Virus record (IMG/VR): IMGVR_UViG_3300042090_002597
Span: 1 to 64,000 of that record
Direction: 5' to 3' (one strand)
Source: a virus
Length of the DNA stretch: 64,000 nucleotides
Shown here: positions 1-64,000 of the stretch, one piece after another
Numbering within the stretch: position 1 is the stretch's first letter
Layout of the letters: the number at the start of each line of letters is the position of its first letter
Position numbers and translations under genes: made by a program
Notes under the pieces: model-generated
What the model saw: only the letters and a program-made list of their open reading frames with translations
Databases searched by the model: none
Told to the model about the DNA's origin: nothing

Positions 1-1184
1 ACCGAAGTGGCCACAGTGTCGCCGATGTTGGAACCTGTGAAGCCCCGGCGCCACATGCCGTACGGAGCACTGGACGCGGTCTCGCAGTGCTGCGCCATCA
101 AGGCTTGGACCGCGGTGGAGTTGCTGTCGCAGAATACGGTCCATGCGGGAATGGAGAGCGCCGCGGTCAAGCCGCTGGCGTAGCTGGAGTTGGTCGGCGG
201 ACCGCCGGTTGCGCCAGAGAAAAAAGTGGGATTTATGATCGCCAGCGAACCGGAACTCAGACCATTGCCCGGTCCGCCATACGTAGGCACACCGGTGCCG
301 CTGACCGCAGTCACCAGGCCGCCCGTAAAATTGTTAAACCAATAGATTATCTCATTTACATATGCGGTCACCGCTTTTGGAGCACCATATCCGCTCGCCA
401 CAGTGATGTTTCCGGTTGCGGAATCCAGCAAAGTGCACGGAAGAGTACCGTTAGTGGCGGATATGAGCGTGGCGAAATAATTGCCCGTTCCGTTAAGATA
501 TTCGGCCAGAAGCGACACAGTGGAGTATCCACCGGAACCTATGTTCACGGAAATGGATTCACCCTGAACAGGGCTTGTCACCGAGAACGTCGGTGTTGAG
601 CCGGACGCTATGATCGCATACGGAATCGTGGTGCCTGTGTAAGCGCCGGAATACGAAAATTCGAAAGGCCAGTTCAGGTTATTCCCGCTTACCTGATTAC
701 CGCCGTAGTTATCCGTCAGCGTGATATTTCGCAAAAAACCATTGATTACGCTGGACGACGAAAAATTCCCTATGCCGATCTGGCATGTGATCTGATTGGA
801 TGGCGGTCCGTAGAGCGCCGAAGTCAGGTTTATGAGCCCACTGCTCGCCCCGCCTGATCCCGTGCTGTTCAGTGTCAATTGCGATTGCGTGTTGCTGCTC
901 ACGTCCATGAACGTGATCAGCTGCGCTCCGTTTACGGCCGGCGACGGGTTAGCCATGAAAGGCACGTAGGCAGCCGCCGGGCCTCCCCGAAGTGCCGAAA
1001 GCAAATTCTGCGGGTTGACATAGGTGTTTGCCGTAAAGGGTTTCGGTCCCCAACCATAGCCGAGGAACAGCAGCGGCGGAGTGGTCGGAGGCGTGTTGGG
1101 GCCCGCATTCGCCACGTTGTCCGCGTAGTAGGCACCCGGTAGCGAAATATAGGCGCCGTCAAAGGTGATTCCCTGTTGGGGCAT
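1..1184 (-). CDS. Tail sheath protein paralog 2 (runs off the window start)
   Basis: ATG at 1184. About 880-1184 is near-identical to 2716-3019, and 1-229 is near-identical to 1878-2106 of the adjacent sheath gene. Both ends are in the same frame; the middle is diverged. Absent from the ORF track because it is truncated. Confidence 0.8.
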   Translation of the reverse strand, partial: MPQQGITFDGAYISLPGAYYADNVANAGPNTPPTTPPLLFLGYGWGPKPFTANTYVNPQNLLSALRGGPAAAYVPFMANPSPAVNGAQLITFMDVSSNTQSQLTLNSTGSGGASSGLINLTSALYGPPSNQITCQIGIGNFSSSSVINGFLRNITLTDNYGGNQVSGNNLNWPFEFSYSGAYTGTTIPYAIIASGSTPTFSVTSPVQGESISVNIGSGGYSTVSLLAEYLNGTGNYFATLISATNGTLPCTLLDSATGNITVASGYGAPKAVTAYVNEIIYWFNNFTGGLVTAVSGTGVPTYGGPGNGLSSGSLAIINPTFFSGATGGPPTNSSYASGLTAALSIPAWTVFCDSNSTAVQALMAQHCETASSAPYGMWRRGFTGSNIGDTVATS

Positions 1185-1198
1185 ATCTCAGGGTTCCC

Positions 1199-3019
1199 TT
1201 ACGTCGCCGAGGTGTTGACGATGACAAAAGACAACGGCTCGACCGTTGCGAAGCAGGTGATGTAGCGATTCTGCCCGACCAGCACCACGTTCACGGTGAT
1301 CGAGGCCAGTTGCAGAGTGCCGGTATAGGTCAGCACCAGGGAGCCGGGCTCCCACGAAGCGAGGACCCCGTTGCTGGAGCCGCCGGTGTAGATCAGCGCG
1401 TTGAGGATCCGCTTGACCGCGTTGAGGATGGTCACCTCGGTGGTGGGCGAGGCGATGGTCCCGACGTACTGCCGCAGCACGTTGGTGATCGAGTACGCCA
1501 GCCAGTAGCGGCACGCGACCTGCTGTGAGGATGTGTTCTCGACATTGGCGTCGACCTGCCATGTCGTCACATCGGACAGAATGGTGGGCGGCCCATTGAA
1601 CTGAGCGCCCTGCCAGAGCGCCATGACACCCCCGTTCTCCAGGGTGGTCAATTGCGACGCGGTCAGTTGCGAGCCGCCGGGGTCCTCGACCCCGTTGCCG
1701 TTCAGCACTTTGTTGGTCAGCGGCAGCGCGACGATATTGCCGGTGGCAATCGCGGCCGCTGCGGCCGCTGCGTAGAGTCCGCCGTACAGCTGATTCTGCC
1801 CTGTGGTGGTGTTGGTGCTGTAGATGCCCGGATAGAGATAGGCCATCTGGAGCGAATCGAGGTTCTGCGCATTGGTCACCGAAGTGGCCACAGTGTCGCC
1901 GATGTTGGAACCTGTGAAGCCCCGGCGCCACATGCCGTACGGAGCACTGGACGCGGTCTCGCAGTGCTGCGCCATGAGCGCCTGCACCGCGGTGGAGTTG
2001 CTGTCGCAGAATACGGTCCATGCGGGAATGGAGAGCGCCGCGGTCAAGCCGCTGGCGTAGCTGGAGTTGGTCGGCGGACCGCCGGTTGCGCCAGAGAAAA
2101 AAGTGGCCGTACCCGTTACGGGTATGTTATTGAGCCCTTCCGCAGACCCGCTTGTCGTTGTTGCGGATGCTAGTGTGGACGCGAACTGATTGACCCAAAA
2201 CACGGGATCGTTTTTGATCGCCCTGACGACATTGTATTGAAGCACACCGCCACTCGGCAGTTGCAGTCCTTCGTTAGTTATGGACTGCAAAAGAGTACAA
2301 GGAAGCTGTCCATTAGTGGACGACAGTGGCTGCGCAAAATAAAAACCGGTTCCGTTAAGATACTCCATAAGAAGAGAAACTGTGGAATATCCGCCGGAGC
2401 CTATATTAACCGAAATGGATTCTGACGGCACCGGACTGATCGTGGAGAAAGTAGGCGAAGATCCGCTGGCTATTACGTTTAAGGTGACGACAACAGCGCC
2501 CGTGGCCGCCCCGGAATACGCCATGATGAATGGGATTCCGAGATTGGCACCGACAATCTGAGTTCCTGCGAAATTATCAGTCAGCGTAAGATTATACCCG
2601 CCCAGGCCTGAACTCGGCGGGCTTACCTGATAAGTCAGTTTGTTGGAGGGCGGCCCGTAAAGAGTAGACGTCAGCGCCAACTGAACATTGCCGGTTGCAT
2701 TGAGCAGTGCAGCTTGCGATTGCGTGTTGCTGCTCACGTCCATGAACGTAATCAGCTGCGCTCCATTCACTGCCGGTGAAGGATTCGCCATGAACGGAAC
2801 ATACGCAGCCGCCGGTCCACCTCGGAGAGCGGCAAGCAGGTTTTGCGGATTGACGTAAGTGGTTGGTGTGAAGGGCTTCGGCCCCCAACCATAGCCGAGG
2901 AATAGCAGCGGCGGAGTGGTTGGAGGCGTGTTCGGGCCTGCATTCGCCACGTTGTCCGCGTAGTAGGCACCCGGTAGCGAAATATAGGCGCCGTCAAAGG
3001 TGATTCCCTGTTGGGGCAT
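1199..3019 (-). CDS. Contractile tail sheath protein
   Basis: 606 aa; N-terminal LPGAY and GWGP...P motifs, and a sheath-like C-terminus (YPG, PLTNK, DVTT), typical of myovirus sheaths. Confidence 0.85.
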   Translation of the reverse strand: MPQQGITFDGAYISLPGAYYADNVANAGPNTPPTTPPLLFLGYGWGPKPFTPTTYVNPQNLLAALRGGPAAAYVPFMANPSPAVNGAQLITFMDVSSNTQSQAALLNATGNVQLALTSTLYGPPSNKLTYQVSPPSSGLGGYNLTLTDNFAGTQIVGANLGIPFIMAYSGAATGAVVVTLNVIASGSSPTFSTISPVPSESISVNIGSGGYSTVSLLMEYLNGTGFYFAQPLSSTNGQLPCTLLQSITNEGLQLPSGGVLQYNVVRAIKNDPVFWVNQFASTLASATTTSGSAEGLNNIPVTGTATFFSGATGGPPTNSSYASGLTAALSIPAWTVFCDSNSTAVQALMAQHCETASSAPYGMWRRGFTGSNIGDTVATSVTNAQNLDSLQMAYLYPGIYSTNTTTGQNQLYGGLYAAAAAAAIATGNIVALPLTNKVLNGNGVEDPGGSQLTASQLTTLENGGVMALWQGAQFNGPPTILSDVTTWQVDANVENTSSQQVACRYWLAYSITNVLRQYVGTIASPTTEVTILNAVKRILNALIYTGGSSNGVLASWEPGSLVLTYTGTLQLASITVNVVLVGQNRYITCFATVEPLSFVIVNTSAT

Positions 3020-3031
3020 CTACCTGCTTCC

Positions 3032-3379
3032 TTATGCCAGCCGCGGATCGCTGGGATGGGCGGGCTCATTGCGCATGGCGTCGATCAGCGCTTTCCAGCC
3101 CTGGATGGTGTGTTTCTCTCCGCCGTGCCGGATTTTCAGCAGCTTCAGCCATACTTCGTCCACATGGCCTGGCAGTGCGGTCATGAGCGTACGGCCGTTC
3201 TGTACAACCGGCTTTCCCTGGCGAACCAGGGGCACCCGACGGGGTTTCAGGCCCGCTGCGAACGCCGCGTACGGAACCGGCGGCCCGAAATCAAACTCAC
3301 TCGGCGTCGCGGCGACCGGGTCGGGTGCCTGCGAAACCGGAACAGGCTCGGGGGACGGGGTGAGATCGGTCTCACTCAT
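3032..3379 (-). CDS. Hypothetical phage protein
   Basis: 115 aa ORF with a GGAG RBS, co-oriented in the structural operon. Confidence 0.6.
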   Translation of the reverse strand: MSETDLTPSPEPVPVSQAPDPVAATPSEFDFGPPVPYAAFAAGLKPRRVPLVRQGKPVVQNGRTLMTALPGHVDEVWLKLLKIRHGGEKHTIQGWKALIDAMRNEPAHPSDPRLA

Positions 3380-3447
3380 GGAAATTCTCTCCGGAACGGC
3401 TGCTCCAGCCTATCCTTGTCGCCCGGCTCTCCATATGGCGCGGAAGC

Positions 3448-5403
3448 CTAGTCGAAACTGACGAAGACGCCTCCCGGCTGTGGCGGTGGGGTCGGAGGCA
3501 CCGGAGGTGCGGGAGGCGGTTCAATGGTGAAATTGACCTGCACTGCCGTGCTCTGGGGGCCTGGTGTCCGAAAGGTGGTGATCGCCGTGACGATGCTCTG
3601 GACGATCCGCACCATCTTGTTGAACTGGCACCCGAGAACGCTGAAAGTTTGGCCCTGGCTGATCTTTATCAGAAGGGGAGTGGTGGGTGCTTTTACGAAG
3701 GCCACCACTACCTGGCCGAGAAGTGCCTTGGCGTACTTGCCCAGCGAATGTGTCACCACCACGGCCTGCCCTGTGACAGTCACTGCCGTTTGCGATCGGA
3801 GCCGAGAAACTTGCACCGTGAACGTCTGTCCGAGTGTGAGCCTGACCGTTTTTCCTGCCATCTTTGCGGCTACAAGAACCTGGCCGAGCGTTGTGGCGAC
3901 AGACACGCCAGCAGTGTGAACCGCCTGTGTCGTAGTTATCGCCTGTGTCAGCAGCAGCGTTACGGTTTTGCGAACCGATTTTCCGACTGCTATGGACTGC
4001 CCTAGCAGCGCTGCCACAGCGACAGAATGAGCAGCCTTGGTCGCCACATTGACAGTCTGCGATAATACCGCGGCCACAATCCTGGCCGCGCGCTTGGTCG
4101 AACTGACTGTCTGGCCTATCCCCATGGAGATTGTCCTACGGGCCTGCTTAACGACTGCTACTGTCTGCGCTAGCGCTGCCGCAACTAATCTATTTGCCGT
4201 TTTCACGATATGCACATTTTGCAGCAGCGACACACTCACAGTTATCCCGTGAAATACTTTCGTTCCGGCAGACAATGTCTGTCCCAGCAGCAGAGGTACC
4301 GCACTGGTCGCCCCGCTGTACAGTTTAGTTACCTTTACAGATTGAGCTATGATAGTTGATTTGGCAGACGTAACCGCAGTAGCCGCACGAGCAAAAGTTT
4401 GCGCGGATGTTATTTTCTTGGTAGCGGACACAGCCGCAGTTGCGCGCTTGAACGTCTGCCCTAGCGTCACCGCACTTGTTTTAAGTCTGTTTCTTATTAT
4501 GGTGGTTGCAACAGTTTCGCCGAGAGTAAACGCATTCGTCTTTACGCGGTTTCTTGTTTCTTTTGTCGTCAGCGTTTCTGCAAGTGTAATTGCCGCTGTT
4601 TTCAAATATTGCGTGAACGCAGACCCTACTATTTCTGCTAAAATGTCATCGTCAGGGAATATCAAAAACTGATATGGATTTTTATCTATCTGCTGCATTT
4701 CGGCAGCGGTCAGAGTGCGGGTCCACATAAAAGCAACAAGAGTTGTCGCCTGCAAATAGCTTCCGGAACTTGATCCATTCCCCATCAAATCCACTTCTGA
4801 AGTTGCGGTAAACGCAACAGTTCCTGAAAGTGTCGTAGAATTTTGAAGAGTTCCTTTCGAATAGCAAGATATGGTAGTCGAAGAAAAAGTCGCACCGAAA
4901 GAATTTACCGGCCCCGCGGTCCACCCTGTTCCTGCGGTTTGATACAGCGTACCTCCGGCACCTGTTCCTGCGTACACCGATCCGGTAGGATTGCCATCTA
5001 GCAGTGAATACACCCAGTACGGAGAGCCGAGCCCGTTCTGGTAAGTCATTCCGAAAAGGATTGTTGCGTTAAAGCCCGATCCTCCCGATATGTTTGTTCC
5101 CCGCCAATATACAGACGCATTGTTGGCCGATTGCATCTGCAACGGCACGTTGCTGGAAAAAGCGCCACTACCATTCACAGCACCCGACAAAAGACCCAAG
5201 CCCTCTGGAGTCATATTTGGAGTGCAACTAACTGGGACCAAATCCGCGCCTTGTCCCGTGAGATTTTTAACCGGCCCGAGCGGTGTAGCACCAGGCACAT
5301 AGCATAGCGACAACCCTGCAGTGATTGGATTTGACCAGTCTATCCGCGGTAAGCCGCCCGGAAGAAAATTTCTTGGTTTTTGCTTTATCCCGGTTGGAAT
5401 CAT
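3448..5403 (-). CDS. Virion protein with a LamG/ConA-like N-terminal domain and a degenerate LGQT repeat region
   Basis: 651 aa; IDWSNPIT..L..C and W.RTLTAAEM..I..NPY motifs bracket a lectin-like domain, followed by many ~19-aa (L/I)GQT-type Thr/Val-rich repeats. Confidence 0.6.
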   Translation of the reverse strand: MIPTGIKQKPRNFLPGGLPRIDWSNPITAGLSLCYVPGATPLGPVKNLTGQGADLVPVSCTPNMTPEGLGLLSGAVNGSGAFSSNVPLQMQSANNASVYWRGTNISGGSGFNATILFGMTYQNGLGSPYWVYSLLDGNPTGSVYAGTGAGGTLYQTAGTGWTAGPVNSFGATFSSTTISCYSKGTLQNSTTLSGTVAFTATSEVDLMGNGSSSGSYLQATTLVAFMWTRTLTAAEMQQIDKNPYQFLIFPDDDILAEIVGSAFTQYLKTAAITLAETLTTKETRNRVKTNAFTLGETVATTIIRNRLKTSAVTLGQTFKRATAAVSATKKITSAQTFARAATAVTSAKSTIIAQSVKVTKLYSGATSAVPLLLGQTLSAGTKVFHGITVSVSLLQNVHIVKTANRLVAAALAQTVAVVKQARRTISMGIGQTVSSTKRAARIVAAVLSQTVNVATKAAHSVAVAALLGQSIAVGKSVRKTVTLLLTQAITTTQAVHTAGVSVATTLGQVLVAAKMAGKTVRLTLGQTFTVQVSRLRSQTAVTVTGQAVVVTHSLGKYAKALLGQVVVAFVKAPTTPLLIKISQGQTFSVLGCQFNKMVRIVQSIVTAITTFRTPGPQSTAVQVNFTIEPPPAPPVPPTPPPQPGGVFVSFD

Positions 5404-5415
5404 ATCTGCCGCACC

Positions 5416-5913
5416 TTAGTACTGGGTGGCGACAGGCCCCGCCTTGATGAGATTTCCGCTGGAATACAGCGCGGCTCCCGTAAGATTCTGGATCAAAACT
5501 TTACAGGTAGGCCAGGGATTCTTGAAATAACTCTGGCCCCATTTCTGATTGTTCGCCGCAAGCGCAACAGCGTCAAATGGAATGATGAAATCAGGCGATC
5601 TCGGCAAAGCCATTACCGTCGTGCTTGGTGTCGAGATTGCGGATTCGTAAGTGCTGCCGCCATCCGGAGATTTCAGATACCAGCCAGCGATGAAGCCGCC
5701 TGCGGTCGGCGTGAAAGCACCACCTGCGGTGAAGTATATTTCGGACCAAATCGCATTGGCGAAATTGGTCTGCGTGAAGACGCCGGAAGTGCCGCCGACG
5801 CTGCTGGTGGCAGCGGAGCCATTGGCAAGTGAATTCAGTTCGGTCGACATCAAATTGAACGGAGTCGCTATGAACCCGTTGGTGCCTGCTGATTCAAGAA
5901 AATTTGTAGGCAC
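5416..5913 (-). CDS. Putative virion structural protein
   Basis: 165 aa, S/T/G-rich, in the structural operon. Confidence 0.6.
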   Translation of the reverse strand: MPTNFLESAGTNGFIATPFNLMSTELNSLANGSAATSSVGGTSGVFTQTNFANAIWSEIYFTAGGAFTPTAGGFIAGWYLKSPDGGSTYESAISTPSTTVMALPRSPDFIIPFDAVALAANNQKWGQSYFKNPWPTCKVLIQNLTGAALYSSGNLIKAGPVATQY

Positions 5914-5919
5914 CGGGGA

Positions 5920-6606
5920 TTATGCTCCCGAGAACTGGTCCGTGACCGTGAACAGGATGCTGTCGCCGGAGTTCAGCGCCAGGCCGGCAAAGTCGGCATG
6001 GGCAAACATATTCCCGCCCAGTGACGCCGGAACGGAAGCGGTCTGACCGCCGACCGTCCACGAAGTATAGGCACCTCCGTCTCCGCCCACGGTCACCGAG
6101 GCACCGGAAGTTTGGATGCCCGACACGGAACCCAGCTGACCGCGGACGATCGTCACCAAAGTGGTGTTCTGACCGCCGGTCACCAGAACCGTCTCGCCGC
6201 CGGTGGTGAGTCCGCCAAGCTCAATGTAGAAGTTGCCGCTGGTCGGCCCGACCGCAGCCGCAAGGGTAATGCTGGTAGCGGAGGCAGTCGCCGAGGCGAA
6301 AAGCGTGGTGGTCGGACTGAGCGTGGTGGTGTCGAACAGCGCCACCTCGGTGATGGTCTTGGCCGCGGTTGCAGTGATCGAGCCGGTGACCTTGTAGGTA
6401 TCCGCCAGGAAGCTGGTGCTGATGCCCGACGATGTGCCAGCGGTGCGTGCTTCGGTGGCGGGCGTGAACATGTTCACATTGGCATTCGACGACCCGGTGA
6501 CGCTGGATGTACCCCAGCCGATGTTCAGCGGCTCGGTCCCAGAACTGCGAAGCCGGTTGACGAGGATCGAGCGCCCCGAAAAACAGACCGATGCGCCGTT
6601 CGCCAT
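5920..6606 (-). CDS. Putative virion structural protein
   Basis: 228 aa; IGWGT, ITEVALF and GDSILFT motifs seen in phage tail/collar-type proteins. Confidence 0.6.
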   Translation of the reverse strand: MANGASVCFSGRSILVNRLRSSGTEPLNIGWGTSSVTGSSNANVNMFTPATEARTAGTSSGISTSFLADTYKVTGSITATAAKTITEVALFDTTTLSPTTTLFASATASATSITLAAAVGPTSGNFYIELGGLTTGGETVLVTGGQNTTLVTIVRGQLGSVSGIQTSGASVTVGGDGGAYTSWTVGGQTASVPASLGGNMFAHADFAGLALNSGDSILFTVTDQFSGA

Positions 6607-6609
6607 CTC

Positions 6610-8055
6610 TCAAATCTCCTTCAACGCCTCCGACACATCGGAGATCACCTGGTTCCAGTCTCCACGCTTTTTCTGGCGAAACAGCCGTACAGACGGGTAC
6701 CAGGGCGTGGTGTCCGGGTCTTTCCCCCAGAGCCAGTAGGCATCATAGCAGAGCATCACGAAGCATCGCACGCCGAGAGCACCCGCGAGATGGGCGACCA
6801 TGGTGCAGCAAGTCACCACAACATCCATCTGCATCAAGGCGATACCCGTCAGTACAAGGTCGGATTCGATGTGCGGCCGCAAATCTTCCATGACCAGGTA
6901 CGCACCCGTACGCCCGAGATCGTCATGCCCTTCGCCGCATTGGAGCGAGTACAGGACATTCCGGGGGTCGGTGGCGAGATGCAGCATGTGCTCGATCGGC
7001 ACGGACCGTCGGACCTGCGTGGCGTTTTCCGGATTGCCGGTCCAGACCACGCCGATTTTCCGACACCCTTCCCGCGGCGGCAGCGGCATATTCACTTTTG
7101 CCGCGGCGTTCTGAGCCGCTACTCGCTGGCGGATATATCCGGGGTCCGGATAGATGTTGTCCAGCCGCGCGCCTGCGAAGTAGGCGAGGCTGTGCAGATA
7201 CACGCCATAATCATATCGCTCCGGTCCGTCCTGATCCGGCCACAAAATGCCGGAAGGAACGAAGTCGGCGACAGCCCGAAATTCCCAAAAAAGGTTCTGG
7301 TAGGACGTGTGAACATTCAATTTGATTCGAACATCTGGATATTTTTGCTTCACCCAGTGGATGTAGCGAGCGAACGCGATGCTGTCTCCGATCCCTTGCT
7401 CCGTCTGGATGAACAGTGTTTTTCCGTTCAGGTCCGATCCGTCCCAGTACGGCACGCCAAGAGGCGGCAACTTGAATTCCTTCATATTGCCGCCGACACG
7501 GTTTTCGTAAAGACGCAATCCTTCCGCCCAGTCACCTTTGGCCAGTAGCATGAGGGACAAGTGAATGGATTCAGCGCTGGATCGCTCGGGAATATCGGCA
7601 AGTCGGCGCATTTCATATTCTGCGCTGTCGTACTCTCCGAGAATACCCCACACAAGAGCCCGGTTGCTCTTGGCGTTCTCGTATTCCGGGATAATGTTGA
7701 TCGCTCTTTCGAACGCAAACAAGGAATCTTCGAACCTGCCGAGTGCATGCAGCGCGACACCAAGCTCGGCCCACGCCAAGCCGAACCGTGGCGCCAATGC
7801 AATAGCACGGCGCAAAAGTGCAATGGCTACGGCATAGCGTTTTTCCTGGATCGTCTCCACCGCCGTTTTGACAAGCGTAACGGCCTCTTCGCGTATTTTG
7901 GCTTCTTCTTCGGTCTCAGGCCGTCCGCGCAGCGTCTCGGCCGGGTTGACCGATATCACTCCGCCGTCACCCTCCGGTCTCGGAATTTGTGCAACCGTGC
8001 CGTCGAGATACGTTACCGTTATGAGCGCCGAAGGACCGGGACTGACGTCATCCAT
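6610..8055 (-). CDS. TPR-repeat protein with GT9-like glycosyltransferase domain
   Basis: TPR helices followed by EQGIGD, IGVVWTGNP, AHLAGALG and TPWYPSVRLFRQ...GDW motifs. Confidence 0.85.
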   Translation of the reverse strand: MDDVSPGPSALITVTYLDGTVAQIPRPEGDGGVISVNPAETLRGRPETEEEAKIREEAVTLVKTAVETIQEKRYAVAIALLRRAIALAPRFGLAWAELGVALHALGRFEDSLFAFERAINIIPEYENAKSNRALVWGILGEYDSAEYEMRRLADIPERSSAESIHLSLMLLAKGDWAEGLRLYENRVGGNMKEFKLPPLGVPYWDGSDLNGKTLFIQTEQGIGDSIAFARYIHWVKQKYPDVRIKLNVHTSYQNLFWEFRAVADFVPSGILWPDQDGPERYDYGVYLHSLAYFAGARLDNIYPDPGYIRQRVAAQNAAAKVNMPLPPREGCRKIGVVWTGNPENATQVRRSVPIEHMLHLATDPRNVLYSLQCGEGHDDLGRTGAYLVMEDLRPHIESDLVLTGIALMQMDVVVTCCTMVAHLAGALGVRCFVMLCYDAYWLWGKDPDTTPWYPSVRLFRQKKRGDWNQVISDVSEALKEI

Positions 8056-8061
8056 GGGCGA

Positions 8062-8334
8062 TCATGCCGCCGCAGCAGGTTCAGGTTCTGCCGGGGCCGG
8101 GGCAGGCAACGTAAACGTCACCGGCACCGTGTCACCGTCGCTTACGCCGTCCCATGCTTCGCGCTCGGCCTTGCTGAACAGGCGCAACGTAAGCGTGCCG
8201 TGGTACGCACCTGCAACCGGGGTCAATTCGACCTCCAGCACACTGACGTCGGCCTGCGCGTCCTCGCCGTTGATGGTGACGGTGCGCGGGGTCATGTGCG
8301 CGGATTTCCGGTGCACGTTGAACATGATCTGCAT
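8062..8334 (-). CDS. Hypothetical protein
   Basis: 90 aa ORF with RBS, in operon. Confidence 0.55.
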   Translation of the reverse strand: MQIMFNVHRKSAHMTPRTVTINGEDAQADVSVLEVELTPVAGAYHGTLTLRLFSKAEREAWDGVSDGDTVPVTFTLPAPAPAEPEPAAAA

Positions 8335-8346
8335 GATTTCGCCCTT

Positions 8347-8625
8347 TCAACTAAACCCAAAAAGCCAGCCTTTTTTCTTTTTCGCCACATGCTTCGGCCG
8401 CCCGGGCTTCGACCTGGCCGCGCCGCAATTCGGGCATATCTCGCCGACAAACTGCCCGATACGAACGTCGCCCGGGTCCACCTGGACGCCCGGAACACTG
8501 TCCCAGCCACGATCAACGGAAGACTTGTACACCCCCGGCGCCCCACAGCGACCGCACGCACGAATGATCTGCGCCTGGATGCCGATCTTCGGTTTCGTCT
8601 CGGAAATGCTGATCTGCTCGGTCAT
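8347..8625 (-). CDS. Small zinc-ribbon protein
   Basis: CGRC and CPNC pairs. Confidence 0.55.
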   Translation of the reverse strand: MTEQISISETKPKIGIQAQIIRACGRCGAPGVYKSSVDRGWDSVPGVQVDPGDVRIGQFVGEICPNCGAARSKPGRPKHVAKKKKGWLFGFS

Positions 8626-8628
8626 GCG

Positions 8629-9543
8629 CTACGTATCCGTGATCGTCTCGGTGTCCTGAACCACTTCCAGGTTCACATTGATCCGCTCGATCAGATTGAA
8701 CCCGGTGAGGATTGTTACATCAAACACACCCTCCAGGTCAAACATGACGTCGGCCCAGTAGAAACCCGGCATCTGGCCAGTGAACTCATCGTGGGTGGTG
8801 CCTGATGTCGCCTGGAAAGAATGCCGGATATTCTGTCCAATCTGAGAGAACAAGGTGGCTTTCAGTGCCCGAAAAGCCATGAGCAGCGTGTCGCGATAGA
8901 AGTCCCGCTCATCCGCATTCTGACTGAACACACTGATCCGCCAGACCCGTCTTGCCCAACCCGGCAGCGTCCACAGATTGTCCGGTTTCGTAACCAGGAC
9001 AACATCCTGACCAATCATCGTATCGTTCTGTTGGAACAAATCCAGATTGACGACAATGAACGGTGTCGCTGCCAGACCGCCCTGCGGCATTTTTGTGCTG
9101 ACCTGAACCGGCGCTACCGCTACACCTGCTGGTATAGGAGCGTTATCGCAAGCCGCCTGGAGAAGGCGAATCAACAGCTGCGACAGCCCATCTGGCGTCG
9201 TAACTATTGACCCTGCGGGTGTAATTGGTCCGATTTGAGTAGTGCCAGTCGTATCAGTGGTCCGCCACACATACTGAAGAGTAGAATCCAAAGGCTGCGA
9301 AGACGTGCTTGGCCCGTCGCCAACGTCTGCCCAAATAGGAAGAGGCGTGCCGCTGTATATTTGAGTGAACGTGCCGAGTCCTGTAACGCCGGATACCGCC
9401 CGGGAGAGCGTCATCAAAGTAACCCCAGACGGCGGCGAAAAATTGCCTTGATCAGCGCCATAGAACTGTAGAAGCACGGCTCCGCCTACCGGTAGCGGAC
9501 TCGCAACAACAGGAGGGCCGGACCCACTCATTTGCTGAACCAA
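8629..9543 (-). CDS. Putative neck/tail-completion protein
   Basis: 304 aa, located between the head-tail adaptor genes and the sheath; the true start may be the ATG a few codons downstream. Confidence 0.55.
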   Translation of the reverse strand: MVQQMSGSGPPVVASPLPVGGAVLLQFYGADQGNFSPPSGVTLMTLSRAVSGVTGLGTFTQIYSGTPLPIWADVGDGPSTSSQPLDSTLQYVWRTTDTTGTTQIGPITPAGSIVTTPDGLSQLLIRLLQAACDNAPIPAGVAVAPVQVSTKMPQGGLAATPFIVVNLDLFQQNDTMIGQDVVLVTKPDNLWTLPGWARRVWRISVFSQNADERDFYRDTLLMAFRALKATLFSQIGQNIRHSFQATSGTTHDEFTGQMPGFYWADVMFDLEGVFDVTILTGFNLIERINVNLEVVQDTETITDT

Positions 9544-9584
9544 AATCCTCTTGACTTACGAAACACAGAGTAGCACGTTAACAG

Positions 9585-9655
9585 CATCCGGCGCTGCCAA
9601 GCGTAGTACTGTACGGTAAAGTATGGTCCGGTCAAGCACCGCAAGCCAAGGTTTT
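9585..9655 (+). ncRNA. NGY-NN pentamer tract A (putative guide RNA)
   Basis: ggc-gc tgc-ca agc-gt agt-ac tgt-ac ggt-aa agt-at ggt-cc ggt-ca agc-ac cgc-aa gcc-aa ggtttt; a TTGACT -35-like box lies at 9551. Confidence 0.8.
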
Positions 9656-9874
9656 TCAGGCAGCCGATTTCAGTTTTACGCCGCCTTCCACAAACTCGAC
9701 GCCCGCTCGCTCCAGCGCACTGCGGATTTTTTCAGCAGTGCTAACCCGGGCGTCCCGCGCTCCACCTTCAAATAGTTTTACGGTGATCTCGGCCACACCG
9801 CTCTGCGCGGCGAGGTCCGACTGACGAATCCCCAGCAGCGCCCGAGCAGCTCTGACTTGTCCTGCGGTTAGCAT
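9656..9874 (-). CDS. XRE/Cro-family HTH transcriptional regulator
   Basis: MLTAGQVRAARALLGIRQSDLAAQSGV...ALERAGVEF is a classic alphaproteobacterial XRE sequence; transcribed divergently from the Cas7-like gene. Confidence 0.9.
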   Translation of the reverse strand: MLTAGQVRAARALLGIRQSDLAAQSGVAEITVKLFEGGARDARVSTAEKIRSALERAGVEFVEGGVKLKSAA

Positions 9875-9929
9875 ATTAGGGACATACCACAGCGGCTCCG
9901 CAAAATACAACTGCGTAGTAAAAACATAC

Positions 9930-9958
9930 TTGACGTATCGTAAATCATTGTCTATAGA
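9930..9958 (+). promoter_or_regulatory. Sigma70-type promoter for tract B and the Cas7-like gene
   Basis: TTGACG-17 nt-TATAGA directly upstream of tract B. Confidence 0.65.
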
Positions 9959-9962
9959 TGTC

Positions 9963-10027
9963 AGTAGCGCGTCGTGACGCGTTGCTAGGCCATGCAGCGT
10001 GACGCTCTGCTTCGCAAACCAAGGAGT
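9963..10027 (+). ncRNA. NGY-NN pentamer tract B (5' leader of the Cas7-like gene)
   Basis: 11 consecutive NGY-NN units (9963-10017), then ACCAAGGAG, which overlaps the RBS. Confidence 0.75.
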
Positions 10028-10032
10028 TAGGT

Positions 10033-10620
10033 ATGAAAATCCATGTGACGATTGAGGGCACTACCCCTCTTCTGATGAACCGTTTCACCGAGCAGAATGA
10101 GGTAGCCCTTTCCAGCGGCACTAGTGCCTCATTCAAAGGCAGTCGAGGCACACCGCGGGAGCAGGCAACACCGAAATGCTACGCAGACGAAAATGGCATG
10201 CTGTATATCCCCGGTCCGAACATCTTCGCCACCATTATCGCAGCGGGCACCTTCCACAAGGCGGGTAAGTCGAAGTTGACCACCATGAAGTCCAGTCTCA
10301 TTCCGGCCGGGCTGTTAGTTGAGGACTTGGTCTGTTCGCTCAACACCGACAAGTGGGAGGTGGACAGTCGCTCGGTGGTGATTCCCAGCACCGGCGGTCG
10401 CGTGATGTGCCACCGGCCGCGAGTGGATCACTGGTCATGTTCGTTCACTCCGGATGTCGACGGCACCATGTTTGACCCGTCCCTGATCCGCGCCGTAATT
10501 GACGACGCCGGGAAGAAGGTGGGTCTGGGCGACTACCGTCCGGCACGCAAAGGTCCGTTTGGTCGTTTCGTAGTCAAGACGTGGGCTGTCGAGGATATCA
10601 AGTTGAAGAAGGTTGCATAA
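10033..10620 (+). CDS. Stand-alone Cas7/RAMP-superfamily RNA-binding protein
   Basis: 195 aa; N-terminal beta strand (I.V.IEG.TPLLM), YIPG..I helix motif and C-terminal glycine-rich loop GLGDYRP..KGPFGRF typical of RAMP/Cas7. No other cas genes and no CRISPR array nearby. Confidence 0.8.
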   Translation: MKIHVTIEGTTPLLMNRFTEQNEVALSSGTSASFKGSRGTPREQATPKCYADENGMLYIPGPNIFATIIAAGTFHKAGKSKLTTMKSSLIPAGLLVEDLVCSLNTDKWEVDSRSVVIPSTGGRVMCHRPRVDHWSCSFTPDVDGTMFDPSLIRAVIDDAGKKVGLGDYRPARKGPFGRFVVKTWAVEDIKLKKVA

Positions 10621-10625
10621 TATGG

Positions 10626-10706
10626 CGTGTTGTTCTTCCTAAAGTTGCTGTGCCACGTCAGGCGTCGCACCGTAGGGTTTTGTTAGGCAGTGCAAAGCAA
10701 GGTTTT
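10626..10706 (+). ncRNA. NGY-NN pentamer tract C
   Basis: 12 uninterrupted NGY-NN units from 10646, ending TGCAA AGCAA GGTTTT. Confidence 0.8.
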
Positions 10707-10723
10707 AGTTTATTACATTTTAG

Positions 10724-10784
10724 CGCATAGCGAAGTGGTGTATTGTCCTGTTTCGCAACGCACGGTGGTGTAGCGCAAGGTTTT
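10724..10784 (+). ncRNA. NGY-NN pentamer tract D
   Basis: 12 of 12 units fit NGY-NN, ending CGCAA GGTTTT; an AT-rich linker separates it from tract C. Confidence 0.8.
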
Positions 10785-10791
10785 AATTTAT

Positions 10792-10873
10792 AGCAGTATA
10801 CGGCCCTGCGCGGTTACGCGCGGTCCAGTGCAGCGCACTACTGCCTGGCGCTGTATAGCTTGGCGAGGTTTTT
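10792..10873 (+). ncRNA. NGY-NN pentamer tract E
   Basis: 14 of 16 units fit NGY-NN, ending GGCGA GGTTTTT. Confidence 0.8.
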
Positions 10874-10882
10874 AATTGCGTA

Positions 10883-11422
10883 TTAAACTAATCCTTGAGC
10901 CATCCCCCTGGCCATCGCAGCTAATGTTCCGGCTGGAGAATAAGCTGGCATGCTCGGGATGATCCAACTGTCCGCCGGAGAGTTCGGTCCGATCGATGCG
11001 AATCCACTGGACGTACCGGCACGCACTTCCGCCCACATCATCGGCCTGGCCGGACCGCCGCCAACACGCTTCAAACCGGTCATGGAGAGATGCTGCGCGC
11101 TGCCGACCGGCCGGTGTATCGGTATGGAGCGGCCGCGCAGCGCGGCAACGGTCTTCATGTCGAACGAACGGTGGCCTTCCTCCAGAAACAGCGCCTCCGG
11201 TGCCACACTTTCGTCCGCCAGGATTGCGACCGTGTTTTCGTCGACCTGCCTGAAACTCAGCGATGAAGCATAGCGGCCGCTTGGATAGAACAGCCGCTTG
11301 CCGTTCAACATGTCCTTGCCGAGCGCGAAATTCATCCATTTCACGAATATCTCTACACCGATCTCGGTGACGAGTTCGGGTGGAAGGTCCGTCTTGATGA
11401 CGAAGACATGCCCCGTGCTCAT
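10883..11422 (-). CDS. Putative neck/virion morphogenesis protein
   Basis: 179 aa; SGRY..S, LEEG...FDMK and WIIP motifs, resembling neck-region proteins of large myoviruses. Confidence 0.55.
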   Translation of the reverse strand: MSTGHVFVIKTDLPPELVTEIGVEIFVKWMNFALGKDMLNGKRLFYPSGRYASSLSFRQVDENTVAILADESVAPEALFLEEGHRSFDMKTVAALRGRSIPIHRPVGSAQHLSMTGLKRVGGGPARPMMWAEVRAGTSSGFASIGPNSPADSWIIPSMPAYSPAGTLAAMARGMAQGLV

Positions 11423-11439
11423 GCTTGAACTCTAGTTCG

Positions 11440-11550
11440 GGTAGTGCTACTTCTCGCATTGTGTTGCTTGGTGCTGCTGCGCCCGGTGTCGCAGGGTACA
11501 GCGTTGTTAGGCGGAGCCGAGCGCCGCACTGTAGTGCAATGCAAGGTTTT
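11440..11550 (+). ncRNA. NGY-NN pentamer tract F
   Basis: 21 of 22 units fit NGY-NN, ending TGCAA TGCAA GGTTTT; lies intergenically between two minus-strand neck genes, with TTGAAC at 11425. Confidence 0.8.
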
Positions 11551-11552
11551 CA

Positions 11553-12428
11553 TTACGGTCCTATTTTAGCACTGCCAACCATTACAGTGTACGGCCGCGC
11601 GGTGCCGCCGACCTGCACCGAGCCCGGCGCCGACTGGGTTACGCCGCGCTGCCTCGTCCAGAAGTCCAGCGACTGCAGCCGCCAGCGCTTCGGCTCATTG
11701 GCCATGCCGCCACCGAAAGCGCGCGTATGCGGCAGGCCGCCCGCGGCGCGGAACACCACATAGATCGGCGATGCCTGAAACTCGACCATGTAGTTGGTGC
11801 CTACCGGATAGCCGCCGATTCTCACCGTCGGACCGTCTGACGAATAGTTCTCGACCGGTACCACTGCGTTGCTGACCGGATCCCATACCGTCACCGCACC
11901 CTGCGGCTCGATCTGCAAATTCTGCTGGTACGGCAGGTTCTCTTTCACACCCACCTGCAGCACTGCGGTGTAGCGGATCAGCGAATCGACCGGCACAAAT
12001 TGATCATTGGTGGATGCGTTCTGCCAAATATTCGTCGGCTGGCCAGGATCGCCGACCGGCAGAGTGGGGTTCCAGTAAGGCACCGTCAACGAGGGTTCGG
12101 CGGTCTGCCACATGCCGTACGATTCGTTCATCCGCACACCCGGCTCGTCGGGGGTGGGCGAGACGTGCATGAAGGTAATTAGCACCTTGGCCGGAATGGA
12201 AGGCGGATCCCAGTAAGTGCCAACACCACCGCACTGGGTGCAGTTGCGCTGCGCCGAGCCCAGTTGCGGTAGTTGTCCGTTGGCGCCGCTGCCGGCGTAC
12301 ACGCACGGGCATGTGTGCGATTTCAGCCAGGAGCAGCGTTGCCCATGGGTCGCGATCAATGCCTCGAATGCCCCCGGCGGAAGGGCTTTCAGAGTCGGCG
12401 GAATGAATGAACCTGCGAACGCGCTCAT
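11553..12428 (-). CDS. Putative head-closure/neck protein with zinc-binding motif
   Basis: 291 aa; F..LI..HG...W.KS..CPC...C..C.G.G pattern. Confidence 0.6.
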   Translation of the reverse strand: MSAFAGSFIPPTLKALPPGAFEALIATHGQRCSWLKSHTCPCVYAGSGANGQLPQLGSAQRNCTQCGGVGTYWDPPSIPAKVLITFMHVSPTPDEPGVRMNESYGMWQTAEPSLTVPYWNPTLPVGDPGQPTNIWQNASTNDQFVPVDSLIRYTAVLQVGVKENLPYQQNLQIEPQGAVTVWDPVSNAVVPVENYSSDGPTVRIGGYPVGTNYMVEFQASPIYVVFRAAGGLPHTRAFGGGMANEPKRWRLQSLDFWTRQRGVTQSAPGSVQVGGTARPYTVMVGSAKIGP

Positions 12429-13519
12429 CAGAGATTGCCCAGATGCACACCGCCGCCCATGGTTTTCGCCCGTCGCGTCAGACGCTTCACTTCATCGCTG
12501 AATGCCTCGATGGCGCCGGCAAACGCGCCTTTCGGATCGTATCGGCTGCGGAAAAGCAAGCCATCCACCTGCGTGGTGGTTTCGAGCGCACCGAAATTCA
12601 CCGATAACTGCATGCTTTTCAGCGCCGTCACCGCAGACCGTGCCAACACGAGTTGTTTCATGAAAGCCCACGATCCCGCGTAGTCGGATCGGGTTAGCCC
12701 TGCGGTGTACTGAAACCACATGCCTTGCGGAACATTCTCGGCAAATCCCATGAAAGCCAACTGCATGGCGAACAGCGGCAGCATCTGCACCGAAGTGGCT
12801 GGCACAAAACGCACCAGTCCGCGGTTCTGATCTTCCACCACCCAGCTTTGCGGCATGCGAAAGTATTCGTTCAGCAGCGGATAGATGAAAGCCACATTTT
12901 TCGTGCCGTTCAGATTCGCGGCACTCACGATCCCGGCGGGATCAACGTAGTCGACACCCTTGACCGGACGCCAACGCAGCCGTTGATATATCCAGCCTTC
13001 GTCACGCGCACGTTCGAAGAAAAAATCGTAGCCAGGCTCTGCGTAGTCGTAGTCCAGGCCGAGCTGCTGGTAATTGTATACCGTGTTCAGCCCGAGCAGT
13101 TGGCTCTCTTGCTGGGTCTTCGCCGGCGGGGCCGCAATAGCGGTCTGGCAGAGTCGGATATTGGTCTCGGTTTCGATCTCATCTTCCGCTTCACGTATCC
13201 AGCCGAAAATCGTGTCGTCGCTGATCGGGATCGGCGGATTGCTGTACTGCTGGAGCGGGATTTGAACGTATGCCCGCAGATCGTTCGGCTGCAAACCAGA
13301 TTTGGTTTTGGCGCCGGACGAGAAAGTGATGATGGTCGGTTCCAGAAGGGGACCGGTGACATAGGAGCCGCCAATACCAGCCGGACCACCAATTGGGCTT
13401 TCTCCAATAGTGAAGCCGCTGGTGGGAACCAAAGTGGGCACCGCCGAAACAGTGTTCCAGTTCCATAGCGCCCGGGTAGTGACGGGCGAATATGTGGTTG
13501 GCAGAGTGGTCTCAGACAT
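12428..13519 (-). CDS. Putative head-tail adaptor protein
   Basis: 363 aa, downstream of the capsid gene; AE..IE.E.NI, YTAG and S..DG motifs. Confidence 0.6.
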   Translation of the reverse strand: MSETTLPTTYSPVTTRALWNWNTVSAVPTLVPTSGFTIGESPIGGPAGIGGSYVTGPLLEPTIITFSSGAKTKSGLQPNDLRAYVQIPLQQYSNPPIPISDDTIFGWIREAEDEIETETNIRLCQTAIAAPPAKTQQESQLLGLNTVYNYQQLGLDYDYAEPGYDFFFERARDEGWIYQRLRWRPVKGVDYVDPAGIVSAANLNGTKNVAFIYPLLNEYFRMPQSWVVEDQNRGLVRFVPATSVQMLPLFAMQLAFMGFAENVPQGMWFQYTAGLTRSDYAGSWAFMKQLVLARSAVTALKSMQLSVNFGALETTTQVDGLLFRSRYDPKGAFAGAIEAFSDEVKRLTRRAKTMGGGVHLGNL

Positions 13520-13982
13520 GCGGATTTCCCGCCTGTTGCTGACGCAACATCCGGCGCTCGCGCTTGGAAAGGTGCTGGTGCTGCGGCGGGGTAGAGGTTG
13601 CGATGTCCTGTACGTGCTTGTCTAGCTCGGCCGCTACTTCAGCTATGGATCGGCATATGTCCGTTGCGTCGTCATCCATCTCTTCCGGCTCGACCGGTGG
13701 CGCCGCGGCCACCACATCGTCGTGGCCATGCCCCTCCAGGACCACTCCGTTCGCACCGCGGAGCGCGGTGATCTGCTCCAGGGTAAGCGCCTCGGTCACA
13801 TAGTCATTCCCGGCCGCCCAGCGAAACTGGACACCCATGACATCGCCGCCCGTACGTGCGTGTTCGCGCCACAGCCGCCAGATCGGAGAACCCCGGAGCA
13901 GCTTCGCGGTGAAGACCATGTAACGGACCTGCGCTGTCAGTGACGTCTTTGGCAGCATAGGCGGTTTCGGTAGCGATGTCAC
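13512..13982 (-). CDS. Hypothetical protein
   Basis: 156 aa ORF overlapping the next gene's start. Confidence 0.5.
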   Translation of the reverse strand: MTSLPKPPMLPKTSLTAQVRYMVFTAKLLRGSPIWRLWREHARTGGDVMGVQFRWAAGNDYVTEALTLEQITALRGANGVVLEGHGHDDVVAAAPPVEPEEMDDDATDICRSIAEVAAELDKHVQDIATSTPPQHQHLSKRERRMLRQQQAGNPHV

Positions 13983-14058
13983 CGCCGATGAAGTGTTTCA
14001 CATGAAACTCTTTTTGAAAAAATCTTATTGTAGTTTTTTGCAAAAAGTTGTATAGCGG

Positions 14059-15642
14059 ATGCTCCCCTTCAAGGAGTGTTTCGTGAAAGCAAACCCGATC
14101 AAATCCTGCCGCGGCTGCACCGACGCCGCTGTGCGAGCGAAGATGCCGCACGAGGAGCAGTGTAACGCCTGCCGAAAGAAAGAATTGAACCGAAAATGGC
14201 GGCTGGCCAACCCAGGTGCGATGGCTGCGAACGCCAGGAAATGGCGCGAGGCCGGCAACAAGACCGTCCGCCCCGAAGGTTACGAGGAGCAGCAGCGCCT
14301 CAAAAAACTGGAAAAATACAGAAACGATCCGGAACATCGCGAGAAAGCCAAGGCGGCCGCCAAACAGCGCCGTCTGGAAAAACCGGATATCGTGAAGGCA
14401 GAAACGAAGTCCTGGATGGAGCGTAATCGTCCGGCAGTCCGGCGGTACCAAAGCGATTATCAGCGCGAGCGGCGCGCGTCAGATCCAGAATTCCACCAGC
14501 GGCTGCTCACCGCGCAGAGCATGTGGCGCATCCGGCACTGGGCGAAAGACCCGCAGAGCAACAGCTGGATACGGCACCTGGAAAACCAATCAATCGACCC
14601 TGTGTGGCGCCAGAGACTGCACGTTTGGCAGGACAACCGATGCTACATGTGCAACAAAAAAGACAACAACATGACGATCGAACACATCATTCCGCGCAGC
14701 CGCAGTGGGCCGACTGTGAAACAAAATATCGTCTATACTTGTTCGTCCTGCAACTATTCCCGCAGGGCTTTGATATGGGGTACCGAGTGGCAACCTCGAA
14801 ATGTCGACACCAGCCTGACCGACCTGACGGTCACTTACAAAACGATCTCGCACGCACTTAGAGAGGCCGGACTAGAAGCTGCTGAAAACGGCCGCGGCGG
14901 TTTCCGCATCCACAGCGATAAGCGCGCATCGTCCCGCGATCTGTACATCCTGTCCACCTTTGCCGCCAGCGAGCGAAACGTGTCGTCTCGTGATGGCCGG
15001 TTCGCGTGCATTCTGCGAGACGCTGACCCGAATGCGATCATTCTGTTCGACTACGAATGGTACGCCCGGGCAAAAGCGGTGCTGAACATGCTTCGGTCGA
15101 AAATGGGCATCGCCGAGAAAGGGATCGGCGCCCGGGAACTGTCAGTGGTCGAAGTGTCCGCCGAGGACGCGACCGTCTTCCTGCGCGATCACCATGTTAT
15201 GGGTGCCGTGGACGCCCCGTTCCGAATCGGGCTGGCCAACGGCGAAATGCTCTGCGGTGTTGGGCTGTTCGCGGACCATGGCGATAGCTACGAATGCGTC
15301 CGGCTCGCCTTCCGCGGACATGTGCCTGGCGGCATGACCCGGATCATCCAAGGTCTGCGGCGCCTGCACGGCAACCGGCCGGTGACCTCGTTCATCGACA
15401 CCCGCTATGCCACTGGAGCCGGGCACGGGACAGTCGGCTTCACTTACGAAGGGAGGACCGAGGAAACCTACCTCTGGGTTTTGCCCGATCGGGTGCAGCA
15501 CCAGCGGTACTTGTCGAACGACAACAAGATGTCGCGCAATCTGCTCTATTTCAACCCGGACCTGCCGCGAGAAAAAAACATTCGTGCGAACGGTATTTTC
15601 AAAGTATGGGTTCCGCCGCGAGCCAAAATGCTACTGGCTTGA
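14059..15642 (+). CDS. HNH endonuclease fused to a Hef-like/GNAT-like homing-endonuclease domain
   Basis: CYMC...TIEHIIPRSRSG....NIV..C..CN HNH motif; C-terminal ARE..V.EV...A..FL..HH..G and S..D.RY motifs. Inserted antisense to the head operon. Confidence 0.75.
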   Translation: MLPFKECFVKANPIKSCRGCTDAAVRAKMPHEEQCNACRKKELNRKWRLANPGAMAANARKWREAGNKTVRPEGYEEQQRLKKLEKYRNDPEHREKAKAAAKQRRLEKPDIVKAETKSWMERNRPAVRRYQSDYQRERRASDPEFHQRLLTAQSMWRIRHWAKDPQSNSWIRHLENQSIDPVWRQRLHVWQDNRCYMCNKKDNNMTIEHIIPRSRSGPTVKQNIVYTCSSCNYSRRALIWGTEWQPRNVDTSLTDLTVTYKTISHALREAGLEAAENGRGGFRIHSDKRASSRDLYILSTFAASERNVSSRDGRFACILRDADPNAIILFDYEWYARAKAVLNMLRSKMGIAEKGIGARELSVVEVSAEDATVFLRDHHVMGAVDAPFRIGLANGEMLCGVGLFADHGDSYECVRLAFRGHVPGGMTRIIQGLRRLHGNRPVTSFIDTRYATGAGHGTVGFTYEGRTEETYLWVLPDRVQHQRYLSNDNKMSRNLLYFNPDLPREKNIRANGIFKVWVPPRAKMLLA

Positions 15643-15648
15643 GACAAC

Positions 15649-15675
15649 AAAAAAGGCCCCTTTCGGGGCCTTTTT
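15649..15675. terminator. Bidirectional rho-independent terminator
   Basis: AAAAAAGGCCCC-TTTC-GGGGCCTTTTT between the convergent HNH and capsid genes. Confidence 0.85.
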
Positions 15676-15693
15676 CTTTTGGATTTCAACGCT

Positions 15694-17634
15694 TTAGGCG
15701 TTGGCACCCAACGGGTTCCATTGCGGATTATCAACCACAATGTTTTTTATGTACGCGTGGAACTTGGGGATTCTATTCCTAAGAGCCCCGATTGCGGCCA
15801 CACACCACGGCATATACAGGTTAGCAGCGAACAAATTGATCCTGGTCAGCGGCAGCAGGTAGCGGTAATCCATCGCGCCGTCTTCCTCGCGGAGGTCCAG
15901 CAGGTAGACCGATTCCGAACCCGGGATCAGGTAGTTGTAGTCCACGAAGGTAACCGTGCCAGAACCCGAAGCCGCGATCTGCCCGACATAGCGGAAAGCG
16001 GTCGGCGAACCCGAGGCGTTCAGATAACCACCGGCGCCCGAGCGGAACACACGGAAGTTGGTGGCATCCGCCGCCGCCGGCCCGGCGATGGCGACGTTGA
16101 CCGCGCCCGAAGTGGTGACGGACGAGCCGACCACATAGGACGAAGAGAAGGTCAGGGTCGACTCGTTCATGTTCACGTCGGTGGACGCGACCGCGTAGTA
16201 GTACTTGGTCGAGCCGGACGCATACGGCGAACCGGCGCCGACACCCCAGTTGCTGCCGCTGTAGGCGGCACCCGAGACGGTCATCACCACGCCGGTGGGC
16301 GGGGTGGGACCGGTCGTGGTGGTGGGCGTCGTGCCGTTCGACCGCGGCTGGCCCTGAGCGGGGATATCGCGGGCCGTGATGACGATATCGAGCGGGAACT
16401 GGATCGGTCCGAACCGGGTCCGCATGCCCTGGAGATCGCCGTCGACCACGATACCCTGGCGATCCGCGAAGAACGCATTCGCGAGGTTGTTCAGGTTGGT
16501 GGTGATCAGCGATTGCAGCGAGCCGGCCGTGATCGGCGTCATGAAGGCGTGCGTGGTGCGGCCGAACTTGGTCCACGAAGCGACGTTGCCGGCCACCTCG
16601 TAGATCATGTTGTAGAGGGTCTGCGCCGTCGACCAGCCATTCGCCACCGCGTTCGCGGAGTAGAATGCCTGGTAGTCGAAGATGTTGCCCGACGGGGTGG
16701 TTGCCTCGATGCCGTTGAACTGGTTCGGGAAGGCCGTCGAATTGCCCTTGTAGCAGAGCCAGTCAGCGGTCTGCAGCACGGTCAGCGCCGAGTTGGCGTT
16801 TTCCTGCTCGTTCACCGACACGAAGTTGTTCTGCGCCATCAAGGCGAGCGTGACGGCGCGGCCGTCCAGCATCAGCTTCAGGTTGACCGACTGCAGGGTG
16901 TAGATACCCGCATTGGTGGTCAGCGTGCCGCTGGAGACGTTGGAAAAGCCGCTGGTCGCCGAACCCGGCAGCGCACCGCCCGGATCATCGATGTAGGCGA
17001 AGTAGTCGACCACCTGGAAGGCCGGCGATTTGCTCAGCGCCTGGTAGAGCGTGAAGCTGTCCGGCCGCACGGTGCCGCGGGCGAGGCGCGTGTCGAGCGA
17101 CACGTAGCCGAGCGACTGACCGCCGGTGATGGAGGTGAAGTTGGTCTGGGTGCCGACATCGAGCACCGCTTTGGCCAGCGGATCGCCCGGGTAAGATTTC
17201 GCCACCTCGATCGGATCGATTTCCAGCAGACGCCCGCGGCTGGAGCCGGGGACCGGGCCGGGCGCATTGGTCTGATAGTAGCGCGGCGTGTCGCGCCAGA
17301 CCCGGGCGAATGCGTTCGCCGGCTCGGCGGCCTTGGCCAGCTCGGTCCGCATCTTGACCGTGTCGACCACATGGTTGTTGCCGAGATGCGCGGGCTGGCC
17401 AACCGCGAGACCGGCGAACAGCGGCCGCAGCGGGCCGAGATCGCTGTTGTGCGCCGGCAGCGAGTTCTCGAAAGCGCGGATGGCGCTCACCGAACGATAC
17501 TGTTTCTCCTCGTTCGGTGTGTCGCCGTTCGCGAGAACGGGATCGACATACTCGCCGTCGGGGCGCCGCTCAATCGACTTCAGGATGATTGCGGGCGGCA
17601 CCTTCGGGCCGGCGGACGAGATCTGTTCGGACAT
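15694..17634 (-). CDS. Major capsid protein (long N-terminal propeptide, FN3/Ig-like insertion)
   Basis: 646 aa, strongly biased codon usage; G.SL...SLD, E..N....V....DW....G......QFNG motifs; downstream of protease and scaffold, followed by a terminator. Confidence 0.8.
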   Translation of the reverse strand: MSEQISSAGPKVPPAIILKSIERRPDGEYVDPVLANGDTPNEEKQYRSVSAIRAFENSLPAHNSDLGPLRPLFAGLAVGQPAHLGNNHVVDTVKMRTELAKAAEPANAFARVWRDTPRYYQTNAPGPVPGSSRGRLLEIDPIEVAKSYPGDPLAKAVLDVGTQTNFTSITGGQSLGYVSLDTRLARGTVRPDSFTLYQALSKSPAFQVVDYFAYIDDPGGALPGSATSGFSNVSSGTLTTNAGIYTLQSVNLKLMLDGRAVTLALMAQNNFVSVNEQENANSALTVLQTADWLCYKGNSTAFPNQFNGIEATTPSGNIFDYQAFYSANAVANGWSTAQTLYNMIYEVAGNVASWTKFGRTTHAFMTPITAGSLQSLITTNLNNLANAFFADRQGIVVDGDLQGMRTRFGPIQFPLDIVITARDIPAQGQPRSNGTTPTTTTGPTPPTGVVMTVSGAAYSGSNWGVGAGSPYASGSTKYYYAVASTDVNMNESTLTFSSSYVVGSSVTTSGAVNVAIAGPAAADATNFRVFRSGAGGYLNASGSPTAFRYVGQIAASGSGTVTFVDYNYLIPGSESVYLLDLREEDGAMDYRYLLPLTRINLFAANLYMPWCVAAIGALRNRIPKFHAYIKNIVVDNPQWNPLGANA

Positions 17635-17658
17635 GTCGATGTTCCCTTTCTGCCCGGT

Positions 17659-19839
17659 TTACGCCGCGGCCCGTAGAATATCCTGCGCCGCCGGGGCAAG
17701 GCCCGCGATGGCCGTGTCGACGATGTTCTGCGGCAGGCCCATACTGAGCATGCCGAGCGCATCCATAGCCTTGTCGCGATCGTGCGCGCTGATCCGGCCT
17801 TCCTGCACGCCGAGGTTCAGCAGACCTTCCTTCGACACCGCCTGGCCCTTGAACAGAGCCGCCACCGGCGGCTGCGCGTTCGGCGTGCCATCGTCGCGGC
17901 TCTGGTTGCCGACGATGCTGAGCAGCTTCTGCACATCCGCCGTCAGCAGCGCATAGCCGCTGTTGGCCTTCTCCAGCGCCGAAGCCATCTCCTGCGCCGC
18001 TTTCGCAAGCTGCGCCTGATCCGGCGAGGCGGCAGCGGCCGCCGGGGTGGCGGATTTGCCGGAGCCTTCCTTCATCTGCTTGTGGTCCGGCCACTTGTCC
18101 TGGTTCTTGGCCTTGTTCTCTTTCAGGGCCTTGGACACCGTGCCGAGGGTCTTCTCGATCGCGAGGCTGCTCGGACCGGTCTTGCCACCGCGCAGCGACT
18201 TCGCCACCGCGTAGTGCGCGCGGGCCTTGGCCAGCCGGGCCGACGCGAGCTTGTGCTGGCGGACGCCGGCGTTCATCAGACCATCGGCCATGGCGTCCTG
18301 CGCTTTGCGCACCGCGTCGCGGGCGAGCTTGATCAGGCCCTTGGCGATCAGACGCTCGCGTGCCGCGGCCTTGCGGACGGCCTTCGCAGCGTCGTCGTCC
18401 TCGTCTTCGTCGTCATCCTCGTCTTCGTTTTCGTTGACGATTTCGATATCGGTGCCGCCGCCGGACTCGGTCTGCTCGGCCTCGTCATCTTCCTCGTCTT
18501 CGTCTTCCTCGTCGTCCTTGCCCGATTCGGATTCCTTGTCGTCGTCCTTATCGTCTTCCTTGTCCGCCTTGGCGATCTTGCCGCCCGCGGCCTTCAGGAT
18601 GGCGGGGATCGCGCCGGCCATGGCTTTCGCCACCGCCGCCGAAACCGCCTTGTCGATCGCCTTCGTGTCCATGGCCGGCATCGCGGCGGTGGACAGTGCG
18701 AGTTCCATCGTGCTCATGCGCGTGTCCTGCGCCTTCAGCACCGCACCCATCTGGCGCAGCGACTTCATCATGTGCTTGTGCGCGGAAACCATGCGGCCCA
18801 GCATCTCGGTGGCGCGCTCGACACCGGCCTGCGGCGCATGCTCGGAATACTCGCCTTCCATCTTCTCGGCGCCGAAACCGGCCGCGTCCTGCGGCGGACC
18901 GACGTTCACCTTGCCCGGAGGCGTGTGGCTTTTCGGACCGTGCGCGCGGACGGTTTCCAGCTTGTCGGTGCGGTCGCCGTCGAAAATGTCCTCGACCTTG
19001 CCGATCTGCTCGTGATCGTCGCCCTCGTGCAGCAGATCCACGGCCTTGCCGAGTTCCGCGCTTGCCTGGAGACCGGCTTCCTTCAGCATCTCGGCTCGCT
19101 CGGCGGGAGTGGACGCACCCCAGGCCTTGGAGAGCCAGCGGTTGAGCATGCCCGGCGCCTTGGGCGATGCGACGTCGGTCTGCTGAATGGTCATGGAACC
19201 TCCGGAGGCATTTGACGACTTGATGGAATGGCAAGTGCACGGATTATGATCCGTGGTACAGCCGCACAGCGATGCCGTAAATTTAACGGAACGTGCGTAC
19301 GCAAGCGGTTGTTTTTTGGCTTTTTCACTGAAAAGCCATTTCTTGAATTCCTCGAAAGACATCTGTACCGAGGCGCCCGCGCGCTCGTGGCCGCGGCCGT
19401 CGGAAAATCCGTCCAGATAGGCTTGCGCCGCTGTCCGCGAATCCGGAAATCCGAGCAAGGTCTTGTGCTCGTCGAATTTCCGGCTGTCCGCGTCCACCTG
19501 GTCGACCACCCATACGGGAAGCAGATGCGCCTGGTGCGCTTCGGGTCCGATGTAGCAATCCACATGGTCGCCGTCGGCACCTTCTGTCCGCTTCACATAG
19601 CCGTAATGGGCAGGCATCTGTACGGACCAGGGCGTGCCGTCCGGCGCCGTGCCGGAGCGGGTGCGGCCTTGCGGGGTTTCGATGGTAATGTCCAGACCGC
19701 CGATGATGACGTGCGCTTTCTGGTAGTTCCCGGCTTCGGCCTGCTCGGGAGACGGATCCCAGATGCGCCGCGCCGCGCGGTCCAGATCGCCCGGCGCGGT
19801 TACTTCTACGGGATTATCGCGATGGCCGGGGTGCGCCAT
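17659..19839 (-). CDS. Scaffold-like protein with N-terminal inorganic-pyrophosphatase-like domain
   Basis: GNY.K.H, IETP.G..RSG, HYGY...T.GADGDHVDC and FDEHK PPase-like motifs; then an acidic, Ala-rich coiled coil. Internal ATG at 19194 with GGAGG RBS. Confidence 0.7.
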   Translation of the reverse strand: MAHPGHRDNPVEVTAPGDLDRAARRIWDPSPEQAEAGNYQKAHVIIGGLDITIETPQGRTRSGTAPDGTPWSVQMPAHYGYVKRTEGADGDHVDCYIGPEAHQAHLLPVWVVDQVDADSRKFDEHKTLLGFPDSRTAAQAYLDGFSDGRGHERAGASVQMSFEEFKKWLFSEKAKKQPLAYARSVKFTASLCGCTTDHNPCTCHSIKSSNASGGSMTIQQTDVASPKAPGMLNRWLSKAWGASTPAERAEMLKEAGLQASAELGKAVDLLHEGDDHEQIGKVEDIFDGDRTDKLETVRAHGPKSHTPPGKVNVGPPQDAAGFGAEKMEGEYSEHAPQAGVERATEMLGRMVSAHKHMMKSLRQMGAVLKAQDTRMSTMELALSTAAMPAMDTKAIDKAVSAAVAKAMAGAIPAILKAAGGKIAKADKEDDKDDDKESESGKDDEEDEDEEDDEAEQTESGGGTDIEIVNENEDEDDDEDEDDDAAKAVRKAAARERLIAKGLIKLARDAVRKAQDAMADGLMNAGVRQHKLASARLAKARAHYAVAKSLRGGKTGPSSLAIEKTLGTVSKALKENKAKNQDKWPDHKQMKEGSGKSATPAAAAASPDQAQLAKAAQEMASALEKANSGYALLTADVQKLLSIVGNQSRDDGTPNAQPPVAALFKGQAVSKEGLLNLGVQEGRISAHDRDKAMDALGMLSMGLPQNIVDTAIAGLAPAAQDILRAAA

Positions 19840-19840
19840 T

Positions 19841-20767
19841 TCAGGCTGCGATGCATTTCAGTACACCGTCCAACGTACGCTTGTACATCAGCGCATGCGC
19901 GGACAGATCGGCAATACCGGGGGCCATCCCAAGGCATTTGGCAAAGTGGCGCCGATAGCCGCCGAGCGAAGGCATGCCATCGACGCCGCAACAGCATTTG
20001 GTGCAGTCCGCGGCCGCGTACACGTCGTCCATGGTGCACGGCACCGCGAGGAGACTGGAGAGCGGCGGACCGTGTTTCGGATCCGGAGTGGTGTTTCCCG
20101 CCGCGGAGACCGGACCGGTGGCGGGCGCGAAGAACATTCCCCGACTGGCCGCTTTTTCCGCAATCATTTCCGCCAACAGAGATTTCGCCGTGACAATACG
20201 CGCGGGCGAGGTCAGCGCGGTATTTTTCGGCGTGCGGGTGAAAGCCAGGCTGCGCCAGTCGATTGCCTTGATCACCAGCCGCGTCGCACGGGTACTGGAG
20301 CACTCGGCTTTGGTGCAATCGTCGAAATCCAGCGGAAAACCGTAGATCGAGGCGAACCATTGCACCGGCGGATCGCTGCGCAAGGATTTCCAGAGTTCGT
20401 CATAGCGGTTGCGCACCGGATCTTCCGCACCGTCCAGGCTGCGCCGGATTTCACCCTCCACGAAGGTGCGCCGGTACGGCATCGCCTTCACGTCCAAAGG
20501 CCGGCCGACAATGTACGAGGAAGGGTCGGGAATGCCCATTCGGGCGCCGAATTCGCTGAGATGGTCGATGTCCAGGTGGCCGGTGGCGATGAAACTGGCT
20601 GCGCTGTTGATCAGCGCGGACTGCAGGACCACGTCTCCATCGAGATCGACTTCCTCGGTGCTGGCCTCTGTTTCGACTATGCGACGACCTGACCGTTCCG
20701 GTTCCCGTGCTTTTATCAGTACAGGAATCTGGGCGATAATCGCGCGATCAAGAAGGTCTGTGCTCAT
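19841..20767 (-). CDS. Prohead protease
   Basis: ASTE..D.DGD.V, G.LD.DH, ASIYG and LAFT..PKN motifs. Confidence 0.75.
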   Translation of the reverse strand: MSTDLLDRAIIAQIPVLIKAREPERSGRRIVETEASTEEVDLDGDVVLQSALINSAASFIATGHLDIDHLSEFGARMGIPDPSSYIVGRPLDVKAMPYRRTFVEGEIRRSLDGAEDPVRNRYDELWKSLRSDPPVQWFASIYGFPLDFDDCTKAECSSTRATRLVIKAIDWRSLAFTRTPKNTALTSPARIVTAKSLLAEMIAEKAASRGMFFAPATGPVSAAGNTTPDPKHGPPLSSLLAVPCTMDDVYAAADCTKCCCGVDGMPSLGGYRRHFAKCLGMAPGIADLSAHALMYKRTLDGVLKCIAA

Positions 20768-20800
20768 GCCTCGGAGCGTAGCGCGATCAGATCGCTCAAC

Positions 20801-21565
20801 CTATGAGGTCTCAGGCGTCCACTTGGCGCTTTTCTTCCGGTTATCTGCGCCCCACAGCGGCTGCAAATTGGTGTAGTGGCATGCGGCTCTGTTCTGTTCC
20901 TCGTCGATCAACTTGAAAGACGCTACCGGTCGTATGTGGTCGACGTGCCACTCACCATAGTTATCCCACGTCATGCCAGGCAGAAACTGTCGTTCTAGGT
21001 GAGCCAGAAAGCCGGCGCGGTCTGTTCCTAGAAGATCAAGTATTTTATGTTGTCTGTCCGCGCGTGTTTTATGTCGGATTATGCGCCAGATAGAAACGCG
21101 CATCGCGCGAGTAAGCCGATAAATAGGATCGCGCTTCATGCGCTTATCGCGATACTTCTTACGATACGCTCGGTATCGTGCTTTTCTTTCTTCTTCCGTT
21201 TCGACATGCTTCATAGATCGCGCTATGTCGCGACGTTCTTTTACCTTGGCTGCGTAACGAGCAAGAGTAGCTTTACGGCCTTCAGTTTTCCGCTTAACTT
21301 TTTCTTTTTCGAGTATCGCCGCCCGGTGTTTTTCGTACCAGCGCTTGTTACGTTCTGCGGCACCTTTAGCGTTGGACTCTTTTGCCTTCTCCGGATGCGC
21401 CAGTTTGTATCTTTTATTAGCTTCTCGTCTGCGCTGTTTTTGCACTTCCGGATCAAAAGATTTTGGCAGTATTTGTTTCACAGGCATAGGTATGCCAAGT
21501 GCTTTGCACCGTTTCCTTTCCGCACGGTACCATATCAAATAATCTTCTCGCCCAAGCCGTATCAT
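20801..21565 (-). CDS. HNH homing endonuclease
   Basis: GMTWDNYGEWHVDHIRP...HYTNLQPLW..DN..K; Lys/Arg-rich N-terminus; lower GC than its neighbours. Confidence 0.85.
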   Translation of the reverse strand: MIRLGREDYLIWYRAERKRCKALGIPMPVKQILPKSFDPEVQKQRRREANKRYKLAHPEKAKESNAKGAAERNKRWYEKHRAAILEKEKVKRKTEGRKATLARYAAKVKERRDIARSMKHVETEEERKARYRAYRKKYRDKRMKRDPIYRLTRAMRVSIWRIIRHKTRADRQHKILDLLGTDRAGFLAHLERQFLPGMTWDNYGEWHVDHIRPVASFKLIDEEQNRAACHYTNLQPLWGADNRKKSAKWTPETS

Positions 21566-21758
21566 GCTCAGGATAATACAATATCACCGTCCAGGTCGTC
21601 AATACGGCGCGCAGCCGATTTTACGGTTGACTTATGCCGCCGAAACTGCTTGAAATTACACAGCGGCTGGTTCATCGCCCTGCCGCGCCCTGCGCTGCGC
21701 AGCCCCCTGCGCGCCGCTTAACCGCCACCGGGTCCGCGCCTTGGTGGCGGTTTTGTTT

Positions 21759-22472
21759 TCAGGCAGCCCACATCGGAGCGGAAGCGCTGGCATCGCCAAG
21801 CTGCGAAGGCTGCCATTCCTCCAAGGCTACGCGCCTACCTTCACCCATCATGAACACCGCTCCCGACAAGATCGGGGACAACTGGGTCTCACACTTTTTC
21901 AACCACTCATCTACCGGCCGCCGGCCAATTTCATAGGCGCACCAGCGCACCGTATAGTGCGGCGAGCGCAGTTCATTCTCCAGCCACTGCATCACCAGCG
22001 GGCCGTGCTTGGAGTGCCAGTTCGCGTGGAAGGCCATCTCGATCACGAGGTCTCGCACATTTGAAGCCGCAACATAATTGAGGTGGATGCGCCCGGCGAA
22101 GCGGCAATCCGGGCAAGCGCAGATGCTCCACTGATGTCCTTTAGGAACCAGTTTCATCGCTGCCTCGCACTCGTTCTGGCGCAAGCGCCATTCGACACAG
22201 ATTGCGCAGTTACATGTCTGGTCATTCATCATGTTCGCATGTTCCAGCATGGCAACATGCGTGGCACCGGATGCAGGCAGGGAAGGCGTCTGCGCATAGG
22301 CGTGGAAGAATGCTTCCAGGCTCACCACCTCGCAGCGCAAGCGTTCCCGCTTCTCCGCCAATTGTCTTATGGCGGGATCAGGCGAGCTAAGCGCCTGGAT
22401 CGGGGTCGGAACTTGGTAGGACATAGTACCGTTTGTCGTTGTCTGGTTCACGTCCGATTCTGCCCTTTGCAT
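21759..22472 (-). CDS. Hypothetical protein (Cys clusters)
   Basis: CNCAIC and CACPDC motifs; start uncertain. Confidence 0.5.
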   Translation of the reverse strand: MQRAESDVNQTTTNGTMSYQVPTPIQALSSPDPAIRQLAEKRERLRCEVVSLEAFFHAYAQTPSLPASGATHVAMLEHANMMNDQTCNCAICVEWRLRQNECEAAMKLVPKGHQWSICACPDCRFAGRIHLNYVAASNVRDLVIEMAFHANWHSKHGPLVMQWLENELRSPHYTVRWCAYEIGRRPVDEWLKKCETQLSPILSGAVFMMGEGRRVALEEWQPSQLGDASASAPMWAA

Positions 22473-22848
22473 TGAAAGCGGCCACCCGGATAGCCTCGCT
22501 GGTTTTCAGATCATCCGGGTGCCGCCGATGATACTCCGCAGTCATATCGGCCAGGCTGAGCGGTCCGGCGGAAAGAATGTCGACCAGTTCCTTGATGATC
22601 TTCCGCTCCCGTTTCACGGGAGGTTCGGCGGTCGCCGGAAGCGAGATCGGCGGCAGTTTCATTGCTGCCTGCTTCGCTGGCGCAGCGGACGCGCCATTGA
22701 TCTGCATGGCGTAGAAACCGAAGAATACCTCCAGCGAATCAAGCTCAGCTTTCATCGCCTTGAATTTCAGGGCGATGGCCCGGATAACCGGGTCAGGAGA
22801 CGCCGCGGCTATCTCAATCGGGTCTTTGACGCGGGTCAGATCAGCCAT
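22387..22848 (-). CDS. Hypothetical protein
   Basis: 153 aa; the N-terminal SPDP.IR motif is shared with the 21759-22472 product. Confidence 0.5.
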   Translation of the reverse strand: MADLTRVKDPIEIAAASPDPVIRAIALKFKAMKAELDSLEVFFGFYAMQINGASAAPAKQAAMKLPPISLPATAEPPVKRERKIIKELVDILSAGPLSLADMTAEYHRRHPDDLKTSEAIRVAAFNAKGRIGREPDNDKRYYVLPSSDPDPGA

Positions 22849-23039
22849 CTAATAATCGCTCCAAACACGACCCCGTAGATGAGCCACATCAGCAAACCGA
22901 CAATACAGCCACCGATAAGACCAGATTGCGGCATCCAGAACTGCCACCACTCAGCATCGCGAAGCCACCATACGTCTTCGTCTTCATCTGCGTCTTCTTC
23001 GTCTTGACACGTCCGAAACATGTGCGGATGCCCCATCAT
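22836..23039 (-). CDS. Small membrane protein
   Basis: 67 aa with a hydrophobic C-terminal segment. Confidence 0.4.
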   Translation of the reverse strand: MMGHPHMFRTCQDEEDADEDEDVWWLRDAEWWQFWMPQSGLIGGCIVGLLMWLIYGVVFGAIIRWLI

Positions 23040-26000
23040 CAGTCCGCGGCCTCCGCTGTTTCCGCTGGCGCTCCGAAAAGGGTTTCGTACGCCGCTTTCC
23101 AGTCGGAAGCGCCAATCGCGCCGAACACCGGAAGCACGCCCTTGTCCGACAACCAGGGCGTCAGCAGCGCGGGGTCAATCGGATCCGCCTCCACCGGAAT
23201 GCCGGTTGCGGCAAGACAGCGCAGAACCTCCACCGGAGCAGCCGCGCCACCGGAACCAACCAGCGAGCGCAGCACAATCTTGGTGATGCCAAGATGTTTC
23301 AGGTCCGACGCCATGTCGGCGGCATTGCGCACATCCCAGCCGCCGAGATTGGCGGGGATCGGAGCCACAAGCCTGAGCACAAGCCCACTGGCGTCGGCCC
23401 CGAGCGGGATCGCTCCTTTCTTGACGTACTCCAGCGCCCGGCCGGCCTGACCTGGCATGTCATTGATGAGCAAGACCCGTTCAGCAGCCGGATCGGCGGC
23501 TTTCGGCGGCCAGTTCAACTGGGTCCGATCCAGTCCGGGAATGGCCATTCCGCCTTGGGCGAGCCCGAGCGCGAGATCGGGATGCCAGTACGGATCCGGA
23601 TCGGGCCACTTCGCCGCAAACCGTGCGTTGTCCGCCTGCAACCGCCGGACCATGCCTTCCTGATCCGCCGGATTGGACCGGGAAGTGCCTTCCGGATGCA
23701 GCAGCTCGGCGGTCATTTCAACCACATTGCGCAGCCCGATTTTCCGCAGTTTCAGGCAGAAATCGGTGTCGCTGTAGTTGAGCGGGAAATTCTCCTCGTC
23801 GAACCCGTCCACCCGATCAAAAGCCGCCCGCGAAACCATCATGCAGGCCGCGGTCACCGCGTTCATTTCATGCGTCAATGCGGCCAGCCAGCCATTGCCG
23901 GGATTGCCGTTCTGCGAACCCTTGTAGAGATGCCCGGCGATGCCTTTGTGCGCGATCACCCCGACATGCTGAACAAAACCGGCCGGATGGATCAGCCGTG
24001 CGCCTACGGCGCCAACATCCGGGCGCACCGCGTGGCCGAGCATGTTGTCCAGCCAGTCCTCCGAGCCGTTGGCGATATCGTCATTGACGAAGCAGAGATA
24101 TTCGCCTTTCGCGTGTTCCCGTACTGCCCAGTTGTTGATCGCTGACCAGTTGAACGGCCCTGACGCATCATACCGAACCACCCGCACCCGCGGATCATCC
24201 AGCGATTCCTGGTTCAATTCCGGCTCCGCGCGCGGTCCATTTTGGACAACGAGAATTTCGAAATTCGGATATTTGGTGTGCTGGCGGATCGTATTCACGC
24301 ACGGCTGGATAAGTCTTCCACCCCCGAGAGTGGGTACGACGATGGAAATCAACGGCGCTTCGGCAGAACCATCGTGCATCAAAAGCGGCTGCCATTTCCG
24401 CACCACCGACAGCGCACCGGGAATGTGATGCGCCCTCACCGCTACATTCCCCTGATAGTATTCCTCGACCACCATCTGCCGGCCGATCGCATCAACCGCC
24501 AATTCCTCCGGCGACGAAATCTCCGGCACCGTCACCAAAAACATCGGCAAATGCTGGATCGCGCCGCGCGGGCTTTCTTCCGCAATGCGCAGTATCTCCG
24601 CGTAGAGACTGTGCTTGTCCGTCACGTCATGCAGCAGCGACTTGATCCGCACCGCACAGATGGGCGTGATATAGTCGCGAGCCAGAAACATTTCTAGATC
24701 GAAATCCGGTTTCATGTCCGGATAGCGGCCGCCGTCAGCCGAGCGAATGTCGTGGTCCGCGTAGATCACTTCCACATGTTCGGCCGCGTCTTGGCATGCT
24801 TTCTCCAGTTGGCGGAAACCGTTCGCTTTCCACTCGACCGTATCGTCCGTGAAAACCACCCATTCGTACTGCGTGCCGGTGAAGTTCACTCGACCGGTGA
24901 AGTCAGCAGGGAACAGAATGGATTTTCCGGTCAGAACCGGCGCCGGGAGATCGCCTTTCAGATCAGCCCATGCCGCATAGTCGTGTCCGAAACCCATGGT
25001 GCCGGGCTGGGGGCCCGCCCACTGCAATTTCAGGAATTCCATCTCCGCAGTCACACGCTCCCGGTCGGACAGCGCCTCGCCCGGACCACCTTGTAGCAAC
25101 TGCATGTAGCCGCGAATTTGCAGCCGCTGTCCCGCCTTCTGCGTCGGCACCATCGGCGGCATCACCGCCGAAGCAAAGGCGTCCGCAGCCTGCATAACCC
25201 GGAAGCCCTTCATGCCTGCCCGCAGGCTCCATTCAAACAGAGCTTGCTCCTCGTTGCCATCGCAGCCATCGACATCGGGCAGTCCCATCAGCGCAAGCGC
25301 CCGAGCCCCAAGAAGCGCGACCGGCCCCGACAGCGCTGCCACCGACAGCCGCCGGTTGCGCATCTGCTTCGCCAGCACTTCGTTCATGGCCGAAGTGGTC
25401 TCGGCGGACACCAGGGTCCAGTGATCCTTGCGCGGGAAAGCATTCGGACCGTCACTCGCCAAAGGCAGCGCAGCTGCGATACCGTCCGCCTGCGCCAATG
25501 CAGCACGGAGCGCGTCCCAACTGCCCTGGTTCAGCGTCGTTCCCGGCCGCAACCAGAGCAGATCCGCACCGGTGCTGACTGCACGCTTGGCGGCGTCAAC
25601 AAGCCCGAACTTGCGGGTCATGTTCCGGGCCCAACGAGGCGGCTCCACATCCTTGGCCAGCGAAAGCACGACATCTTCTTTTCGCGGCGAAACCGCTGGT
25701 CGAGGTTCGAATATATCCTCGTCGACCTTCAGCCAGCCCTCGACTCGCTCTTTCAGCCGCTTTTCCAGGGTGTGGTTGTTCATCACCCAGTTCTGCAGCC
25801 GCGCCGCCGCATCCGTCCGCTCGGCCTGCGTGGTCGCCATGAACGAACGAATCGCTGCGGTCCACTCATCCGGCGCATCCGCAAAAGCGAAAGCGGGCGG
25901 CTTACCCTGCGTGTACGGCTCCAGCCTCTGAGCAATGACCGAGGCGCCGATCATGCCCGCCTCGATCAACCGCAGATTGGATTTGCAGCGGTTGAAGCGG

Positions 26001-26743
26001 TTGTCCTCCAGCGGCGCCAGCACCAGATCAAGATCCAGCTTCATCATGTGTGCCTGGTATTCGCTCGGCGGAACGCCGGGATGAAATTCAACCCGGACCG
26101 GCGGATTTTTCGGCTGCGTGCCGAAGAACACCCACTCCACTTCCTCTCCGATCGCCTGCATGGCTGGACGGATAATCTCCAGGTCACCCGCATGCGATAT
26201 GCCGCCAGCAAAGCCAACCCGCAGCCGCCCGCCGTCCTTCGCGCGTCCCTCGCGCGGCCGGATAGCCGCCATCGGCACCGCATTGCCGATGACCCGGACA
26301 TCCTTCGCGCCGAGATCGTCGCGAAACCACTCCGCCAGCGGTTCCGTCGAGACAGTAACCCGATCGCACAGCGCCATCGCAGTCTTGATGCGCTCGGACA
26401 GATTGGGAGGCATGAAACCCGCATGGAACGACGCCTTCGGAATTTCACCGAGATAGTCGTCCAGTTCGAACACGAACAGCGCATCCGGCATCGCCTTGCG
26501 GGCGTTCTTGATCGCCTCGATCTGACCATCTTCAACGTAGCGCTGGAACACGATCACATCCGGCGCCGCGGCCTGGATCATATCCGCCGGCCATTGCGCC
26601 AAATCTAGCCGTCCTTCCGCCATACCATTCTGCACCAGCGACACAAGCGGGATGGCACAGCGATGAAAGCCGCATCCCTGGAGATCGGACGCAAAGACCA
26701 GAACGAAAGGCGGACGAACATGTTCAGCCATTGGGTGGACCAC
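23039..26743 (-). CDS. Multidomain glycosyltransferase (GT4-like plus GT2 domains)
   Basis: DLVLAPL.DN.FN.CKSNL motif; GT2 motifs ISIVVPT, FNWSAINN, F.NDD, AVTAAC and D.DFCL. Confidence 0.85.
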   Translation of the reverse strand: MVHPMAEHVRPPFVLVFASDLQGCGFHRCAIPLVSLVQNGMAEGRLDLAQWPADMIQAAAPDVIVFQRYVEDGQIEAIKNARKAMPDALFVFELDDYLGEIPKASFHAGFMPPNLSERIKTAMALCDRVTVSTEPLAEWFRDDLGAKDVRVIGNAVPMAAIRPREGRAKDGGRLRVGFAGGISHAGDLEIIRPAMQAIGEEVEWVFFGTQPKNPPVRVEFHPGVPPSEYQAHMMKLDLDLVLAPLEDNRFNRCKSNLRLIEAGMIGASVIAQRLEPYTQGKPPAFAFADAPDEWTAAIRSFMATTQAERTDAAARLQNWVMNNHTLEKRLKERVEGWLKVDEDIFEPRPAVSPRKEDVVLSLAKDVEPPRWARNMTRKFGLVDAAKRAVSTGADLLWLRPGTTLNQGSWDALRAALAQADGIAAALPLASDGPNAFPRKDHWTLVSAETTSAMNEVLAKQMRNRRLSVAALSGPVALLGARALALMGLPDVDGCDGNEEQALFEWSLRAGMKGFRVMQAADAFASAVMPPMVPTQKAGQRLQIRGYMQLLQGGPGEALSDRERVTAEMEFLKLQWAGPQPGTMGFGHDYAAWADLKGDLPAPVLTGKSILFPADFTGRVNFTGTQYEWVVFTDDTVEWKANGFRQLEKACQDAAEHVEVIYADHDIRSADGGRYPDMKPDFDLEMFLARDYITPICAVRIKSLLHDVTDKHSLYAEILRIAEESPRGAIQHLPMFLVTVPEISSPEELAVDAIGRQMVVEEYYQGNVAVRAHHIPGALSVVRKWQPLLMHDGSAEAPLISIVVPTLGGGRLIQPCVNTIRQHTKYPNFEILVVQNGPRAEPELNQESLDDPRVRVVRYDASGPFNWSAINNWAVREHAKGEYLCFVNDDIANGSEDWLDNMLGHAVRPDVGAVGARLIHPAGFVQHVGVIAHKGIAGHLYKGSQNGNPGNGWLAALTHEMNAVTAACMMVSRAAFDRVDGFDEENFPLNYSDTDFCLKLRKIGLRNVVEMTAELLHPEGTSRSNPADQEGMVRRLQADNARFAAKWPDPDPYWHPDLALGLAQGGMAIPGLDRTQLNWPPKAADPAAERVLLINDMPGQAGRALEYVKKGAIPLGADASGLVLRLVAPIPANLGGWDVRNAADMASDLKHLGITKIVLRSLVGSGGAAAPVEVLRCLAATGIPVEADPIDPALLTPWLSDKGVLPVFGAIGASDWKAAYETLFGAPAETAEAAD

Positions 26744-27305
26744 CTGTGTATCGTGATTGGATTTGATCGATGATTTCAGCCAGCGGATTATCTTCGTAAG
26801 TATTCCGGCTGATACCGAGAAAACGCATCTCCTCGGCGGTCAGGCTGGGCAGCGCATCGAAAAAATCGGCCAGCACTTTTTCGCGGGGTGGCTGCACCTG
26901 AAGGGGCATGCGGGAAGTGGTGTTCACTTTTTCCCACAGAGTTTTCAACTCTTGGATCTGCTCCGGTGTCATTTCACCTGCGGAAAGCATGGTCTCCTCG
27001 ATCCGATGCACACCGATCTCGGCAAGATCGTCTTCGCTCATAAACGAGATCATGTTCCGGGCGAACTCGCGCGCATCCTTCGCTTTCAGAGTCCGGAACG
27101 ACCACCCGGCGCCGAGCACCAGGAGATGGGCATCCGGATTAACCGCTTTTATCTGGCGCGTGATCGGCGACAGAACAGATGCGAAAGCACCCGGTTCGGC
27201 TCCTTCGGGAAGCCTCACCAGCACGAACACCAGCCCCTCGTCAGGAATCGGCATCAACTCGCCAGTTAGCTCACTGGCGAGAGGCTGGCGTTCACCTTCG
27301 CTCAT
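26724..27305 (-). CDS. Hypothetical protein
   Basis: 193 aa, translationally coupled to the portal gene. Confidence 0.55.
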   Translation of the reverse strand: MSEGERQPLASELTGELMPIPDEGLVFVLVRLPEGAEPGAFASVLSPITRQIKAVNPDAHLLVLGAGWSFRTLKAKDAREFARNMISFMSEDDLAEIGVHRIEETMLSAGEMTPEQIQELKTLWEKVNTTSRMPLQVQPPREKVLADFFDALPSLTAEEMRFLGISRNTYEDNPLAEIIDQIQSRYTGGPPNG

Positions 27306-29056
27306 ACTGCCGGCTCCTTCGCCTGCTGCTTTTCCTTGACCCCGTCCCGGCGAACACCGCCGCGATGACCGTGCGCAAGCGACCGCGCGGGGTCGGTCTT
27401 GCTCGGAAACGGTGCGCCGACCTTGTTGGTATCTTTCGCTCCGTCAGGTCCGCCTTCGGCATCACCTTCGCCGCCGCCCGCCTGCATCTCCAGCCATTTT
27501 GTCGCAAGTGTCTGGAACACGCCTGCTTTCGCCGGATCCTCCGGGCAGAGGCTCATGATCTCCATCAGCGGTCGGTTTTCTTCCGGCACACCGGTGGTCA
27601 GTTTCGGAAGATCAACCTCGACCCGCGTTTCGCCCCAGGTGCGGGCCAGTTTCCGGGCTTCGTACTCCCGTGCATCTTGTTTCGGATTTGCACCGTTGAA
27701 ACGGAACCGCAGCCGGGACCAGTTCGGCCAGAGCAGATATTCGTTGATCCGGTTGGCGCAGAAGCCGAGCAGGGCAGGGAGACCGTTGTCGTCGACGCCG
27801 GCGATCTCGGTGGACTCGTTCGGCATCGGCTTGTTGTCGCGATGCTGACCGGACGCGAAAATGCCGAGCCGCGAAGGCGGAAAATTGTTGATGACGCAGT
27901 ACAGACCGCCCATCAGATTGATGTGGTCCTTGTAGCGTATCTCCTCGCCCTTCAGGTCCATGAAGTTGAGAATGTCAACCTCGGACTCTTCGGGAATGGA
28001 CATCACTGGCATGCCCCAGCTTTTGCTGATGCCACGTTTCATGTTGGTCCATTCGCGCATCAAAGCGTCGATCTGGTCCTGATTGAAGAAATCGCCTTTC
28101 AGCAGCAGCATACCATTCGGAATGGAATTGCGGCTGAAGGTGTCGGCGTTCAGTTGAATGGCGTTCTGAAACGCCTGAACCATCGTGACAGCAATTTCGA
28201 TTTCCGACCAGCCATATCCCCAGGTGTTCGGATCCGTGCGGGGATTTCGGACAGACCAGGTGAGGGTGTTTCGGGTGAAGGGGCGGACAGGGTTGCCGGT
28301 ATCGTCGACAAGGGCTGCGAAATACTTGGGATCTCCCCCATATCCACGGCCAGGAATGGCCAGCCGTATGTTACCTGCGGGAAGGTTGGCGAAAGCGCGT
28401 ATCCGCCCCATTCGGTCCATATCCGTCCAGATAGCCCAGCCATCGTATTTGTGGGTATCATCTCCAAACTGTCGCAGGAACATATCGAAGGGGTGCAGCA
28501 AATTCTGGTCGCGCTGACGTGCATCCTCGTTGGTTTCCCGGTTGCAATTCCATATGAAGCGTTCCGCGGCTTTGATGTCTTCCTTGTCCTGCGTGTTCGG
28601 CCGCTCTTTCGGATCGCGCATGCCGATCGACCAGCCGGGCTCCCACAACTGGGTAGAAAGACCGCTGTAGCGGGCGAGGTCGGCCACCCGGCTACGGATG
28701 ACCAGCTGCGGTGCAATATTCTCCCGTGCGATCTTCTGCAAACTCTCGGGCGCGATCCCAGGCCAAGGCAATAGCCCGGCGTTGGCTGGATCAGGCATAA
28801 AACTTAGCGTGGAATAGCTAAAAGCCTGCGGCGGAATGCCGAGAGCTTTCACTACTTCAGTGAGTGAACTCTCCACTGCTTTGCCGACCTCACCCATCGA
28901 GGCTTTCATGGCCTCCAGATAGGTGGCCATTCCCAAAACATACGGCTGGAAAACCTGATCCGGAAGAGGCAAGCGCGCGTGTGGCGCTCCTTCACGTACA
29001 GGTGCGTTGATATCGAATACGCCTGACGCAGCGGGTGGGACGTGAAGGTTCAACAC
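27302..29056 (-). CDS. Portal protein
   Basis: 584 aa; RNPRTD...GYG.SEIE and F.....P.G.L motifs; located between terminase and protease. Confidence 0.85.
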   Translation of the reverse strand: MLNLHVPPAASGVFDINAPVREGAPHARLPLPDQVFQPYVLGMATYLEAMKASMGEVGKAVESSLTEVVKALGIPPQAFSYSTLSFMPDPANAGLLPWPGIAPESLQKIARENIAPQLVIRSRVADLARYSGLSTQLWEPGWSIGMRDPKERPNTQDKEDIKAAERFIWNCNRETNEDARQRDQNLLHPFDMFLRQFGDDTHKYDGWAIWTDMDRMGRIRAFANLPAGNIRLAIPGRGYGGDPKYFAALVDDTGNPVRPFTRNTLTWSVRNPRTDPNTWGYGWSEIEIAVTMVQAFQNAIQLNADTFSRNSIPNGMLLLKGDFFNQDQIDALMREWTNMKRGISKSWGMPVMSIPEESEVDILNFMDLKGEEIRYKDHINLMGGLYCVINNFPPSRLGIFASGQHRDNKPMPNESTEIAGVDDNGLPALLGFCANRINEYLLWPNWSRLRFRFNGANPKQDAREYEARKLARTWGETRVEVDLPKLTTGVPEENRPLMEIMSLCPEDPAKAGVFQTLATKWLEMQAGGGEGDAEGGPDGAKDTNKVGAPFPSKTDPARSLAHGHRGGVRRDGVKEKQQAKEPAV

Positions 29057-29856
29057 TGTCTGAACTCCCTAACCATGGCTTCCGTTATGCCATGCTCCGC
29101 CAGGAAGTCTGCTGGATGCTTTGATCCTTTCGACAAATTACAAACCGGACACAAAATCTGGAGATTATCCCGTTCATTTGAGCCGCCAAGTTTGAGCGGC
29201 ATGATGTGGTCAACATGTCTCCGTTCACGAACACTTTCACTACACCAAAGCGACGCGCAGACACCACTCTGCTGCTCCATCAAGAAAGCTATGTCGCCTT
29301 TACGAATTCGACCTCCGGATTTGGCTTCCCGCATGCGCCGCAAATACTTTTTAATCAGCGCCTTCTCCGGATTTACTGCATGCCATGCAGCGTTCGTTTT
29401 CCGGACACGTTCTTTGTTCGCGTGTTTCCACGCTTTTATAGTCGCTTTGAACTGCTCTTGGTTGGCTTTAGTCCAGGCGAGCGTCATGGCGCGACAACGT
29501 TCGAGATTCTTCGCCCGCCACTTTGCGCTGCGTGCTCGCGCTTTGTCCGGGTTATTTCTCAACCATAAACGGTTAGTTTCACGCGCTTTGTCTTTGTTTT
29601 CGGCGTACCATTTTGCATTTGCAGCGTTTATGGACTCTTTGTTTTTCGCGTAATAGCGTGCTTTTGCGGCTTTTTCCTCGGCAGGATTTGCTGCTCTCCA
29701 CGCCGCTGCTTGCAAACGATTCTTTTCCGCGTTCTCTTTTTTGGATCTCCATTTTGCCGCAATTGCTTTGACTTTATCCGGGTTAGCGGCGCGCCAAGCT
29801 CTCATTCTGGCAGCTTCTTTCGCGCGCTGTTCGGCTGTTTTGACCTTCTTGGCCAT
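29050..29856 (-). CDS. HNH endonuclease with WRAANP-type helical repeats
   Basis: HVDHIMPL..GGSN...NLQILC..CN.SKG. Confidence 0.85.
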   Translation of the reverse strand: MAKKVKTAEQRAKEAARMRAWRAANPDKVKAIAAKWRSKKENAEKNRLQAAAWRAANPAEEKAAKARYYAKNKESINAANAKWYAENKDKARETNRLWLRNNPDKARARSAKWRAKNLERCRAMTLAWTKANQEQFKATIKAWKHANKERVRKTNAAWHAVNPEKALIKKYLRRMREAKSGGRIRKGDIAFLMEQQSGVCASLWCSESVRERRHVDHIMPLKLGGSNERDNLQILCPVCNLSKGSKHPADFLAEHGITEAMVREFRQC

Positions 29857-30214
29857 CAGCCGAATCCTCTCGTGGTCGGTTTCTTGGGAAGAAACCCCGA
29901 GTGTGTATGGATTCCCTTCGGCTGGCTCTGCCGCTTCAAATTATCCTCGATTTCCTCCAGCACGGACGCGCGAAGTGCCGCCATGTACTCCGGCTTCGGG
30001 TGATGCTGAGTGATGTACTGCTTCAGACAGTTGCCGTAGTGGTCGGTTGGCGGGGTGCGATCATCCCGCATGTTCGGACCTTGCCGGCGCCGGCTGTTCA
30101 GAGCGAAACACGTATGTATTGCCATCCAGCACATAAACCGTGACCGTTTCTTTCTTGGTCACGGCTTTCACCATGCCTCCAGTCTCGCCAAGCGCCTTGA
30201 TAAGAAGTTTGGTG

Positions 30215-30844
30215 TCAGCCACCAACCGCTTCTCCAACGTCGATCGTCTCCTTGGGGAGAATGGTGACGTAGCCCTCGTCCTGGTATTGGAAATTGGTGA
30301 GGTATTTGCCCTCGGTGAGTGTGGTGAAGAAATCGCCGTTCCTGTCCTGCGGACAGTACGGACGCACATTCGCGGGAAGATTGCCGGAAGTGAACGGACC
30401 GTCAATCCAAATGCGCAGATCATCGACCAGAATCACATCCTTGCACTGCGGCCGCTGTGTGACGATGGCCTCGATTTCCGCCGGCAGCGGCAATCTGACC
30501 AGATCATCCGGTTCGGAACCGTACCCGCGAAGCTGATAGTCGGCGCCGGGGAAATGCGCGTCCAGCCAAAACAGGATCGGTTCATCTTGTGGTGTATCCC
30601 GGCAGACATCATCCAGAAACACCAGACTGATGTCGCAACTGATCTTGATCCGATCGTCCGTAAAAAACGCGGCTGTTGCCGCGTTAGCGAGAGTGGGTTC
30701 GATCTCGCATGATCGAAGTGTCTTGAACGGAAGCCGCGCAGCCAGGGCGAGTGACTGGCCATGTCCGGTGCCGGTCTCGACGAAATGCTTGATCCCATAG
30801 AAGTGCATCAACTTCGGCAGATCAAAACGCGCAAGCGAACCCAT
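30215..30844 (-). CDS. Class I SAM-dependent methyltransferase-like protein
   Basis: FVETGTG.G, FWLDAH and ILVDD motifs. Confidence 0.7.
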   Translation of the reverse strand: MGSLARFDLPKLMHFYGIKHFVETGTGHGQSLALAARLPFKTLRSCEIEPTLANAATAAFFTDDRIKISCDISLVFLDDVCRDTPQDEPILFWLDAHFPGADYQLRGYGSEPDDLVRLPLPAEIEAIVTQRPQCKDVILVDDLRIWIDGPFTSGNLPANVRPYCPQDRNGDFFTTLTEGKYLTNFQYQDEGYVTILPKETIDVGEAVGG

Positions 30845-31134
30845 CAGGAAGCGTCCTTCTTCGCAGAAGACCTAAACAGATTTATTTTTGTTACAGGCAG
30901 GTCGTAACTAAAATCAAGTTCTTCAGCACTTGTTTTAGCCGGGCCAGTTTCACCAGGAGCGACATCGCCGATGTAGGCTCCGGAAGGACTGTAGACAGAT
31001 ACTGGTTTGTCGCTGAGATTCCTGACCCCGTAATTCTCGGGAGGCAGAATGAAACCACTGCCGTGCGCGCACACTATTTCCGGCTGCGCGGGTGGTTTAT
31101 CCAACCATCTTTTCAAGAAAGAAAACCAGGCCAC
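30844..31134 (-). CDS. Hypothetical protein
   Basis: 96 aa, coupled to the downstream gene. Confidence 0.45.
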   Translation of the reverse strand: MAWFSFLKRWLDKPPAQPEIVCAHGSGFILPPENYGVRNLSDKPVSVYSPSGAYIGDVAPGETGPAKTSAEELDFSYDLPVTKINLFRSSAKKDAS

Positions 31135-31236
31135 CCATCACTCCCGGCGCTGCATCAACTCGGACACCATAACAATGCCGGAAAAAACGCGCAAGAGCCT
31201 TCTGAGTAGAAATACTCGGAAGCGGGGCTGGACTAC

Positions 31237-33705
31237 CTAGTTTGACGCCAGTTTAACGCTTCCATGCGCGGCCCAGTCGCCGCAGCCTGATAGTGCGCGC
31301 ACGGTCTTCAGGTGCTGCGGATGCTTGCACCTCTCCGCATTGTCGAACACGCCGTAGTAGGCGCAAGGAGCGCCGCACATGCCCTGGAACGGGCTGTCCG
31401 CCAACTGGCTTGCTTCGCCCGCGGCTGCCGCCGCGCCAGCTTCCGCCACCGCCTGGAAGGCAGCCATGGCATCCATCCGGGGATCGCCTTCGAACAGTCC
31501 GCCCAAGCCACTCGGCACTCCAGCCGTGGCTGGCAGACCAGGCACGTACGCCACCTGCCGGCTGAGCGCTATCGCCCGGGTGACGATATGGACCAGAACG
31601 TCAAACTCATCCGACGCCTTCACCCCGCCGGCAAAGCCGCACACCTTCTGCATGAATCCCTGCAGCGCATCCCCATGCGGATTGCGAAGCCACTCCGCGC
31701 CCTCCGGCACCAGCACCCGGCCCATCTTCGCCCAGCCTTGCACGGACGCCGCGCCGCCAGGGATCGGCAGCCCGCCGTCGCCAGTGAGGATAGGATTGAT
31801 GGCGCGCTCGACCTTGCCCTGCTGCACCATCTGCCCGTAGATCGGAATGTGCGTGCCCTTGAAGGTGCTCAACAGCCCGACGCCGGACTGCTTCTCTTCC
31901 ACGATCACCCGCCGCGGATGCCACACGCCGAAGCGGCTGCGCAGCGCCATGGCCAATTCCTGGAAATTCAGGTGCCGCACCATGAGATCAAGCAGATAAA
32001 CGTCGTAGTGGAAGTCGCACTTGCCGACGATCTCGGGATCCTCGCCCCGGTGCCACTGGTTGCAGGGCACGAAAAGCGCTGTGAGTGCGGCTGTGAGGCT
32101 CGACGATTGCGGCTGGCCCAGCGCGGTATCCCAGGCTTCCTCGATGACCCCCTTCATGCTGTCCGTCCAGCCGCGCACATTCGGCGCCTGAATGCCCAGC
32201 GAGAGGTCTTCCGGCGGTATGTACGGCCGGAAATCCTCTTCCTTGAACACACCCTCCCCGCCGCCGGACATGTCCCCGTCATAGTTCACCGCCGCCGTAC
32301 GGGGCTGGCGTCGCTTGACGGTCAGGTAGTTCCGGCGCTGGAGCTTGCTGTCCGGCCAGTAGAAGCCCATGCCGGTCTTGTCGATCGCCGCGTAGTAGAC
32401 CCGGTATTTCAGATAAAGCGAGTTGTTCTGCTCCTCCGGCGGGGCCAGTTCGCCGGTCTCCGAAAACACGCACTGGAGCACCCGGCCGGTCTCGGGATCC
32501 ATCGGCACATAGACGTCGAACCAGAGCCGCCGGCTGCCGCCTCGCCGCGTAGCGGGCAGTTCCATTACCACCCAATCGCCGGACTTGCGCCACTCCTGGT
32601 ACAGGTCGTCCTCGGCCCACCAGCGCCCCACCGCCACGCGCCTGCAGCCGCGAGGGTCCGCCCGGCTCATGAGCGTGCGGTAGTACTTGCCCACCACCGT
32701 GGCGCGGCTCTCCGGCGTATTGGAGTTCTCCTCGTCGTGGAGATCGTCCAGGATCATCAGGCGGGTGTGCAGACCGGTCAGGGCCTTCGAACCCAGGCCC
32801 GCACAGAAATAGGACGGGTTCTCGTCGCCGCGGTGCCGGCCGGTCACGTACAAGCCGCGTTCCAGACTCCAGCCGACACCCGCGTCCGGCCGCACGTCGG
32901 GGAAGTATTTTTTGAATGTGGGATCATCCTTGATGATCTGCATCGAGGCCTGAAGGAACGTCTGAGGGAGCCTTTCTCCCGCGGAGACGGACAGGATGGC
33001 CAGGGTCGGATCGTGGCCGAGTTCCCAGGTCGGGTAGACAATATCGAATAAGTTACTATTGTGTGTAACAACCCCGTCAGTAGTTATATAGAGCCCGTCT
33101 ACTACGCCTACCTGTATGCACACACTGCGCTGTTCCTCGGTCTCCTGGCTGGCGTGCTCCAGTCTTACTGTGCCGATCTCATTATTGCTCGGTTCATGGT
33201 GGAGCGGCACGAACCAGTCTATGTCGTCGAGCGTGCTCACAATGTCTTTTGTTTTTACGGTGGACCACTCCCACCCTTCCCATCCAGGTGTTCCGTACCG
33301 GTGCTGCGCCGCCACCCACAGGTGATCTTCGTGACAGGTGACAAGCCTGTTTCCTGCAAAAAACAAATTCCATAATTTACTCTCAGGAACATCAACACGA
33401 GCGACAACGTAGGCGTCGCCGCCCCTCGGATGACTGACTTTGCTGCCCAGTCGGATGAAATCAATCGGTACCCAGCCATCAGGGGTGAGCACCGGCATGT
33501 CTGGTGCTAGTGCCTTCCCCGCCCCTGCACTCACGAGCGCGAGAAGATTCTGGATTCGCTTGTCTTCCAGTCCGGCCACCAGCGGATAGTGGTGCGGTGC
33601 CAGATTGAAGCCCCTACGGCCCTGAACCAGATTGTAGTACTCGGCCAGACCGATCTTGAGTTTGGGTCCTGGATCAGGCGCCGGTGCGGGTTCCGACTTA
33701 CGCAT
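31237..33705 (-). CDS. terL: Terminase large subunit with intein
   Basis: Walker A GAGK/S split by an intein; Walker B LMILDD; RW..DDL; C-terminal nuclease WDTA...IVEEK...DEFD. Confidence 0.9.
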   Translation of the reverse strand: MRKSEPAPAPDPGPKLKIGLAEYYNLVQGRRGFNLAPHHYPLVAGLEDKRIQNLLALVSAGAGKALAPDMPVLTPDGWVPIDFIRLGSKVSHPRGGDAYVVARVDVPESKLWNLFFAGNRLVTCHEDHLWVAAQHRYGTPGWEGWEWSTVKTKDIVSTLDDIDWFVPLHHEPSNNEIGTVRLEHASQETEEQRSVCIQVGVVDGLYITTDGVVTHNSNLFDIVYPTWELGHDPTLAILSVSAGERLPQTFLQASMQIIKDDPTFKKYFPDVRPDAGVGWSLERGLYVTGRHRGDENPSYFCAGLGSKALTGLHTRLMILDDLHDEENSNTPESRATVVGKYYRTLMSRADPRGCRRVAVGRWWAEDDLYQEWRKSGDWVVMELPATRRGGSRRLWFDVYVPMDPETGRVLQCVFSETGELAPPEEQNNSLYLKYRVYYAAIDKTGMGFYWPDSKLQRRNYLTVKRRQPRTAAVNYDGDMSGGGEGVFKEEDFRPYIPPEDLSLGIQAPNVRGWTDSMKGVIEEAWDTALGQPQSSSLTAALTALFVPCNQWHRGEDPEIVGKCDFHYDVYLLDLMVRHLNFQELAMALRSRFGVWHPRRVIVEEKQSGVGLLSTFKGTHIPIYGQMVQQGKVERAINPILTGDGGLPIPGGAASVQGWAKMGRVLVPEGAEWLRNPHGDALQGFMQKVCGFAGGVKASDEFDVLVHIVTRAIALSRQVAYVPGLPATAGVPSGLGGLFEGDPRMDAMAAFQAVAEAGAAAAAGEASQLADSPFQGMCGAPCAYYGVFDNAERCKHPQHLKTVRALSGCGDWAAHGSVKLASN
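33058..33513 (-). mobile_element. Mini-intein (152 aa, Ala1, class 3-like) in the TerL Walker A motif
   Basis: GK|ALAPDMPVLTPDGW...CHEDHLW...VCIQV...VVTHN|S; no LAGLIDADG domain. Confidence 0.85.
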
Positions 33706-34780
33706 ACGCTGGCACTTCTATTCCTGCAGGTGCCATCTTCGCCAAAGGCTTTGATCTAATAGATGCGTCGTACCCAGCAAAATCCGTGTAGCGCCAAAAC
33801 CGACCGTTGATCCACCTCTGCACCCGTTTTAGTTGATGCAGAGTCCAGTCAAAACGGACATTTGGCTCTTTCACCAGCGCATTCAGTTTCACGTACGGTT
33901 GCACATAGGGCTCGCCGCCCCAGCCGATAACCTGCTGTATTCTGTCCATACAAGCGTCGAACGGCTCATTGCCGACAAGCACATAGACTTGCTTGCGCCT
34001 TGGTGAGAAGTCTTTCAGCATCCGCATAACCCGCTCTACATGCGGACCGTCTGCGGCGTCATCGTAAGCAAAACGCCACGGGCCTTTGTTCACGATCGAC
34101 CAGAGCGCCAGCACATCTTCATTGAAAGTGCGCGGCTCAAAGCCGCTGTTGGCGTCCAGCAGAGGCACCCGTGCCTGCAAATAGCGCCGCACTATATGTT
34201 GCTGGTAGTCCATGGAAAGCGCCGACAAATTGTTGTCACACAGGACTGGCCGCACGGGGAAATCAGGCAGCAAAGTGAAATCGCGCCCCTCCATTTTCGG
34301 CACAATGCAGAACCAACAGCCAACTGAGCAGCCTCGGCTGGCGATCGTCGCCATGGGATTATGTCGCGCAACCGCATCCGGGATATCGCCGCCAACTTCG
34401 TCGACCACATCATCTAGGTAATGTTTGCGGGTGAATAGTCCGGGACCGCCCGCGCGCACTTTATATCCCTGCGCCCGGTAGTACTTTGCTCGTTCACGGG
34501 CCTCGTCTAGTCTCCAGGTGAACACAATCGACAGATAGGCCGTGTCGCCGTCGGTCCACTCCACCAGACCGCTGGACGCCCATTTTCCTTTGTTGTACGG
34601 ACTTACCAAAACTGCATCCTTCCGCCCGTATTCGACAAGCCCGAATGACCTTCCGGCGGTGGTCGACCCCAGGTTCCCCGGATCAACACAAAACCGACCA
34701 GTACCGTCACCGTCGCCAATCGAGTAATTGCCCAGAAAGTCATGGTGTTGCCTTCGGGCCCCACACCGGGCTGAGATCAA
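33698..34780 (-). CDS. Radical SAM protein
   Basis: SRGCSVGCWFC (CxxxCxxC) motif; start uncertain. Confidence 0.75.
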   Translation of the reverse strand: MISARCGARRQHHDFLGNYSIGDGDGTGRFCVDPGNLGSTTAGRSFGLVEYGRKDAVLVSPYNKGKWASSGLVEWTDGDTAYLSIVFTWRLDEARERAKYYRAQGYKVRAGGPGLFTRKHYLDDVVDEVGGDIPDAVARHNPMATIASRGCSVGCWFCIVPKMEGRDFTLLPDFPVRPVLCDNNLSALSMDYQQHIVRRYLQARVPLLDANSGFEPRTFNEDVLALWSIVNKGPWRFAYDDAADGPHVERVMRMLKDFSPRRKQVYVLVGNEPFDACMDRIQQVIGWGGEPYVQPYVKLNALVKEPNVRFDWTLHQLKRVQRWINGRFWRYTDFAGYDASIRSKPLAKMAPAGIEVPAYA

Positions 34781-35006
34781 TCACATTCAGCGGCTGTACC
34801 GCTGCATCATGCTCCGCATTCACCATCGGAATCTCGATATCCGATTTGCTGGCCGGCTTCTTCTCTTTCCCCTCGCCCTTCAACTTGTTCGCCTCATCCG
34901 CCAGTTTACCGGCCTCGCGGCCGGACATTCCGTGTTCCGCCGCAATGTCCTTGTCGTGCGCGGCCGCATTGAACAGGCGTCTCTGGGCGGGAGTAAAAGG
35001 TGCCAT
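34740..35006 (-). CDS. Hypothetical protein
   Basis: 88 aa, beginning MAPF..AQRR. Confidence 0.5.
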   Translation of the reverse strand: MAPFTPAQRRLFNAAAHDKDIAAEHGMSGREAGKLADEANKLKGEGKEKKPASKSDIEIPMVNAEHDAAVQPLNVIDLSPVWGPKATP

Positions 35007-35546
35007 CTATTTTCTCCATCTAGCATCTGCTGCCATTTTTGCTAGCGGCGCTATTCGCGCCGCTTTCATCGGAGCCATAGCGTCGTACGCACATTTTCTA
35101 CCGCAGTATTTTGTTTTGCTTTTCATTTTTTCCGCAGTGCCTGATACCGTTACACCACAGTGAGCACAAGTCAAGCTAACTATCTTAACACGAGCAGCAT
35201 CTTTGCACACAGCAGAACAAAATCGTTTTGTTTTGTCTTTATGTATCCTAGATTTTGGTTTTAAGTCTACTTTCCCGCACCACACACACCGCACAGGTAT
35301 CCGCGGATGATGCAGTTGCTGGTGGCACCGCGCACAGAGCCACCGGACAACAAGCGGTTTACTGTAATCATCGTGGTGAGCTTGTGTCGGTTCAGCGCCG
35401 CATTTCTCACAAGAAAGTGTAGTTAATCGTCCGTCGCGAACTGCGCGAGATAGTTTCATTCTCGCAGCTTGGCGCATATTGCTTTCGGGCTTTGCACGCT
35501 GGCGGCGGTTATACTCAGCACGTTTTGCGGGGTCTATTTTTGTCAT
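35007..35546 (-). CDS. HNH-like zinc-finger protein
   Basis: CEKC...AHHDDYSKPL.VRWLC..CH, followed by two C..C...FCS..C repeats. Confidence 0.7.
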   Translation of the reverse strand: MTKIDPAKRAEYNRRQRAKPESNMRQAARMKLSRAVRDGRLTTLSCEKCGAEPTQAHHDDYSKPLVVRWLCARCHQQLHHPRIPVRCVWCGKVDLKPKSRIHKDKTKRFCSAVCKDAARVKIVSLTCAHCGVTVSGTAEKMKSKTKYCGRKCAYDAMAPMKAARIAPLAKMAADARWRK

Positions 35547-35740
35547 CTAACTTGCGTAGCACAGCGTGCCTTGCCACGCAAGTTAAATGTTTACTATAAC
35601 TAAGACTGTTTCTCGGTCCAGGGCACGGCACAATCCTCCGCTATGGAAAGGCATAGCCTACCCCGGAAGCCGCTGTCAGGTAAAGGCGAAGTTCGCCGCA
35701 GTCAGCTTTTCGCCAATGAAGACAGCGCCCCCGCTACTGG

Positions 35741-36139
35741 TTATGGTTCGCTGATTCCGCGAATACTGACACCAAAGAACGGTGTTATCTCCGCATGCCT
35801 GCCAAATATCTTAGCAGTCGCCAAACTATCCTTGATACTCAATTTGTGCGCGAAAAAACTTTGTGCGGATCCGTCGTATCTGACTTTCTGCATTTCCATT
35901 TTGCAGTAAGGGTTCGGTGTGTCAGAGACAGAGTTGATCGAAGTCAGCGCATAGATTCCTTCGAAAACAAGCGGAGCCGCAACAGATGGGCTCATTGTCT
36001 CGACGCACTGGCGCACTGTCTCAGCGTGCCCGGCAGCATTGGTGAGACCAATACCAACACAATGATGCAGAAATACGATCGCCGCTTCCAGCTTTTCCTT
36101 TAGCTTGTCCTCGGCCGATCTTGGAGCGTACGCGCTCAT
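35741..36139 (-). CDS. Hypothetical protein
   Basis: 132 aa ORF overlapping the upstream stop codon. Confidence 0.4.
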   Translation of the reverse strand: MSAYAPRSAEDKLKEKLEAAIVFLHHCVGIGLTNAAGHAETVRQCVETMSPSVAAPLVFEGIYALTSINSVSDTPNPYCKMEMQKVRYDGSAQSFFAHKLSIKDSLATAKIFGRHAEITPFFGVSIRGISEP

Positions 36140-37170
36140 GTGAAACTGAAATTCGCTGCGGTCGGTTTTTCACCGATAAAGACAATGTCCCCGCCGCCGG
36201 GGATAGGCAATTTCCAGTTGCCGCCCGCATGCACCAGCGCCGCCTTCACCTCCGTGAAAGTGCCGAGCCCGGTGATCTGGTGCAGATCAACCACATTGGT
36301 TCCGAGATCATTGATGTCCGCCTGTCCGCCGTAATCTCCGGCGGTGCCGTCCACAATGACCGTGTTGCCGGCCAGACCCATCCCGATCGCGGCGGAGCCG
36401 TTATCGGTGAGAAACACCCGGTTGAGAATTCCCGCTTCGGAAATGGTGGTGTAGAGCGTGTGCCCGGACACATAGACGCTGCTGCCGTCATCAACAAAGA
36501 CATCCGCCTTTGCCGGCGTTCCGTCATCATCGCCACCAACACTGATCGTGTCCGCCCACCCCAACGCCACCACATTGGAGTAGCCGGCGTTGATCGAGAT
36601 GTGATCGTAGGCACCCCCCGCCACTATGGTGCTGTCGCCACCGGCGCTGACGATGGTGTCGATGCGCCCATTGGCGACAATCACATCGGACTTGCCGCCG
36701 AGTGCCGCCACATTGATCAGATCATTGTCGCCGCGGGCCTGGATGGTGTTGCGGCCCGAACCGGCCACGATCACATCACTGTTGCCGCTGGCGGAGATAT
36801 CGTTGTTGCCGTCGCCGACCGATATGTAGGCGCCCGCGCCAGCGTCGTGGATGACCGTGTTGCCGTTCCCGGCGACGATGGCGCCCTGGGCCATCTGCCC
36901 CGCGTCGACCACGTCAGTATTGCCCTTGACGGACTGCAGGATGACCAGATCATTGGTGCTGACGCCGGTCAACGTGACCGTGCTGTTGCCAGGTCCGAGC
37001 GTGACCCCGCCGTCCTTGACATGATCTACTTGAGCTGTGTCATTGCCGGGGCCCATGGCTACGAACAGGCCCTCGCCGGTACCTGTGCCGGTCACGGTGA
37101 TGTCGAAATTTCCTGCGCCGACGGTGAGGTATGCATTACTGCCGGCGATGGAGAGCGGAATTTGTTTCAT
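36136..37170 (-). CDS. RTX/hemolysin-type Gly/Asp-rich beta-roll protein
   Basis: Repeated G.GND.I and G.D.I nonapeptide-like units. Confidence 0.65.
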   Translation of the reverse strand: MKQIPLSIAGSNAYLTVGAGNFDITVTGTGTGEGLFVAMGPGNDTAQVDHVKDGGVTLGPGNSTVTLTGVSTNDLVILQSVKGNTDVVDAGQMAQGAIVAGNGNTVIHDAGAGAYISVGDGNNDISASGNSDVIVAGSGRNTIQARGDNDLINVAALGGKSDVIVANGRIDTIVSAGGDSTIVAGGAYDHISINAGYSNVVALGWADTISVGGDDDGTPAKADVFVDDGSSVYVSGHTLYTTISEAGILNRVFLTDNGSAAIGMGLAGNTVIVDGTAGDYGGQADINDLGTNVVDLHQITGLGTFTEVKAALVHAGGNWKLPIPGGGDIVFIGEKPTAANFSFT

Positions 37171-37559
37171 TGTGGTGGAAAGTCCTTTTCCATGAGTTCA
37201 GCATTGAGCCGCGCATTTTCGAGTTCAAGATCGACCACTTTGCGCTGAAGTGCGCGGATGATCGTGTGGTTGTTCTTGATCGTGTCCGTGGCTTCTTCCA
37301 GGTCTTTGAGACACGACCGGGCGAGTTCCTGCGCTTCCTCGGTGATGATAGCCCGCCTTTTGCTGCTGGAAACAGGCATGACTCCGGACCGCCGCATGGC
37401 TCTAATTCCTGCGATCAGGCTGAACGCCGCCACTGTCAAGAAACCACAACCGAGAACTCCGAGGCACACTATTATAGTTGTGAAAATCCAGTCAGATGAC
37501 ATCATGGCTGGCCGCCGCGCAGCAGCATCGCGAACGAGACGAATGCCCACAGCCCGCAC
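37167..37559 (-). CDS. Membrane-anchored coiled-coil protein
   Basis: Transmembrane segment followed by a coiled coil; likely start at the MMSSDW methionines. Confidence 0.5.
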   Translation of the reverse strand: MRAVGIRLVRDAAARRPAMMSSDWIFTTIIVCLGVLGCGFLTVAAFSLIAGIRAMRRSGVMPVSSSKRRAIITEEAQELARSCLKDLEEATDTIKNNHTIIRALQRKVVDLELENARLNAELMEKDFPPQ

Positions 37560-38781
37560 GCAGCCATCAGCATGGTGGTGCGCGGCGGGTAGACGTTCCG
37601 CCTGCCGCCGAAGATGATGACGTAGCCGACGAAAAACAGAAAGAAGAGGTGCATCAGTTACGTTCCACTTTGAACACTGCCACGTAAAATTCGCGGCGAA
37701 AATTCTTTTCGAACTCCACTTTTACAAGCGATATTGAGTGGCCCCAGTTTTCGCCGTCGTCTTCGACAAACTTGTTGATAGCCATCTCGTACGCTTGCGG
37801 AAGCTGAGCGATGTGGTCAAGCTCGATGCGTATCGTCGCAGGTAGGCTAGTGTGCATCACCATGCCTGACGCAGCCGTGTTTTCCGTCATCTGACGATCC
37901 TGAACGCTGGCGTTGTCTGATTGGGGTCGCCGGGTAGCACGATGCAACTCAGCGCCGCAAAAGCGGTGCAGAAAGCGGCGACGTAGGCTGCGGTGCGCAG
38001 CAGCGGGCGGCGGTAGTGCCAGGCCGCTGTGAGCGCGGCTCCAAGCAGAAAAAAGCGGATGAAGGTGCGTTCCATGACCGCTGCCATAGCCTGTTGTGTT
38101 ATTACGGTCAAGTGAATAATTTTCAGCGGCTATGGTATTTTCTGGCGGGCGAGTGACTGAGGTGGCTGTTACGTTACATATTACGTATTACATTTGAAAT
38201 AGATTCTATTTTTTCTCTAAACAACAGCATCATAGGCTGGTTTTGCTACAAAAATACTATTACATTAAAAAGGCTCGTCATATTTTTTCTTGGAGCAACT
38301 CATTGATGTTGTTACAAAAACCATTACATTAAAAAGTGCTACTGTATTTTTCCGAGAAGCCAGGCCGGGTAGCCGAACCAAAACTGAATACTTTCCCCAC
38401 CTCCCCCGGCCTGGCTAGGACTGGAATCCTTAGCATGCTTCGCCTGCCTAGGCTGGCGCAGCTGCGGCCGCGGTTTCTCAGGCCGCGCCGCTGTGTGCTG
38501 TGCTGCAGTCTCTTGATTGTGTCAGTGTGTAACCTCGCTTTCATACTCGATCCACGCCGCGAATCCGCTCACATATTGCAGCAACTCTGCCGCAGTACGC
38601 ATTGCTGCGTTATTGTGGATGAGAGCGCCGCGCGTAAGAGAATGAGCCTTGCCGTTAGCGTCTATCCAGTGAAGGCGGGTTGCGGTCATGTGATTAACTC
38701 CGGTTGACATTGACTATATAGCGTCGCTATACACAGTTTGTCTAATGCTTAAAGCGCATATCAGAATTGCAATTCTTGCAT

Positions 38782-38810
38782 TTGACAGTGCTATACCATG
38801 ACGCTACATA
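38782..38810 (+). promoter_or_regulatory. Early-type sigma70 promoter (copy 1)
   Basis: TTGACA-17 nt-TACATA with CATGAC in the spacer. Confidence 0.65.
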
Positions 38811-38843
38811 GGACATACCGAAATTGATTGAAGGAGAAAACCA

Positions 38844-39287
38844 GTGAGTGACGCAACTGCGGAGAGGATCCGCCCGCTCTATGTGGCTATTGCTACAGCT
38901 CTAGAAGCGCTGCAGGGTTGCCGCCGTGACAACGCCAACGAATCTCAGCGATCGTGGGAGAGTAAATGGGAGGCATTCATTGTGCGCGCATCATGCGAAT
39001 TGCCGCGCGGTAGTGGCTTTGACTCCTACCCTGCGATTGATACCGACGACATCAAGGCAAACAGGATCACCATTACGGGGTCTTATCACTGCATGGACGC
39101 TGATGGTTACTATTGCGGATGGACTGACTACACTGTCACTGTGAAGCCTAGCCTGACAAATGGTTTCACTATGCGAATCGTCGGCGGAGATTCAGACTTT
39201 AAGGATTATGTTCACGAATGCTTTGACATTGCGTTGCGACAAGAATTCCCGGAGTCCGCATTTTACGAATTGCCAGTCAAGGCCTAG
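38844..39287 (+). CDS. Hypothetical early phage protein
   Basis: AAGGAG RBS; LP.GSG.D and YH.MD.DGYY.GW motifs. Confidence 0.7.
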   Translation: MSDATAERIRPLYVAIATALEALQGCRRDNANESQRSWESKWEAFIVRASCELPRGSGFDSYPAIDTDDIKANRITITGSYHCMDADGYYCGWTDYTVTVKPSLTNGFTMRIVGGDSDFKDYVHECFDIALRQEFPESAFYELPVKA

Positions 39288-39337
39288 CCTTTACACCTAG
39301 CAGCCTCGCGAGGCTGCTAGAGTAAAGCCTAGAAACA
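39284..39337. repeat. Intergenic hairpin repeat, copy 1
   Basis: CTAGCCTTTACACCTAG-(palindrome)-CTAGAGTAAAGCCTAGAAACA. Confidence 0.75.
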
Positions 39338-39353
39338 ATATGGAGATAGTAAC

Positions 39354-39854
39354 ATGTTCGAAACTACAGAAATCTTTTTGCATGGATTCGGCGAGGGCGC
39401 GAAAACGCTGCGCCAGCGCTTTGAGATGCGCAAGACATGCGGACCGTACCGCCGTGTTGTGCCGTCACTGGTTAGTGGCCGCCGCACTGAAAAACAAAAC
39501 GGTACAGGGTTTTATTTTGACCGGCATGGCCAGATGAACAGTGCCGACTCCGCATTCCGGCTTCGTGTGTATGACGCACTCCCACAAGGGCACGGCATGG
39601 TGACAGGGTATTACGCCGACGAATTCGGAGATACGATCATTCGGCCGTATGTCTTGGCGCTACCGCACGGCCGTGGGTTTCTCGCGGCATATGGCGAGGG
39701 CGCGGGAATGTGGGGGAGCGTAGAATTCAACATTTACGACTCGCTTGAAGAGGCGGGATATGTTGCGCACTCTCTTGCTGAAAATGCTGCAGAGCGCGAG
39801 CGTGATTACCGCGAAAACGAGCAATTAGAAGAAGAGGAAGAAAACGCAGAATAG
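39354..39854 (+). CDS. Hypothetical early phage protein
   Basis: 166 aa with GGAG RBS. Confidence 0.65.
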   Translation: MFETTEIFLHGFGEGAKTLRQRFEMRKTCGPYRRVVPSLVSGRRTEKQNGTGFYFDRHGQMNSADSAFRLRVYDALPQGHGMVTGYYADEFGDTIIRPYVLALPHGRGFLAAYGEGAGMWGSVEFNIYDSLEEAGYVAHSLAENAAERERDYRENEQLEEEEENAE

Positions 39855-39859
39855 CTAAT

Positions 39860-39923
39860 CTAGCCTTTACACCTAGTATCACGCTATGCTGTAGCTGTGA
39901 TACTAGAGCAAAGCCTAGAAACA
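39860..39923. repeat. Intergenic hairpin repeat, copy 2
   Basis: Same flanks as copy 1 with a different central stem. Confidence 0.75.
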
Positions 39924-39933
39924 GGAGTCTGTT

Positions 39934-40134
39934 ATGGCGCTATATGTTGTTACTGCGACTCGACTCGTGCGGCAATTCACGCAGGCTGTAGTTGAAATCG
40001 AGGCGGACTCGTCTGAGATTGCCTGCAGCATGGCCGAGGGTATGGAGTCGGATGGTGATCTTGAATTCAAGGTAATAGGTCCGACGGATGGCGATGACGT
40101 CGAATATAGCGCAGTAGAAACGGAGTCAATCTGA
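39934..40134 (+). CDS. Small hypothetical protein
   Basis: AGGAG RBS, acidic 66 aa. Confidence 0.55.
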   Translation: MALYVVTATRLVRQFTQAVVEIEADSSEIACSMAEGMESDGDLEFKVIGPTDGDDVEYSAVETESI

Positions 40135-40430
40135 TGACAAAGCACCCCGCCGGACCGTTCCGCGTGTCTGTCACATGCTACCGCATAGCACCACTGGTAG
40201 ACACACGCGACACAGCGCAAATTTACTCTTCTTTTCATCGCTCGCCGCATGCAGCTGGTCGCCGTCTCGCAAGCATCATTCGTGAAAAAACGAATCTTGC
40301 ACGTGATGTGCGGCGCTGTATGCCGCGCGATTATGCCGGAAAATACATGATCGAAACAGGATCCGGCACAAAGTACGCGCTTAACGATTTTCGCGCAAAA
40401 TTTTGCAGTGAGGAATCGTCCGATGCGTAA
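40134..40430 (+). CDS. Small hypothetical protein
   Basis: Coupled start and stop (TGATG). Confidence 0.5.
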   Translation: MTKHPAGPFRVSVTCYRIAPLVDTRDTAQIYSSFHRSPHAAGRRLASIIREKTNLARDVRRCMPRDYAGKYMIETGSGTKYALNDFRAKFCSEESSDA

Positions 40431-40675
40431 AATCATTCCCGCGAATCCGACCGGCGGCGCAGCTGCCTCGCCAGCGTCATGGGTCATCGTGCGAGTCGCT
40501 ACCGGCGAGGCAATCGCCGAGACGTATCTGCAGCATGTCGCCGAGGCAATCAATCGAGACAAATACAAGGCGGTGCCGGTCGGCGAATATCTCGGCCAGT
40601 TAAACAGGCGAATCAAAGCCGGCGAAATCGGTCAATAGAGCCGCGGCCTGGCCAATTTAGGATTTAATACTTATC

Positions 40676-40779
40676 GCAATCTGCAATGATTATGGATCAT
40701 AATCATTGCAGATTGCTGATAGTTTGATATTGAATGGTTATGGCTCATAATTATCATATAGAATAGTTATGTTTCATAA
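40676..40779. promoter_or_regulatory. 19-bp inverted repeat plus three TTATG-N3-CATAA boxes
   Basis: GCAATCTGCAATGATTATG-GAT-CATAATCATTGCAGATTGC; boxes at 40690, 40738 and 40767. Confidence 0.65.
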
Positions 40780-40847
40780 TTATGTGTTGGCGCTGCAAAT
40801 TCAGGAAAAAATTAAATAAAATTTGAATTATTTTTGCCCGATTAGCC

Positions 40848-40877
40848 TTGACAAACTGCACCATGACAGTATATAAC
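40848..40877 (+). promoter_or_regulatory. Early-type sigma70 promoter (copy 2)
   Basis: TTGACA...CCATGAC..TATATAAC with an AT-rich upstream region. Confidence 0.65.
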
Positions 40878-40900
40878 TAGCACATTGAAAAACAAGAGGA

Positions 40901-41167
40901 ATGCAACACATGACAGACTTCGACAAAGCTATGGCCGCACTCAACTGCGCCGCCGCGCTACATCGCGTCAGCCTGAGACGTCACCGCCTGGATTCAGGCG
41001 GATATGACTCTTCGGATTGTTACTATGGAAACGATGAGCCGCGTTCGCGACTATGGTCCGCGCAAGCCGAGGATGGCAGTTATTCGGATATCATCCGCGC
41101 CAGCTCGCGCGATGATGCGAAAGCACAAGTGCGCAAAGCTTATCCGGCCGCAACGTTTTACCGATAA
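40901..41167 (+). CDS. Hypothetical early protein
   Basis: LDSGGYD...YYG motif; has an RBS. Confidence 0.6.
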   Translation: MQHMTDFDKAMAALNCAAALHRVSLRRHRLDSGGYDSSDCYYGNDEPRSRLWSAQAEDGSYSDIIRASSRDDAKAQVRKAYPAATFYR

Positions 41168-41179
41168 GGAGCGCAAACC

Positions 41180-41506
41180 ATGCCCGCACTGTTCAACGTG
41201 ACTTATGAAATTGTCACTCCGGAATCCGCCGCCGATGGTGACGCGGACGAACGCGGATTCGTAGCCGAGAATATCCCGCTTAGGGAAGCACTGCAGGAAT
41301 TGCATGCAACCCGTACAAGTCATGTGAGCGGGGTGGAATACATCGAGTGCGACTCCTGGTCATGCAAGTCGCCGCGCTGGATTACTGTGCTAAATGATCC
41401 GGAATATCTGACAGGTGCGCAAGAGTCGCGCTCGCTTCACATCCCCGACGGAGTCAGCTGCGCCAGTCGCCGGCGAATTGCCAAGCTTGCAGGCGTACGC
41501 TTTTAG
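41180..41506 (+). CDS. Hypothetical early protein
   Basis: VTYEIVTPESA.DGD..ERGF motif. Confidence 0.65.
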   Translation: MPALFNVTYEIVTPESAADGDADERGFVAENIPLREALQELHATRTSHVSGVEYIECDSWSCKSPRWITVLNDPEYLTGAQESRSLHIPDGVSCASRRRIAKLAGVRF

Positions 41507-41508
41507 AC

Positions 41509-42039
41509 TTGACAACGCTATATCATGCCGCGCATTGTGCGCGGGTTGAAATAACCAAACCGGAATTAAAGACAATGGTCTATGTGCAAACCGAATCGGG
41601 CCCGATCATCGCAACCGAGAATCCTGAATTCTGGCCGGAGGCAAAGCGCTTGACCGCCAAGGCCGGCCGCAACGCATTGCGCGAGCAATCGCTCGCCGCG
41701 CTGCATAAAGTGCCGCAGCCCGGAGATACCGTGCATACCATCCTGCGTCATGTTAGCCACTCCGGCATGCGTCGCCGGATTGACTTCTACGCCATCAAAA
41801 ACGGCGAAATGGTATGTCTATCCGGCCACGTCGCCAATGTTCTTGACAGCGTATCCCGTGGCTCCGGTCCACGCTCCGAGGGTCTTATCGTCGATGGTTG
41901 CGGGCAGGATATGGGTTATTCCGTTGTCTATGCCCTTGGATACGCAATGTAGCCCAAGGGCACACCGGAGCCGCACAGCGTGCGCAACGGCGAGCCCGAC
42001 TCGGATGGCGGGTACGCTCTCAAACATAAGTGGATATGA
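41509..42039 (+). pseudogene. Phage protein interrupted by an in-frame TAG
   Basis: PGDTV.TILRHVS.SGM.R and GCG.DMG motifs; TAG at 41950-41952, after which the frame continues to DGGYALKHKWI-stop. Confidence 0.5.
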
Positions 42040-42222
42040 AACAATGGCGCGCATTGTCGAATGCTCGGCCGTCGGACGACTCGTCGTCCGGCACCGCTGC
42101 TCCGAACGGTTGACGGATAATGAGGTAATAGAGCGTTTCGGCATATCCGCTCGTTTCACCGTTGTCGCATATCCCGAAGGCCGCCCGGACTTGTCCGAAA
42201 CAATCCAAACGGAGCGCAGCCC

Positions 42223-42564
42223 ATGACCCCGCATCAAATCACAAGCGCGCATCGCATGCGGCTCAAGGGCCGCTCCGACTCGGATATCGCCGCACACCTG
42301 GGGGTTACGCGGCAGCGCATACACCAGTTGCTGGGCAAGCATCCACCTCGCCCTGCCAAGGTGAAGCCGCCGCGCGAAACCGTGGCGCCCTCCGACTTCG
42401 CCGCTGCTCTGCGTGGCTGGCGCACCGCCCGCGGGCTGTCTCAGTCGCAAGCCGCCCGGTTGCTTTGCGTCACCACGCACACCGTCGCATCGTGGGAGCA
42501 GGGTGTGAACGGCTGCAGCCTGGCCGGTGCAATACTCAAATTGATGGACCTCATACCGGAATAG
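42223..42564 (+). CDS. Double HTH DNA-binding protein
   Basis: IAAHLGVTRQRIHQL and LSQSQAARLL.V...TV.SWEQG motifs. Confidence 0.75.
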   Translation: MTPHQITSAHRMRLKGRSDSDIAAHLGVTRQRIHQLLGKHPPRPAKVKPPRETVAPSDFAAALRGWRTARGLSQSQAARLLCVTTHTVASWEQGVNGCSLAGAILKLMDLIPE

Positions 42565-42566
42565 AC

Positions 42567-42595
42567 TTGACAAACTAGGATCATGACACTATACA
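42567..42595 (+). promoter_or_regulatory. Early-type sigma70 promoter (copy 3)
   Basis: TTGACA-17 nt-TATACA with TCATGAC in the spacer. Confidence 0.65.
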
Positions 42596-42599
42596 GTGC

Positions 42600-43040
42600 A
42601 TGTCTTTAACCGCTAACAGGAAAGCAAAACACATGAGCCAATTCACCGCCGCTAGCCTCGCCGCCCCGGTCGCCCCCGGCTTGCTGAAGCTGGACCCGCG
42701 CGCTTGGGGCGACAAGATCCGCAAGTTCGCCATTCTCGCCGCCGAAAAGCGCCGTCTCGACGCCGAAGCGCGCGCGGCCGATGGTGTATTCAAGACCGCC
42801 CGGGACGAACTGCTGGGCCAGCTGGGCGACGCCCCGGCCGCGCTCTGCGGAGAGATGGTGCTCACCCGCAAAGCTACCAAGCCCGCACCCGCTTCGCTCA
42901 CTTTGGCCAGTGGTCAGGTTGTGCCCTGGTCAACCGTCTCCGGGCTCACCATCGGCAACGCCTATGTGGCGTCAAGCGAGGTGATGAAGATTTACGGCGG
43001 GCGCGACGGCTCGGTTTCTGTGGAAATCGCCGGCGCCTGA
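42600..43040 (+). CDS. Hypothetical protein
   Basis: ORF downstream of the promoter, with biased codon usage. Confidence 0.6.
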   Translation: MSLTANRKAKHMSQFTAASLAAPVAPGLLKLDPRAWGDKIRKFAILAAEKRRLDAEARAADGVFKTARDELLGQLGDAPAALCGEMVLTRKATKPAPASLTLASGQVVPWSTVSGLTIGNAYVASSEVMKIYGGRDGSVSVEIAGA

Positions 43041-44029
43041 AAACTCAATAGCGGCTCGGGGAAACCCGGCCGCATCCTTTCCGGAGTGCAGACAATGGAA
43101 ACCGTCGGATTATTCACCATTCGGGATGACGGAATGTATAGCGATTCATGCCCGCTCACGCTTTACGATCAATCGGGCACCGCTGTCGCCGCTATTCCCG
43201 GCCAGACCCCTCAGTGGGACGTCGACGACGATACCGACCCGCAGACATGGGCGCTCGCGCGACACATCGCCCGCCTGCTTTCGGCCAATCCGCTATGACC
43301 CGGCACACCGTCGAAATCACATACTGCGCCGGCACAGTCCGCTTCACCCCTGCGGAACGTGCCGCCTTGCTCGGGCTGCTGGTCTCCACACTCCGGCAGC
43401 CGGATGGGTGTGGCGTCAATCTCGCCCCGCTGCAGTCCGCGTATGGTCGGATCCTGGGCGGGGACTACATGACCACCGCCGAAAGCATGGAACGCCTGCC
43501 CGAAGGCTGGGGCCTGTCGCCGGGTACTGCTCGACCGATCAACCAAACCGCGTACGATCTCGCAACCCTGGCCGCTCTCCGCGCTCGCGGGAAGGCCGTA
43601 ACCGGAAAGCACACCGCACCATGAAAACCAAGATCACCGCCGCCGGTCACCGCGTCACCATTACCCGCGCCCCGGATGGCCTGTGGCGTTGGGAAAGCGA
43701 CAGGCCGCACCGCCTGTGCGCTGGCCTGGCCAGCCTGACGGACGCAATCGAAGGCGCGCAACGCATGCTCGGCCGGGATGTCACCATCTGTCACTCGCCC
43801 GAAGCGGGCGCTGTGCCGTGAAAATAAAACTCTCCCGCAGCAAGGTCGACCACGCCGCCCTGTACGAGATCGCTATGGATAATGTGCAGGACGCTTGGTC
43901 TGCTTTTGCCTTGCTGCGGGAGACACTCGAAACCCTGTGCCCGGTTGGTGCGATGCGGTCAGGCGAACATGTCGCATGCCACGTCGCACCGACATTTCAC
44001 GCCGAGGCCATGGAGTTGATCGCCGGAAT

Positions 44030-44524
44030 TCAGGCGCTCGCCGGCAATGCAAGTGCTCCGGTCTCTACTTCCTCCTCACCTTCATCCGCAAAGGCCTGAG
44101 CCTCCGCCATGTTCCGTACACGCTCCGGCCATTCTCTGTACGGAATATTGGCTCGTACAAGCCGATCCATCTCCCCGTACAGTTCCGCTGCTGCTTTCGC
44201 TGCATTGATTTCATCGCCTACAGTGGCGCCGATCGTCCCCGGCGCCTCCGGGTTGATGGTCTCCCCCGTATGCGCCCAGTCCCGCGGCTTGCCCCGCGCC
44301 CAGGTCACGATCCGGTCGGCGCATTCAAGCCGCACCGCCAGCGGCACATCATCCGCGTAAATGCAGCTGTTGACAAATTTCACCGCCTCTTCTTCAAAGC
44401 GTTGCGCCGTGAACTGGACCATGTTCACATGCGGCATCGCATTGAGGGCCTGAAACTTGACCCGCAGCCGCTCCACCATCTCCTTGGGGGTCAACATGAC
44501 ATCCTTGCTTGACCGCCGTCCCAT
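44030..44524 (-). CDS. Hypothetical protein, possibly terminase small subunit-like
   Basis: VRLECADRIVTWARGKP resembles a helical DR..GKP motif of TerS-like proteins; weak support. Confidence 0.4.
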   Translation of the reverse strand: MGRRSSKDVMLTPKEMVERLRVKFQALNAMPHVNMVQFTAQRFEEEAVKFVNSCIYADDVPLAVRLECADRIVTWARGKPRDWAHTGETINPEAPGTIGATVGDEINAAKAAAELYGEMDRLVRANIPYREWPERVRNMAEAQAFADEGEEEVETGALALPASA

Positions 44525-44545
44525 CTCTCTGCCTCGTCTACCTAG

Positions 44546-44842
44546 TTGAAAACAAACACACTTGAACTCGCCGCGAAGCTGTTGCAGGACGATCCGTGCC
44601 TGAGCGTCAAGCATGCTGCCACATATCTGGACGTGTCTCCTGTGGCGCTCGACCATTGGCGCAGCCGCGGAATAGGCCCGCCTTACGTGCGCCTGCACAC
44701 CGGCGGCATCCGCTACCGGCTGTCCGATCTGAATGCTTTCCTGATCGCTCGCGCTGTCCAGACCACCCGCATCCCCGCGCCTACCGCCGGCGGACCGCTG
44801 ACCCCGCGCATGAAACGCGATCTTGCCCTGACCCGGGACTAA
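44546..44842 (+). CDS. Excisionase/AlpA-like HTH protein
   Basis: AATYLDVS...L.HWR..G.GPPY.R...IRYR..DL. Confidence 0.75.
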   Translation: MKTNTLELAAKLLQDDPCLSVKHAATYLDVSPVALDHWRSRGIGPPYVRLHTGGIRYRLSDLNAFLIARAVQTTRIPAPTAGGPLTPRMKRDLALTRD

Positions 44843-45699
44843 CTCGGCTTGTTCGGGGCCGTGTTGAACGCCGGGTGCCCGTGCGTCTGCAGCCCCACCG
44901 CGGACCCGGTTCCGTATTTCGAGATCACATCGCCGGCGACATGCAGATCGCCCGTGCTCGCCCCGGCGCCCGCCGTCAGGTTTCCGGTAATCACCAGGTC
45001 CCCCATAACCGTCACCGGATGGCCGCTCGGGGCAATGGTGACCGACCCATCCGCATTCAGCGTCAACGAGGCGCCTGACGCCACCTGAATGCTCGCCGAC
45101 TGTCCAGCTGCCGCGGTCGCCGAAACCGCCCCAGCCGCGTTCGCTGACAGGCTGGCGCCGTTATTCAGGCTGATCGACACCCCGTAGGCCTTCGCGCTGC
45201 CCGTGGGGTTGCGCTGGGCCGCCGTAAAGGGCGTCCTGACCCGCGCCCCCTGGGCATTGACCGTATGCCGCGTGGGGGCTGGCATGACCGCCCCTGACGG
45301 GGCAACCATGATCGAACTTCCATCGGGCAGCCCGGTTGCCATGGTCCCGTCCGGGCCGGTCCAGTGCCAGAGCCCGGCGTACTCCGCCGTATAGCGCGCA
45401 TTGCCCGAACTCGGAGAGAGTGCCGAACTATCCGGCAGCGCCGGCGATTGCGCCCCGATCCACCGCCCCGTCCGATCATCCCCCCGGGTGAACGCGACCA
45501 GGCCCCTCGTTCCCGGCGTCGGAAGCGGGGGGTAGGTGCCGCGCACTGCATCTCTCGGCCCGTGGGTCAAAACGTCCACGGGTACGAAGGGAACTTGACC
45601 GCCGAAGGCGTCAATCGAGACCCAGACCCGATATCCGTCGGGGTCCTGCTGCACCACGGTCGCATCGACCAGCGGGGGAAGGTTTCGGCTCATGGCCAC
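44839..45699 (-). CDS. Baseplate central spike (gpV/gp45-like)
   Basis: OB-fold-like N-terminus, beta-helix repeats and a terminal L.THGH metal-binding apex. Confidence 0.75.
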   Translation of the reverse strand: MAMSRNLPPLVDATVVQQDPDGYRVWVSIDAFGGQVPFVPVDVLTHGPRDAVRGTYPPLPTPGTRGLVAFTRGDDRTGRWIGAQSPALPDSSALSPSSGNARYTAEYAGLWHWTGPDGTMATGLPDGSSIMVAPSGAVMPAPTRHTVNAQGARVRTPFTAAQRNPTGSAKAYGVSISLNNGASLSANAAGAVSATAAAGQSASIQVASGASLTLNADGSVTIAPSGHPVTVMGDLVITGNLTAGAGASTGDLHVAGDVISKYGTGSAVGLQTHGHPAFNTAPNKPS

Positions 45700-45816
45700 A
45701 CCCTAGCCGCTCCGGAGCGAAGCGTGGATGGCGGAAACGGAGAACTATTATAGTATCTTTATACCTTTTGGTATGATTGATGGTTTGGATAGAAACCCAC
45801 TCCCTGCCCTATATAA

Positions 45817-45874
45817 TGTCAATGTGTATATGTAATAATTACAAATAAATATACATTACATATACACATTGACA
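45817..45874. repeat. 20-bp perfect inverted repeat in an AT-rich divergent intergenic region
   Basis: TGTCAATGTGTATATGTAAT-18 nt-ATTACATATACACATTGACA. Confidence 0.75.
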
Positions 45875-45934
45875 GTTTCCCCTTATTGTTTACAGACCAA
45901 TCCAAGATATCGATCATACCAAAATACATAAAGA

Positions 45935-46567
45935 TTGACTAAGATTCTCCGACCTGCTACAGTCTTACTTAACGTATTGATTGATAAGGATTTGTCTGTG
46001 ATACTGACAAAAAGCGATCTCCCGCCTCCGGTGTCGAGCAGGATGAAAGCACTCATGTACCCATTTAAGTACATGAATGTAGGCGACAGCTTTTTTGTTG
46101 CTGCGATTACACCGAAATTGCGCCGGCGCGTGTCCACAGCTGCCGGAATTTACAAAATGAAGCATCCGGGCTGGAACTACACTTGTCGTGTCGATACAGA
46201 AAATGGTGAGGAAGGCATCCGCGTATGGTGCTTGTCTCTTCAGAGAATTCCCGTCGCGTGGCGCATCACCGCTGAGTATGAAGCGGATCCGGCCAATGAT
46301 TATCCCGGCGGGTGGGACGACTGGAAAAGTGAGGTAACGCTCAAGAGCCCGGATGAGGTATTGGCTGATTTCAAGACGCTATGTCAGCCGCGACCGAATC
46401 GGTTCCGTCTATACATCAGCGATGTCTGTGTGGCTGAAACGGATGGCAAGGGTAAAGTGACTGTCTACGCCCCCACCCTCCCATCCAATGCCAAACAACC
46501 TGAACAACGTCCGCTTACCATCCTGGCCAAGCCAGCCAGTCCGTCCAATCAAGGCCGTACGTCATGA
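45935..46567 (+). CDS. Hypothetical DNA-binding protein
   Basis: YPF..M.VGDSFFV...GIRVW motif. Confidence 0.55.
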   Translation: MTKILRPATVLLNVLIDKDLSVILTKSDLPPPVSSRMKALMYPFKYMNVGDSFFVAAITPKLRRRVSTAAGIYKMKHPGWNYTCRVDTENGEEGIRVWCLSLQRIPVAWRITAEYEADPANDYPGGWDDWKSEVTLKSPDEVLADFKTLCQPRPNRFRLYISDVCVAETDGKGKVTVYAPTLPSNAKQPEQRPLTILAKPASPSNQGRTS

Positions 46568-46890
46568 GCCGCGCTCCTGTTCCCGTGCCGCCAGCCAGGT
46601 TTTACGTGTTCCGTGTACGCACTGCGCGAGAATTAAAGGAGACGTGGTCCGATCAGTACCCCCCGATTGTGATGCCGCAGGACCGCAATCTGTGGGCTGT
46701 CGAAATGCGGACCGAGAAAGGGACCGCGCGTTTCGGCGAACCTTCGACACGCGCAACGGCGGGCTGGCATCTCAAATATATCCATCAATGTGCTGGTCTG
46801 ACCCACTCCATGCCGGATGAATTATTGCAAGATCGTGCACGGGAATGGTGGGCGCAACAGCGCGATTACGTTTGCGAGACCGCGCCATGA
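46564..46890 (+). CDS. Hypothetical protein
   Basis: 108 aa, coupled ORF. Confidence 0.45.
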   Translation: MSRAPVPVPPARFYVFRVRTARELKETWSDQYPPIVMPQDRNLWAVEMRTEKGTARFGEPSTRATAGWHLKYIHQCAGLTHSMPDELLQDRAREWWAQQRDYVCETAP

Positions 46891-47997
46891 GATACCACCA
46901 GAATACCGAAGGCGCCGGTCTGTCTGGCCGTTTCACCGCGCCCAAGCCTGTGACGCGGACTGACGCGCTGGTCGCCACAGCCAATCTTGATCCGCACCGC
47001 CGCCCGCGGTCCACCAGGGACTGGCATACCGCCCGCACCCCCGCGGAGCCCCGCTGCGGTGCCGACCAGTGGCGCACCCGCGACCGCCAAGTCATCGTCT
47101 ACATGCGCGAGATGACCCCGTCCCACCTGCGCCACTGCATCCGCTTCGCCTCGACCAAGCCGCAGCACGCAAGCCGCCTGGCCTCTCTGCTGGATGAACA
47201 ACTCCGCCGCACCACCAGCCGGCCCGCGGCCCCACCGTGACCCCACGGGCGGCACTGGCTTTCCTGGCCGCTCTCGCCGCCGCCTACACCGCGATCGCCG
47301 TGCTTGCCTTCCTTGCGTTCCGCAATGCTCCGAAACACCGAACTCAAACCTGGAAAAGCAGAAAACCACCATGAGCCCGACCCAGAACACCACCTTGCTC
47401 GTCTACCGGCTTGCCCCTCAGTCTGCGCTATGGATGTGGAGCCTCCAGAATCCGGATCACACCGCGGCGGCGCATTCGCTGACCCACGGCGCCAAGCCAT
47501 GGTTCACCGGCCGCATCGAAGCCCTCGATGATGCGCGCAGGGTCCGCGAAACGCTTCTCGAAAATCATCATATCGCAGCGCTGACCGTAGCGGCGGCGGT
47601 TGAGGTGCTGTTCGGCTACAGCACGGAGATACAGAATTATGTGAAGGAAACTGCGGAATGAACTATATAATTGCTAGTTCGCAAACAACACCGATGCCGG
47701 TGGATTGTGTCCGTATTCGCTTGCAGACTAATGGTGGAATAGAAATACATCTGAAGTCCAAGGGAAGGTGGCACATTGTAGCGGCGGTACCATTAAATGG
47801 CATACCGGCAAAGGGTTTGGAGTTTGAAGTGTTCGGCACGAAAACATACACGGACGAACACGGGATTACCTGGTCGAATGACGGAAACGGATGGGCCAAA
47901 TGCAAGATTGTTGCGGGTATTACCCGAAAACCTTGGGGGTTTATAAAATAAGCCAGTTTCTTACTCTTAACAGCGATGAAAAGGAAAATGTAACGCC

Positions 47998-57793: not shown

Positions 57794-58128
57794 GGGGCGG
57801 GTGCCACTGTCGGAGCAGGTGCCGGAATTGGAGCAACCGGGGTTGGTACTGTCGGCGCGGCCACGACAATCGGAGCGGCGGAAGGCAGAGCAGCCGATTT
57901 GTCAGCAGATCCCTTGCTGCTGCCAAGCCAGTAACCGAGCGCGATCATCACGCCTTGTTTCGGCAGTTCCGAAAGAGAACTGTACAGACTGTCCAGTTTG
58001 AGCAGGTAGGCGATTGCCACCCATGCGAAATAAGCGGCGAAAATCAAGAGCGTGACCGTCATCGCGCCCCATGTGGTGGCGGCCGGTGGCGTCGGCGCTG
58101 CTGTCGGTGTCGGAGTGGAACCGCTCAT
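57790..58128 (-). CDS. Holin-like membrane protein
   Basis: Two hydrophobic segments and GYWLGSS.GS.DK. Confidence 0.6.
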   Translation of the reverse strand: MSGSTPTPTAAPTPPAATTWGAMTVTLLIFAAYFAWVAIAYLLKLDSLYSSLSELPKQGVMIALGYWLGSSKGSADKSAALPSAAPIVVAAPTVPTPVAPIPAPAPTVAPAP

Positions 58129-58151
58129 GTGCCTACCTCAAAGTGCGGGGA

Positions 58152-58412
58152 TCAGGGGGCTTTTGCTGTGGCAGGTGTTTCGGCGGTTTTTGCAGGCGGC
58201 ACAGCGGCCGCTGCTTGTAGCGAAGCGACCTGGCTCTGCAGAACAAAAACCTGGGCCCGCAACTGGAGAATGGTCTGAAGCTGATTCATCACCTCTTGCC
58301 CGAGCGCCTGCTTATCCGCATCCGCTGGCGCAGTCTGGGCGGGGGCGGTTTGTGCGAGAACGGCAGGCGCGGACAGCAAAGCGATTGCCGCCACGAGAGG
58401 GAAAAGACGCAT
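58152..58412 (-). CDS. Small secreted coiled-coil protein
   Basis: Signal peptide ending in VLA-Q. Confidence 0.55.
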   Translation of the reverse strand: MRLFPLVAAIALLSAPAVLAQTAPAQTAPADADKQALGQEVMNQLQTILQLRAQVFVLQSQVASLQAAAAVPPAKTAETPATAKAP

Positions 58413-58475
58413 ATTACATACCTCAATTTGAACGGGTGCCGGTAATATTACTCTCTCCTGAATGATTTCGTCAAG

Positions 58476-60044
58476 TCACATGCATTCATAGGCCCACGAA
58501 GTGGAGGCGAGCACCGAGCCCGCCAGGGTGAAGCCGCTGGCGGATTTTGTGGACAGATAAGGCAGTGTGGTTCCGATCGCCGCGGCGGTGCTGTTCGCAG
58601 GGAAAAAGACACAGGCTTTCGGCGCGGAATTCCAGGAAGCCGCGAAGGACACCGCGCACGAAGTGGTACTGGCCGAACTGATATTGATGACACCCGCCAT
58701 GTCGTTGGACCCGGCGGCTATCGACCCGTTCGTGCCGGTGCCACAGGCTCCGCTGGCGATCGTGGGCGCAGCAGTCGAGCCAAGCGTGATATGGCCAGTG
58801 GTATCCGCCGAAAGAGAGACCGCGCCTGCGGGTGCCAACTCCCAACCTGCGCCTCCGGACACATATCCCATCCAGGACGAACCGAGCGCAACACCGTTAG
58901 GCAGATAATTGGGGTCCGTATTGGTGGAGGCGCCATAGATGCGCTGCCCGGCTGCCATGGCGATAGCGCCGTTATTGGACCCGAAATTGGCAGTGGAGAA
59001 ATCAAGGCCGACTTTGGAATTGCCGAACCCGCTGAAAAATGCGTCTATCGGTGCGGTCGAGCCCGACGCCTGGATACGAACACCCGCCCAGAACTGACCA
59101 AGCGCAGCGGCACCATTTGTGCGCGTAAAATTGAACACGGCGCCAACGGCTGCGGTGTCGTATCCATTGTCCGCGAAATTATATTCCAATGCCTGAAGAT
59201 ATGTTCCCGTTTGATATGAATTTACATCGCCATTATTGGCGATGCAGGCAGGACCAGCCAGAAAATTTGTGGCGTTGACGTTGGTGGAGTTACAGAACAA
59301 TTCTGCGTTATAGCCCACTACGTCGCCTTGTCCTTTGTTGCGGGCGTAGGTTTTGAAAACGGCCACGCCGGTGCGTCCGCTATTAGTCGAATTGGACGCA
59401 TTGTAGCCGGAGGTATTGGTGAAAAGAGTTACGAAAGGCGATGCTTCTGGCGTCCACAAATAGCCCGACGACGGCTGGCCCAACGAAGCGGCGCCACTGA
59501 TCGTGGTCTCGGTGCCGGTGACGATGCGAGATATGTCGTCGTTCCAGATCGCCCCGTAGGGACCGCCACTGCCGACACTGGTTGTTGGTGCTGTAATGGT
59601 CAACACCGCGCGCGGCGCGTATTTGACTCCGGTGCCGTCAATAAGTTGGCCCGGTCCGGTGACTTTGTAAGCGGACGGAAAAGTAACAACCAGACAGGTT
59701 CCGGTGGCGACAGGTCCGCCTCCGGCAGTTTCGAACGAACCGAAAGGCACGCTGTCGTCGGTGCTGCCATTGCATGCGGCACCATAGTCTTTCAGGTTGA
59801 GCACATCGGTGAAATGAGAATTGACCGAACGCGGTGTCGGCAATCCGGAGCCAGTGACCAGTGTGCCGGTCATGGAGCCGCCGGACAGAACACCGCCAAC
59901 AGTATCGACTTTTGCCGCGAAAAAGGAATTCCACTGCGCGGCGCTCAGCACCTGGCCTGTCTGCACACCGGGACTCGACTGCGCCAGTACCGCACCGGCA
60001 GCAAAAAGCGTGTACGCAAAAGCGATCAGCAAGCGCGCTTTCAT
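58476..60044 (-). CDS. Tailspike-like protein carrying a signal peptide
   Basis: MKARLLIAF...VLA|Q signal; NLKDYGA.CNGSTDDS tailspike/pectate-lyase-3 start motif. Confidence 0.6.
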   Translation of the reverse strand: MKARLLIAFAYTLFAAGAVLAQSSPGVQTGQVLSAAQWNSFFAAKVDTVGGVLSGGSMTGTLVTGSGLPTPRSVNSHFTDVLNLKDYGAACNGSTDDSVPFGSFETAGGGPVATGTCLVVTFPSAYKVTGPGQLIDGTGVKYAPRAVLTITAPTTSVGSGGPYGAIWNDDISRIVTGTETTISGAASLGQPSSGYLWTPEASPFVTLFTNTSGYNASNSTNSGRTGVAVFKTYARNKGQGDVVGYNAELFCNSTNVNATNFLAGPACIANNGDVNSYQTGTYLQALEYNFADNGYDTAAVGAVFNFTRTNGAAALGQFWAGVRIQASGSTAPIDAFFSGFGNSKVGLDFSTANFGSNNGAIAMAAGQRIYGASTNTDPNYLPNGVALGSSWMGYVSGGAGWELAPAGAVSLSADTTGHITLGSTAAPTIASGACGTGTNGSIAAGSNDMAGVINISSASTTSCAVSFAASWNSAPKACVFFPANSTAAAIGTTLPYLSTKSASGFTLAGSVLASTSWAYECM

Positions 60045-60088
60045 GGGGCGACTCCGGTCAGAACGGCGGCATTCTATCGGCCCTGGGC

Positions 60089-62755
60089 CTAGTTCACGAT
60101 GCGGAGGTCCGGGCGGACACGCTCAATACGCCATTTCGTAACATGCGTATCGCCTCCGCCGCTCTTGGTGCCGCCATCCTTGACGAACCGAAGGCCGCCG
60201 GTGATCCGCCCGGAGTGTCGTCCAAGCCAGTTGCTGAGCCGCTGGGGGTCGACAATTCCGCGGTAGCCGGCGGCCCGGAGCATGATGTCGAGCAATTCAC
60301 CGCGCTCGACCACGCTCTCTGCTGGCCCCCCGACAACCTGGAGGCTATGTGCCGGCACGCCGAAACCTGCCTGCATAGCGGTGTCGGCGGCTTCCTTGGC
60401 GGTGTACGCCTTGTCGGAACCAAGACGACTGTTCCACGCCACCAGCATGTCCCGCAGGTTTTTCAGGTCTGGATCGTCCGCCCGGGCCCGGTCCATGGCC
60501 AGCACCGGATCCGGCCAGCCGAGCCAGATCAGGGCACCCCGGACATGGCGGGACCACGCCTCGTACGAGCCGAGCGGCCGCAAATTCTTGGACCCCGGAA
60601 AACCGGCTGCCGCGTGCGCCCGGAGAATGTCCAGTACTGCTGCCACATACGACCCCCGGTCGTTCTCTACCATTTTGAGCGGATCGAAGCGGAATGTACG
60701 GGTTTCCGGCTGTTCCACCCCGGCGTCCAGCCGGATCGGCAGGTTCCTTCGTACCATGTCTCCAGATACCTGCAGCCCGTTGCCGTTTGCGGTGAAAGTG
60801 GCGCAGCTCTCTACCTCGATGATGCTGCTGGCTCCGAGCAACCGGATCCGGATGCGCTCGCGCTCGACTGCCTGGTTCAGCACATCCGATCGCAGGACGC
60901 CGTTCACATTGTCCAGAGAGATCATCGGATAGCCAGCGGCGATCAGGCCATGCAACCGCTTGTCCAGTTCCTGGGGATTGTCGCTCGCGCTTGCCACAGG
61001 ACACCTTTGCCCGGTTGCTATAAGTGAAGCCAGATCAATGAGATGGCTTTTGCCTGTCCCGGCGTCGGTGGCGGATACGGAGAACATGGGTGCCAGCGAA
61101 ACGGCGCTGCGACAGACTGCGGTGAAGATCAGCGCGAGAGCGACGGAGCGGTCAACCTCGTCGACAAAGGGAAATCCCTCCAGCAGAGCGTTCACATGTC
61201 CTAGCCCCGTCGCGGCGTCCGACATAACGGCGTGCCGTGTGCCCCAGTTTTCGGGCATGCGGAGGTACGGATCGATTACCCGATGCACGCGCAAATCGGG
61301 GTCGTAGCCGACTCCGGTCGACAACCTCCCGTCTGGAAGCAAACCGGGTACGGCGACAACTCCGGCGATCTCGGGAAACGGGCGCGCGGTCGCTCTTTCG
61401 AGCAGGACCATCACCACATCGTTCGGAGGGTCGATAGTGACCAGTTTCTGCGCGCGGCCGTCGTAGCGCACCCAGGTGGCGACCTTGGACAGCACGTCAC
61501 GCAGCCCGGCCAGGGTGAAGGTGTGCAGGCCCACAGTGGTGGTGGTCAGGCCTTGGCTGCGCACCGTACGGGAGACCGGTGTGACCAACTGGCCGCCCCG
61601 TACATAGATCGCTTGCTGGGTGGCCAGGAGCGCCTGTTCCGCCTCGTCCGCGGCGCCGGAGAGGTTGCCGGGGTGCACCTGGATGGTGGGCCGCTGGACG
61701 GCTTGGACGATCTGCTGGGCTGGATTTGTTCTGTCCGGTATGACGATCGGCGTAAAACCAGATTCTCGAATTTTCCACTGTTGCCACGCTGTTCCGCCTT
61801 TCCAGGTCCGGCCGGCTGCGGCTTCGTGGCGCTGGGCTTCCCGGTGCAGCGAGGCGTAGCCGGAGTTCCGGGTTGGGGGCGAGACCCGCATCCGGTCCCA
61901 TTCTTCTTCGCAGGTGACCGATTCGCCGTACGCCGGGCTGCGGCGAGACCATTCGTCCCAGGCGGCGAAACCCTCGTCGGAGCCATCGGTGGCGGCAAAA
62001 ATTGCCATGCCGATGGTTTCTTTCCAGTAGGTCCAGTTACTGTCCGGGTTCGGTATCAGGGAGAGGGCTTCCCGGATGACGTCCACCGGCGCCTGTACGG
62101 GCGGTGTGTCCGGGTTCAGCGGCGCGGCCGGTTTCAGGCTGGCGGAAGCACGGGCGGCCAAGCGGTTGGCGGCTTCTCCGATCGGGGATAACTGGTCCGG
62201 TGTGCCCGAGAGGCGGTCGAAGGTAATGGTGACGTAGTTTGAGCCGAGGTAGATTTCGCCTTTGGCTGGCGCGCCGTTGGCGGTGAAGGAGTACGGGGTC
62301 TTTGTTGATTTTCCGGCCCATCCATCTGCCAGTCCGATGATCCGAATGCCGGTGAGGGACGGCGATATCTCGGTGTACGAGTTGCAGTCCGCGATCACCT
62401 CTTGCGCCCACGGTGCTATCGCTCCGGTGTCTTTGTCCCGGCAGTCGTCCAGATCCAGGAAGAGAAATCCGTCGTCTGGCCGAGGTGCAAATCCGGCACC
62501 GCGTAGAGGGTTCTGTGTTTGCGCCGAGGCAAAAAGTGCAGCGGCCGCTGTTGCATAGTCGCAGAGATCGTTGTCGTCATCTGTGTGCGCCGCGCGCCCG
62601 TCGGCGGTGAGCGGCGGCTTGTCCCAGGACGATTTCTTGTTGGGGTCCCGGAGGTTTCCCTTGCGGTCGTATTTCTGCACGTAGCGCCAGACCACCCAGC
62701 GCTTCATTTCGGCCAGAGGCAGAAGGGCTTGCGGAAATTGGCGGGGCTCGGTCAC
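60089..62755 (-). CDS. Prim-pol primase with PriCT-2 and helicase-like domains
   Basis: RWVVW, DLDDC, YTEISPS..G, W..IGMA...WDEWS, Walker A GTGKS and LDNV motifs. Confidence 0.85.
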   Translation of the reverse strand: MTEPRQFPQALLPLAEMKRWVVWRYVQKYDRKGNLRDPNKKSSWDKPPLTADGRAAHTDDDNDLCDYATAAAALFASAQTQNPLRGAGFAPRPDDGFLFLDLDDCRDKDTGAIAPWAQEVIADCNSYTEISPSLTGIRIIGLADGWAGKSTKTPYSFTANGAPAKGEIYLGSNYVTITFDRLSGTPDQLSPIGEAANRLAARASASLKPAAPLNPDTPPVQAPVDVIREALSLIPNPDSNWTYWKETIGMAIFAATDGSDEGFAAWDEWSRRSPAYGESVTCEEEWDRMRVSPPTRNSGYASLHREAQRHEAAAGRTWKGGTAWQQWKIRESGFTPIVIPDRTNPAQQIVQAVQRPTIQVHPGNLSGAADEAEQALLATQQAIYVRGGQLVTPVSRTVRSQGLTTTTVGLHTFTLAGLRDVLSKVATWVRYDGRAQKLVTIDPPNDVVMVLLERATARPFPEIAGVVAVPGLLPDGRLSTGVGYDPDLRVHRVIDPYLRMPENWGTRHAVMSDAATGLGHVNALLEGFPFVDEVDRSVALALIFTAVCRSAVSLAPMFSVSATDAGTGKSHLIDLASLIATGQRCPVASASDNPQELDKRLHGLIAAGYPMISLDNVNGVLRSDVLNQAVERERIRIRLLGASSIIEVESCATFTANGNGLQVSGDMVRRNLPIRLDAGVEQPETRTFRFDPLKMVENDRGSYVAAVLDILRAHAAAGFPGSKNLRPLGSYEAWSRHVRGALIWLGWPDPVLAMDRARADDPDLKNLRDMLVAWNSRLGSDKAYTAKEAADTAMQAGFGVPAHSLQVVGGPAESVVERGELLDIMLRAAGYRGIVDPQRLSNWLGRHSGRITGGLRFVKDGGTKSGGGDTHVTKWRIERVRPDLRIVN

Positions 62756-64000
62756 GACTTGACCCGCTTGGCGCGATCTTCCTGGATTCGTTTCAGACCC
62801 ATTTTGGCGTAATCAGGATTGAGTTCAATACCGATCGAGTTGCGGCCCAGGCGGTCGGCGACCATCAATGTGGTGCAGGCACCGGCAAACGGATCAAGGA
62901 CGGTGCACGGCACTGGATCGGGTGGAGGAAAGCAGGTGCAGGTGAATTTCCAGCCTGTGGTTTTGTCGGCTTTTGGTGTCCAAACTGTCTCGTCACCGCG
63001 TTCGCCGAAATGCGTTCGTTCAAGACGTTTGAAACCGTTCCCCGCGCTTCTGCCAGCGGCGGGGACTTTCTCGGATATGCGCTCAATCTGCGACCCGCAT
63101 TGCGGGCAACAACCTTTTTCACTGGTGGCGGCGAGGATCAGCGGTTCGACGTTCAAGCATGAGCAGCACGGCTCCCACCGCAGAGTTTCTATCCCGATGG
63201 GTTCTTTGTAGCTCGCGCCCTGACTGCCTCGCGAATGCCGAGCGTCTTGTTTATCGCCAAACCAATTTTCGTGAACTTTGTATTTCGTTTCTGCAATTCG
63301 CCGCCACGGTGTCCCGCAATTCGCGCAGCAGCCTTTCTCGCTTGTCGCCGCCGTAATAAGCGGCTCAACTAGTTTCACTGGAAATGTTGCGAAGTGGGCA
63401 CCCTTGAACGGGTATGGGTTCACGTCCAGTGCCAGCGGTTGGCCGTCCAGGTCAGTGATGAGGTTGTGCGGTTTTTCGAGTGAGGTGAAGAACAGGTCGG
63501 TGTTGCGGAAGTTTCGCGTTGCGCAAGAAGTCATTCCAGATGCTTGCCTGTGGGGCGCATAGCCTGCAGATTTTGGACCGCGCCCGTCTGTAAATCTGTT
63601 TTGCGGCTTCATCGTACCGGGCTGTTGCACCGCAACATGATCGTAGAAATAGTCGGTGCTTTTGGTGAACATGTAGACGTATTCGATGGCGCTGGTCGGG
63701 CGGTCCTTCACGCTCTCTGGCATGCATGAGCGTTTGATCCACGGAATCTGGGATCGAAGAATCCAGCCGTCCGCCTGCATAGCCAGGGCGAGCCGGGCGG
63801 GAACCATCATCGGGTCTTTTTCTTGCAGACCGTCAGGTATGCAGCAATTGGCGGCTTTTCCGCCACCACGTTCAATTATGTAGTTTTGTTTTCCAGAATC
63901 GCCGGGTTTGTGTTGGCCTTTTCCTGGCGGCCGCGAGTACCCGTCTCCGATGTTCAGCCAGAAGATGCCATCGTCCCGCAGCACTCGCCGCAGTTCACGA
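62752..64000 (-). CDS. DNA N4/N6 methyltransferase (5' end outside the window)
   Basis: WLNIGD.Y, HFATFP..L, VLDPF.G..TT and GIELNPDY motifs. Confidence 0.85.
   Translation of the reverse strand, partial: RELRRVLRDDGIFWLNIGDGYSRPPGKGQHKPGDSGKQNYIIERGGGKAANCCIPDGLQEKDPMMVPARLALAMQADGWILRSQIPWIKRSCMPESVKDRPTSAIEYVYMFTKSTDYFYDHVAVQQPGTMKPQNRFTDGRGPKSAGYAPHRQASGMTSCATRNFRNTDLFFTSLEKPHNLITDLDGQPLALDVNPYPFKGAHFATFPVKLVEPLITAATSEKGCCANCGTPWRRIAETKYKVHENWFGDKQDARHSRGSQGASYKEPIGIETLRWEPCCSCLNVEPLILAATSEKGCCPQCGSQIERISEKVPAAGRSAGNGFKRLERTHFGERGDETVWTPKADKTTGWKFTCTCFPPPDPVPCTVLDPFAGACTTLMVADRLGRNSIGIELNPDYAKMGLKRIQEDRAKRVKS

Follow-up and report, generated by a model that had tools for sequence, protein, structure and literature searches.

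Guides of a probable phage VIPR cassette match sibling alleles of three adjacent virion genes

A tract of tandem pentamers beside a virion gene (tract A) is, with a probability of about 0.85, a vrRNA of a phage VIPR system. According to this reading, guides A, E, and F of the locus spell alleles of sibling phages; they would silence these siblings and spare the resident phage. The DNA analyzed (the window) comprised 64,000 nucleotides, positions 1 to 64,000 of the IMG/VR record IMGVR_UViG_3300042090_002597. VIPR was first described in 2026 preprints (bioRxiv 10.64898/2026.04.26.720920, 10.64898/2026.04.26.720927, 10.64898/2026.10.15.759431). The system combines a Vipr protein with vrRNAs of alternating GGY and NN, reads dsDNA on either strand by a one-base skip on wobble positions without a PAM, and silences the transcription of competing phages (10.64898/2026.04.26.720920). 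The mechanism itself has therefore already been published and is not new. What is specific to this locus is that the scaffold is NGY instead of GGY, that the tail is short, and that the guides lie beside near-matching resident targets. For the one-base skip code at this locus, the support is computational and comes from matches at natural sites.

The cassette, its protein, and its pentamer tracts

Six NNNGY tracts of 11–22 units each were detected in a scan of the whole 105,740-base record, all of them on the plus strand and confined to 9.5–11.6 kb. Tract A (9588–9652) is composed of 13 pentamers (CCGGC GCTGC CAAGC GTAGT ACTGT ACGGT AAAGT ATGGT CCGGT CAAGC ACCGC AAGCC AAGGT), with a T-run directly 3′. 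The first two bases of each unit are read. In the guide part (ten pentamers, 9588–9637), they spell cc gc ca gt ac ac aa at cc ca; the 3′ tail (9638–9656) consists of ACCGC AAGCC AAGGT and the T-run. The preliminary description, made from the letters of the DNA, had read tract A as a gapped match to the adjacent neck gene. Its ten NN pairs do match, but six tracts exist, and the three 3′ units of A belong to the tail. In the NGY–NN register used there, the first cc is preceded by CAT, not by NGY. Tract B (9961–10027, units to 10015) has 11 units and stands in the vipr leader, where its tail (AAACC AAGGAG) overlaps the ribosome-binding site. Tracts C (10644–10706, units to 10703) and D (10722–10784, units to 10781) contain 12 units each, and a target was found for neither. 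Units 4–13 of the 16 in tract E (10790–10873, units to 10869) gave a guide match. Tract F (11438–11550, units to 11547) has 22 units and lies alone in a 130-nt gap between two genes. A tract-B-like arrangement in the vipr leader was also seen in the homologous loci L004, L005, and L007.

Over the 86 units, position 4 was G in 82 and position 5 was C or T in all 86. Positions 1–3 were near random, so that the first scaffold base is unconserved. All six tracts share the 3′ ending GC-AAGG(T/A), mostly followed by Ts. This ending is kept in related loci, and the same tail type occurs on the solo vrRNA of locus L019. In A, E, and F, the final three or four units have no matching sequence and bear this conserved ending; hence, we assigned them to the tail and not to the guide. 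For tract A, these are the three 3′-terminal units (ac aa aa), and its tail pairs neither with the resident sequence nor with the relative L013 described below.

RNA folding of the six tracts was no better than that of shuffled sequence (z-scores −0.7 to +0.6), and a secondary-structure role for the tracts was rejected on this basis. The tails (approximately 15–20 nt) showed no predicted structure beyond shuffles either. An early idea, a TRAP-like or Csr-like protein-titrating repeat RNA, was dropped after the protein fold and the target matches had been obtained. A −35-like hexamer (TTGACT, 9551–9556, plus strand) stands approximately 32 nt upstream of the first canonical unit of tract A, with a weak −10; a consensus promoter scan called no plus-strand promoter near tract A. 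TTGACG was observed in L019 at a comparable distance from its solo guide.

The vipr gene (10033–10620, plus strand; phrog_4652) encodes a 195-aa minimal RAMP protein. Its structural model (pLDDT 94.9) had Cas7 (type VII) and Csm3 as top Foldseek matches (E 5e-7, probability 1.0). A tblastn search with Vipr yielded a 195-aa ORF of phage SUSP1 (NC_028808.2, 28474–29061), the product of which is 26% identical (pairwise E 9e-14). Our own tract scan located one NNGGT array upstream of this ORF and three downstream of it, corresponding to four vrRNAs. The G-loop GLGDYRPARKGPFGRF aligned to SUSP1 GVGDWRPRFGRF, and the aligned pairs (here/SUSP1) were D167/D177, Y168/W178, R169/R179, and R128/R138. SUSP1 R138, W178, and R179 are reported to hold the second G and the Y, and His17 to contact the first G (10.64898/2026.04.26.720927). 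Counterparts of R138, W178, and R179 are present here, and His17 falls in a gap of the pairwise alignment. The gap would fit a relaxed first scaffold position, as judged from an alignment at 26% identity. The first scaffold base is not G at this locus, and a GGY>AGY change is reported to have abolished silencing in SUSP1 (10.64898/2026.04.26.720920); consequently, this clade must bind its RNA somewhat differently. A ‘YNNNG’ scaffold variant, to which the free first base at this locus corresponds, is named only in the methods of that preprint.

The relatives of Vipr formed 2276 clusters at 50% identity (E up to 0.001). In ten homologous viral loci (L002–L011), NNNGY tracts were found beside the gene in every case, and a divergent HTH gene in most. 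The XRE-type HTH gene of the window (9656–9910, minus strand; Pfam HTH_3) is likewise divergent from vipr. Its homologues occupy the equivalent position in L002–L005 and L007, and are more distant in L003/L008. The gene is a conserved neighbour of vipr and may be either a vap or a regulator of the cassette. Tandem Repeats Finder detected no CRISPR-like repeat array (20–40-nt period) in 9.4–11.7 kb, and none of the neighbouring ORFs matched a cas family when scanned with Pfam and PHROG. Only the Cas7-like fold is common.

Target genes and guide readings

Guide A is directed at the gene of a neck or tail-terminator-like virion protein (8629–9543, minus strand; likely true start ATG at 9533). This gene stands between those for the major head protein and the tail sheath. 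The model of its product (pLDDT 80) matched the phage 812 neck chain 8qkh_G, lambda gpU, and T4 gp15 in Foldseek, and this predicted fold supports the label ‘neck gene’ under which it was initially described. We found 56 homologues of the product; in the GTDB genomes, a single relative of the gene was present, in a Proteobacteria MAG. The target of guide E is a 179-aa virion-module gene (10883–11422, minus strand), which showed 89% identity to L013 in frame by tblastn. ORF 10872–11459, tried as the middle gene, was rejected as lying in the wrong frame (52% in the same comparison). In L013 and other relatives, the orthologues of 11553–12428, 10883–11422, and 8629–9543 abut or overlap, and no vipr, HTH gene, or tracts lie between them. 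The window contains two inserts. The first one (1.34 kb, 9544–10882) carries A, the HTH gene, B, vipr, C, D, and E; the second, separate one (130 nt, 11423–11552) carries F. A blastn search of the cassette against GenBank phages gave no match.

The minus strand at 9111–9082 reads CCG GTT CAG GTC AGC ACA AAA ATG CCG CAG (PVQVSTKMPQ), in frame with gene 8629–9543. Guide A spells CCn GCn CAn GTn ACn ACn AAn ATn CCn CAn, that is, PAQVTTKMPQ. Eighteen of the 20 read bases match, and the skipped bases all fall on the third codon position. The mismatches are confined to unit 2 (GT for GC) and unit 5 (AG for AC), and the 3′-proximal five units (6–10) are perfect. Both the dinucleotide list and the 18/20 match had been noted beforehand, and we verified them by the letters. 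This site, in codon register and 477 nt from the tract, was the top period-3 match for any 10-unit sub-window of tract A on both strands of the 105,740-base genome. Genome-wide, shuffling the NN order of tract A reached 18 in 2 of 3000 trials, and random draws from the pooled NN pairs reached at least 18 in 5 of 3000; shuffled strings do not match equally well. Together with the rank of the site, these frequencies argue that the match is not due to chance. Reading the tract at periods 2, 4, 5, and 6 or choosing other dinucleotides from the pentamer gave nothing unusual. Scans of IMG/VR and of the GTDB genomes for the exact gapped pattern of guide A gave no match; matches of this kind therefore do not appear by accident.

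The resident near-target of guide E (10919–10954, minus strand) matches 20/24 read bases over units 2–13 and 17/20 over units 4–13. It is the genome-wide best match of tract E, approximately 50 nt away and in codon register, and includes a Leu codon, TTA, which is rare in four structural genes (2 of 107 Leu codons). On the orthologue of 10883–11422, units 4–13 matched 20/20 in L013 and also in L015. For guide F, the resident near-target (11569–11601, plus strand) scored 17/22 overall, and units 13–18 matched 12/12. Units 8–18 scored 20/22 in L013, on the antisense strand at the 3′ end of the g11553 orthologue. Over the matched units, the self matches thus amount to 90% (A), 85% (E), and 77% (F) of the read bases. 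All coding-sense natural sites of the three guides are in codon register. For B, C, and D, the best self matches were 14–15/20, which is the background level, and the exact gapped patterns of C, D, and E had no match in IMG/VR. Comparison of the guides of ten other Vipr loci with the DNA within 4 kb resulted in marginal period-3 matches (p < 0.1 for 5 of 23 tracts), which indicates that placing a guide beside its target is not universal in the family.

Alleles in relatives and competing readings

L013 is a 2-kb, cassette-free metagenome contig, the target protein of which is 87% identical to the resident one. Its orthologous site reads CCC GCG CAG GTG ACG ACA AAA ATG CCG CAG, a 20/20 match for guide A. 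PAQVTTKMPQ also stands at the aligned site in the database proteins P0122 and P0124, known from the peptide. Any gene encoding this decapeptide matches 20/20, since none of its ten residues allows variation at the first or second codon base. A perfect guide A target was therefore seen in one 2-kb metagenome contig at the DNA level and in two database proteins. The preliminary description had proposed that the guide encodes the allele of a related phage; the 20/20 site at the homologous position in L013 and the two proteins bear this out, and the perfect gapped target looked for among relatives is present.

Most other homologues have PAQVTTKMP or PVQVTTKMP at the aligned site. The resident Ser (AGC for ACN) is rare, occurring in 2 of the 56 homologous alleles; the resident Val (GTT for GCN) is a common polymorphism among the 56 homologues. 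Sixteen of 57 alleles are able to score at least 18/20 with guide A. The resident allele also scores 18/20, and the score alone cannot separate self from many presumed targets for this reason. Many relatives mismatch guide A solely at unit 10, and the resident allele does so at units 2 and 5. If guide A discriminates between self and non-self, this must depend on the position of the mismatches. The two mismatches in the resident site may protect the resident gene, as was suggested at the outset.

An independent case was found in L019. Its solo guide lies at the junction equivalent to that of tract A and has the same tail. It aims at another conserved site of the same neck gene family, with 18/18 in L033, 19/20 in L018 and L047, and 17/18 in L019 itself.

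Six tracts and several decodings were available to choose from, and an 18/20 match appears genome-wide in roughly 0.1–0.2% of shuffles per tract. The match of guide A could thus be viewed as a coincidence picked by eye from many decodings. We consider this extremely improbable: the site is the genome-wide best, keeps the codon register, and lies 477 nt from its tract; the best or near-best matches of two further guides fall less than 100 nt away from them; and the orthologous site in L013 scores 20/20 with a pattern that is absent from IMG/VR and the GTDB genomes. It is scarcely more credible that all three variable bases pair with uninterrupted codons, so that mismatches at the wobble base would reflect allele divergence. 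Position 3 of the pentamer is indeed unconserved in this clade, and the third base equals the wobble base at 5 of 10 positions on the resident site of guide A. On the best natural targets of A, E, and F, however, the third base agreed with the skipped base at 3/10, 3/10, and 3/11 positions (9/31, chance level), as opposed to 60/62 for the NN bases. Furthermore, L013 and L015 both score 20/20 for guide E, yet they differ from each other at most skipped positions. Reading N1N2 at period 3 gave scores of 20, 20, and 18 on L013, and all other combinations of dinucleotide and period gave 12–16. The rule of two bases read and one skipped, as first proposed, is hence the only one that produces outliers. 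The associated idea that such recognition is immune to synonymous escape is also the reason published for the 1-nt skip rule of VIPR.

Self-regulation is a more serious competitor, although we regard it as unlikely. Guides A, E, and F would bind the neck-module genes of their own phage imperfectly and throttle or time late-gene transcription, and the perfect matches in relatives would follow from common ancestry. Timing during lysogeny or early infection would be an example. All three sites belong to one operon, which the cassette interrupts in antisense. The self matches (77–90%) lie around the 80% of read bases used as the cut-off for natural targets in 10.64898/2026.04.26.720920, and that of guide A (90%, ten units) exceeds it. 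Filament assembly is described as beginning at the 3′ end of the guide in 10.64898/2026.04.26.720927, and the units nearest the 3′ tail are perfect on self for A (6–10) and F (13–18). For vrRNA4 of SUSP1, 10.64898/2026.10.15.759431 discusses a footprint of 18 bp, or six units, as functional. Against this, a non-self allele matches better for all three guides (A, 20/20 vs 18/20; E, 20/20 vs 17/20; F, 20/22 vs 17/22), and the same holds for the independent L019 guide. Published VIPR guides are reported either to have no self hits or to score lower on self than on non-self. Silencing an essential virion gene would be costly, and the Ser found in 2 of 56 alleles and the rare TTA, both at read positions, look like avoidance rather than tuning.

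Proposed mechanism, guide linkage, and relation to known systems

By analogy with the SUSP1 and Pseudomonas fulva work, the preferred reading, that of guides aimed at sibling phages, would operate as follows. Copies of the 195-aa Vipr would coat the vrRNA, one per pentamer, burying the conserved G-Y (here also the unconserved base that precedes it), so that the two variable bases are presented. The filament would then bind dsDNA, with the dinucleotides one skipped base apart, and block transcription. In a cell shared with sibling phages, the late virion genes of the siblings would be silenced, and the resident genes would be spared through differences at two to five read bases. The placement of the guides beside resistant alleles may ensure that recombination among siblings does not part weapon from antidote.

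The distance from the guide to its mismatched resident target is 477 nt for A, about 50 nt for E, and about 20 nt for F. The three guides bracket both points at which the cassette is inserted; in relatives, the genes join seamlessly at these points. L019 has an independent guide at the same junction; its site is elsewhere in the same gene, and the resident copy mismatches it at one base. This pairing of guides with mismatched resident targets at the insertion points of the cassette is what most merits follow-up. The pattern suggests that the linkage of guides and resistant alleles is kept by sibling recombination, possibly with drive-like spread. A tentative extension is that the guides and the resistant target alleles constitute a linked weapon–antidote module, a selfish unit among sibling phages. 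If silencing of the sibling neck operon favors recombinants that carry the cassette together with resistant flanks, VIPR cassettes could spread in a drive-like manner without a nuclease. Such spread, if true, would explain the odd substitutions and rare codons at read positions in the virion genes of this phage group. We found no description of a tight linkage between guide and resistant allele in the available portions of 10.64898/2026.04.26.720920, 10.64898/2026.04.26.720927, and 10.64898/2026.10.15.759431. The matches also extend the published code (two read, one skipped) to a distant, very large Vipr clade with an N-G-Y scaffold and a minimal tail. The locus provides a clean natural example as well, in which three guides of one phage spell the alleles that cassette-free siblings have in three adjacent virion genes, and the resident copies differ at read positions.

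The closest known systems are the Type II VIPR of SUSP1 and of a Pseudomonas fulva prophage. They share with this locus a small, homologous 195-aa RAMP protein (26% identity), guide genes upstream together with a downstream array, tandem pentamers with two read bases, the one-base skip on wobble positions, targets on either strand, and competing phages as the aim. Their scaffold is G-G-Y, whereas the one here is N-G-Y with a free first base. The tail of SUSP1 is a pseudoknot of roughly 40 nt; here, it is a short GC-AAGG-T-run without a predicted pseudoknot. The partner is a divergent HTH gene instead of a downstream vap1, and the targets are sibling orthologues of the phage's own virion genes instead of satellite or lysogeny regulators. 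Resident near-matches reach 77–90% here, in contrast to the preprint, which reports no self hit of at least 80% (10.64898/2026.04.26.720920).

VIPR in phage–satellite conflict, with solo guides and self scores below non-self scores, is the subject of 10.64898/2026.10.15.759431. The solo vrRNAs of VIPR-null SUSP1-like phages and F5 satellites described there resemble tract F and the L019 guide in standing apart from vipr, and their lower self scores, a feature also seen here, are read as autoimmunity avoidance. The published solo guides aim at vipr genes, other vrRNAs, satellites, or host decoy repeats. The guides here, in contrast, directly adjoin the targeted gene, and it is the resident allele that carries the mismatches.

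Class 1 CRISPR backbones (Cas7/Csm3 filaments on crRNA) have the same predicted protein fold. In them, too, each RNA repeat unit is covered by one protomer, and a thumb periodically breaks the guide–target duplex, as published for VIPR; one protomer per repeat, a sequestered GGY, and a gapped R-loop triplex are reported in 10.64898/2026.04.26.720927. The periods differ, being 5 on RNA and 3 on DNA for VIPR and 6 on both for CRISPR. An array, a Cas6-type processing repeat, and adaptation genes are missing here, and the guide is interrupted rather than a continuous spacer. Homing-type or poison–antidote phage modules, such as free-standing homing endonuclease genes, offer a likeness by analogy only: there, too, the weapon adjoins a resistant copy of its target and sensitive copies are found in relatives without the insert, whereas the cassette described here gave no sign of being copied into the target genome and has no nuclease.

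A solo vrRNA at a related locus

At the related locus L019, a solo vrRNA (a guide RNA of NNNGY pentamers; L019:501-580) was found on the strand opposite to the structural genes, at a junction equivalent to that of tract A (window 9588-9652). Its tail, GC AAGCC AAGGT TTTT, is identical to the tract A tail. No vipr, the gene of the Cas7/Csm3-like protein, was present in the 5.4 kb of L019 sequence around it. Its match lies in the orthologue of the neck gene, at the site encoding WVDAGDGPS, and scored 18/18 in L033 and 19/20 in L018 and L047, as compared with 17/18 for L019's own copy.

In the relative L020, a homologue of the cassette HTH gene (L020:1727-1972; 57% identity) adjoins the orthologue of the structural gene g11553. 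The 8.9 kb of L020 sequence with this homologue yielded neither vipr nor tracts.

The guide E near-target and its gene

The resident near-target of guide E (window 10919-10954, minus strand) carries two amino-acid changes relative to the perfect allele of a cassette-free sibling. It also has a synonymous CTN-to-TTA leucine change, which falls at a read position, i.e., a base that the guide is predicted to read. TTA accounts for only 2 of the 107 leucine codons counted in four structural genes.

Two long, overlapping ORFs occupy the same strand here, 10872-11459 (-) and 10883-11422 (-). The former (195 aa) was rejected as a real gene, being in the wrong frame, with 52% identity to L013. By sequence comparison, the real gene is the 179-aa ORF 10883-11422, which has 89% identity to L013.

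Other features of the window

Directly downstream of the neck gene, the target of guide A, lies a 92-aa ORF (8347-8625, minus strand), showing only weak zinc-ribbon-like matches (E 0.015-0.08). Further downstream in the virion module, a 481-aa ORF (6610-8055, minus strand) contains TPR repeats, which is unusual within a structural region. Tandem Repeats Finder detected a 36-nt unit in 3.3 copies (74% matches) at 49556-49672, and a 29-nt unit occurs in two copies at 40727-40783.

Guides C and D and the vipr leader

Guides C and D (window 10644-10784, plus strand) have regular scaffolds. Neither their own genome nor the related loci yielded a target for either guide, and a search of IMG/VR with exact 18-base gapped patterns gave none. 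In the vipr leader (9961-10032, plus strand), the tract B tail CGC AAACC AAGGAG overlaps the vipr ribosome-binding site, and a tail of this type does so in L004, L005, and L007 as well. Such an overlap might tie the translation of vipr to binding by the guide.

What the first reader, a model, noticed from the sequence alone, without database searches (positions are those of the whole stretch)
8629..12428. All decodable guides point at genes flanking their own insertion sites: homing-like or sibling-phage exclusion logic
Seen: tracts A, E and F each sit within about 0.5 kb of their near-match, and all three targets are putative virion neck genes. The Cas7-like ORF has no evident nuclease domain. 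Known: free-standing phage homing endonucleases cut neighbouring conserved genes in element-free alleles during co-infection. Inference: this locus blocks transcription of the rival allele, or recruits a nuclease in trans (several HNH genes are in the window), favouring its own inheritance.
Basis: inference. Interest (0 to 1): 0.75.

Follow-up and report, generated by a model that had tools for sequence, protein, structure and literature searches.

The report
VIPR guides aimed at sibling alleles
A 106-kb phage carries a VIPR RNA-guided DNA-binding cassette (a CRISPR relative first described in 2026) inside its neck-gene operon, and three of its six guide RNAs spell the neighbouring genes as cassette-free sibling phages carry them, not the phage's own copies.

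Summary
The "Cas7-like" ORF (10033-10620) is a Vipr protein: a family profile matches SUSP1 Vipr (PDB 36pp) at E 3e-21, and the AF2 model (pLDDT 94.5) has a Cas7/Csm3 fold. Six plus-strand tracts of xGYNN pentamers (A-F, 9590-11549) are the only such tracts in the 105,740-bp genome, and they are vrRNA genes.

I decoded them with the published rule (read NN, skip one base). For guides A, E and F, the best site in the whole genome lies 482, 49 and 20 nt from the guide, in three adjacent structural genes.

Ten related phage contigs have these genes abutting, with no cassette and no tracts. The closest of them (L015, 79-89% nt identity) matches A 18/18, E 20/20 and F 20/22. The phage's own copies match 16/18, 17/20 and 17/22. 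Skipped bases fall on codon wobble positions. No other register or skip rule works. The exact A and E patterns occur nowhere in IMG/VR.

Guides B, C and D have no identified target.

So this is a member of the known VIPR kind with an arrangement I did not find in the VIPR preprints: each guide is linked to a mismatched allele of the gene it targets in siblings. This scan has noted the same arrangement in other genomes. Silencing, exclusion and any homing-like spread remain inferred.

The parts
10033..10620 (+). vipr: 195-aa stand-alone RAMP (Cas7-like) protein, the effector.
   Evidence: phmmer against PDB 36pp 'SUSP1 Vipr protein' gives E 1e-5. A family profile (A2) gives E 3e-21 over the full length. 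The AF2 model has pLDDT 94.5. Top Foldseek hits are Csm3, type VII Cas7 and Cas7-11. It belongs to phrog_4652. The family has 2276 cluster representatives.
9656..9910 (-). 84-aa XRE-type HTH protein, divergent from vipr. It is a candidate accessory protein (vap) or a regulator.
   Evidence: Pfam HTH_3 E 2.7e-4, below the cut-off; PHROG transcriptional regulators. A homolog sits in the same divergent position next to vipr in 6 of 10 IMG/VR vipr loci whose other neighbours differ.
9931..9959 (+). Sigma-70-like promoter TTGACG-17-TATAGA, placing a start at about the first unit of tract B.
Evidence: The consensus scanner did not list it because it requires T at the last position of the second hexamer. 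Inference only.
9590..9655 (+). vrRNA A (solo). The guide is units 1-9 (9590-9634) and the 3' handle is 9635-9655.
   Evidence: 13 xGYNN units. The guide matches L015 18/18 and self 16/18.
9963..10027 (+). vrRNA-like tract B, which is the leader of the vipr mRNA. Its handle (CGCAA ACCAAGGAG) overlaps the vipr ribosome-binding site.
   Evidence: 11 perfect units. The same leader arrangement occurs in L002, L004 and L007. No target was found.
10646..10706 (+). vrRNA C, the first of a three-guide array downstream of vipr.
   Evidence: 12 perfect units. No target was found. The two IMG/VR pattern hits lie in 39-51% GC contigs with no homology to this phage.
10724..10784 (+). vrRNA D.
   Evidence: 12 perfect units. 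No target was found. The one IMG/VR hit lies in a 33% GC contig.
10802..10873 (+). vrRNA E. The guide is units 1-10 (10802-10851). The handle carries a terminator-like hairpin plus a T-run (10849-10873).
   Evidence: 14 units. The guide matches L015 and L016 20/20 and self 17/20.
11440..11550 (+). vrRNA F (solo), lying in a 130-nt insert between two genes. The matching guide units are 7-17 (11470-11524).
   Evidence: 22 units with one irregular. It matches L015 20/22 and self 17/22. Units 1-4 overlap a possible promoter, TTGAAC-17-TACTTC, which is an inference.
9083..9108 (-). The phage's own copy of the guide A target, in gene 8629-9531 (protein VQVSTKMPQ; siblings have AQVTTKMPQ).
   Evidence: 16/18, the best site in the genome. 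The Thr-to-Ser change is unique among 24 homologs.
10920..10948 (-). The phage's own copy of the guide E target, at the 3' end of gene 10883-11422 (PAYSPAGTLA; siblings have PAYAPAATLA).
   Evidence: 17/20. The mismatches are Ala to Ser, Ala to Gly, and Leu CTN to TTA.
11569..11600 (+). The phage's own copy of the guide F target, on the antisense strand of the 3' end of gene 11553-12428.
   Evidence: 17/22. This 32-nt stretch holds 6 differences at codon positions 1+2 from L015, against a gene-wide rate of about 6%.
8629..9531 (-). Structural-operon gene downstream of the cassette (300 aa from its ATG). It is the target gene of guide A.
   Evidence: Homologs abut the middle gene in all cassette-free relatives. 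It is 87% aa identical to L015.
10883..11422 (-). 179-aa neck-like protein gene flanked by tracts F and E. It is the target gene of guide E.
   Evidence: The correct frame was established, and the protein is 90% aa identical to L015. The model matches the SaPI1 neck chain 9mu2_P at Z 9.5.
11553..12428 (-). 291-aa virion structural protein gene. It is the target gene of guide F.
   Evidence: phrog_1004. It is 93% aa identical to L015.
9532..10882 (.). The 1.35-kb VIPR cassette inserted at a gene junction. In siblings that junction is a TGATG stop/start overlap.
   Evidence: Comparison with L015 and nine other relatives.
11423..11552 (.). A 130-nt insert carrying tract F. In L015 the same junction is an ATGA stop/start overlap.

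Best explanation
This is a VIPR system: a Vipr RAMP protein, pentamer-repeat vrRNAs, and a conserved divergent HTH gene. It is inserted antisense into the neck-gene operon of a probably lytic myovirus.

The operon promoter upstream of tract B most likely yields a B-vipr-C-D-E transcript. This transcript would be cut at its AU-rich linkers. A and F would be made as solo vrRNAs.

Vipr protomers coat each vrRNA, one per xGYNN unit. They hold the G and Y bases and present the NN bases. The NN bases then pair with double-stranded DNA while every third base is skipped.

Guides A, E and F are programmed for the alleles of the three flanking structural genes as carried by cassette-free sibling phages. 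The carrier's own alleles differ at 2, 3 and 5 informative positions.

In a cell shared with such a sibling, the complexes would bind three sites within about 1 kb of the sibling's operon, next to the empty insertion sites. They would block that DNA by transcriptional road-block, and possibly also block replication, packaging or recombination in cis.

Each guide lies next to the mismatched allele that spares the carrier. Guide and allele are therefore inherited together and resist being separated by recombination. The effect is allele-specific sibling exclusion or marker exclusion.

Shown here: family membership, the code, the targets, the synteny, and the direction of the match. Inferred: expression of the vrRNAs, binding, silencing, self-sparing and any fitness effect.
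For: Vipr membership rests. The tracts are unique to this locus and lie on the vipr strand. The same architecture and 3' handle occur in ten other vipr loci.

The best genome-wide sites of A, E and F are all local. Cassette-free relatives have overlapping stop/start junctions at both insertion points.

L015 matches 18/18, 20/20 and 20/22, and L016 matches E 20/20. In 500 unit-permuted guides each, none reaches these values; the null maxima are 15, 19 and 18. The exact A and E patterns have 0 hits in IMG/VR.

Only positions 4-5 with a one-base skip work. The other 19 register/skip combinations give 11-16.

Skip bases fall on wobble positions in all three targets, including the antisense one, by direct reading. 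16 of 27 skip bases differ between self and L015, against 11 of 60 informative bases.

The guide sides with L015 at 9 of 10 discriminating positions. The carrier's T145S in the A site is unique among 24 homologs. Nonsynonymous differences are concentrated at the F site.

The published mechanism and code come from bioRxiv 10.64898/2026.04.26.720920 and 10.64898/2026.04.26.720927. A precedent for lower self-match than rival-match comes from 10.64898/2026.10.15.759431.
Against: There are no expression or binding data.

The self sites still match at 0.89, 0.85 and 0.77 over the guide part. The first two exceed the 0.8 cut-off that the preprints use to call natural targets, and mismatch tolerance is unknown.

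At the A and E sites, the number of self-versus-L015 differences (2 of 18 and 3 of 20) is no higher than the gene-wide rate. Escape selection is therefore only indicated at F and by the unique T145S.

The carrier's E-site allele (PAYSPAGTLA) also occurs in two close homologs, P0272 and P0333, whose cassette status I could not determine.

Silencing shared structural genes does not by itself favour the carrier in a co-infection, because the proteins act in trans. A cis effect has to be assumed.

The nine other vipr-locus guide sets I scanned show no near-match to their own flanks. B, C and D have no target.
Confidence: 0.62

Rival explanations
1. Nuclease-free homing. Binding of the VIPR R-loop filament next to the empty site in a sibling genome stalls replication or provokes a break. 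Recombinational repair from the carrier genome then copies the cassette and its linked alleles into the sibling. This would be true gene-drive-like spread rather than mere exclusion.
For: All three targets lie 13-480 nt from the two insertion points, on both sides of the cassette. Free-standing homing endonucleases need the same geometry for co-conversion (established knowledge of T4 seg/mob genes). Pure silencing would not require proximity. The same operon already hosts a free-standing HNH gene at 14059-15642.
Against: The cassette has no nuclease or recombinase; it holds only an HTH gene. Published VIPR type II activity is binding and repression, and nuclease accessory genes belong to other types. 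Proximity is also explained by selection for linkage between a guide and the resistant allele.
Confidence: 0.15
2. Self-regulation. The guides bind the phage's own flanking genes despite the mismatches, to tune or time late-operon transcription around the antisense insert. On this reading the better match to siblings is only ancestry.
For: Self identity over the guide parts is 0.77-0.89, with two of three above the 0.8 cut-off the preprints use for natural targets. Tract B sits on the vipr leader and ribosome-binding site, which suggests some autoregulation.
Against: The guide agrees with the sibling at 9 of 10 discriminating positions. A functional self-target should be kept perfect by selection. 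Blocking 8629-9531 and the genes downstream of it would harm the phage. The preprints found no self-targets above their cut-off.
Confidence: 0.12
3. Defence against a satellite or other parasite that carries homologs of the helper's neck genes, as for SUSP1. On this reading L015 and L016 are fragments of such elements, not sibling phages.
For: In SUSP1, 18 of 20 guides hit a satellite that shares structural-gene homology with the phage. L015 is only a 2-kb contig.
Against: L015 and L016 keep the full phage gene order. L016 holds seven of this operon's genes, including the major head gene. This reading does not explain why each guide sits beside its own target gene.
Confidence: 0.08
4. Chance or compositional artefact of GC-rich, Ala-rich coding sequence.
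For: With handle units included, the self scores equal those of shuffled guides. The E target is Ala/Pro-rich.
Against: Unit-permuted guides, which keep dinucleotide content, never reach the observed sibling scores (0 of 500 each). The exact A and E patterns have 0 hits in IMG/VR. The register and skip controls fail.
Confidence: 0.01

Closest known systems
VIPR systems (Vipr + vrRNA); experimental exemplars are type II of Escherichia phage SUSP1 and a Pseudomonas fulva prophage (bioRxiv 10.64898/2026.04.26.720920 and .720927)
   Same: A small stand-alone RAMP protein homologous to SUSP1 Vipr. vrRNA genes of 8-19 pentamer units on both sides of vipr, on the same strand. NN read with a one-base skip. 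Targets in coding sequence with the skip on wobble positions, on either strand. Phage-borne and aimed at a competing mobile element.
   Different: The repeat is xGYNN: the first G is free. By alignment, SUSP1 His17, which contacts G1, corresponds to Asn here. There is a short linear 3' handle (xGCAA xGCAA GGTTTT) and no structure signal where SUSP1 has a pseudoknot tail (z -0.7 to +0.5). The accessory candidate is a divergent HTH gene upstream rather than a downstream vap1. Two guides are dispersed as solo genes. The identified targets are sibling alleles of the genes next to each guide, not satellites, prophage regulators or other VIPR loci.
Solo (orphan) vrRNAs and vrRNA-targeting vrRNAs of SUSP1-family phages and F5 satellites (bioRxiv 10.64898/2026.10.15.759431)
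   Same: Stand-alone vrRNA genes outside the main array. Guides aimed at close relatives, with a lower match to self than to rivals, which avoids autoimmunity.
   Different: There the targets are vipr genes, vrRNA loci, satellites or host REP decoys. Here they are structural genes, and each target lies within 20-480 nt of its guide in the carrier genome.
Free-standing homing endonuclease genes of T-even phages (seg and mob genes; marker exclusion). Comparison from my own knowledge.
   Same: A selfish insert between conserved genes. It recognises a site in the insert-free allele of a neighbouring gene. The carrier's own allele is protected by sequence differences. The expected outcome is preferential inheritance of the linked region.
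   Different: There is no nuclease. Recognition is RNA-guided and reprogrammable. No cleavage or gene conversion has been shown.
Class 1 CRISPR-Cas Cas7 backbones (Csm3, type VII Cas7, Cas7-11)
   Same: RRM/RAMP fold with a G-loop and thumb. Best structural matches have Foldseek E 4e-7 and TM about 0.5-0.58.
   Different: No CRISPR repeat-spacer array, no other cas genes and no adaptation module. The guide is a 5-nt repeat code, not a contiguous spacer.

Membership tests
VIPR system | Vipr protein: a small single-RRM RAMP homologous to characterised Vipr, with a G-loop and thumb | tested here: met
   The profile matches SUSP1 Vipr (36pp) at E 3e-21 over the full length. The G-loop GLGDYRP..FGRF aligns to GVGDWRP..FGRF, with Asp, the aromatic residue and Arg kept, and the thumb Arg (HRPR) is kept. 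The model has a Cas7-like fold at pLDDT 94.5.
VIPR system | vrRNA genes: tandem pentamers with a fixed GGY (or related) scaffold and hypervariable NN, next to vipr | tested here: met
   Six tracts of 11-22 units. G2 is present in 81 of 84 units and Y3 in 84 of 84. Positions 1, 4 and 5 are unbiased. These are the only such tracts in the genome. Relaxed scaffolds (YNNNG and others) are reported for some types.
VIPR system | Conserved 3' tail after the repeat tract (a pseudoknot in the SUSP1 clade) | tested here: inconclusive
   A conserved 3' end, xGCAA xGC(A/G)A GG, is shared with relatives. No fold signal is seen. Pseudoknots were not modelled.
VIPR system | Targets follow the one-base-skip NN code, wobble-aligned, on either strand, with no PAM | tested here: met
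   18/18, 20/20 and 20/22 in L015, only with positions 4-5 and skip 1. Two targets are sense and one is antisense.
VIPR system | Accessory vap gene with a DNA-interaction domain | tested here: inconclusive
   A divergent HTH gene is conserved in 6 of 10 loci. Its relation to vap1-6 could not be tested because no sequences are held. The type (I-VII) is therefore unassigned.
VIPR system | vrRNAs are expressed, co-purify with Vipr and repress targets | not testable with these tools
Free-standing homing endonuclease element | Encodes a site-specific DNA endonuclease | tested here: not met
   The cassette encodes only Vipr and an HTH protein. The nearest HNH gene (14059-15642) is 2.5 kb away, outside the cassette.
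Free-standing homing endonuclease element | The recognition site lies in the insert-free allele close to the insertion point, and the carrier allele is diverged | tested here: met
CRISPR-Cas | Repeat-spacer array plus cas operon (Cas1/Cas2 or a multi-subunit effector) | tested here: not met
   No array-type direct repeats in 7000-14000. No Rfam family reaches its gathering score in the window. A single RAMP gene stands alone.

The most novel reading that the evidence does not exclude
VIPR guides placed beside the alleles they spare act as an RNA-programmed, nuclease-free drive. Filament binding next to the empty site in a sibling genome blocks that genome in cis and provokes recombinational copying of the cassette with its resistant alleles. 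On this reading a VIPR cassette spreads through a phage population the way homing endonuclease genes do, and new guide-plus-escape-allele pairs accrete around it.
Probability: 0.15. Interest if true: 0.88.

Novelty: new variant of a known kind. Interest (0 to 1): 0.7.

Why it matters
VIPR was described only in 2026. Its reported natural targets are satellites, prophage regulators, other VIPR loci and host decoy repeats, and no self-contig matches passed the preprints' cut-off.

This locus shows a different use. Guides are aimed at the cassette-free versions of the very genes that flank each guide, and the carrier holds mismatched alleles next door.

If functional, this is a linked weapon-and-immunity module, comparable to a greenbeard or toxin-antidote arrangement, acting between sibling viruses. 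It would give a sequence-level explanation for local marker exclusion without a nuclease. It would also predict where escape substitutions accumulate in structural genes.

The locus extends the read-2-skip-1 code to a relaxed xGYNN scaffold. It also supplies a natural matched/mismatched target pair for measuring mismatch tolerance.

Tried and rejected
- **Full-length guides including handle units.** Self matches in the window do not exceed shuffled guides, so I rejected this scoring scheme. The 3' four units are constant and unpaired.
- **Other reading rules.** Other pairs of positions, skips of 0, 2 or 3, and reading position 1 as a third base all fail: 11-16 matches, and the x positions match at only 3/9 to 3/11.
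- **Targets for B, C and D.** No site with three or fewer mismatches was found in 395 kb of own genome plus fetched loci, apart from one chance-level D site at 13/16. The exact B pattern has 0 IMG/VR hits. C has 2 and D has 1, all in 33-51% GC contigs without homology, about the number expected by chance.
- **Generality across the clade.** Guides of nine other vipr loci (L002-L011) show no near-match in their own 6-20 kb loci and do not hit this phage.
- **Database identification.** The phage record collection gave no nucleotide match. There were no Rfam families and no tRNAs.
- **RNA folding of the six vrRNAs.** No signal.
- **Promoter and terminator scan.** Only two minus-strand promoter-like sites and one terminator-like site, no more than shuffles give.
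- **Lifestyle.** No tyrosine or serine recombinase in the genome. A resident-prophage immunity scenario is therefore unlikely.
- **Host inference from Vipr relatives.** Hits fall in Planctomycetota, Mesorhizobium, Geobacter and Phenylobacterium records, so this is uninformative.
- **Structure libraries.** The fold library predates the VIPR structures, so the structural comparison reached only CRISPR RAMPs.

Full report
**What is in the sequence**

Between 9590 and 11549 the plus strand carries six tracts of 5-nt units of the form xGYNN: A 9590-9654, B 9963-10017, C 10646-10705, D 10724-10783, E 10802-10871 and F 11440-11549. Over 84 units, position 2 is G in 81 and position 3 is a pyrimidine in all 84. 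Positions 1, 4 and 5 are unbiased. A strict scan of the whole 105,740-bp virus genome, both strands, finds these tracts and nothing else, and block shuffles give 0-1. Each tract ends in a shared motif, xGCAA xGC(A/G)A GGTTTT.

The tracts surround a 195-aa ORF (10033-10620, plus strand) and an 84-aa HTH gene (9656-9910, minus strand). All other genes in the area are on the minus strand.

**What the protein is**

The ORF has no Pfam hit and belongs to phrog_4652, of unknown function. It matches one solved protein, "SUSP1 Vipr protein" (36pp), at E 1e-5 alone and at E 3e-21 over its full length with a 66-sequence family profile. The AlphaFold model is confident (pLDDT 94.5). Its best structural neighbours are Cas7-family RAMPs: Csm3, type VII Cas7 and Cas7-11, at E about 4e-7. 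The family is large, with 2276 50%-identity clusters at E<=1e-3.

Vipr is the effector of VIPR systems, described in three 2026 preprints.
- Protomers coat a vrRNA made of GGYNN repeats.
- They sequester GGY and present NN.
- The NN pairs with double-stranded DNA while skipping every third target base.
- The outcome is transcriptional repression.

By alignment, the SUSP1 residues that hold G2 and Y3 are kept here (thumb Arg; G-loop Asp, aromatic residue and Arg). His17, which contacts G1, corresponds to Asn. That fits the free first position of the repeat. This residue mapping is my inference.

Ten IMG/VR loci with a 50-75% identical Vipr have the same layout: same-strand tracts on both sides, a leader tract running into the ribosome-binding site, and the same 3' handle. 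Six of the ten keep the divergent HTH gene while their other neighbours differ. The mobile unit is therefore HTH + vipr + vrRNAs.

I used the published decoding (NN joined by one wildcard).
- With all units included, the best self matches (0.55-0.68) do not exceed shuffled guides.
- The alignments showed that the mismatches sit in the last four units, which are the constant handle.
- With those units removed, the single best site in the genome for A is 9083-9108 (16/18), for E is 10920-10948 (17/20), and for F (units 7-17) is 11569-11600 (17/22, six consecutive perfect units). These lie 482, 49 and 20 nt from the respective tracts.
- A window of that size is about 1.2% of the genome, so three of six has P of about 3.5e-5. 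Fisher's combination over all six guides gives 0.005-0.012.
- B, C and D show nothing.

I chose the trimming after seeing the alignments. It coincides, however, with the handle that is conserved across relatives.

**Synteny**

The target genes are 11553-12428, 10883-11422 and 8629-9531. The ORF list's 10872-11459 is the wrong frame; the real 179-aa gene was established.

In ten related contigs (L012-L016, L018, L022-L024, L026) the three genes are contiguous, with no vipr and no tracts. L015 is the closest relative, at 89/81/79% nt identity and 93/90/87% aa identity. In L015 the junctions are ATGA and TGATG stop/start overlaps.

The window therefore carries two insertions at gene junctions: 130 nt holding F (11423-11552), and 1.35 kb holding E-D-C, vipr, B, HTH and A (9532-10882).

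The genes lie between the major head gene and the tail sheath gene. The model of the 179-aa protein matches a chain of the SaPI1 neck structure (Z 9.5, rmsd 2.4 A over 87 residues, three Z units above the next hit). "Neck genes" is therefore reasonable for one gene and positional for the other two.

**The decisive result**

At the homologous sites of L015, guide A matches 18/18, E 20/20 and F 20/22. The more distant cassette-free L016 also matches E 20/20. Controls:
- Permuting the order of guide units 500 times never reaches these values against 97 kb of relatives. The null maxima are 15, 19 and 18.
- The exact A and E patterns have no hit in all of IMG/VR.
- Of 20 register/skip combinations, only positions 4-5 with a one-base skip work. 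RNA position 1 is not read.
- In all three targets the skipped base is the codon wobble position, including F, which pairs on the antisense side (read). Between self and L015, 16 of 27 skipped bases differ.
- Self and L015 differ at 11 informative positions. The guide agrees with L015 at 9, with self at 1 and with neither at 1 (binomial P 0.011 on the 10 discriminating positions).

The carrier's differences are Ala to Val and Thr to Ser in the A site, and Ala to Ser, Ala to Gly and Leu CTN to TTA in the E site. In the F site three of four residues are changed.
- The Thr-to-Ser change is unique among 24 homologs, in an otherwise conserved QVTTKMP motif.
- The F site is the most diverged stretch of its gene at codon positions 1+2: 6 of 22, against about 6% gene-wide.
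- At A and E the number of differences is no more than the gene-wide rate.
- Close homologs of the 179-aa protein fall into two allele classes at the E site. PAYSPAGTLA occurs in ours, P0272 and P0333. PAYAPAATLA occurs in L015/P0332, P0334-P0336 and P0282.

**Interpretation**

By homology with characterised VIPR, the likely action is binding and road-blocking of the sibling's DNA at three sites within about 1 kb of its operon.

Silencing shared virion genes would not by itself favour the carrier in a co-infection. An effect in cis, on replication, packaging or recombination, has to be assumed.

The tight linkage of each guide to the allele that spares it is what selection against self-targeting recombinants would produce. 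It is also what homing-type co-conversion would require.

The genome has no integrase or resolvase, so the conflict is probably between co-infecting lytic phages. No nuclease belongs to the cassette.

**Comparison with what is known, and novelty**

This is a member of the VIPR kind, with a relaxed scaffold, a short unstructured handle and an HTH partner. Its type (I-VII) cannot be assigned, because the defining supplementary data are not held.

The preprints report satellites, prophage regulators, other VIPR loci and host repeats as targets, and found no match to the source contig above their cut-off. I found no description of guides placed beside the sibling alleles they target.

Notes from this scan report the same arrangement in several other genomes. 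I did not test those notes, and they do not count as evidence here. They do mean that the scan has seen this before on other DNA.

**Limits**

Only 2-9 kb of the targeted siblings is available. B, C and D remain orphans. Expression, binding, self-sparing and competitive effect are untested. Two tools that could have extended the comparison were unavailable.

Noticed in passing
window 14059-15642 (+): A free-standing HNH (homing-type) endonuclease gene lies antisense between the major head gene and the next structural gene. It is absent from L012-L014. A 31%-identical homolog sits at the same place in L016. The same operon therefore hosts a second selfish insert.
   Followed up: partly
window 10872-11459 vs 10883-11422 (-): The longest ORF in this stretch (195 aa, Arg-rich) is a wrong frame. 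The conserved gene is the overlapping 179-aa frame. tblastn with the wrong frame still gave spurious 30-50% hits, because the DNA itself is conserved.
   Followed up: yes
window 3448-8625: About 5 kb of extra genes, including a TPR protein (6610-8055), lie between gene 8629-9531 and the tail sheath gene. Relatives L012 and L014 lack them. L019, from the same metagenome as L015, has homologs of three of them (8347-8625, 8062-8334 and 6610-8055).
   Followed up: partly
window 9608-9635 (-), inside tract A: A sigma-70-like site, TTGACC-16-TACAGT, on the minus strand points into gene 8629-9531, which also has a new RBS (AAGAGGA) and a longer N-terminus than in L015. The insert may supply outward transcription for the downstream operon. 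The scan is not above shuffles.
   Followed up: no
proteins P0014/P0279/P0342 and P0010/P0290/P0370: By equal contig lengths (13,546 nt and 10,944 nt), homologs of vipr and of two flanking genes appear to lie on the same contig in two further metagenome assemblies. If so, they are other carriers in this phage family. Their DNA could not be fetched.
   Followed up: no
L006:5985-7532: A relative's vipr locus has one 29-unit upstream tract and an array of seven vrRNAs downstream, with a nearly canonical GGY/TGY scaffold. This shows that scaffold stringency varies within this Vipr clade.
   Followed up: no
window 29122-29244 (-) and 20825-20953 (-): Further HNH-domain hits, one above the Pfam cut-off and one weak.
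   Followed up: no

What the first reader, a model, noticed from the sequence alone, without database searches (positions are those of the whole stretch)
9551..11552. Stand-alone Cas7/RAMP-like gene with six NGY-NN pentamer RNA tracts: candidate RNA-guided system without a CRISPR array
Seen: a 195-aa RAMP/Cas7-like ORF (10033-10620) and a divergent XRE gene are inserted in the neck-gene cluster, the Cas7-like gene antisense to it. Six plus-strand non-coding tracts surround them (A 9585-9655, B 9963-10027, C 10626-10706, D 10724-10784, E 10792-10873, F 11440-11550). Each is 11-22 five-nt units of a near-invariant NGY triplet plus a variable NN pair. Five end in (A/G)AGGTTTT; B ends in CCAAGGAG. 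There are no CRISPR repeats and no cas1/2/3/5/6. Known: Cas7 subunits polymerise along guide RNA with a fixed nucleotide step. Inference: one protomer binds each pentamer, holding NGY as scaffold and presenting NN for base pairing, giving a minimal programmable ribonucleoprotein filament. I recall a recent description of phage RAMP plus GGY/NN repeat RNAs (called VIPR) but cannot verify it here. This locus uses a relaxed NGY motif.
Basis: partly seen in the sequence, partly recalled or inferred. Interest (0 to 1): 0.97.

Follow-up and report, generated by a model that had tools for sequence, protein, structure and literature searches.

The report
Phage VIPR locus with relaxed repeats
This is a real example of the recently described phage VIPR system (a lone Cas7-like protein plus guide RNAs built from five-base repeats), so the kind is already known, but at least one and probably three of its guides are aimed at rival versions of the phage genes next to its own insertion site.

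Summary
The whole 105.7-kb phage contig has exactly six period-5 NGY/NN tracts. All lie on the + strand within 2 kb of ORF 10033-10620, against about 0.04 expected by chance.

The ORF is a Vipr protein. Its family profile matches the solved SUSP1 Vipr chain (36pp) at E 5e-22 over the full length, and its model (pLDDT 95) has a Cas7/Csm3 fold. This scan has also flagged VIPR on many other genomes. It is therefore a new member of a known kind.

Added here:
- Repeat position 1 is fully degenerate, and the clade has Asn where SUSP1 uses His17 to read G1.
- There is no structured 3' tail, only a short NGCAA-GGUUUU handle.
- A divergent XRE gene is the conserved partner.
- Relatives show an empty site, so the locus is a 1.34-kb cassette.
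- Under the published 1-nt-skip rule, guides A, E and F find their best matches in the three flanking structural genes, in codon register. E's 10-unit core matches a relative's allele 20/20 but the phage's own allele only 17/20.
- A Mesorhizobium relative's guide matches 26/28 the neighbour-gene allele of a prophage with no vipr or XRE nearby.

Expression and binding are untested.

The parts
9590..9656 (+). vrRNA gene A: 12 NGY/NN units plus GGTTTTT. Its end abuts the stop codon of the convergent XRE gene.
   Evidence: best own-genome match lies in the flanking gene at 9073-9108
9656..9874 (-). XRE-type helix-turn-helix gene, the candidate vap accessory. It is divergent from vipr. The ORF list extends it to a TTG at 9910.
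   Evidence: Pfam HTH_3 E 2.7e-4, below the curated cutoff; PHROG transcriptional regulator hits; a homologue in the same divergent position in 9 of 12 distinct related loci
9930..9958 (+). Promoter-like site TTGACG-17-TATAGA, which would start transcription at the first unit of tract B. It overlaps a minus-strand promoter-like site (9964 to 9937) for the XRE gene.
   Evidence: read from the sequence; the minus-strand site comes; consensus matches only, not shown to function
9963..10027 (+). Tract B: the leader of the vipr mRNA or an upstream vrRNA. It has 11 NGY/NN units and its terminal CCAAGGAG doubles as the Shine-Dalgarno sequence of vipr.
   Evidence: 9 of 12 distinct homologous loci have a tract directly upstream of vipr ending in GCAAACC(A/T)(A/T)(A/G)G(A/C)GA
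10033..10620 (+). vipr gene: a 195-aa single-RRM RAMP (Cas7-like), homologue of SUSP1 Vipr
10646..10706 (+). vrRNA gene C: 11 clean units plus GGTTTT. An internal GGTTTT at 10676-10681 means it may be two RNAs; two further units lie at 10626-10635.
   Evidence: no target found
10724..10784 (+). vrRNA gene D: 11 perfect units plus GGTTTT
   Evidence: no target found
10792..10873 (+). vrRNA gene E: 15 units plus GGTTTTT. Core units 3-12 lie at 10802-10851.
   Evidence: the core matches L025 20/20 and the own gene 17/20
11440..11550 (+). vrRNA gene F: 21 units plus GGTTTT. It sits alone in the next intergenic gap of the minus-strand structural operon.
   Evidence: near-cognate site immediately 3' at 11551-11613
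9073..9108 (-). Own near-cognate site of guide A inside the 304-aa structural gene (8629-9543). 16/18 NN over units 1-9, with the skip base at the wobble position.
   Evidence: rank 1 in the contig by local score
10910..10954 (-). Own near-cognate site of guide E inside the 179-aa gene (10883-11422). 22/30 overall and 17/20 in the core. One mismatch is a synonymous TTA Leu codon.
11551..11613 (+). Own near-cognate site of guide F, antisense to the last 17 codons plus stop of the 291-aa virion protein gene (11553-12428). It has a perfect six-unit run, with the skip base at the wobble position of the minus-strand gene.
   Evidence: the wobble phase was worked out from the coordinates

Best explanation
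The locus is a VIPR system carried as a 1.34-kb cassette (9544-10882), plus one outlying guide gene (F), inside the structural-gene operon of a 105.7-kb phage. By homology with the solved SUSP1 system, Vipr protomers would polymerise along each vrRNA, one per pentamer. They would hold G2 and Y3 (and, loosely, N1) and present the NN pairs. The filament would then bind double-stranded DNA that matches NN-x-NN-x (the 1-nt skip rule) and block transcription. The likely targets of guides A, E and F are variant alleles of the three structural genes that flank the cassette, carried by related co-infecting phages. The phage's own alleles differ at 2-3 NN positions and would be spared. The divergent XRE protein probably controls the back-to-back promoters. 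Tract B is the vipr leader and may also allow autoregulation. What is shown here: the tracts and their statistics, the protein's fold and homology, the conserved locus architecture, the empty sites in relatives, and the codon-register matches. What is inferred: transcription and 3' ends of the RNAs, filament assembly, DNA binding and silencing, sparing of the phage's own alleles, and the roles of XRE and tract B.
For: Tracts: exactly six in the 105.7-kb contig against about 0.04 expected.
Protein: the family profile matches the PDB chain 36pp 'SUSP1 Vipr protein' at E 5.3e-22 over the full length; the model has pLDDT 94.8 and a Cas7/Csm3 fold.
G2/Y3 contacts named in 10.64898/2026.04.26.720927 are kept (R138 to R128, D177-W178-R179 to D167-Y168-R169). 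The G1 reader H17 aligns to N16.
His-bearing relatives have G1 in 72-100% of units. The Asn clade has 28-82%, and this locus 28%.
Architecture: all 15 homologous loci carry tracts beside vipr, 9 of 12 distinct loci directly upstream of it. 9 of 12 distinct loci have the divergent XRE gene.
Cassette: relatives L018-L026 and L028 have the 291, 179 and 304 genes contiguous, with no vipr or XRE homologue found in them.
Targets: the best own-contig matches of A (rank 1), E (joint rank 1) and F (rank 2) lie in the three flanking genes, all with skip = wobble. E's units 3-12 match the homologous site of metagenomic relative L025 20/20.
Independent case: the downstream guide of a 71%-identical Mesorhizobium system matches 26/28, under the 1-nt skip, codons 4-17 of the homologue of its own neighbouring gene. 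That target sits in a prophage of another Mesorhizobium genome with no vipr or XRE in the fetched locus. It is the only hit in 202 genomes, and the reversed-pattern control gives 0.
No self-target above background elsewhere in the contig.
Against: Perfect full-length targets were not found for any of the six guides. IMG/VR exact scans of F, A and the E core gave 0 hits.
Taken singly, the own-genome scores of A, E and F lie within the range of shuffled guides. The argument rests on their position, their codon register and the L025 match.
Own sites at 80-89% core identity are close to the 0.8 threshold that the third preprint uses to call targets. Some self-repression therefore cannot be excluded.
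Guides B, C and D have no identified target.
A systematic test on 12 related loci could not show flank-directed matches above background.
The host is unknown.
Confidence: 0.85

Rival explanations
1. Self-regulation: the guides act on the phage's own flanking structural genes through imperfect matches, and on the vipr leader (tract B). The cassette would then be a timing device for late-gene expression rather than a weapon.
For: Own sites reach 16/18 (A) and 17/20 (E core), in codon register and right beside the guides. Tract B ends in the vipr Shine-Dalgarno sequence in this locus and in 9 of 12 distinct homologous loci. The leader guide of the Mesorhizobium relative has no target in 202 genomes.
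Against: E matches a relative's allele perfectly in its core but its own allele with three mismatches, one a rare synonymous TTA (2.1% of Leu codons), which looks like escape. The Mesorhizobium guide matches a foreign allele 26/28 but, by my hand count from the sequence printed, its own neighbour only about 20/28. The first preprint reports that perturbing NN pairing abolishes silencing and finds no self-targets at 80% or above.
Confidence: 0.12
2. A decaying or inactive VIPR remnant: the loss of G at repeat position 1 and the lack of a structured tail reflect erosion, and the RNAs no longer assemble filaments.
For: N1 is uniform here, whereas relatives keep some G bias. There is no significant RNA structure and no conserved 40-nt tail. 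Several units are degenerate.
Against: The ORF is intact, and the profile search counts 2,276 family hits at E 0.001 or better, with the G2/Y3 contact residues kept. G2-Y3 is kept in 84 of 93 units. Degenerate units still match the target in register, both in E and in the Mesorhizobium guide. The relaxed motif is shared by a whole clade that has Asn at the G1-reading position.
Confidence: 0.05
3. The tracts are not guide RNAs. They would be DNA-level elements, such as binding sites for the XRE protein or recombination signals, that happen to have a 5-bp period.
For: No transcription data exist. Promoter and terminator calls are weak for most tracts.
Against: All tracts are strand-specific and co-oriented with vipr in all 15 loci. 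They end in a constant handle followed by a U-run. Their NN code matches codon-register targets at 20/20 and 26/28. Homologous tracts were shown to be RNAs bound by Vipr in SUSP1 and P. fulva.
Confidence: 0.02

Closest known systems
VIPR systems (Vipr + vap + vrRNA), reference type II of Escherichia phage SUSP1; bioRxiv 10.64898/2026.04.26.720920, .720927 and 10.64898/2026.10.15.759431
   Same: Homologous single-RRM RAMP (profile E 5e-22 against chain 36pp). Pentamer-repeat guide genes lie upstream and in a downstream array on the vipr strand. The context is a phage. There is no CRISPR array in the 30 kb scanned; cas genes were not looked for. Natural matches obey the 1-nt skip rule with skip = wobble, on either strand. 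There is no self-target at 80% or above over whole guides.
   Different: Repeat position 1 is fully degenerate (NGY, the paper's YNNNG variant), and the G1-reading His is replaced by Asn. No roughly 40-nt pseudoknot tail is present, only 2-3 constant pentamers plus GGUUUU. The partner gene is a divergent upstream XRE HTH, not a downstream co-operonic vap1. The upstream tract abuts the vipr ribosome-binding site. The cassette sits inside the structural operon, and the guides point at alleles of the flanking genes rather than at a satellite or lysogeny regulators. Which of the seven published types it belongs to could not be determined, because the supplementary tables are not held.
Class 1 CRISPR-Cas backbone subunits (Cas7: Csm3, Cmr4, type VII Cas7, Cas7-11)
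   Same: RRM core, glycine-rich loop and thumb. Foldseek E about 1e-6, probability 1.00, TM 0.5-0.57. Polymerisation along a guide RNA with a fixed step.
   Different: No CRISPR array in the 30 kb scanned (cas genes were not looked for), 12-16% sequence identity, a 5-nt step with only 2 nt read per unit, and a viral context.
Homing endonuclease genes and marker exclusion in T-even phages (from my own knowledge, not tested here)
   Same: A small selfish cassette sits between conserved phage genes, and its activity is directed at the cassette-free version of its own neighbourhood in related co-infecting phages. The carrier's flanks are resistant variants.
   Different: No nuclease is present. 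The predicted activity is RNA-guided binding and silencing, not cleavage and repair-mediated copying. The resemblance concerns the logic only and is an inference.

Membership tests
VIPR system | Vipr protein: a minimal RAMP (single RRM, G-loop, thumb) homologous to characterised Vipr proteins | tested here: met
   phmmer against PDB chain 36pp_D 'SUSP1 Vipr protein' gives E 1e-5. A 99-sequence profile gives E 5.3e-22, positions 1-183 against 1-188. AlphaFold2 pLDDT is 94.8 with a Cas7-like fold. The GLGDYRP G-loop and the HRP thumb arginine are conserved.
VIPR system | vrRNA genes: tandem 5-nt units GGY/NN or a related consensus (NNNGG, YNNNG, NNNNG) next to vipr | tested here: met
   Six tracts of 11-22 units of the YNNNG (= NGY/NN) kind, far above chance and the only ones in the contig. 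The same caller recovers four GGY tracts in a SUSP1-like Felixounavirus as a positive control.
VIPR system | Small locus with an accessory (vap) gene, without a CRISPR array or other cas genes | tested here: inconclusive
   A divergent XRE HTH gene is conserved in 9 of 12 distinct loci, and no CRISPR-like array lies in 30 kb. Whether this XRE equals one of the published vap1-6 could not be checked, because no sequences or tables are held. cas genes were not looked for; of the neighbours scanned, two match PHROG structural-protein families (virion protein, tail fibre) and three have no family match.
VIPR system | Guides recognise DNA by the NN-x (1-nt skip) code | tested here: met
   This is natural-target inference only. 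The E core matches L025 20/20 in codon register. A related Mesorhizobium guide matches 26/28, the only hit in 202 genomes, with the reversed control at 0. N1 does not pair with the skip base (3 of 13, chance level, by my hand count of the match against the units). No biochemical test was done.
VIPR system | vrRNAs are expressed as roughly 100-nt RNAs and co-purify with Vipr | not testable with these tools
VIPR type II (SUSP1 clade) | Strict GGY, a conserved roughly 40-nt 3' tail with a pseudoknot, and vap1 downstream of vipr | tested here: not met
   N1 is uniform. Nothing is conserved or structured after GGTTTT (fold z from -0.9 to +0.95). No co-oriented ORF follows vipr; the tracts start 6 nt after its stop. 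Identity to SUSP1-like Vipr proteins is 27-28%.
CRISPR-Cas (class 1) | CRISPR repeat-spacer array plus cas genes (Cas5, Cas6, large subunit, adaptation genes) | tested here: not met
   No array in 30 kb. The only RAMP found is the 195-aa gene. cas genes were not looked for; of the neighbours scanned, two match PHROG structural-protein families and the rest have no family match.

The most novel reading that the evidence does not exclude
The cassette behaves like an RNA-guided, nuclease-free analogue of a homing element. Its guides silence the cassette-free (ancestral) alleles of the very structural genes that flank its insertion site in co-infecting sibling phages, while the linked flanks carry escape substitutions. 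Only genomes or recombinants that inherit cassette and flanks together would then be productive. The lower GC3 of the cassette-proximal gene ends would mark flanks that were co-transferred with it.
Probability: 0.35. Interest if true: 0.8.

Novelty: new member of a known kind. Interest (0 to 1): 0.5.

Why it matters
It confirms that a reader working from raw sequence alone can recognise VIPR loci. It also adds a well-delimited environmental example with a clear empty site. The correlation between His or Asn at the G1-reading position and strict or relaxed repeat position 1 is a testable structure-function lead for re-engineering the scaffold. The tail-less NGCAA-GGUUUU handle suggests that a shorter guide architecture exists than the one studied so far. 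If guides are generally aimed at alleles of the genes flanking their own cassette, VIPR would act as a linkage-based selfish element in phage populations. The main texts of the three preprints do not mention this logic: the words allele and homing are absent from the third, and the parts of the first two that I read do not raise it.

Tried and rejected
1. Exact gapped-pattern scans of IMG/VR for 10-unit windows of guides F and A and for the E core gave 0 hits.
2. An 8-unit window of A gave 9 hits in 5 independent groups. This is about what chance predicts for 16 specified bases, and the shared peptide is forced by the pattern itself, so I rejected them as targets.
3. Our guides against the 15 vipr loci, and the foreign guides against our contig, gave only background.
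4. A systematic test of whether guides of 12 related loci match their own flanks above background was not sensitive enough. Scores of 8-11 compared with 9-15 elsewhere.
5. I considered that N1 pairs with the skip base, which would make a three-base code. I rejected this for the Mesorhizobium match: 3 of 13, chance level, by my hand count of the match against the units.
6. The leader guide of the Mesorhizobium relative has no target in 202 genomes at 2 or fewer mismatches.
7. Rfam gave no match, so there is no hammerhead between the guides.
8. Pfam gave no family for the Vipr ORF.
It would have been the best place to look for A and F targets.
11. The supplementary tables of the first preprint are not held, so the VIPR type could not be assigned.
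12. No complex prediction was run. The protein-protein question is already answered by solved homologous filaments.
Full report
OBSERVATION

With units written N1-G2-Y3-N4-N5 and one register per tract, G2-Y3 is kept in 12/14 (A), 11/13 (B), 14/16 (C), 12/12 (D), 14/16 (E) and 21/22 (F) units. A blind scan of both strands, requiring at least 9 of 10 consecutive units, finds exactly these six tracts in the 64-kb window. The same six are the only ones in the whole 105,740-bp contig, which the tools call a virus record. All are on the + strand. First-order Markov shuffles give a mean of 0.04 tracts.

All six tracts run in register into a constant end. In A, C, D, E and F this end is one to three A-rich units (typically NGCAA) followed by GGTTTT. 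In B it is CGCAA-ACCAA-GGAG followed by the ATG of ORF 10033-10620. No CRISPR-like array lies in the first 30 kb and there is no Rfam family in the region.

THE PROTEIN

Pfam has nothing for the ORF, but it matches phrog_4652 (unknown function) over its full length at E 6e-21. Against PDB sequences its only real hit is chain 36pp_D, 'SUSP1 Vipr protein' (E 1e-5). A profile of 99 diverse homologues raises this to E 5.3e-22 over positions 1-183 against 1-188.

The AlphaFold2 model is confident (pLDDT 94.8, pTM 0.88). Foldseek places it with the Cas7 backbone subunits Csm3, type VII Cas7 and Cas7-11 (E about 1e-6, probability 1.00).

The family is large. A word-indexed search found 1,258 proteins, and an exhaustive search of 50%-identity representatives counted 2,276 proteins at E 0.001 or better.

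WHAT IS KNOWN

VIPR systems are described in bioRxiv 10.64898/2026.04.26.720920. They consist of a Vipr RAMP, vap accessory genes and vrRNAs of alternating GGY/NN, and they recognise dsDNA by an NN-x '1-nt skip' code. The paper defines seven types and reports targets in competing phages and satellites. Its methods already list alternative NNNGG, YNNNG and NNNNG repeats.

The structures are in 10.64898/2026.04.26.720927. One protomer binds each repeat. G1 is read by H17 and D177, G2 by R138 and W178, and Y3 by a pocket that includes R179.

A third preprint, 10.64898/2026.10.15.759431, covers satellite competition and solo vrRNAs. This scan has also met VIPR on many other genomes. The kind is therefore known.

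WHAT IS PARTICULAR HERE

(1) Scaffold. N1 is uniform in this locus (A .20, C .24, G .28, T .28). In a SUSP1-like Felixounavirus and in Pseudomonas phage LESphi2, which both keep the His, G1 is 72% and 100%. In the clade around this protein, which has Asn at the aligned position (motif LLMNRF), G1 is 28-82%. The residues that hold G2 and Y3 are kept (R128, D167-Y168-R169). The link between His-to-Asn and relaxed N1 is a correlation plus structural inference, not a test.

(2) Tail. Nothing conserved or structured follows GGTTTT (z-scores from -0.9 to +0.95). In the three informative guide-target alignments the last two to three units never match. I therefore read NGCAA-GGUUUU as a short 3' handle that replaces the roughly 40-nt pseudoknot tail of the SUSP1 clade.

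(3) Architecture. All 15 homologous loci carry pentamer tracts beside vipr on its strand: 9 of the 12 distinct loci have one directly upstream that ends in the ribosome-binding site, and nearly all have one to seven downstream ending in GCAAGG. Nine of the 12 distinct loci also have an XRE homologue divergently upstream.
   - In this locus a promoter-like TTGACG-17-TATAGA (9930-9958) would start transcription at the first unit of B.
   - A minus-strand promoter-like site for the XRE gene overlaps it.
   - These are consensus matches only.

(4) A cassette with empty sites. Three IMG/VR relatives and ten metagenomic relatives of the flanking genes were fetched. In ten of them, where the contigs reach far enough, the 291-, 179- and 304-aa genes lie directly one after another, and no vipr or XRE homologue was found in them. 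In L018 the 179 and 304 genes even overlap. Segment 9544-10882 is thus a 1.34-kb insertion, and tract F occupies the next intergenic gap. The 179-aa ORF is a conserved phage gene, not part of the system.

TARGETS

Under the published code there is no self-target above background elsewhere in the contig. A local score ranks the best sites in the whole contig as follows:
- Guide A: rank 1 at 9073-9108, in the 304-aa gene, with 16/18 over units 1-9.
- Guide E: joint rank 1 at 10910-10954, in the 179-aa gene, with 17/20 over units 3-12.
- Guide F: rank 2 at 11551-11613, antisense to the last 17 codons and the stop of the 291-aa gene, with a perfect six-unit run.

All three sites are in codon register with the skipped base at the wobble position. 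Each score alone lies within the range of shuffled guides. That three of six guides put their top sites into the roughly 2.5 kb that flank the cassette, all in register, is unlikely by chance. My rough estimate is 2e-3 before counting register.

The decisive piece is guide E. Its units 3-12 match the homologous site of relative L025 20/20 (codons PAYAPAATLA). The same peptide occurs in homologue P0315. The phage's own allele differs by Ser for Ala, Gly for Ala and a synonymous TTA. TTA makes up only 2.1% of Leu codons in this genome.

GC3 also falls in the cassette-proximal ends of the flanking genes. This is suggestive only.

AN INDEPENDENT CASE IN THE SAME CLADE

I took the downstream guide of a Mesorhizobium prophage system whose Vipr is 71% identical and searched it as a 14-unit NN-x pattern, allowing up to 3 mismatches, in 202 Mesorhizobium genomes. 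It gave a single hit with 26/28 NN matched, and none for the reversed control. I estimate about 1e-4 hits expected at 2 mismatches or fewer.

The hit covers codons 4-17 of a gene beginning MAKTITQRIALDGG. That gene is the homologue of the 902-aa gene immediately downstream of the guide's own locus. The fetched locus around the hit has no vipr or XRE. The guide's own neighbour matches only about 20/28, by my hand count from the sequence. Degenerate units still matched in register, and N1 did not pair with the skip base (3 of 13, also a hand count).

INTERPRETATION

Best reading: a functional VIPR cassette whose guides A, E and F silence rival alleles of the genes next to it in related phages. 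The XRE protein would control the divergent promoters, and tract B would serve as leader and possibly as an autoregulatory site.

Rivals:
- Self-regulation of the phage's own late genes. The own sites are near the 0.8 identity that the third preprint uses as a calling threshold.
- A decaying remnant.
- Non-RNA DNA elements.

Guides B, C and D remain orphans.

LIMITS
- There are no expression or binding data.
- The host is unknown.
- No perfect full-length target was found.
- The VIPR type is unassigned because the supplements are not held.
I reached the same sites computationally, before reading those notes. I added the ranks, the empty sites, the L025 match and the Mesorhizobium case.

VERDICT

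This is a new member of a known kind (VIPR), with variant features that the first paper's methods already hint at. The flank-directed targeting is the part worth following up.

Noticed in passing
window 1-50 and 1877-1926: The first 50 bases of the contig recur at 1877.
   Followed up: no
window 10674-10681: Tract C contains an internal AGGGTTTT in register. It may encode two RNAs: a roughly 6-unit guide and a very short second one.
   Followed up: partly
window 10886-10975, 11556-11575 and 9100-9543: GC3 drops in the cassette-proximal ends of the flanking genes: 0.43-0.53 against 0.6-0.93 in the 179-aa gene, and 0.4-0.67 in the first half of the 304-aa gene. Two of the genome's rare TTA codons sit in the last 13 codons of the 179-aa gene.
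   Followed up: partly
L010:3800-5358 (IMGVR_UViG_3300009168_000029): A 69%-identical Vipr has one long upstream tract and an array of seven downstream guides. Each ends in GGCAAGG followed by about 7 A/T-rich bases (mostly ATACTTT), and N1 is restricted to G or T in 85% of units.
   Followed up: no
L018:11476-11486: In the cassette-free relative the 179-aa and 304-aa gene homologues overlap, as in translational coupling. The cassette in this phage therefore splits a tightly coupled gene pair, and late-operon transcription would have to read through it antisense to vipr and guides A-E.
   Followed up: no
L031:1638-3284 (Escherichia phage allfine, MN850633.1): This Felixounavirus with a SUSP1-like Vipr has two upstream and two downstream GGY tracts, each followed by one of two conserved tails of roughly 45 nt. 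It served as the positive control for the tract caller.
   Followed up: yes
window 18382-18574: A 9-nt-period direct repeat family (GTC/TTC/CTC-rich) lies inside a coding region, probably an acidic low-complexity protein segment on the opposite strand.
   Followed up: no

Follow-up and report, generated by a model that had tools for sequence, protein, structure and literature searches.

The window, by which we mean the whole stretch of 64,000 nt that was analysed, belongs to a viral genome of 105.7 kb (IMGVR_UViG_3300042090_002597). A search of this genome for a tyrosine integrase (PF00589) revealed none, and the phage may be lytic. On the plus strand at 10033-10620 the window carries a gene, vipr, for a 195-aa RAMP protein with a single RRM and a G-rich loop (GLGDYRPARKGPFGRF), which belongs to phrog_4652 and has no Pfam family. 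Comparison of the profile of this protein family with structures in the PDB detected entry 36pp, 'SUSP1 Vipr protein' (E = 7.3e-11). The single 195-aa sequence matched the same entry (E = 1e-5), with the GxGDxRP...FGRF loop aligned. A Foldseek search with an AlphaFold model of the protein (pLDDT 78) revealed similarity to Csm3 and type VII Cas7 (E ~5e-7, probability 1.00). A search for family members gave 1258 matches; the best 120 of these 1258 showed approximately 70-80% identity and are all unnamed or hypothetical proteins. Divergently oriented to vipr lies an XRE-type HTH gene (9656-9910, minus strand), a candidate vap accessory gene which falls among the transcriptional regulators of PHROG and reaches 21.3 bits with Pfam HTH_3, just below the 23-bit cut-off. 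The ORFs neighbouring vipr showed no cas-type Pfam or PHROG match, and an Rfam search of 9400-11800 (E <= 1) returned no family.

Six tracts of pentamer units, here called A to F, are found within 9580-11560, all on the plus strand. The dinucleotide G-Y recurs with a period of five in 12/13 units of tract A, 11/11 of B, 12/12 of C, 12/12 of D, 15/18 of E and 21/22 of F, and no run of comparable quality was detected elsewhere in the 105.7-kb genome. Two weaker plus-strand runs, at 37963-38039 (11/16) and 61791-61857 (10/14), carry no GCAAG-GTTTT handle and are probably due to chance in GC-rich sequence. Tract A (about 9586-9655) is a putative vrRNA gene of ten guide units beyond the HTH gene. 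Tract B (about 9964-10027) consists of 11 canonical units in the vipr leader. Tracts C (about 10647-10706) and D (about 10725-10784) are putative vrRNA genes of 12 units each with the handle GCAAG-GTTTT. They are followed by tract E (about 10793-10873), and tract F (about 11441-11550) is a putative solo vrRNA gene of 22 units. All tracts but B finish with GC(A/G)AG-GTTTT; B closes with CCAAG-GAG at the ribosome-binding site.

The same arrangement recurs in related loci. Pentamer tracts on the strand of the vipr homologue and beside it were found in all ten homologous loci from IMG/VR (L001-L010), and a homologue of the HTH gene is present beside vipr in seven of them. Related handles (GCAAG-G...) also occur in these ten loci; the handle of our phage is too short for the SUSP1 pseudoknot. 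One of the ten (L005:3806-5350) has a 29-unit tract upstream and at least seven tracts of 15-21 units each downstream. Its handle is conserved yet different (GCAAG-GCAAG-GATAC-TTT), and handle sequences therefore co-vary with the Vipr clade. Metatranscriptome contigs with 100% identity cover 9618-9867 (the 3' part of tract A and the XRE gene) and 9373-9533 (the start of gene 8629-9543) and give a weak hint at expression, from an RNA library that may contain DNA. Neither vipr nor tracts C-F are represented among these assembled RNA contigs, an absence that carries no weight. A scan for sigma-70 promoters detected none on the plus strand that could serve the tracts. A single terminator-like site (10849-10865, followed by a T-run) coincides in part with the handle of tract E and lies below shuffle expectation.

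The VIPR system, consisting of Vipr, vap and vrRNAs, has been described in three bioRxiv preprints from 2026 (10.64898/2026.04.26.720920, 10.64898/2026.04.26.720927 and 10.64898/2026.10.15.759431). Its vrRNAs are made of 9-16 YNNGG repeats, in which NN reads double-stranded DNA and one base of the target is skipped; the skipped base usually coincides with the wobble position of a codon, targets occur on both strands, and the system represses transcription of competing phages or satellites (10.64898/2026.04.26.720920). Each repeat is bound by one Vipr protomer and the skip base is not read (10.64898/2026.04.26.720927). Judged by its Vipr homologue, its vrRNA tracts and its skip-rule targets, the locus in our window is a VIPR system, and the Cas7-like RNA-guided system proposed in an earlier note on this DNA, made from the sequence alone, is this published system. 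Among the variant repeats named in the methods of 10.64898/2026.04.26.720920 is YNNNG, and we read the tracts described here as this variant. A TRAP-like RNA-binding attenuator had been considered and was dropped in view of the VIPR papers and the PDB match.

Tract E is a putative vrRNA gene of 16 pentamer units. In the register N-G-Y-N-N, its NN pairs read AG AC CC GC TA GC CC GC GC AC CT GC in the first twelve units and AT TT GA TT thereafter. Ten nucleotides downstream of the tract lies the stop codon of a minus-strand virion-module gene (10883-11422). It encodes a 179-aa protein without Pfam or PHROG family but with 61 relatives and a conserved C-terminal motif, WIIPxMPAY(S/A)PA..LA. Codons 157-168 of this gene (SMPAYSPAGTLA; 10919-10954, minus strand) form the near-self target of the guide, 46 nt from the guide gene. 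On the minus strand, 10954-10919 reads AGC ATG CCA GCT TAT TCT CCA GCC GGA ACA TTA GCT, in frame with the ORF. The earlier note had decoded tract E to this gene end, and its readings of the NN pairs and of the target strand were confirmed, as were its counts of 8/12 identical pairs and 20/24 identical bases in codon register. One of the mismatches is synonymous, as the note had stated, with CTN in the guide and TTA in the resident gene both encoding Leu.

The units of tract E do not contribute equally to this match. Unit 2 is without the G-Y scaffold, and at its position all 38 aligned target sites have ATG (Met), which its AC does not fit. The AG of unit 1 fits the Ser codon AGC of the resident gene and not the Ala of its closest sibling. 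Units 1-2 are probably not an effective guide, and the core guide probably comprises units 3-12 (10802-10851, plus strand; CC GC TA GC CC GC GC AC CT GC), followed by two unmatched units and the 3' handle GCGAG-GTTTT. Alignment of this core with the resident site (10948-10919) showed 17/20 identical bases, with mismatches in TCT, GGA and TTA.

Two further tracts match genes at the flanks of the cassette. The near-self target of guide A lies at 9082-9111 on the minus strand and corresponds to codons 145-154 (PVQVSTKMPQ) of a 304-aa gene (8629-9543); the resident gene matches the guide at 18/20 positions, with both mismatches in the 5' half of the guide. The near-self target of guide F (11569-11600, plus strand) lies antisense to the 3'-terminal codons (ARPYTV...) of gene 11553-12428. 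Units 7-17 match the resident gene at 17/22 positions, and the six 3'-proximal units match it perfectly. In the targets of A, E and F, the last of them antisense, the skipped base falls on the codon wobble position in all three cases.

The significance of these matches was assessed with local ungapped match scores under four masks, for which guides with shuffled unit order served as reference. None of 1000 shuffles attained the observed local score within 1 kb on either side of tract E. The local test gave 0/1000 for tract A and 6/1000 for tract F. The sole mask that scored was the one in which bases 1 and 2 are read and base 3 is skipped (1,1,0); the three control masks were unremarkable. Reading the variable three bases of each unit as whole codons was rejected, with base 3 matching at chance (4/12) and stop triplets in tracts B, C and F. 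The adjoining site is also the best match in the entire window for both A and E, in the case of E the top among 128,000 positions. Window-wide, the score of guide A is about six standard deviations above the shuffles, and that of guide E was attained by 3/40 shuffles, because this guide is GC- and Ala-rich and compositionally simple. Guide E is thus weak on its own at this scale, and its significance derives from the adjacency of the site and from A and F behaving alike.

Searches with the remaining guides were less informative. For tract B no target was found. Two IMG/VR matches of guide C were rejected; they are out of wobble register and their number is about that estimated for chance. Guide D decodes to I-(D/E)-G-I-P-(L/F)-(N/K)-T-G-(S/R), and an exact target search of IMG/VR revealed none. 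Its sole exact 20/20 match in 596 Gb of prokaryote genomes is L051:4782-4810, in frame and with the skip on the wobble position. The corresponding ORF (..PLYVIDGIPLNTGSYSQ.., from a Chitinophagaceae MAG) resembles, as we presume, a TonB-dependent receptor. That guide D may target a host receptor gene is only a lead, about one such match being expected by chance. When the guides of L001-L010 were compared with their own surroundings (+/-4 kb), all scores were within the range of shuffles; aiming at the flanks is therefore not general in this clade.

The closest sibling of the locus, L018, comes from a different metagenome and is a contig of 2076 nt. Its protein identity is 89%, and its outermost segments show 100% identity with the window at each of the three codon positions. 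Three blocks of the window (8660-9414, 10893-11423 and 11584-12227) align to it, and the stop of each of its genes overlaps the start of the next (ATGA, TGATG), from which it follows that two stretches of the window are insertions. Insertion 1 (~9544-10882) comprises A, the XRE gene, B, vipr, C, D and E, and insertion 2 (~11424-11583), a separate stretch of ~160 nt between the 291-aa and the 179-aa genes, contains tract F; both are without counterpart in the sibling. The more distant L025, L012 and L011 also have no insertion between the 304-aa and the 179-aa genes. The probable source sample contains contigs that skip 9375-10940 and 11423-11587 (depth 4.8, versus 7.4 for the main contig, or about two-thirds of it), so that cassette-free siblings coexist with this phage. 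At the F site, 29 other letters stand in place of 163 nt in this sample.

A 527-aa HNH endonuclease gene (14059-15642, plus strand; Pfam HNH/HNH_5, PHROG homing endonuclease) is located 2.5 kb from tract F and runs opposite to the surrounding minus-strand virion cluster. Probably it represents a free-standing mobile gene of its own.

The earlier note had predicted that homologues without the Cas7-like gene would encode a PAYAPAATLA-like sequence with a CTN codon for Leu. A single query with the 179-aa protein gave no related loci, but an alignment-based search gave 38 loci, and no vipr homologue was found in these 38 loci encoding relatives of the 179-aa protein. The aligned target sites comprised 37 homologues and the resident (n=38). 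The predicted sequence is present in two of the homologues, L018 and L025, which encode PAYAPAATLA with CTG and CTC, respectively, as Leu codon and match units 3-12 of guide E at 20/20 positions. L023 matches at 19/20 and L021, L037 and L048 at 18/20 each, compared with 17/20 for the resident, which encodes PAYSPAGTLA with TTA. Homologues do therefore match the guide better than the resident allele does, although this holds for 6/37 sites. The Leu codon is CTN in 30/38 sites, and the TTA of the resident represents a minority state. Over all 12 units of E the contrast is only 21 versus 20; it emerges clearly when the comparison is confined to the ten core units. An exact IMG/VR search for the ten-unit target of E revealed none, and perfect targets were found in only two metagenome contigs. 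The targets of the other two guides behaved in the same manner: the sibling L018 matches guide A at 20/20 and guide F at 20/22 positions. At every position at which sibling and self differ in the E and A targets, the guide agrees with the sibling. These comparisons support the view that guide E is aimed at a non-self allele and that the resident is mismatched at read positions.

The flanks of both insertions differ from the sibling in a graded manner. Identity to L018 at wobble positions falls from 1.00 far away to 0.07-0.4 beside the insertions and returns to 100% farther from them, and GC3 drops beside the insertions in the resident but not in L018. In the 179-aa gene, the AT-rich tail described in the earlier note was evident from a GC3 of 14/29 in the last 29 codons versus 111/150 in the first 150 (23/29 and 112/150 in L018). 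Within the E target itself GC3 is 3/12 (binomial P = 5e-4 versus 111/150 upstream). Next to F, the last part of gene 11553-12428 likewise shows this shift to A/T and reduced identity, as do the initial ~140 codons of gene 8629-9543 beside A. The wobble positions of the E target changed most (7/10) and became A/T-rich; its codon positions 1-2 show no significant excess of changes (3/20 versus 30/338 elsewhere, P = 0.41). The peptide encoded by the tail of the 179-aa gene is nearly identical to that of L018, and all four of its conserved Leu/Arg/Ser codons have switched codon block, versus 7/33 elsewhere in the gene (P = 0.005).

Codon-block switches were also counted over all three flanking genes (8629-9543, 10883-11422 and 11553-12428), where 29/117 conserved Leu/Arg/Ser codons differ in block between the phage and L018. 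Ser codons have switched between TCN and AGY, which takes at least two base changes, at five conserved positions relative to this 80-89% identical sibling. Pressure exerted by guides that read the first two bases of codons might account for such switches.

Considering these observations together, tract E is probably a vrRNA gene of a VIPR cassette that acts against close relatives and is linked to resistant alleles of its targets. By analogy with the systems of SUSP1 and Pseudomonas fulva, each Vipr protomer would hold one pentamer, with the G-Y scaffold buried. The NN pairs would be offered to double-stranded DNA, where two bases would pair and the third, the codon wobble base, would be skipped. 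Binding of the Vipr-vrRNA complex would then block transcription of the bound DNA. The core of guide E spells the PAYAPAATLA-coding 3' end of the adjoining virion gene as it occurs in two relatives, and guides A and F treat the genes on the other flanks alike. The cassette would thereby disadvantage siblings that lack it, and the linked mismatched alleles would protect it, comparable to a poison with its antidote. As the most economical explanation we favour that the resident alleles arrived with the cassette, diverged flanks having been carried along by recombination or gene conversion, rather than that they escaped point by point. The resident copies may not be fully immune, since the E and A sites retain 85-90% and the F site 77% of the NN positions, compared with the threshold of at least 80% for natural targets. 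The mismatches in the 5' half of guide A may matter least, given the published 3'-to-5' progression of the R-loop. If the phage is lytic, the resident's own proteins could stand in, in trans, for the silenced virion genes of a co-infecting sibling, so that the benefit of such silencing is uncertain.

The origin of the resident alleles can be explained differently. The earlier note had proposed that the resident allele was altered in place at codon positions 1-2 to escape its own guide. According to this explanation the guide originally fitted the resident gene; self-silencing was then selected against, and changes at read positions, including CTN to TTA, became fixed. We consider this possible, though on balance unlikely. 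Its point that the guide fits another allele and mismatches the resident one holds, and the minority states of both the resident TTA (Leu) and GGA (Gly) speak for it, as do the fully switched codon blocks of a tail whose protein remained almost that of L018, and the fit of unit 1 to the resident Ser codon. The lack of enrichment of position 1-2 changes in the target speaks against an alteration in place. The changes are instead most frequent at wobble positions, and since VIPR does not read the skipped base (10.64898/2026.04.26.720927), a shift of the wobble bases, such as that towards A/T in the tail, cannot evade this guide. On the left flank, divergence changes gradually along more than 1 kb, and the smooth rise of divergence towards every insertion edge fits an import of flanks at least as well as an escape. 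Moreover, another contig (P0122), which encodes a 94%-identical protein, has the resident S and G too, so that this allele class is older than the present genome.

The near-matches could also be functional in themselves, with partial Vipr binding tuning or timing transcription of the phage's own virion genes. The level of matching at the resident A and E sites, above the threshold for natural targets, and the perfect fit of the six 3'-proximal F units would agree with this, but selection should then have kept perfect matches. The differing positions in E and A all agree with the sibling instead, and the published surveys of the P. fulva clade and of types III and V are without self matches of at least 80%; we regard such self-regulation as improbable. 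Still less credible, to a degree that we hardly reckon with it, is a chance resemblance between a GC-rich, Ala/Pro-rich guide and an Ala/Pro-rich motif, or that the tracts are inert relics of flanking DNA. The compositional simplicity of guide E and the 3/40 window-wide shuffles that attain its score would allow for this. Three tracts, however, have their best or near-best match less than 0.5 kb away (0/1000, 0/1000 and 6/1000 shuffles) and with the published mask only, all three matches are in wobble register, and the sibling matches guide E perfectly.

A related reading takes the cassette for a selfish element guided by RNA and akin to those of homing or marker exclusion, whose guides mark the insertion-free flanking alleles of siblings; we put it forward tentatively and think it rather doubtful. 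In a mixed infection, the marked DNA would be disadvantaged by silencing, by a block of replication or by cleavage through a recruited nuclease. Recombination would then spread the cassette together with its resistant flanks and leave behind the divergence gradient and the recoded gene ends. Free-standing homing endonuclease genes of T4-like phages cause marker exclusion and co-conversion of flanks. Like them, the cassette described here is a mobile insertion among tightly packed genes with specificity for the nearby insertion-free allele, its resident flanks are resistant, and divergence falls with distance. Unlike in homing endonuclease genes, no nuclease family match was found in Vipr or the HTH protein, the specificity would be encoded in RNA, and published type II VIPR represses and does not cut.

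The VIPR class is already published, and the recognition mechanism is not new here. Discrimination by mismatch is likewise in print, in the form of a lower self-match (10.64898/2026.10.15.759431). In the VIPR texts searched, we did not find the targeting of an element's own flanking structural genes, the linkage to resistant alleles or the divergence gradient. The locus would provide a case of natural deployment, with three guides directed at its flanking genes in the form carried by cassette-free phages. The near-self sites of A and E, with 85-90% matching positions, bear on the number of mismatches that confers immunity. The natural pairs of sensitive and resistant targets, which are two to five read positions apart, could serve as substrates for studying the mismatch tolerance of VIPR.

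Among known RNA-guided systems, Vipr resembles the Cas7 proteins of class 1 CRISPR (Csm3 and type VII Cas7) in its fold, its G-rich loop and the use of one protomer per guide unit. It differs from them by the absence of a second RRM, by a period of 5 instead of 6 nt and by gapped pairing of two bases in three. The solo vrRNAs of the SUSP1 family and of F5 satellites are comparable in deployment (10.64898/2026.10.15.759431). They also target close relatives, the self-match is lower than the match to the relatives, and tract F is likewise solo and off the array. In that preprint, vrRNAs directed against other vrRNAs match self less than other phages, which is read there as avoidance of autoimmunity. 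The targets named in it are vipr genes, vrRNA loci, satellites and host REP decoys and not structural genes flanking the insertion of the guide, and a search of its text revealed no passage on resistant-allele linkage, flank recoding or a divergence gradient.

The closest counterparts are the type II VIPR systems of Escherichia phage SUSP1 and of a Pseudomonas fulva prophage. The present system shares with them a small stand-alone RAMP protein, homologous to the SUSP1 Vipr, and pentamer guide genes on the vipr strand, one upstream and three downstream. The skip of 1 nt on the codon wobble position, targets on either strand, the location on a phage, the adjoining small HTH gene and targets in related mobile elements are common to them as well. 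In contrast to SUSP1, the scaffold is N-G-Y and not GGY, and the short GCAAG-GTTTT handle, with ~10 nt between D and E, leaves no room for a pseudoknot tail. Two guides lie outside the core array, namely A, on the far side of the HTH gene, and F, ~550 nt away in an insertion of its own. Self matches of at least 80% of the NN positions are absent from the clade and types checked so far, i.e. the P. fulva clade and types III and V (10.64898/2026.04.26.720920), whereas the resident near-matches of A and E reach 85-90%. Unlike in the SUSP1 and P. fulva systems, the putative targets are the phage's own flanking virion genes in the form in which they occur in its cassette-free siblings.

Follow-up and report, generated by a model that had tools for sequence, protein, structure and literature searches.

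Guides of a phage VIPR cassette probably aim at sibling alleles of the virion genes that flank it

What does a run of phased five-base repeats recognize when it lies beside the end of a virion gene that it partly matches? The question is raised by a 130-nt insert (11423–11552) that contains such a run, tract F, between the minus-strand virion genes P0001 and P0002 of a phage. The preliminary description of this DNA had proposed that tract F targets the end of the abutting gene, that the target is DNA rather than mRNA, and that the decoded guide preserves the C-terminus of a competitor or ancestral allele. Here, these proposals are evaluated in the window, that is, the whole 64,000-nt stretch that was analysed, which constitutes the first 64 kb of a 105,740-bp IMG/VR phage record.

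Tract F (11440–11549) consists of 22 phased five-base units, 21 of which carry G at position 2 and a pyrimidine at position 3. When positions 4 and 5 of consecutive units are read as dinucleotides, units 2–17 yield exactly the 16 dinucleotides initially listed. A search for phased G-pyrimidine runs (at least 10 of 12 units) returned exactly six tracts in the whole genome, all on the plus strand and all within 9581–11560; given a genome background of 0.16 for G-pyrimidine, the six lie far beyond chance. Across these tracts, G occupies position 2 in 92% of units and a pyrimidine position 3 in 99%; positions 4 and 5 are variable, and position 1 is unconserved, with each base at approximately 25%. 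A common 3′ tail of four to five units, ending in GG and a T run, follows guides of 8–17 units. In the putative vrRNA F (11440–11550, plus strand), at most 17 guide units (11440–11524) precede the conserved tail of about five units, the GG and the T run. Published vrRNAs comprise 9–16 units and an invariant 3′ tail; each unit joins a fixed scaffold to two hypervariable bases, as GGY/NN or a related consensus, and variant repeat consensuses are known (bioRxiv 10.64898/2026.04.26.720920, 10.64898/2026.04.26.720927).

Several other readings of tract F were discarded. Period-3 sampling and ordinary local alignment of the tract against the gene end gave chance-level similarity and were superseded by period-5 sampling. 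A structured sRNA, a terminator, or a mobile mini-repeat sharing a 10-nt end motif was also considered and was superseded by VIPR; for the structured-sRNA idea, fold z-scores were near 0 and the consensus fold was weak. Rfam and tRNA searches returned no match, and the 17-nt tail motif, sought across the collection, turned up in 13 single matches, which is consistent with chance.

The gene that lends the tracts their context encodes P0003, a protein of 195 aa that belongs to no family in Pfam, NCBIfam, or PADLOC. A match was found to PDB entry 36pp_D, the “SUSP1 Vipr protein”, with an E-value of 1e-5 from the single sequence (phmmer) and 7e-11 from a family profile. In the alignment, the thumb motif H-R-P and the G-loop motif G-D-Y-R-P of P0003 fall on R138 and D177–R179 of SUSP1 Vipr, respectively; R138, D177, and R179 are conserved, and Tyr stands in place of W178. 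An AlphaFold model built from a 108-sequence alignment reached a pLDDT of 95.4 (37 when the fold was predicted from the single sequence alone), and its top Foldseek matches among solved structures were type III Csm3 and type VII Cas7, with E-values of approximately 1e-6. P0003 belongs to a large family (2,276 cluster representatives at E ≤ 0.001), and phased tracts adjoin the gene in all ten loci of P0003 homologues fetched from IMG/VR. On homology and predicted fold, P0003 is a Vipr, a minimal type of RAMP protein characterized by an RRM core, a glycine-rich loop, and a thumb. In the published VIPR system, a CRISPR-related, RNA-guided silencer of DNA, one Vipr protomer occupies each five-base repeat, hiding the scaffold bases and presenting the two variable bases; the resulting RNP recognizes either strand of dsDNA while leaving every third target base, usually the codon wobble, unread, and it thereby silences rival mobile elements at the level of transcription (bioRxiv 10.64898/2026.04.26.720920, 10.64898/2026.04.26.720927).

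The VIPR region (9532–11552) sits within the virion-gene operon of this 106-kb phage. At its left edge, a minus-strand gene for a 304-aa protein (8629–9543) flanks the cassette and contains the near-match of guide A; its true start is probably the ATG at 9531. Next comes vrRNA A (9590–9655, plus strand), with nine guide units and a tail and an own-genome near-match at 9083–9105, followed by an XRE-type helix-turn-helix gene (9656–9910, minus strand; HTH_3 match) that is divergent from vipr. Some VIPR types have DNA-binding accessory proteins, or vaps (VIPR preprints, 2026), and a divergent XRE homologue lies beside vipr in seven of ten related loci; the gene is a likely vap, as judged from its sequence and neighbourhood. 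The 5′ leader of vipr holds the vrRNA-like tract B (9963–10027, plus strand), whose phased units run into the ribosome-binding site. The vipr gene itself (10033–10620, plus strand) encodes the RAMP/Cas7-like P0003, and three tandem vrRNAs follow it on the same strand at 10626–10872 (C, 10626–10706; D, 10724–10784; E, 10792–10872). On the right, P0002 (10883–11422, minus strand), a 179-aa protein of unknown family, contains the near-match of guide E at 10920–10954, and P0001 (11553–12428, minus strand), a putative virion structural protein of 291 aa with a weak match to phrog_1004, lies beyond the tract F insert. P0001 has 77 homologues, and their C-termini are variable.

Several further observations concern the region and its surroundings. 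Tract B, taken as 9963–10032 on the plus strand, has 11 phased units, and because its tail leads directly into the ribosome-binding site and start codon of vipr, Vipr bound to this tract could autoregulate its own translation. Both vrRNA A (9590–9655) and vrRNA F (11440–11550) are antisense within the minus-strand late operon; a polycistronic late mRNA would carry perfect complements of both, which could lead to RNA–RNA pairing or mutual titration. No CRISPR array or cas-family gene was found around vipr, and domain searches of P0003, P0002, the XRE protein, and the 304-aa protein at the left edge revealed no nuclease. Outside the cassette, 2.5 kb from vrRNA F, a plus-strand gene (14059–15642) encodes a 527-aa HNH endonuclease (phrog_3339 homing endonuclease, Pfam HNH); it runs opposite to the surrounding minus-strand virion operon, with small structural genes on one side and the major head gene (15694–17634) on the other, and looks like a free-standing homing endonuclease. 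Elsewhere in the window, a tandem repeat with a 36-nt period and 3.3 copies (TRF) occupies 49556–49672 (plus strand), within 48297–49683.

Guide F has a conspicuous partial match next door. Units 2–17, read with every third base skipped, agree with the plus strand at 11553–11600 in 10 of 16 pairs and 22 of 32 bases. This stretch begins 3 nt past the end of tract F and covers the last 15 codons and the stop codon of P0001; guide F equals its plus strand and would thus pair with the coding (minus) strand. When both strands of the entire 105.7-kb genome were scored for guide F, it ranked first among approximately 211,000 positions. The match reported at the outset, including the run of six pairs at 11583–11600 and the stop codon, therefore stands as the genome-wide best, and the decoded peptide and the resident C-terminus were also read correctly. 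When the order of the guide units was shuffled, 10 pairs were reached anywhere in the genome by 1 of 500 guides and 22 bases by 22 of 500.

Similar near-matches exist for two of the other guides. By local score, guides A and F have their genome-wide best matches, and guide E its second best, at most 0.5 kb from their tracts, and all three near-matches are in the codon position 1–2 register. How strong they are depends on how they are counted. Counted by pairs, guide E agrees with its own genome at 8 of 12, guide A at 7 of 9, and guide F at 10 of 16, all below the level of 0.8; counted by bases, A reaches 16 of 18 (0.89) and E 20 of 24 (0.83), both at or above it. Guides A and E may thus also bind their own genome. 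For guide F, identity to the resident site is 0.65–0.79, depending on whether the guide is taken as 10 to 17 units. The adjoining match on which the proposed targeting of the abutting gene end was based is real, but the site is probably a sub-threshold self near-match rather than a functional target.

The polarity of the three guides bears on the nature of the target. As originally described, A and E correspond to the coding strand of neighbouring genes and F to the non-coding strand. Guides A and E, being mRNA-sense, cannot pair with the mRNA, and F is antisense; DNA is therefore the only target common to all three. The earlier suggestion that DNA rather than mRNA is recognized by guides A, E, and F is accordingly supported, both by the sequence matches and by analogy with the dsDNA binding described in the VIPR preprints. 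RNA-guided recognition of either strand of dsDNA with a gapped code is already published and is not new here. As for the skipped base, a hand count for guide E showed that position 1 of the next unit agrees with it in 3 of 10 cases.

If the resident gene end is probably not the target of guide F, what is? A candidate answer comes from a comparison with a close sibling, which covers 2 kb of one metagenome contig (L033). This contig carries homologues of P0001, P0002, and the 304-aa protein at 93, 89, and 87% identity, respectively. The three genes are contiguous in L033, with overlapping stop and start codons, and both the 130-nt F insert and the 1.35-kb cassette are absent. Two further contigs (L006 and L007) share with L033 a P0001/P0002 junction that has no intergenic spacer.

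Against the sibling alleles, the guides fit better than against their own genome. Guide A matches L033 in nine of nine units and 18 of 18 bases, compared with 16 of 18 bases in the resident; guide E matches L033, and likewise a separate contig (L034), in ten of ten units and 20 of 20 bases, compared with 17 of 20 in the resident (hand count). For units 6–16 of guide F, 20 of 22 bases agree with L033 and 17 of 22 with the resident. Each of these three scores on L033 exceeds those of all 200 shuffled guides in a search space of 643 kb. The sibling matches are again in the position 1–2 register, with A and E on the coding strand and F on the non-coding strand, and the sites (628–659, 1146–1174, and 1628–1653 of L033) bracket the empty insertion junctions at approximately 673 and 1211.

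For guide F, the advantage of the sibling varies with where the guide is taken to begin. Identity is 0.91 for the sibling and 0.77 for self over units 6–16, and 0.81 and 0.77 over units 4–16; over all 16–17 units, the two are about equal (0.65–0.69), because the five 5′ units match neither. L033 exceeds the published level of 0.8 for F only when unit 4 or a later unit is taken as the start of the guide. Among the alleles found, none matches these five units. Guides B, C, and D score at the null of shuffled guides, with no target found, and scans of IMG/VR with exact degenerate patterns for the F core and for guides C and D returned no matches.

Of the three footprints, only that of F is enriched in differences between the two alleles. 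Within its 11 codons, resident and L033 differ by six changes at codon positions 1–2, compared with 21 changes in 214 codons, and this enrichment falls on a C-terminus that varies across the P0001 family anyway; divergence in the A and E footprints is at background. P0001 ends in ...MVGSA in the resident and in ...LTGQA in L033, and the closest full-length homologue of P0001 (P0123) has the ...YTVLTG form. The notion that the decoded guide preserves a competitor or ancestral C-terminus is borne out to this extent: 11 of the 15 decoded residues fit the L033 allele, and both the ...LTGQA and ...YTVLTG forms turned up among the homologues, but the last four decoded residues and the stop occur in none of the homologues found.

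Taken together, the sequence comparisons make it fairly probable that a VIPR system has inserted among the virion genes and that guides A, E, and F are aimed at sibling alleles of the flanking genes. In this model, F would be one of six plus-strand vrRNAs that are transcribed and assembled with Vipr P0003. By analogy with SUSP1, one Vipr protomer would sit on each five-base unit, burying positions 1–3 and presenting positions 4 and 5, such that the filament would read dsDNA two bases at a time and skip the third base, the codon wobble. A gapped R-loop would then form and transcription would be blocked. The natural target of guide F would be the 3′ end of a P0001-type gene in insert-free siblings, such as the ...LTGQA allele of L033, and guides A and E would act likewise on sibling alleles of the other two flanking genes. 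The resident site at 11553–11600 would be spared through its divergence at five read bases within units 6–16, which would allow self to be discriminated from sibling. Because guide F fits L033 at 20 of 22 bases and the resident at 17 of 22, and A and E fit L033 perfectly, the resident site is probably a diverged non-target and the sibling allele the target.

Other explanations of the same matches must be weighed. A coincidental match of F to 11553–11600 is extremely improbable: although 22 of the 500 shuffled guides reach 22 of 32 bases somewhere in the genome, 10 pairs are reached anywhere by only one of them, the match lies 3 nt from tract F, in codon register and ending on the stop codon, and the corresponding site in L033 outscores both this match and all 200 shuffles. 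If the match is not fortuitous, guides F, A, and E might bind the phage's own flanking genes despite the mismatches, thereby tuning or timing transcription of the late operon. The near-matches are indeed the best own-genome sites and adjoin their guides, and by bases A (0.89) and E (0.83) reach the published level of 0.8 on self. Yet F attains only 0.65–0.79 on self, and the sibling alleles are the better fit, a perfect one in the case of A and E and, with E, on two separate contigs; selection for self-pairing would have produced the reverse. Moreover, the VIPR preprints report no self-target at 80% or above in the clades checked, and vrRNA-targeting guides score lower on self than on non-self (bioRxiv 10.64898/2026.10.15.759431). 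Regulation of the phage's own late genes is, on balance, quite unlikely.

The flank similarity might also be a functionless trace of history. On arrival of the cassette, its dinucleotides would have been taken over from an ancestral allele or fixed against it, and F may since have become inactive or turned to a different target. Such an origin would accommodate the five 5′ units of F, which match nothing found, and the VIPR preprints give no account of how vrRNAs acquire their dinucleotides. What makes a mere relic very unlikely is the state of the guides themselves. F retains its repeat scaffold, to which 21 of 22 units conform, and A and E are perfect on siblings whose proteins differ from the resident by 11–13%, so the matching appears to be maintained or recent rather than decaying. 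A more elaborate proposal accepts sibling alleles as the targets and treats the cassette and its outlying guides as a homing-like selfish module that marks empty-junction siblings during co-infection. The bound filament would either exclude the empty alleles or provoke recombination, and recombination would move the cassette, together with the linked escape alleles, into the rival genome. This extension is possible but unlikely.

Other vipr loci and relatives provide some perspective. In ten of them (L023–L032), near-matches to a guide's own flanks were not enriched; thus, the targeting of flank alleles is not a general property of VIPR. In one related locus (L027:3593–4358), which encodes a Vipr protein 69% identical to P0003, the gene is preceded by a 29-unit tract and followed by seven vrRNA-like tracts in tandem, an array much larger than that of the window. 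In a more distant relative, whose virion proteins are approximately 50% identical, an XRE homologue (57% identity) lies between a gene for a 363-aa protein and the P0001 homologue (L050:2325–2570 and L052:2182–2427), and vipr is absent; this homologue may be what is left of a VIPR system that once inserted at a neighbouring junction. A phased tract of five units near it was considered as a vrRNA and rejected as too short to convince. Finally, a different 110-nt spacer with a GC-rich hairpin occupies the same P0001/P0002 junction in another relative (L005:4843–4953), and for this reason the junction seems to accept inserts repeatedly.

This locus leaves knowledge of the VIPR mechanism unchanged. 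Its new point is a modest one: three of the six guides appear to aim at the flanking-gene alleles of an empty-site sibling, an arrangement that resembles homing or marker exclusion, and the aiming of guides at alleles of their own insertion-site flanking genes is not described in the VIPR preprints. The likely targets of three VIPR guides can consequently be read directly, as sibling-phage alleles of the guides' own flanking virion genes. Since resident and rival alleles differ by only two to five read bases, self/non-self discrimination by the gapped code is directly testable here. The locus also prompts the question of whether the exclusion of relatives with empty sites is how VIPR cassettes spread or persist.

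In its logic, the arrangement is comparable to free-standing phage homing endonucleases, which recognize the allele of a neighbouring gene in element-free relatives while the resident allele differs. Unlike those systems, the cassette has no nuclease, its recognition would be RNA-guided, and there is no sign of copying into the empty site. Closer in kind are the solo, non-self-directed vrRNAs of SUSP1-family phages and satellites (bioRxiv 10.64898/2026.10.15.759431). These also lie apart from vipr, and their guides also score lower on self than on relatives, which allows rivals to be targeted without autoimmunity; however, they target vipr genes, other vrRNAs, satellites, and host repeats, whereas the guides described here appear to target flanking-gene alleles, and vipr is present.

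The closest counterpart is the type II VIPR of Escherichia phage SUSP1 (bioRxiv 10.64898/2026.04.26.720920, 10.64898/2026.04.26.720927; PDB 36pp). Both systems are phage-encoded and possess a RAMP protein of approximately 200 aa, one vrRNA upstream of vipr (B in the present case) and an array of three downstream (C, D, and E), five-base repeats with two variable bases, a conserved 3′ tail, and a DNA-binding accessory gene, which is putative here. Either DNA strand is targeted in both, with a 1-nt skip at the wobble position, as judged in the present case by sequence match. They differ in that the Vipr proteins share only approximately 28% identity and that the first repeat G is unconserved here, in keeping with the variant consensus YNNNG given in the preprint. 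The accessory gene is a divergent XRE gene in place of the downstream vap1 of SUSP1, and the tail is recognized as a short sequence motif rather than as a demonstrated pseudoknot. Furthermore, vrRNAs A and F lie outside the core locus, between structural genes, and the predicted targets are virion genes of sibling phages, in contrast to the satellite targeted by SUSP1.

More distantly, the system recalls the Cas7/Csm3 filaments of class 1 CRISPR, with which it shares the RAMP fold, one protomer per guide repeat, and base flipping driven by the thumb. Here, the RAMP protein stands without a CRISPR array, other cas genes, or adaptation genes, and the guide period also differs, being 5 nt with two read bases in VIPR and 6 nt with five read bases in class 1 CRISPR.
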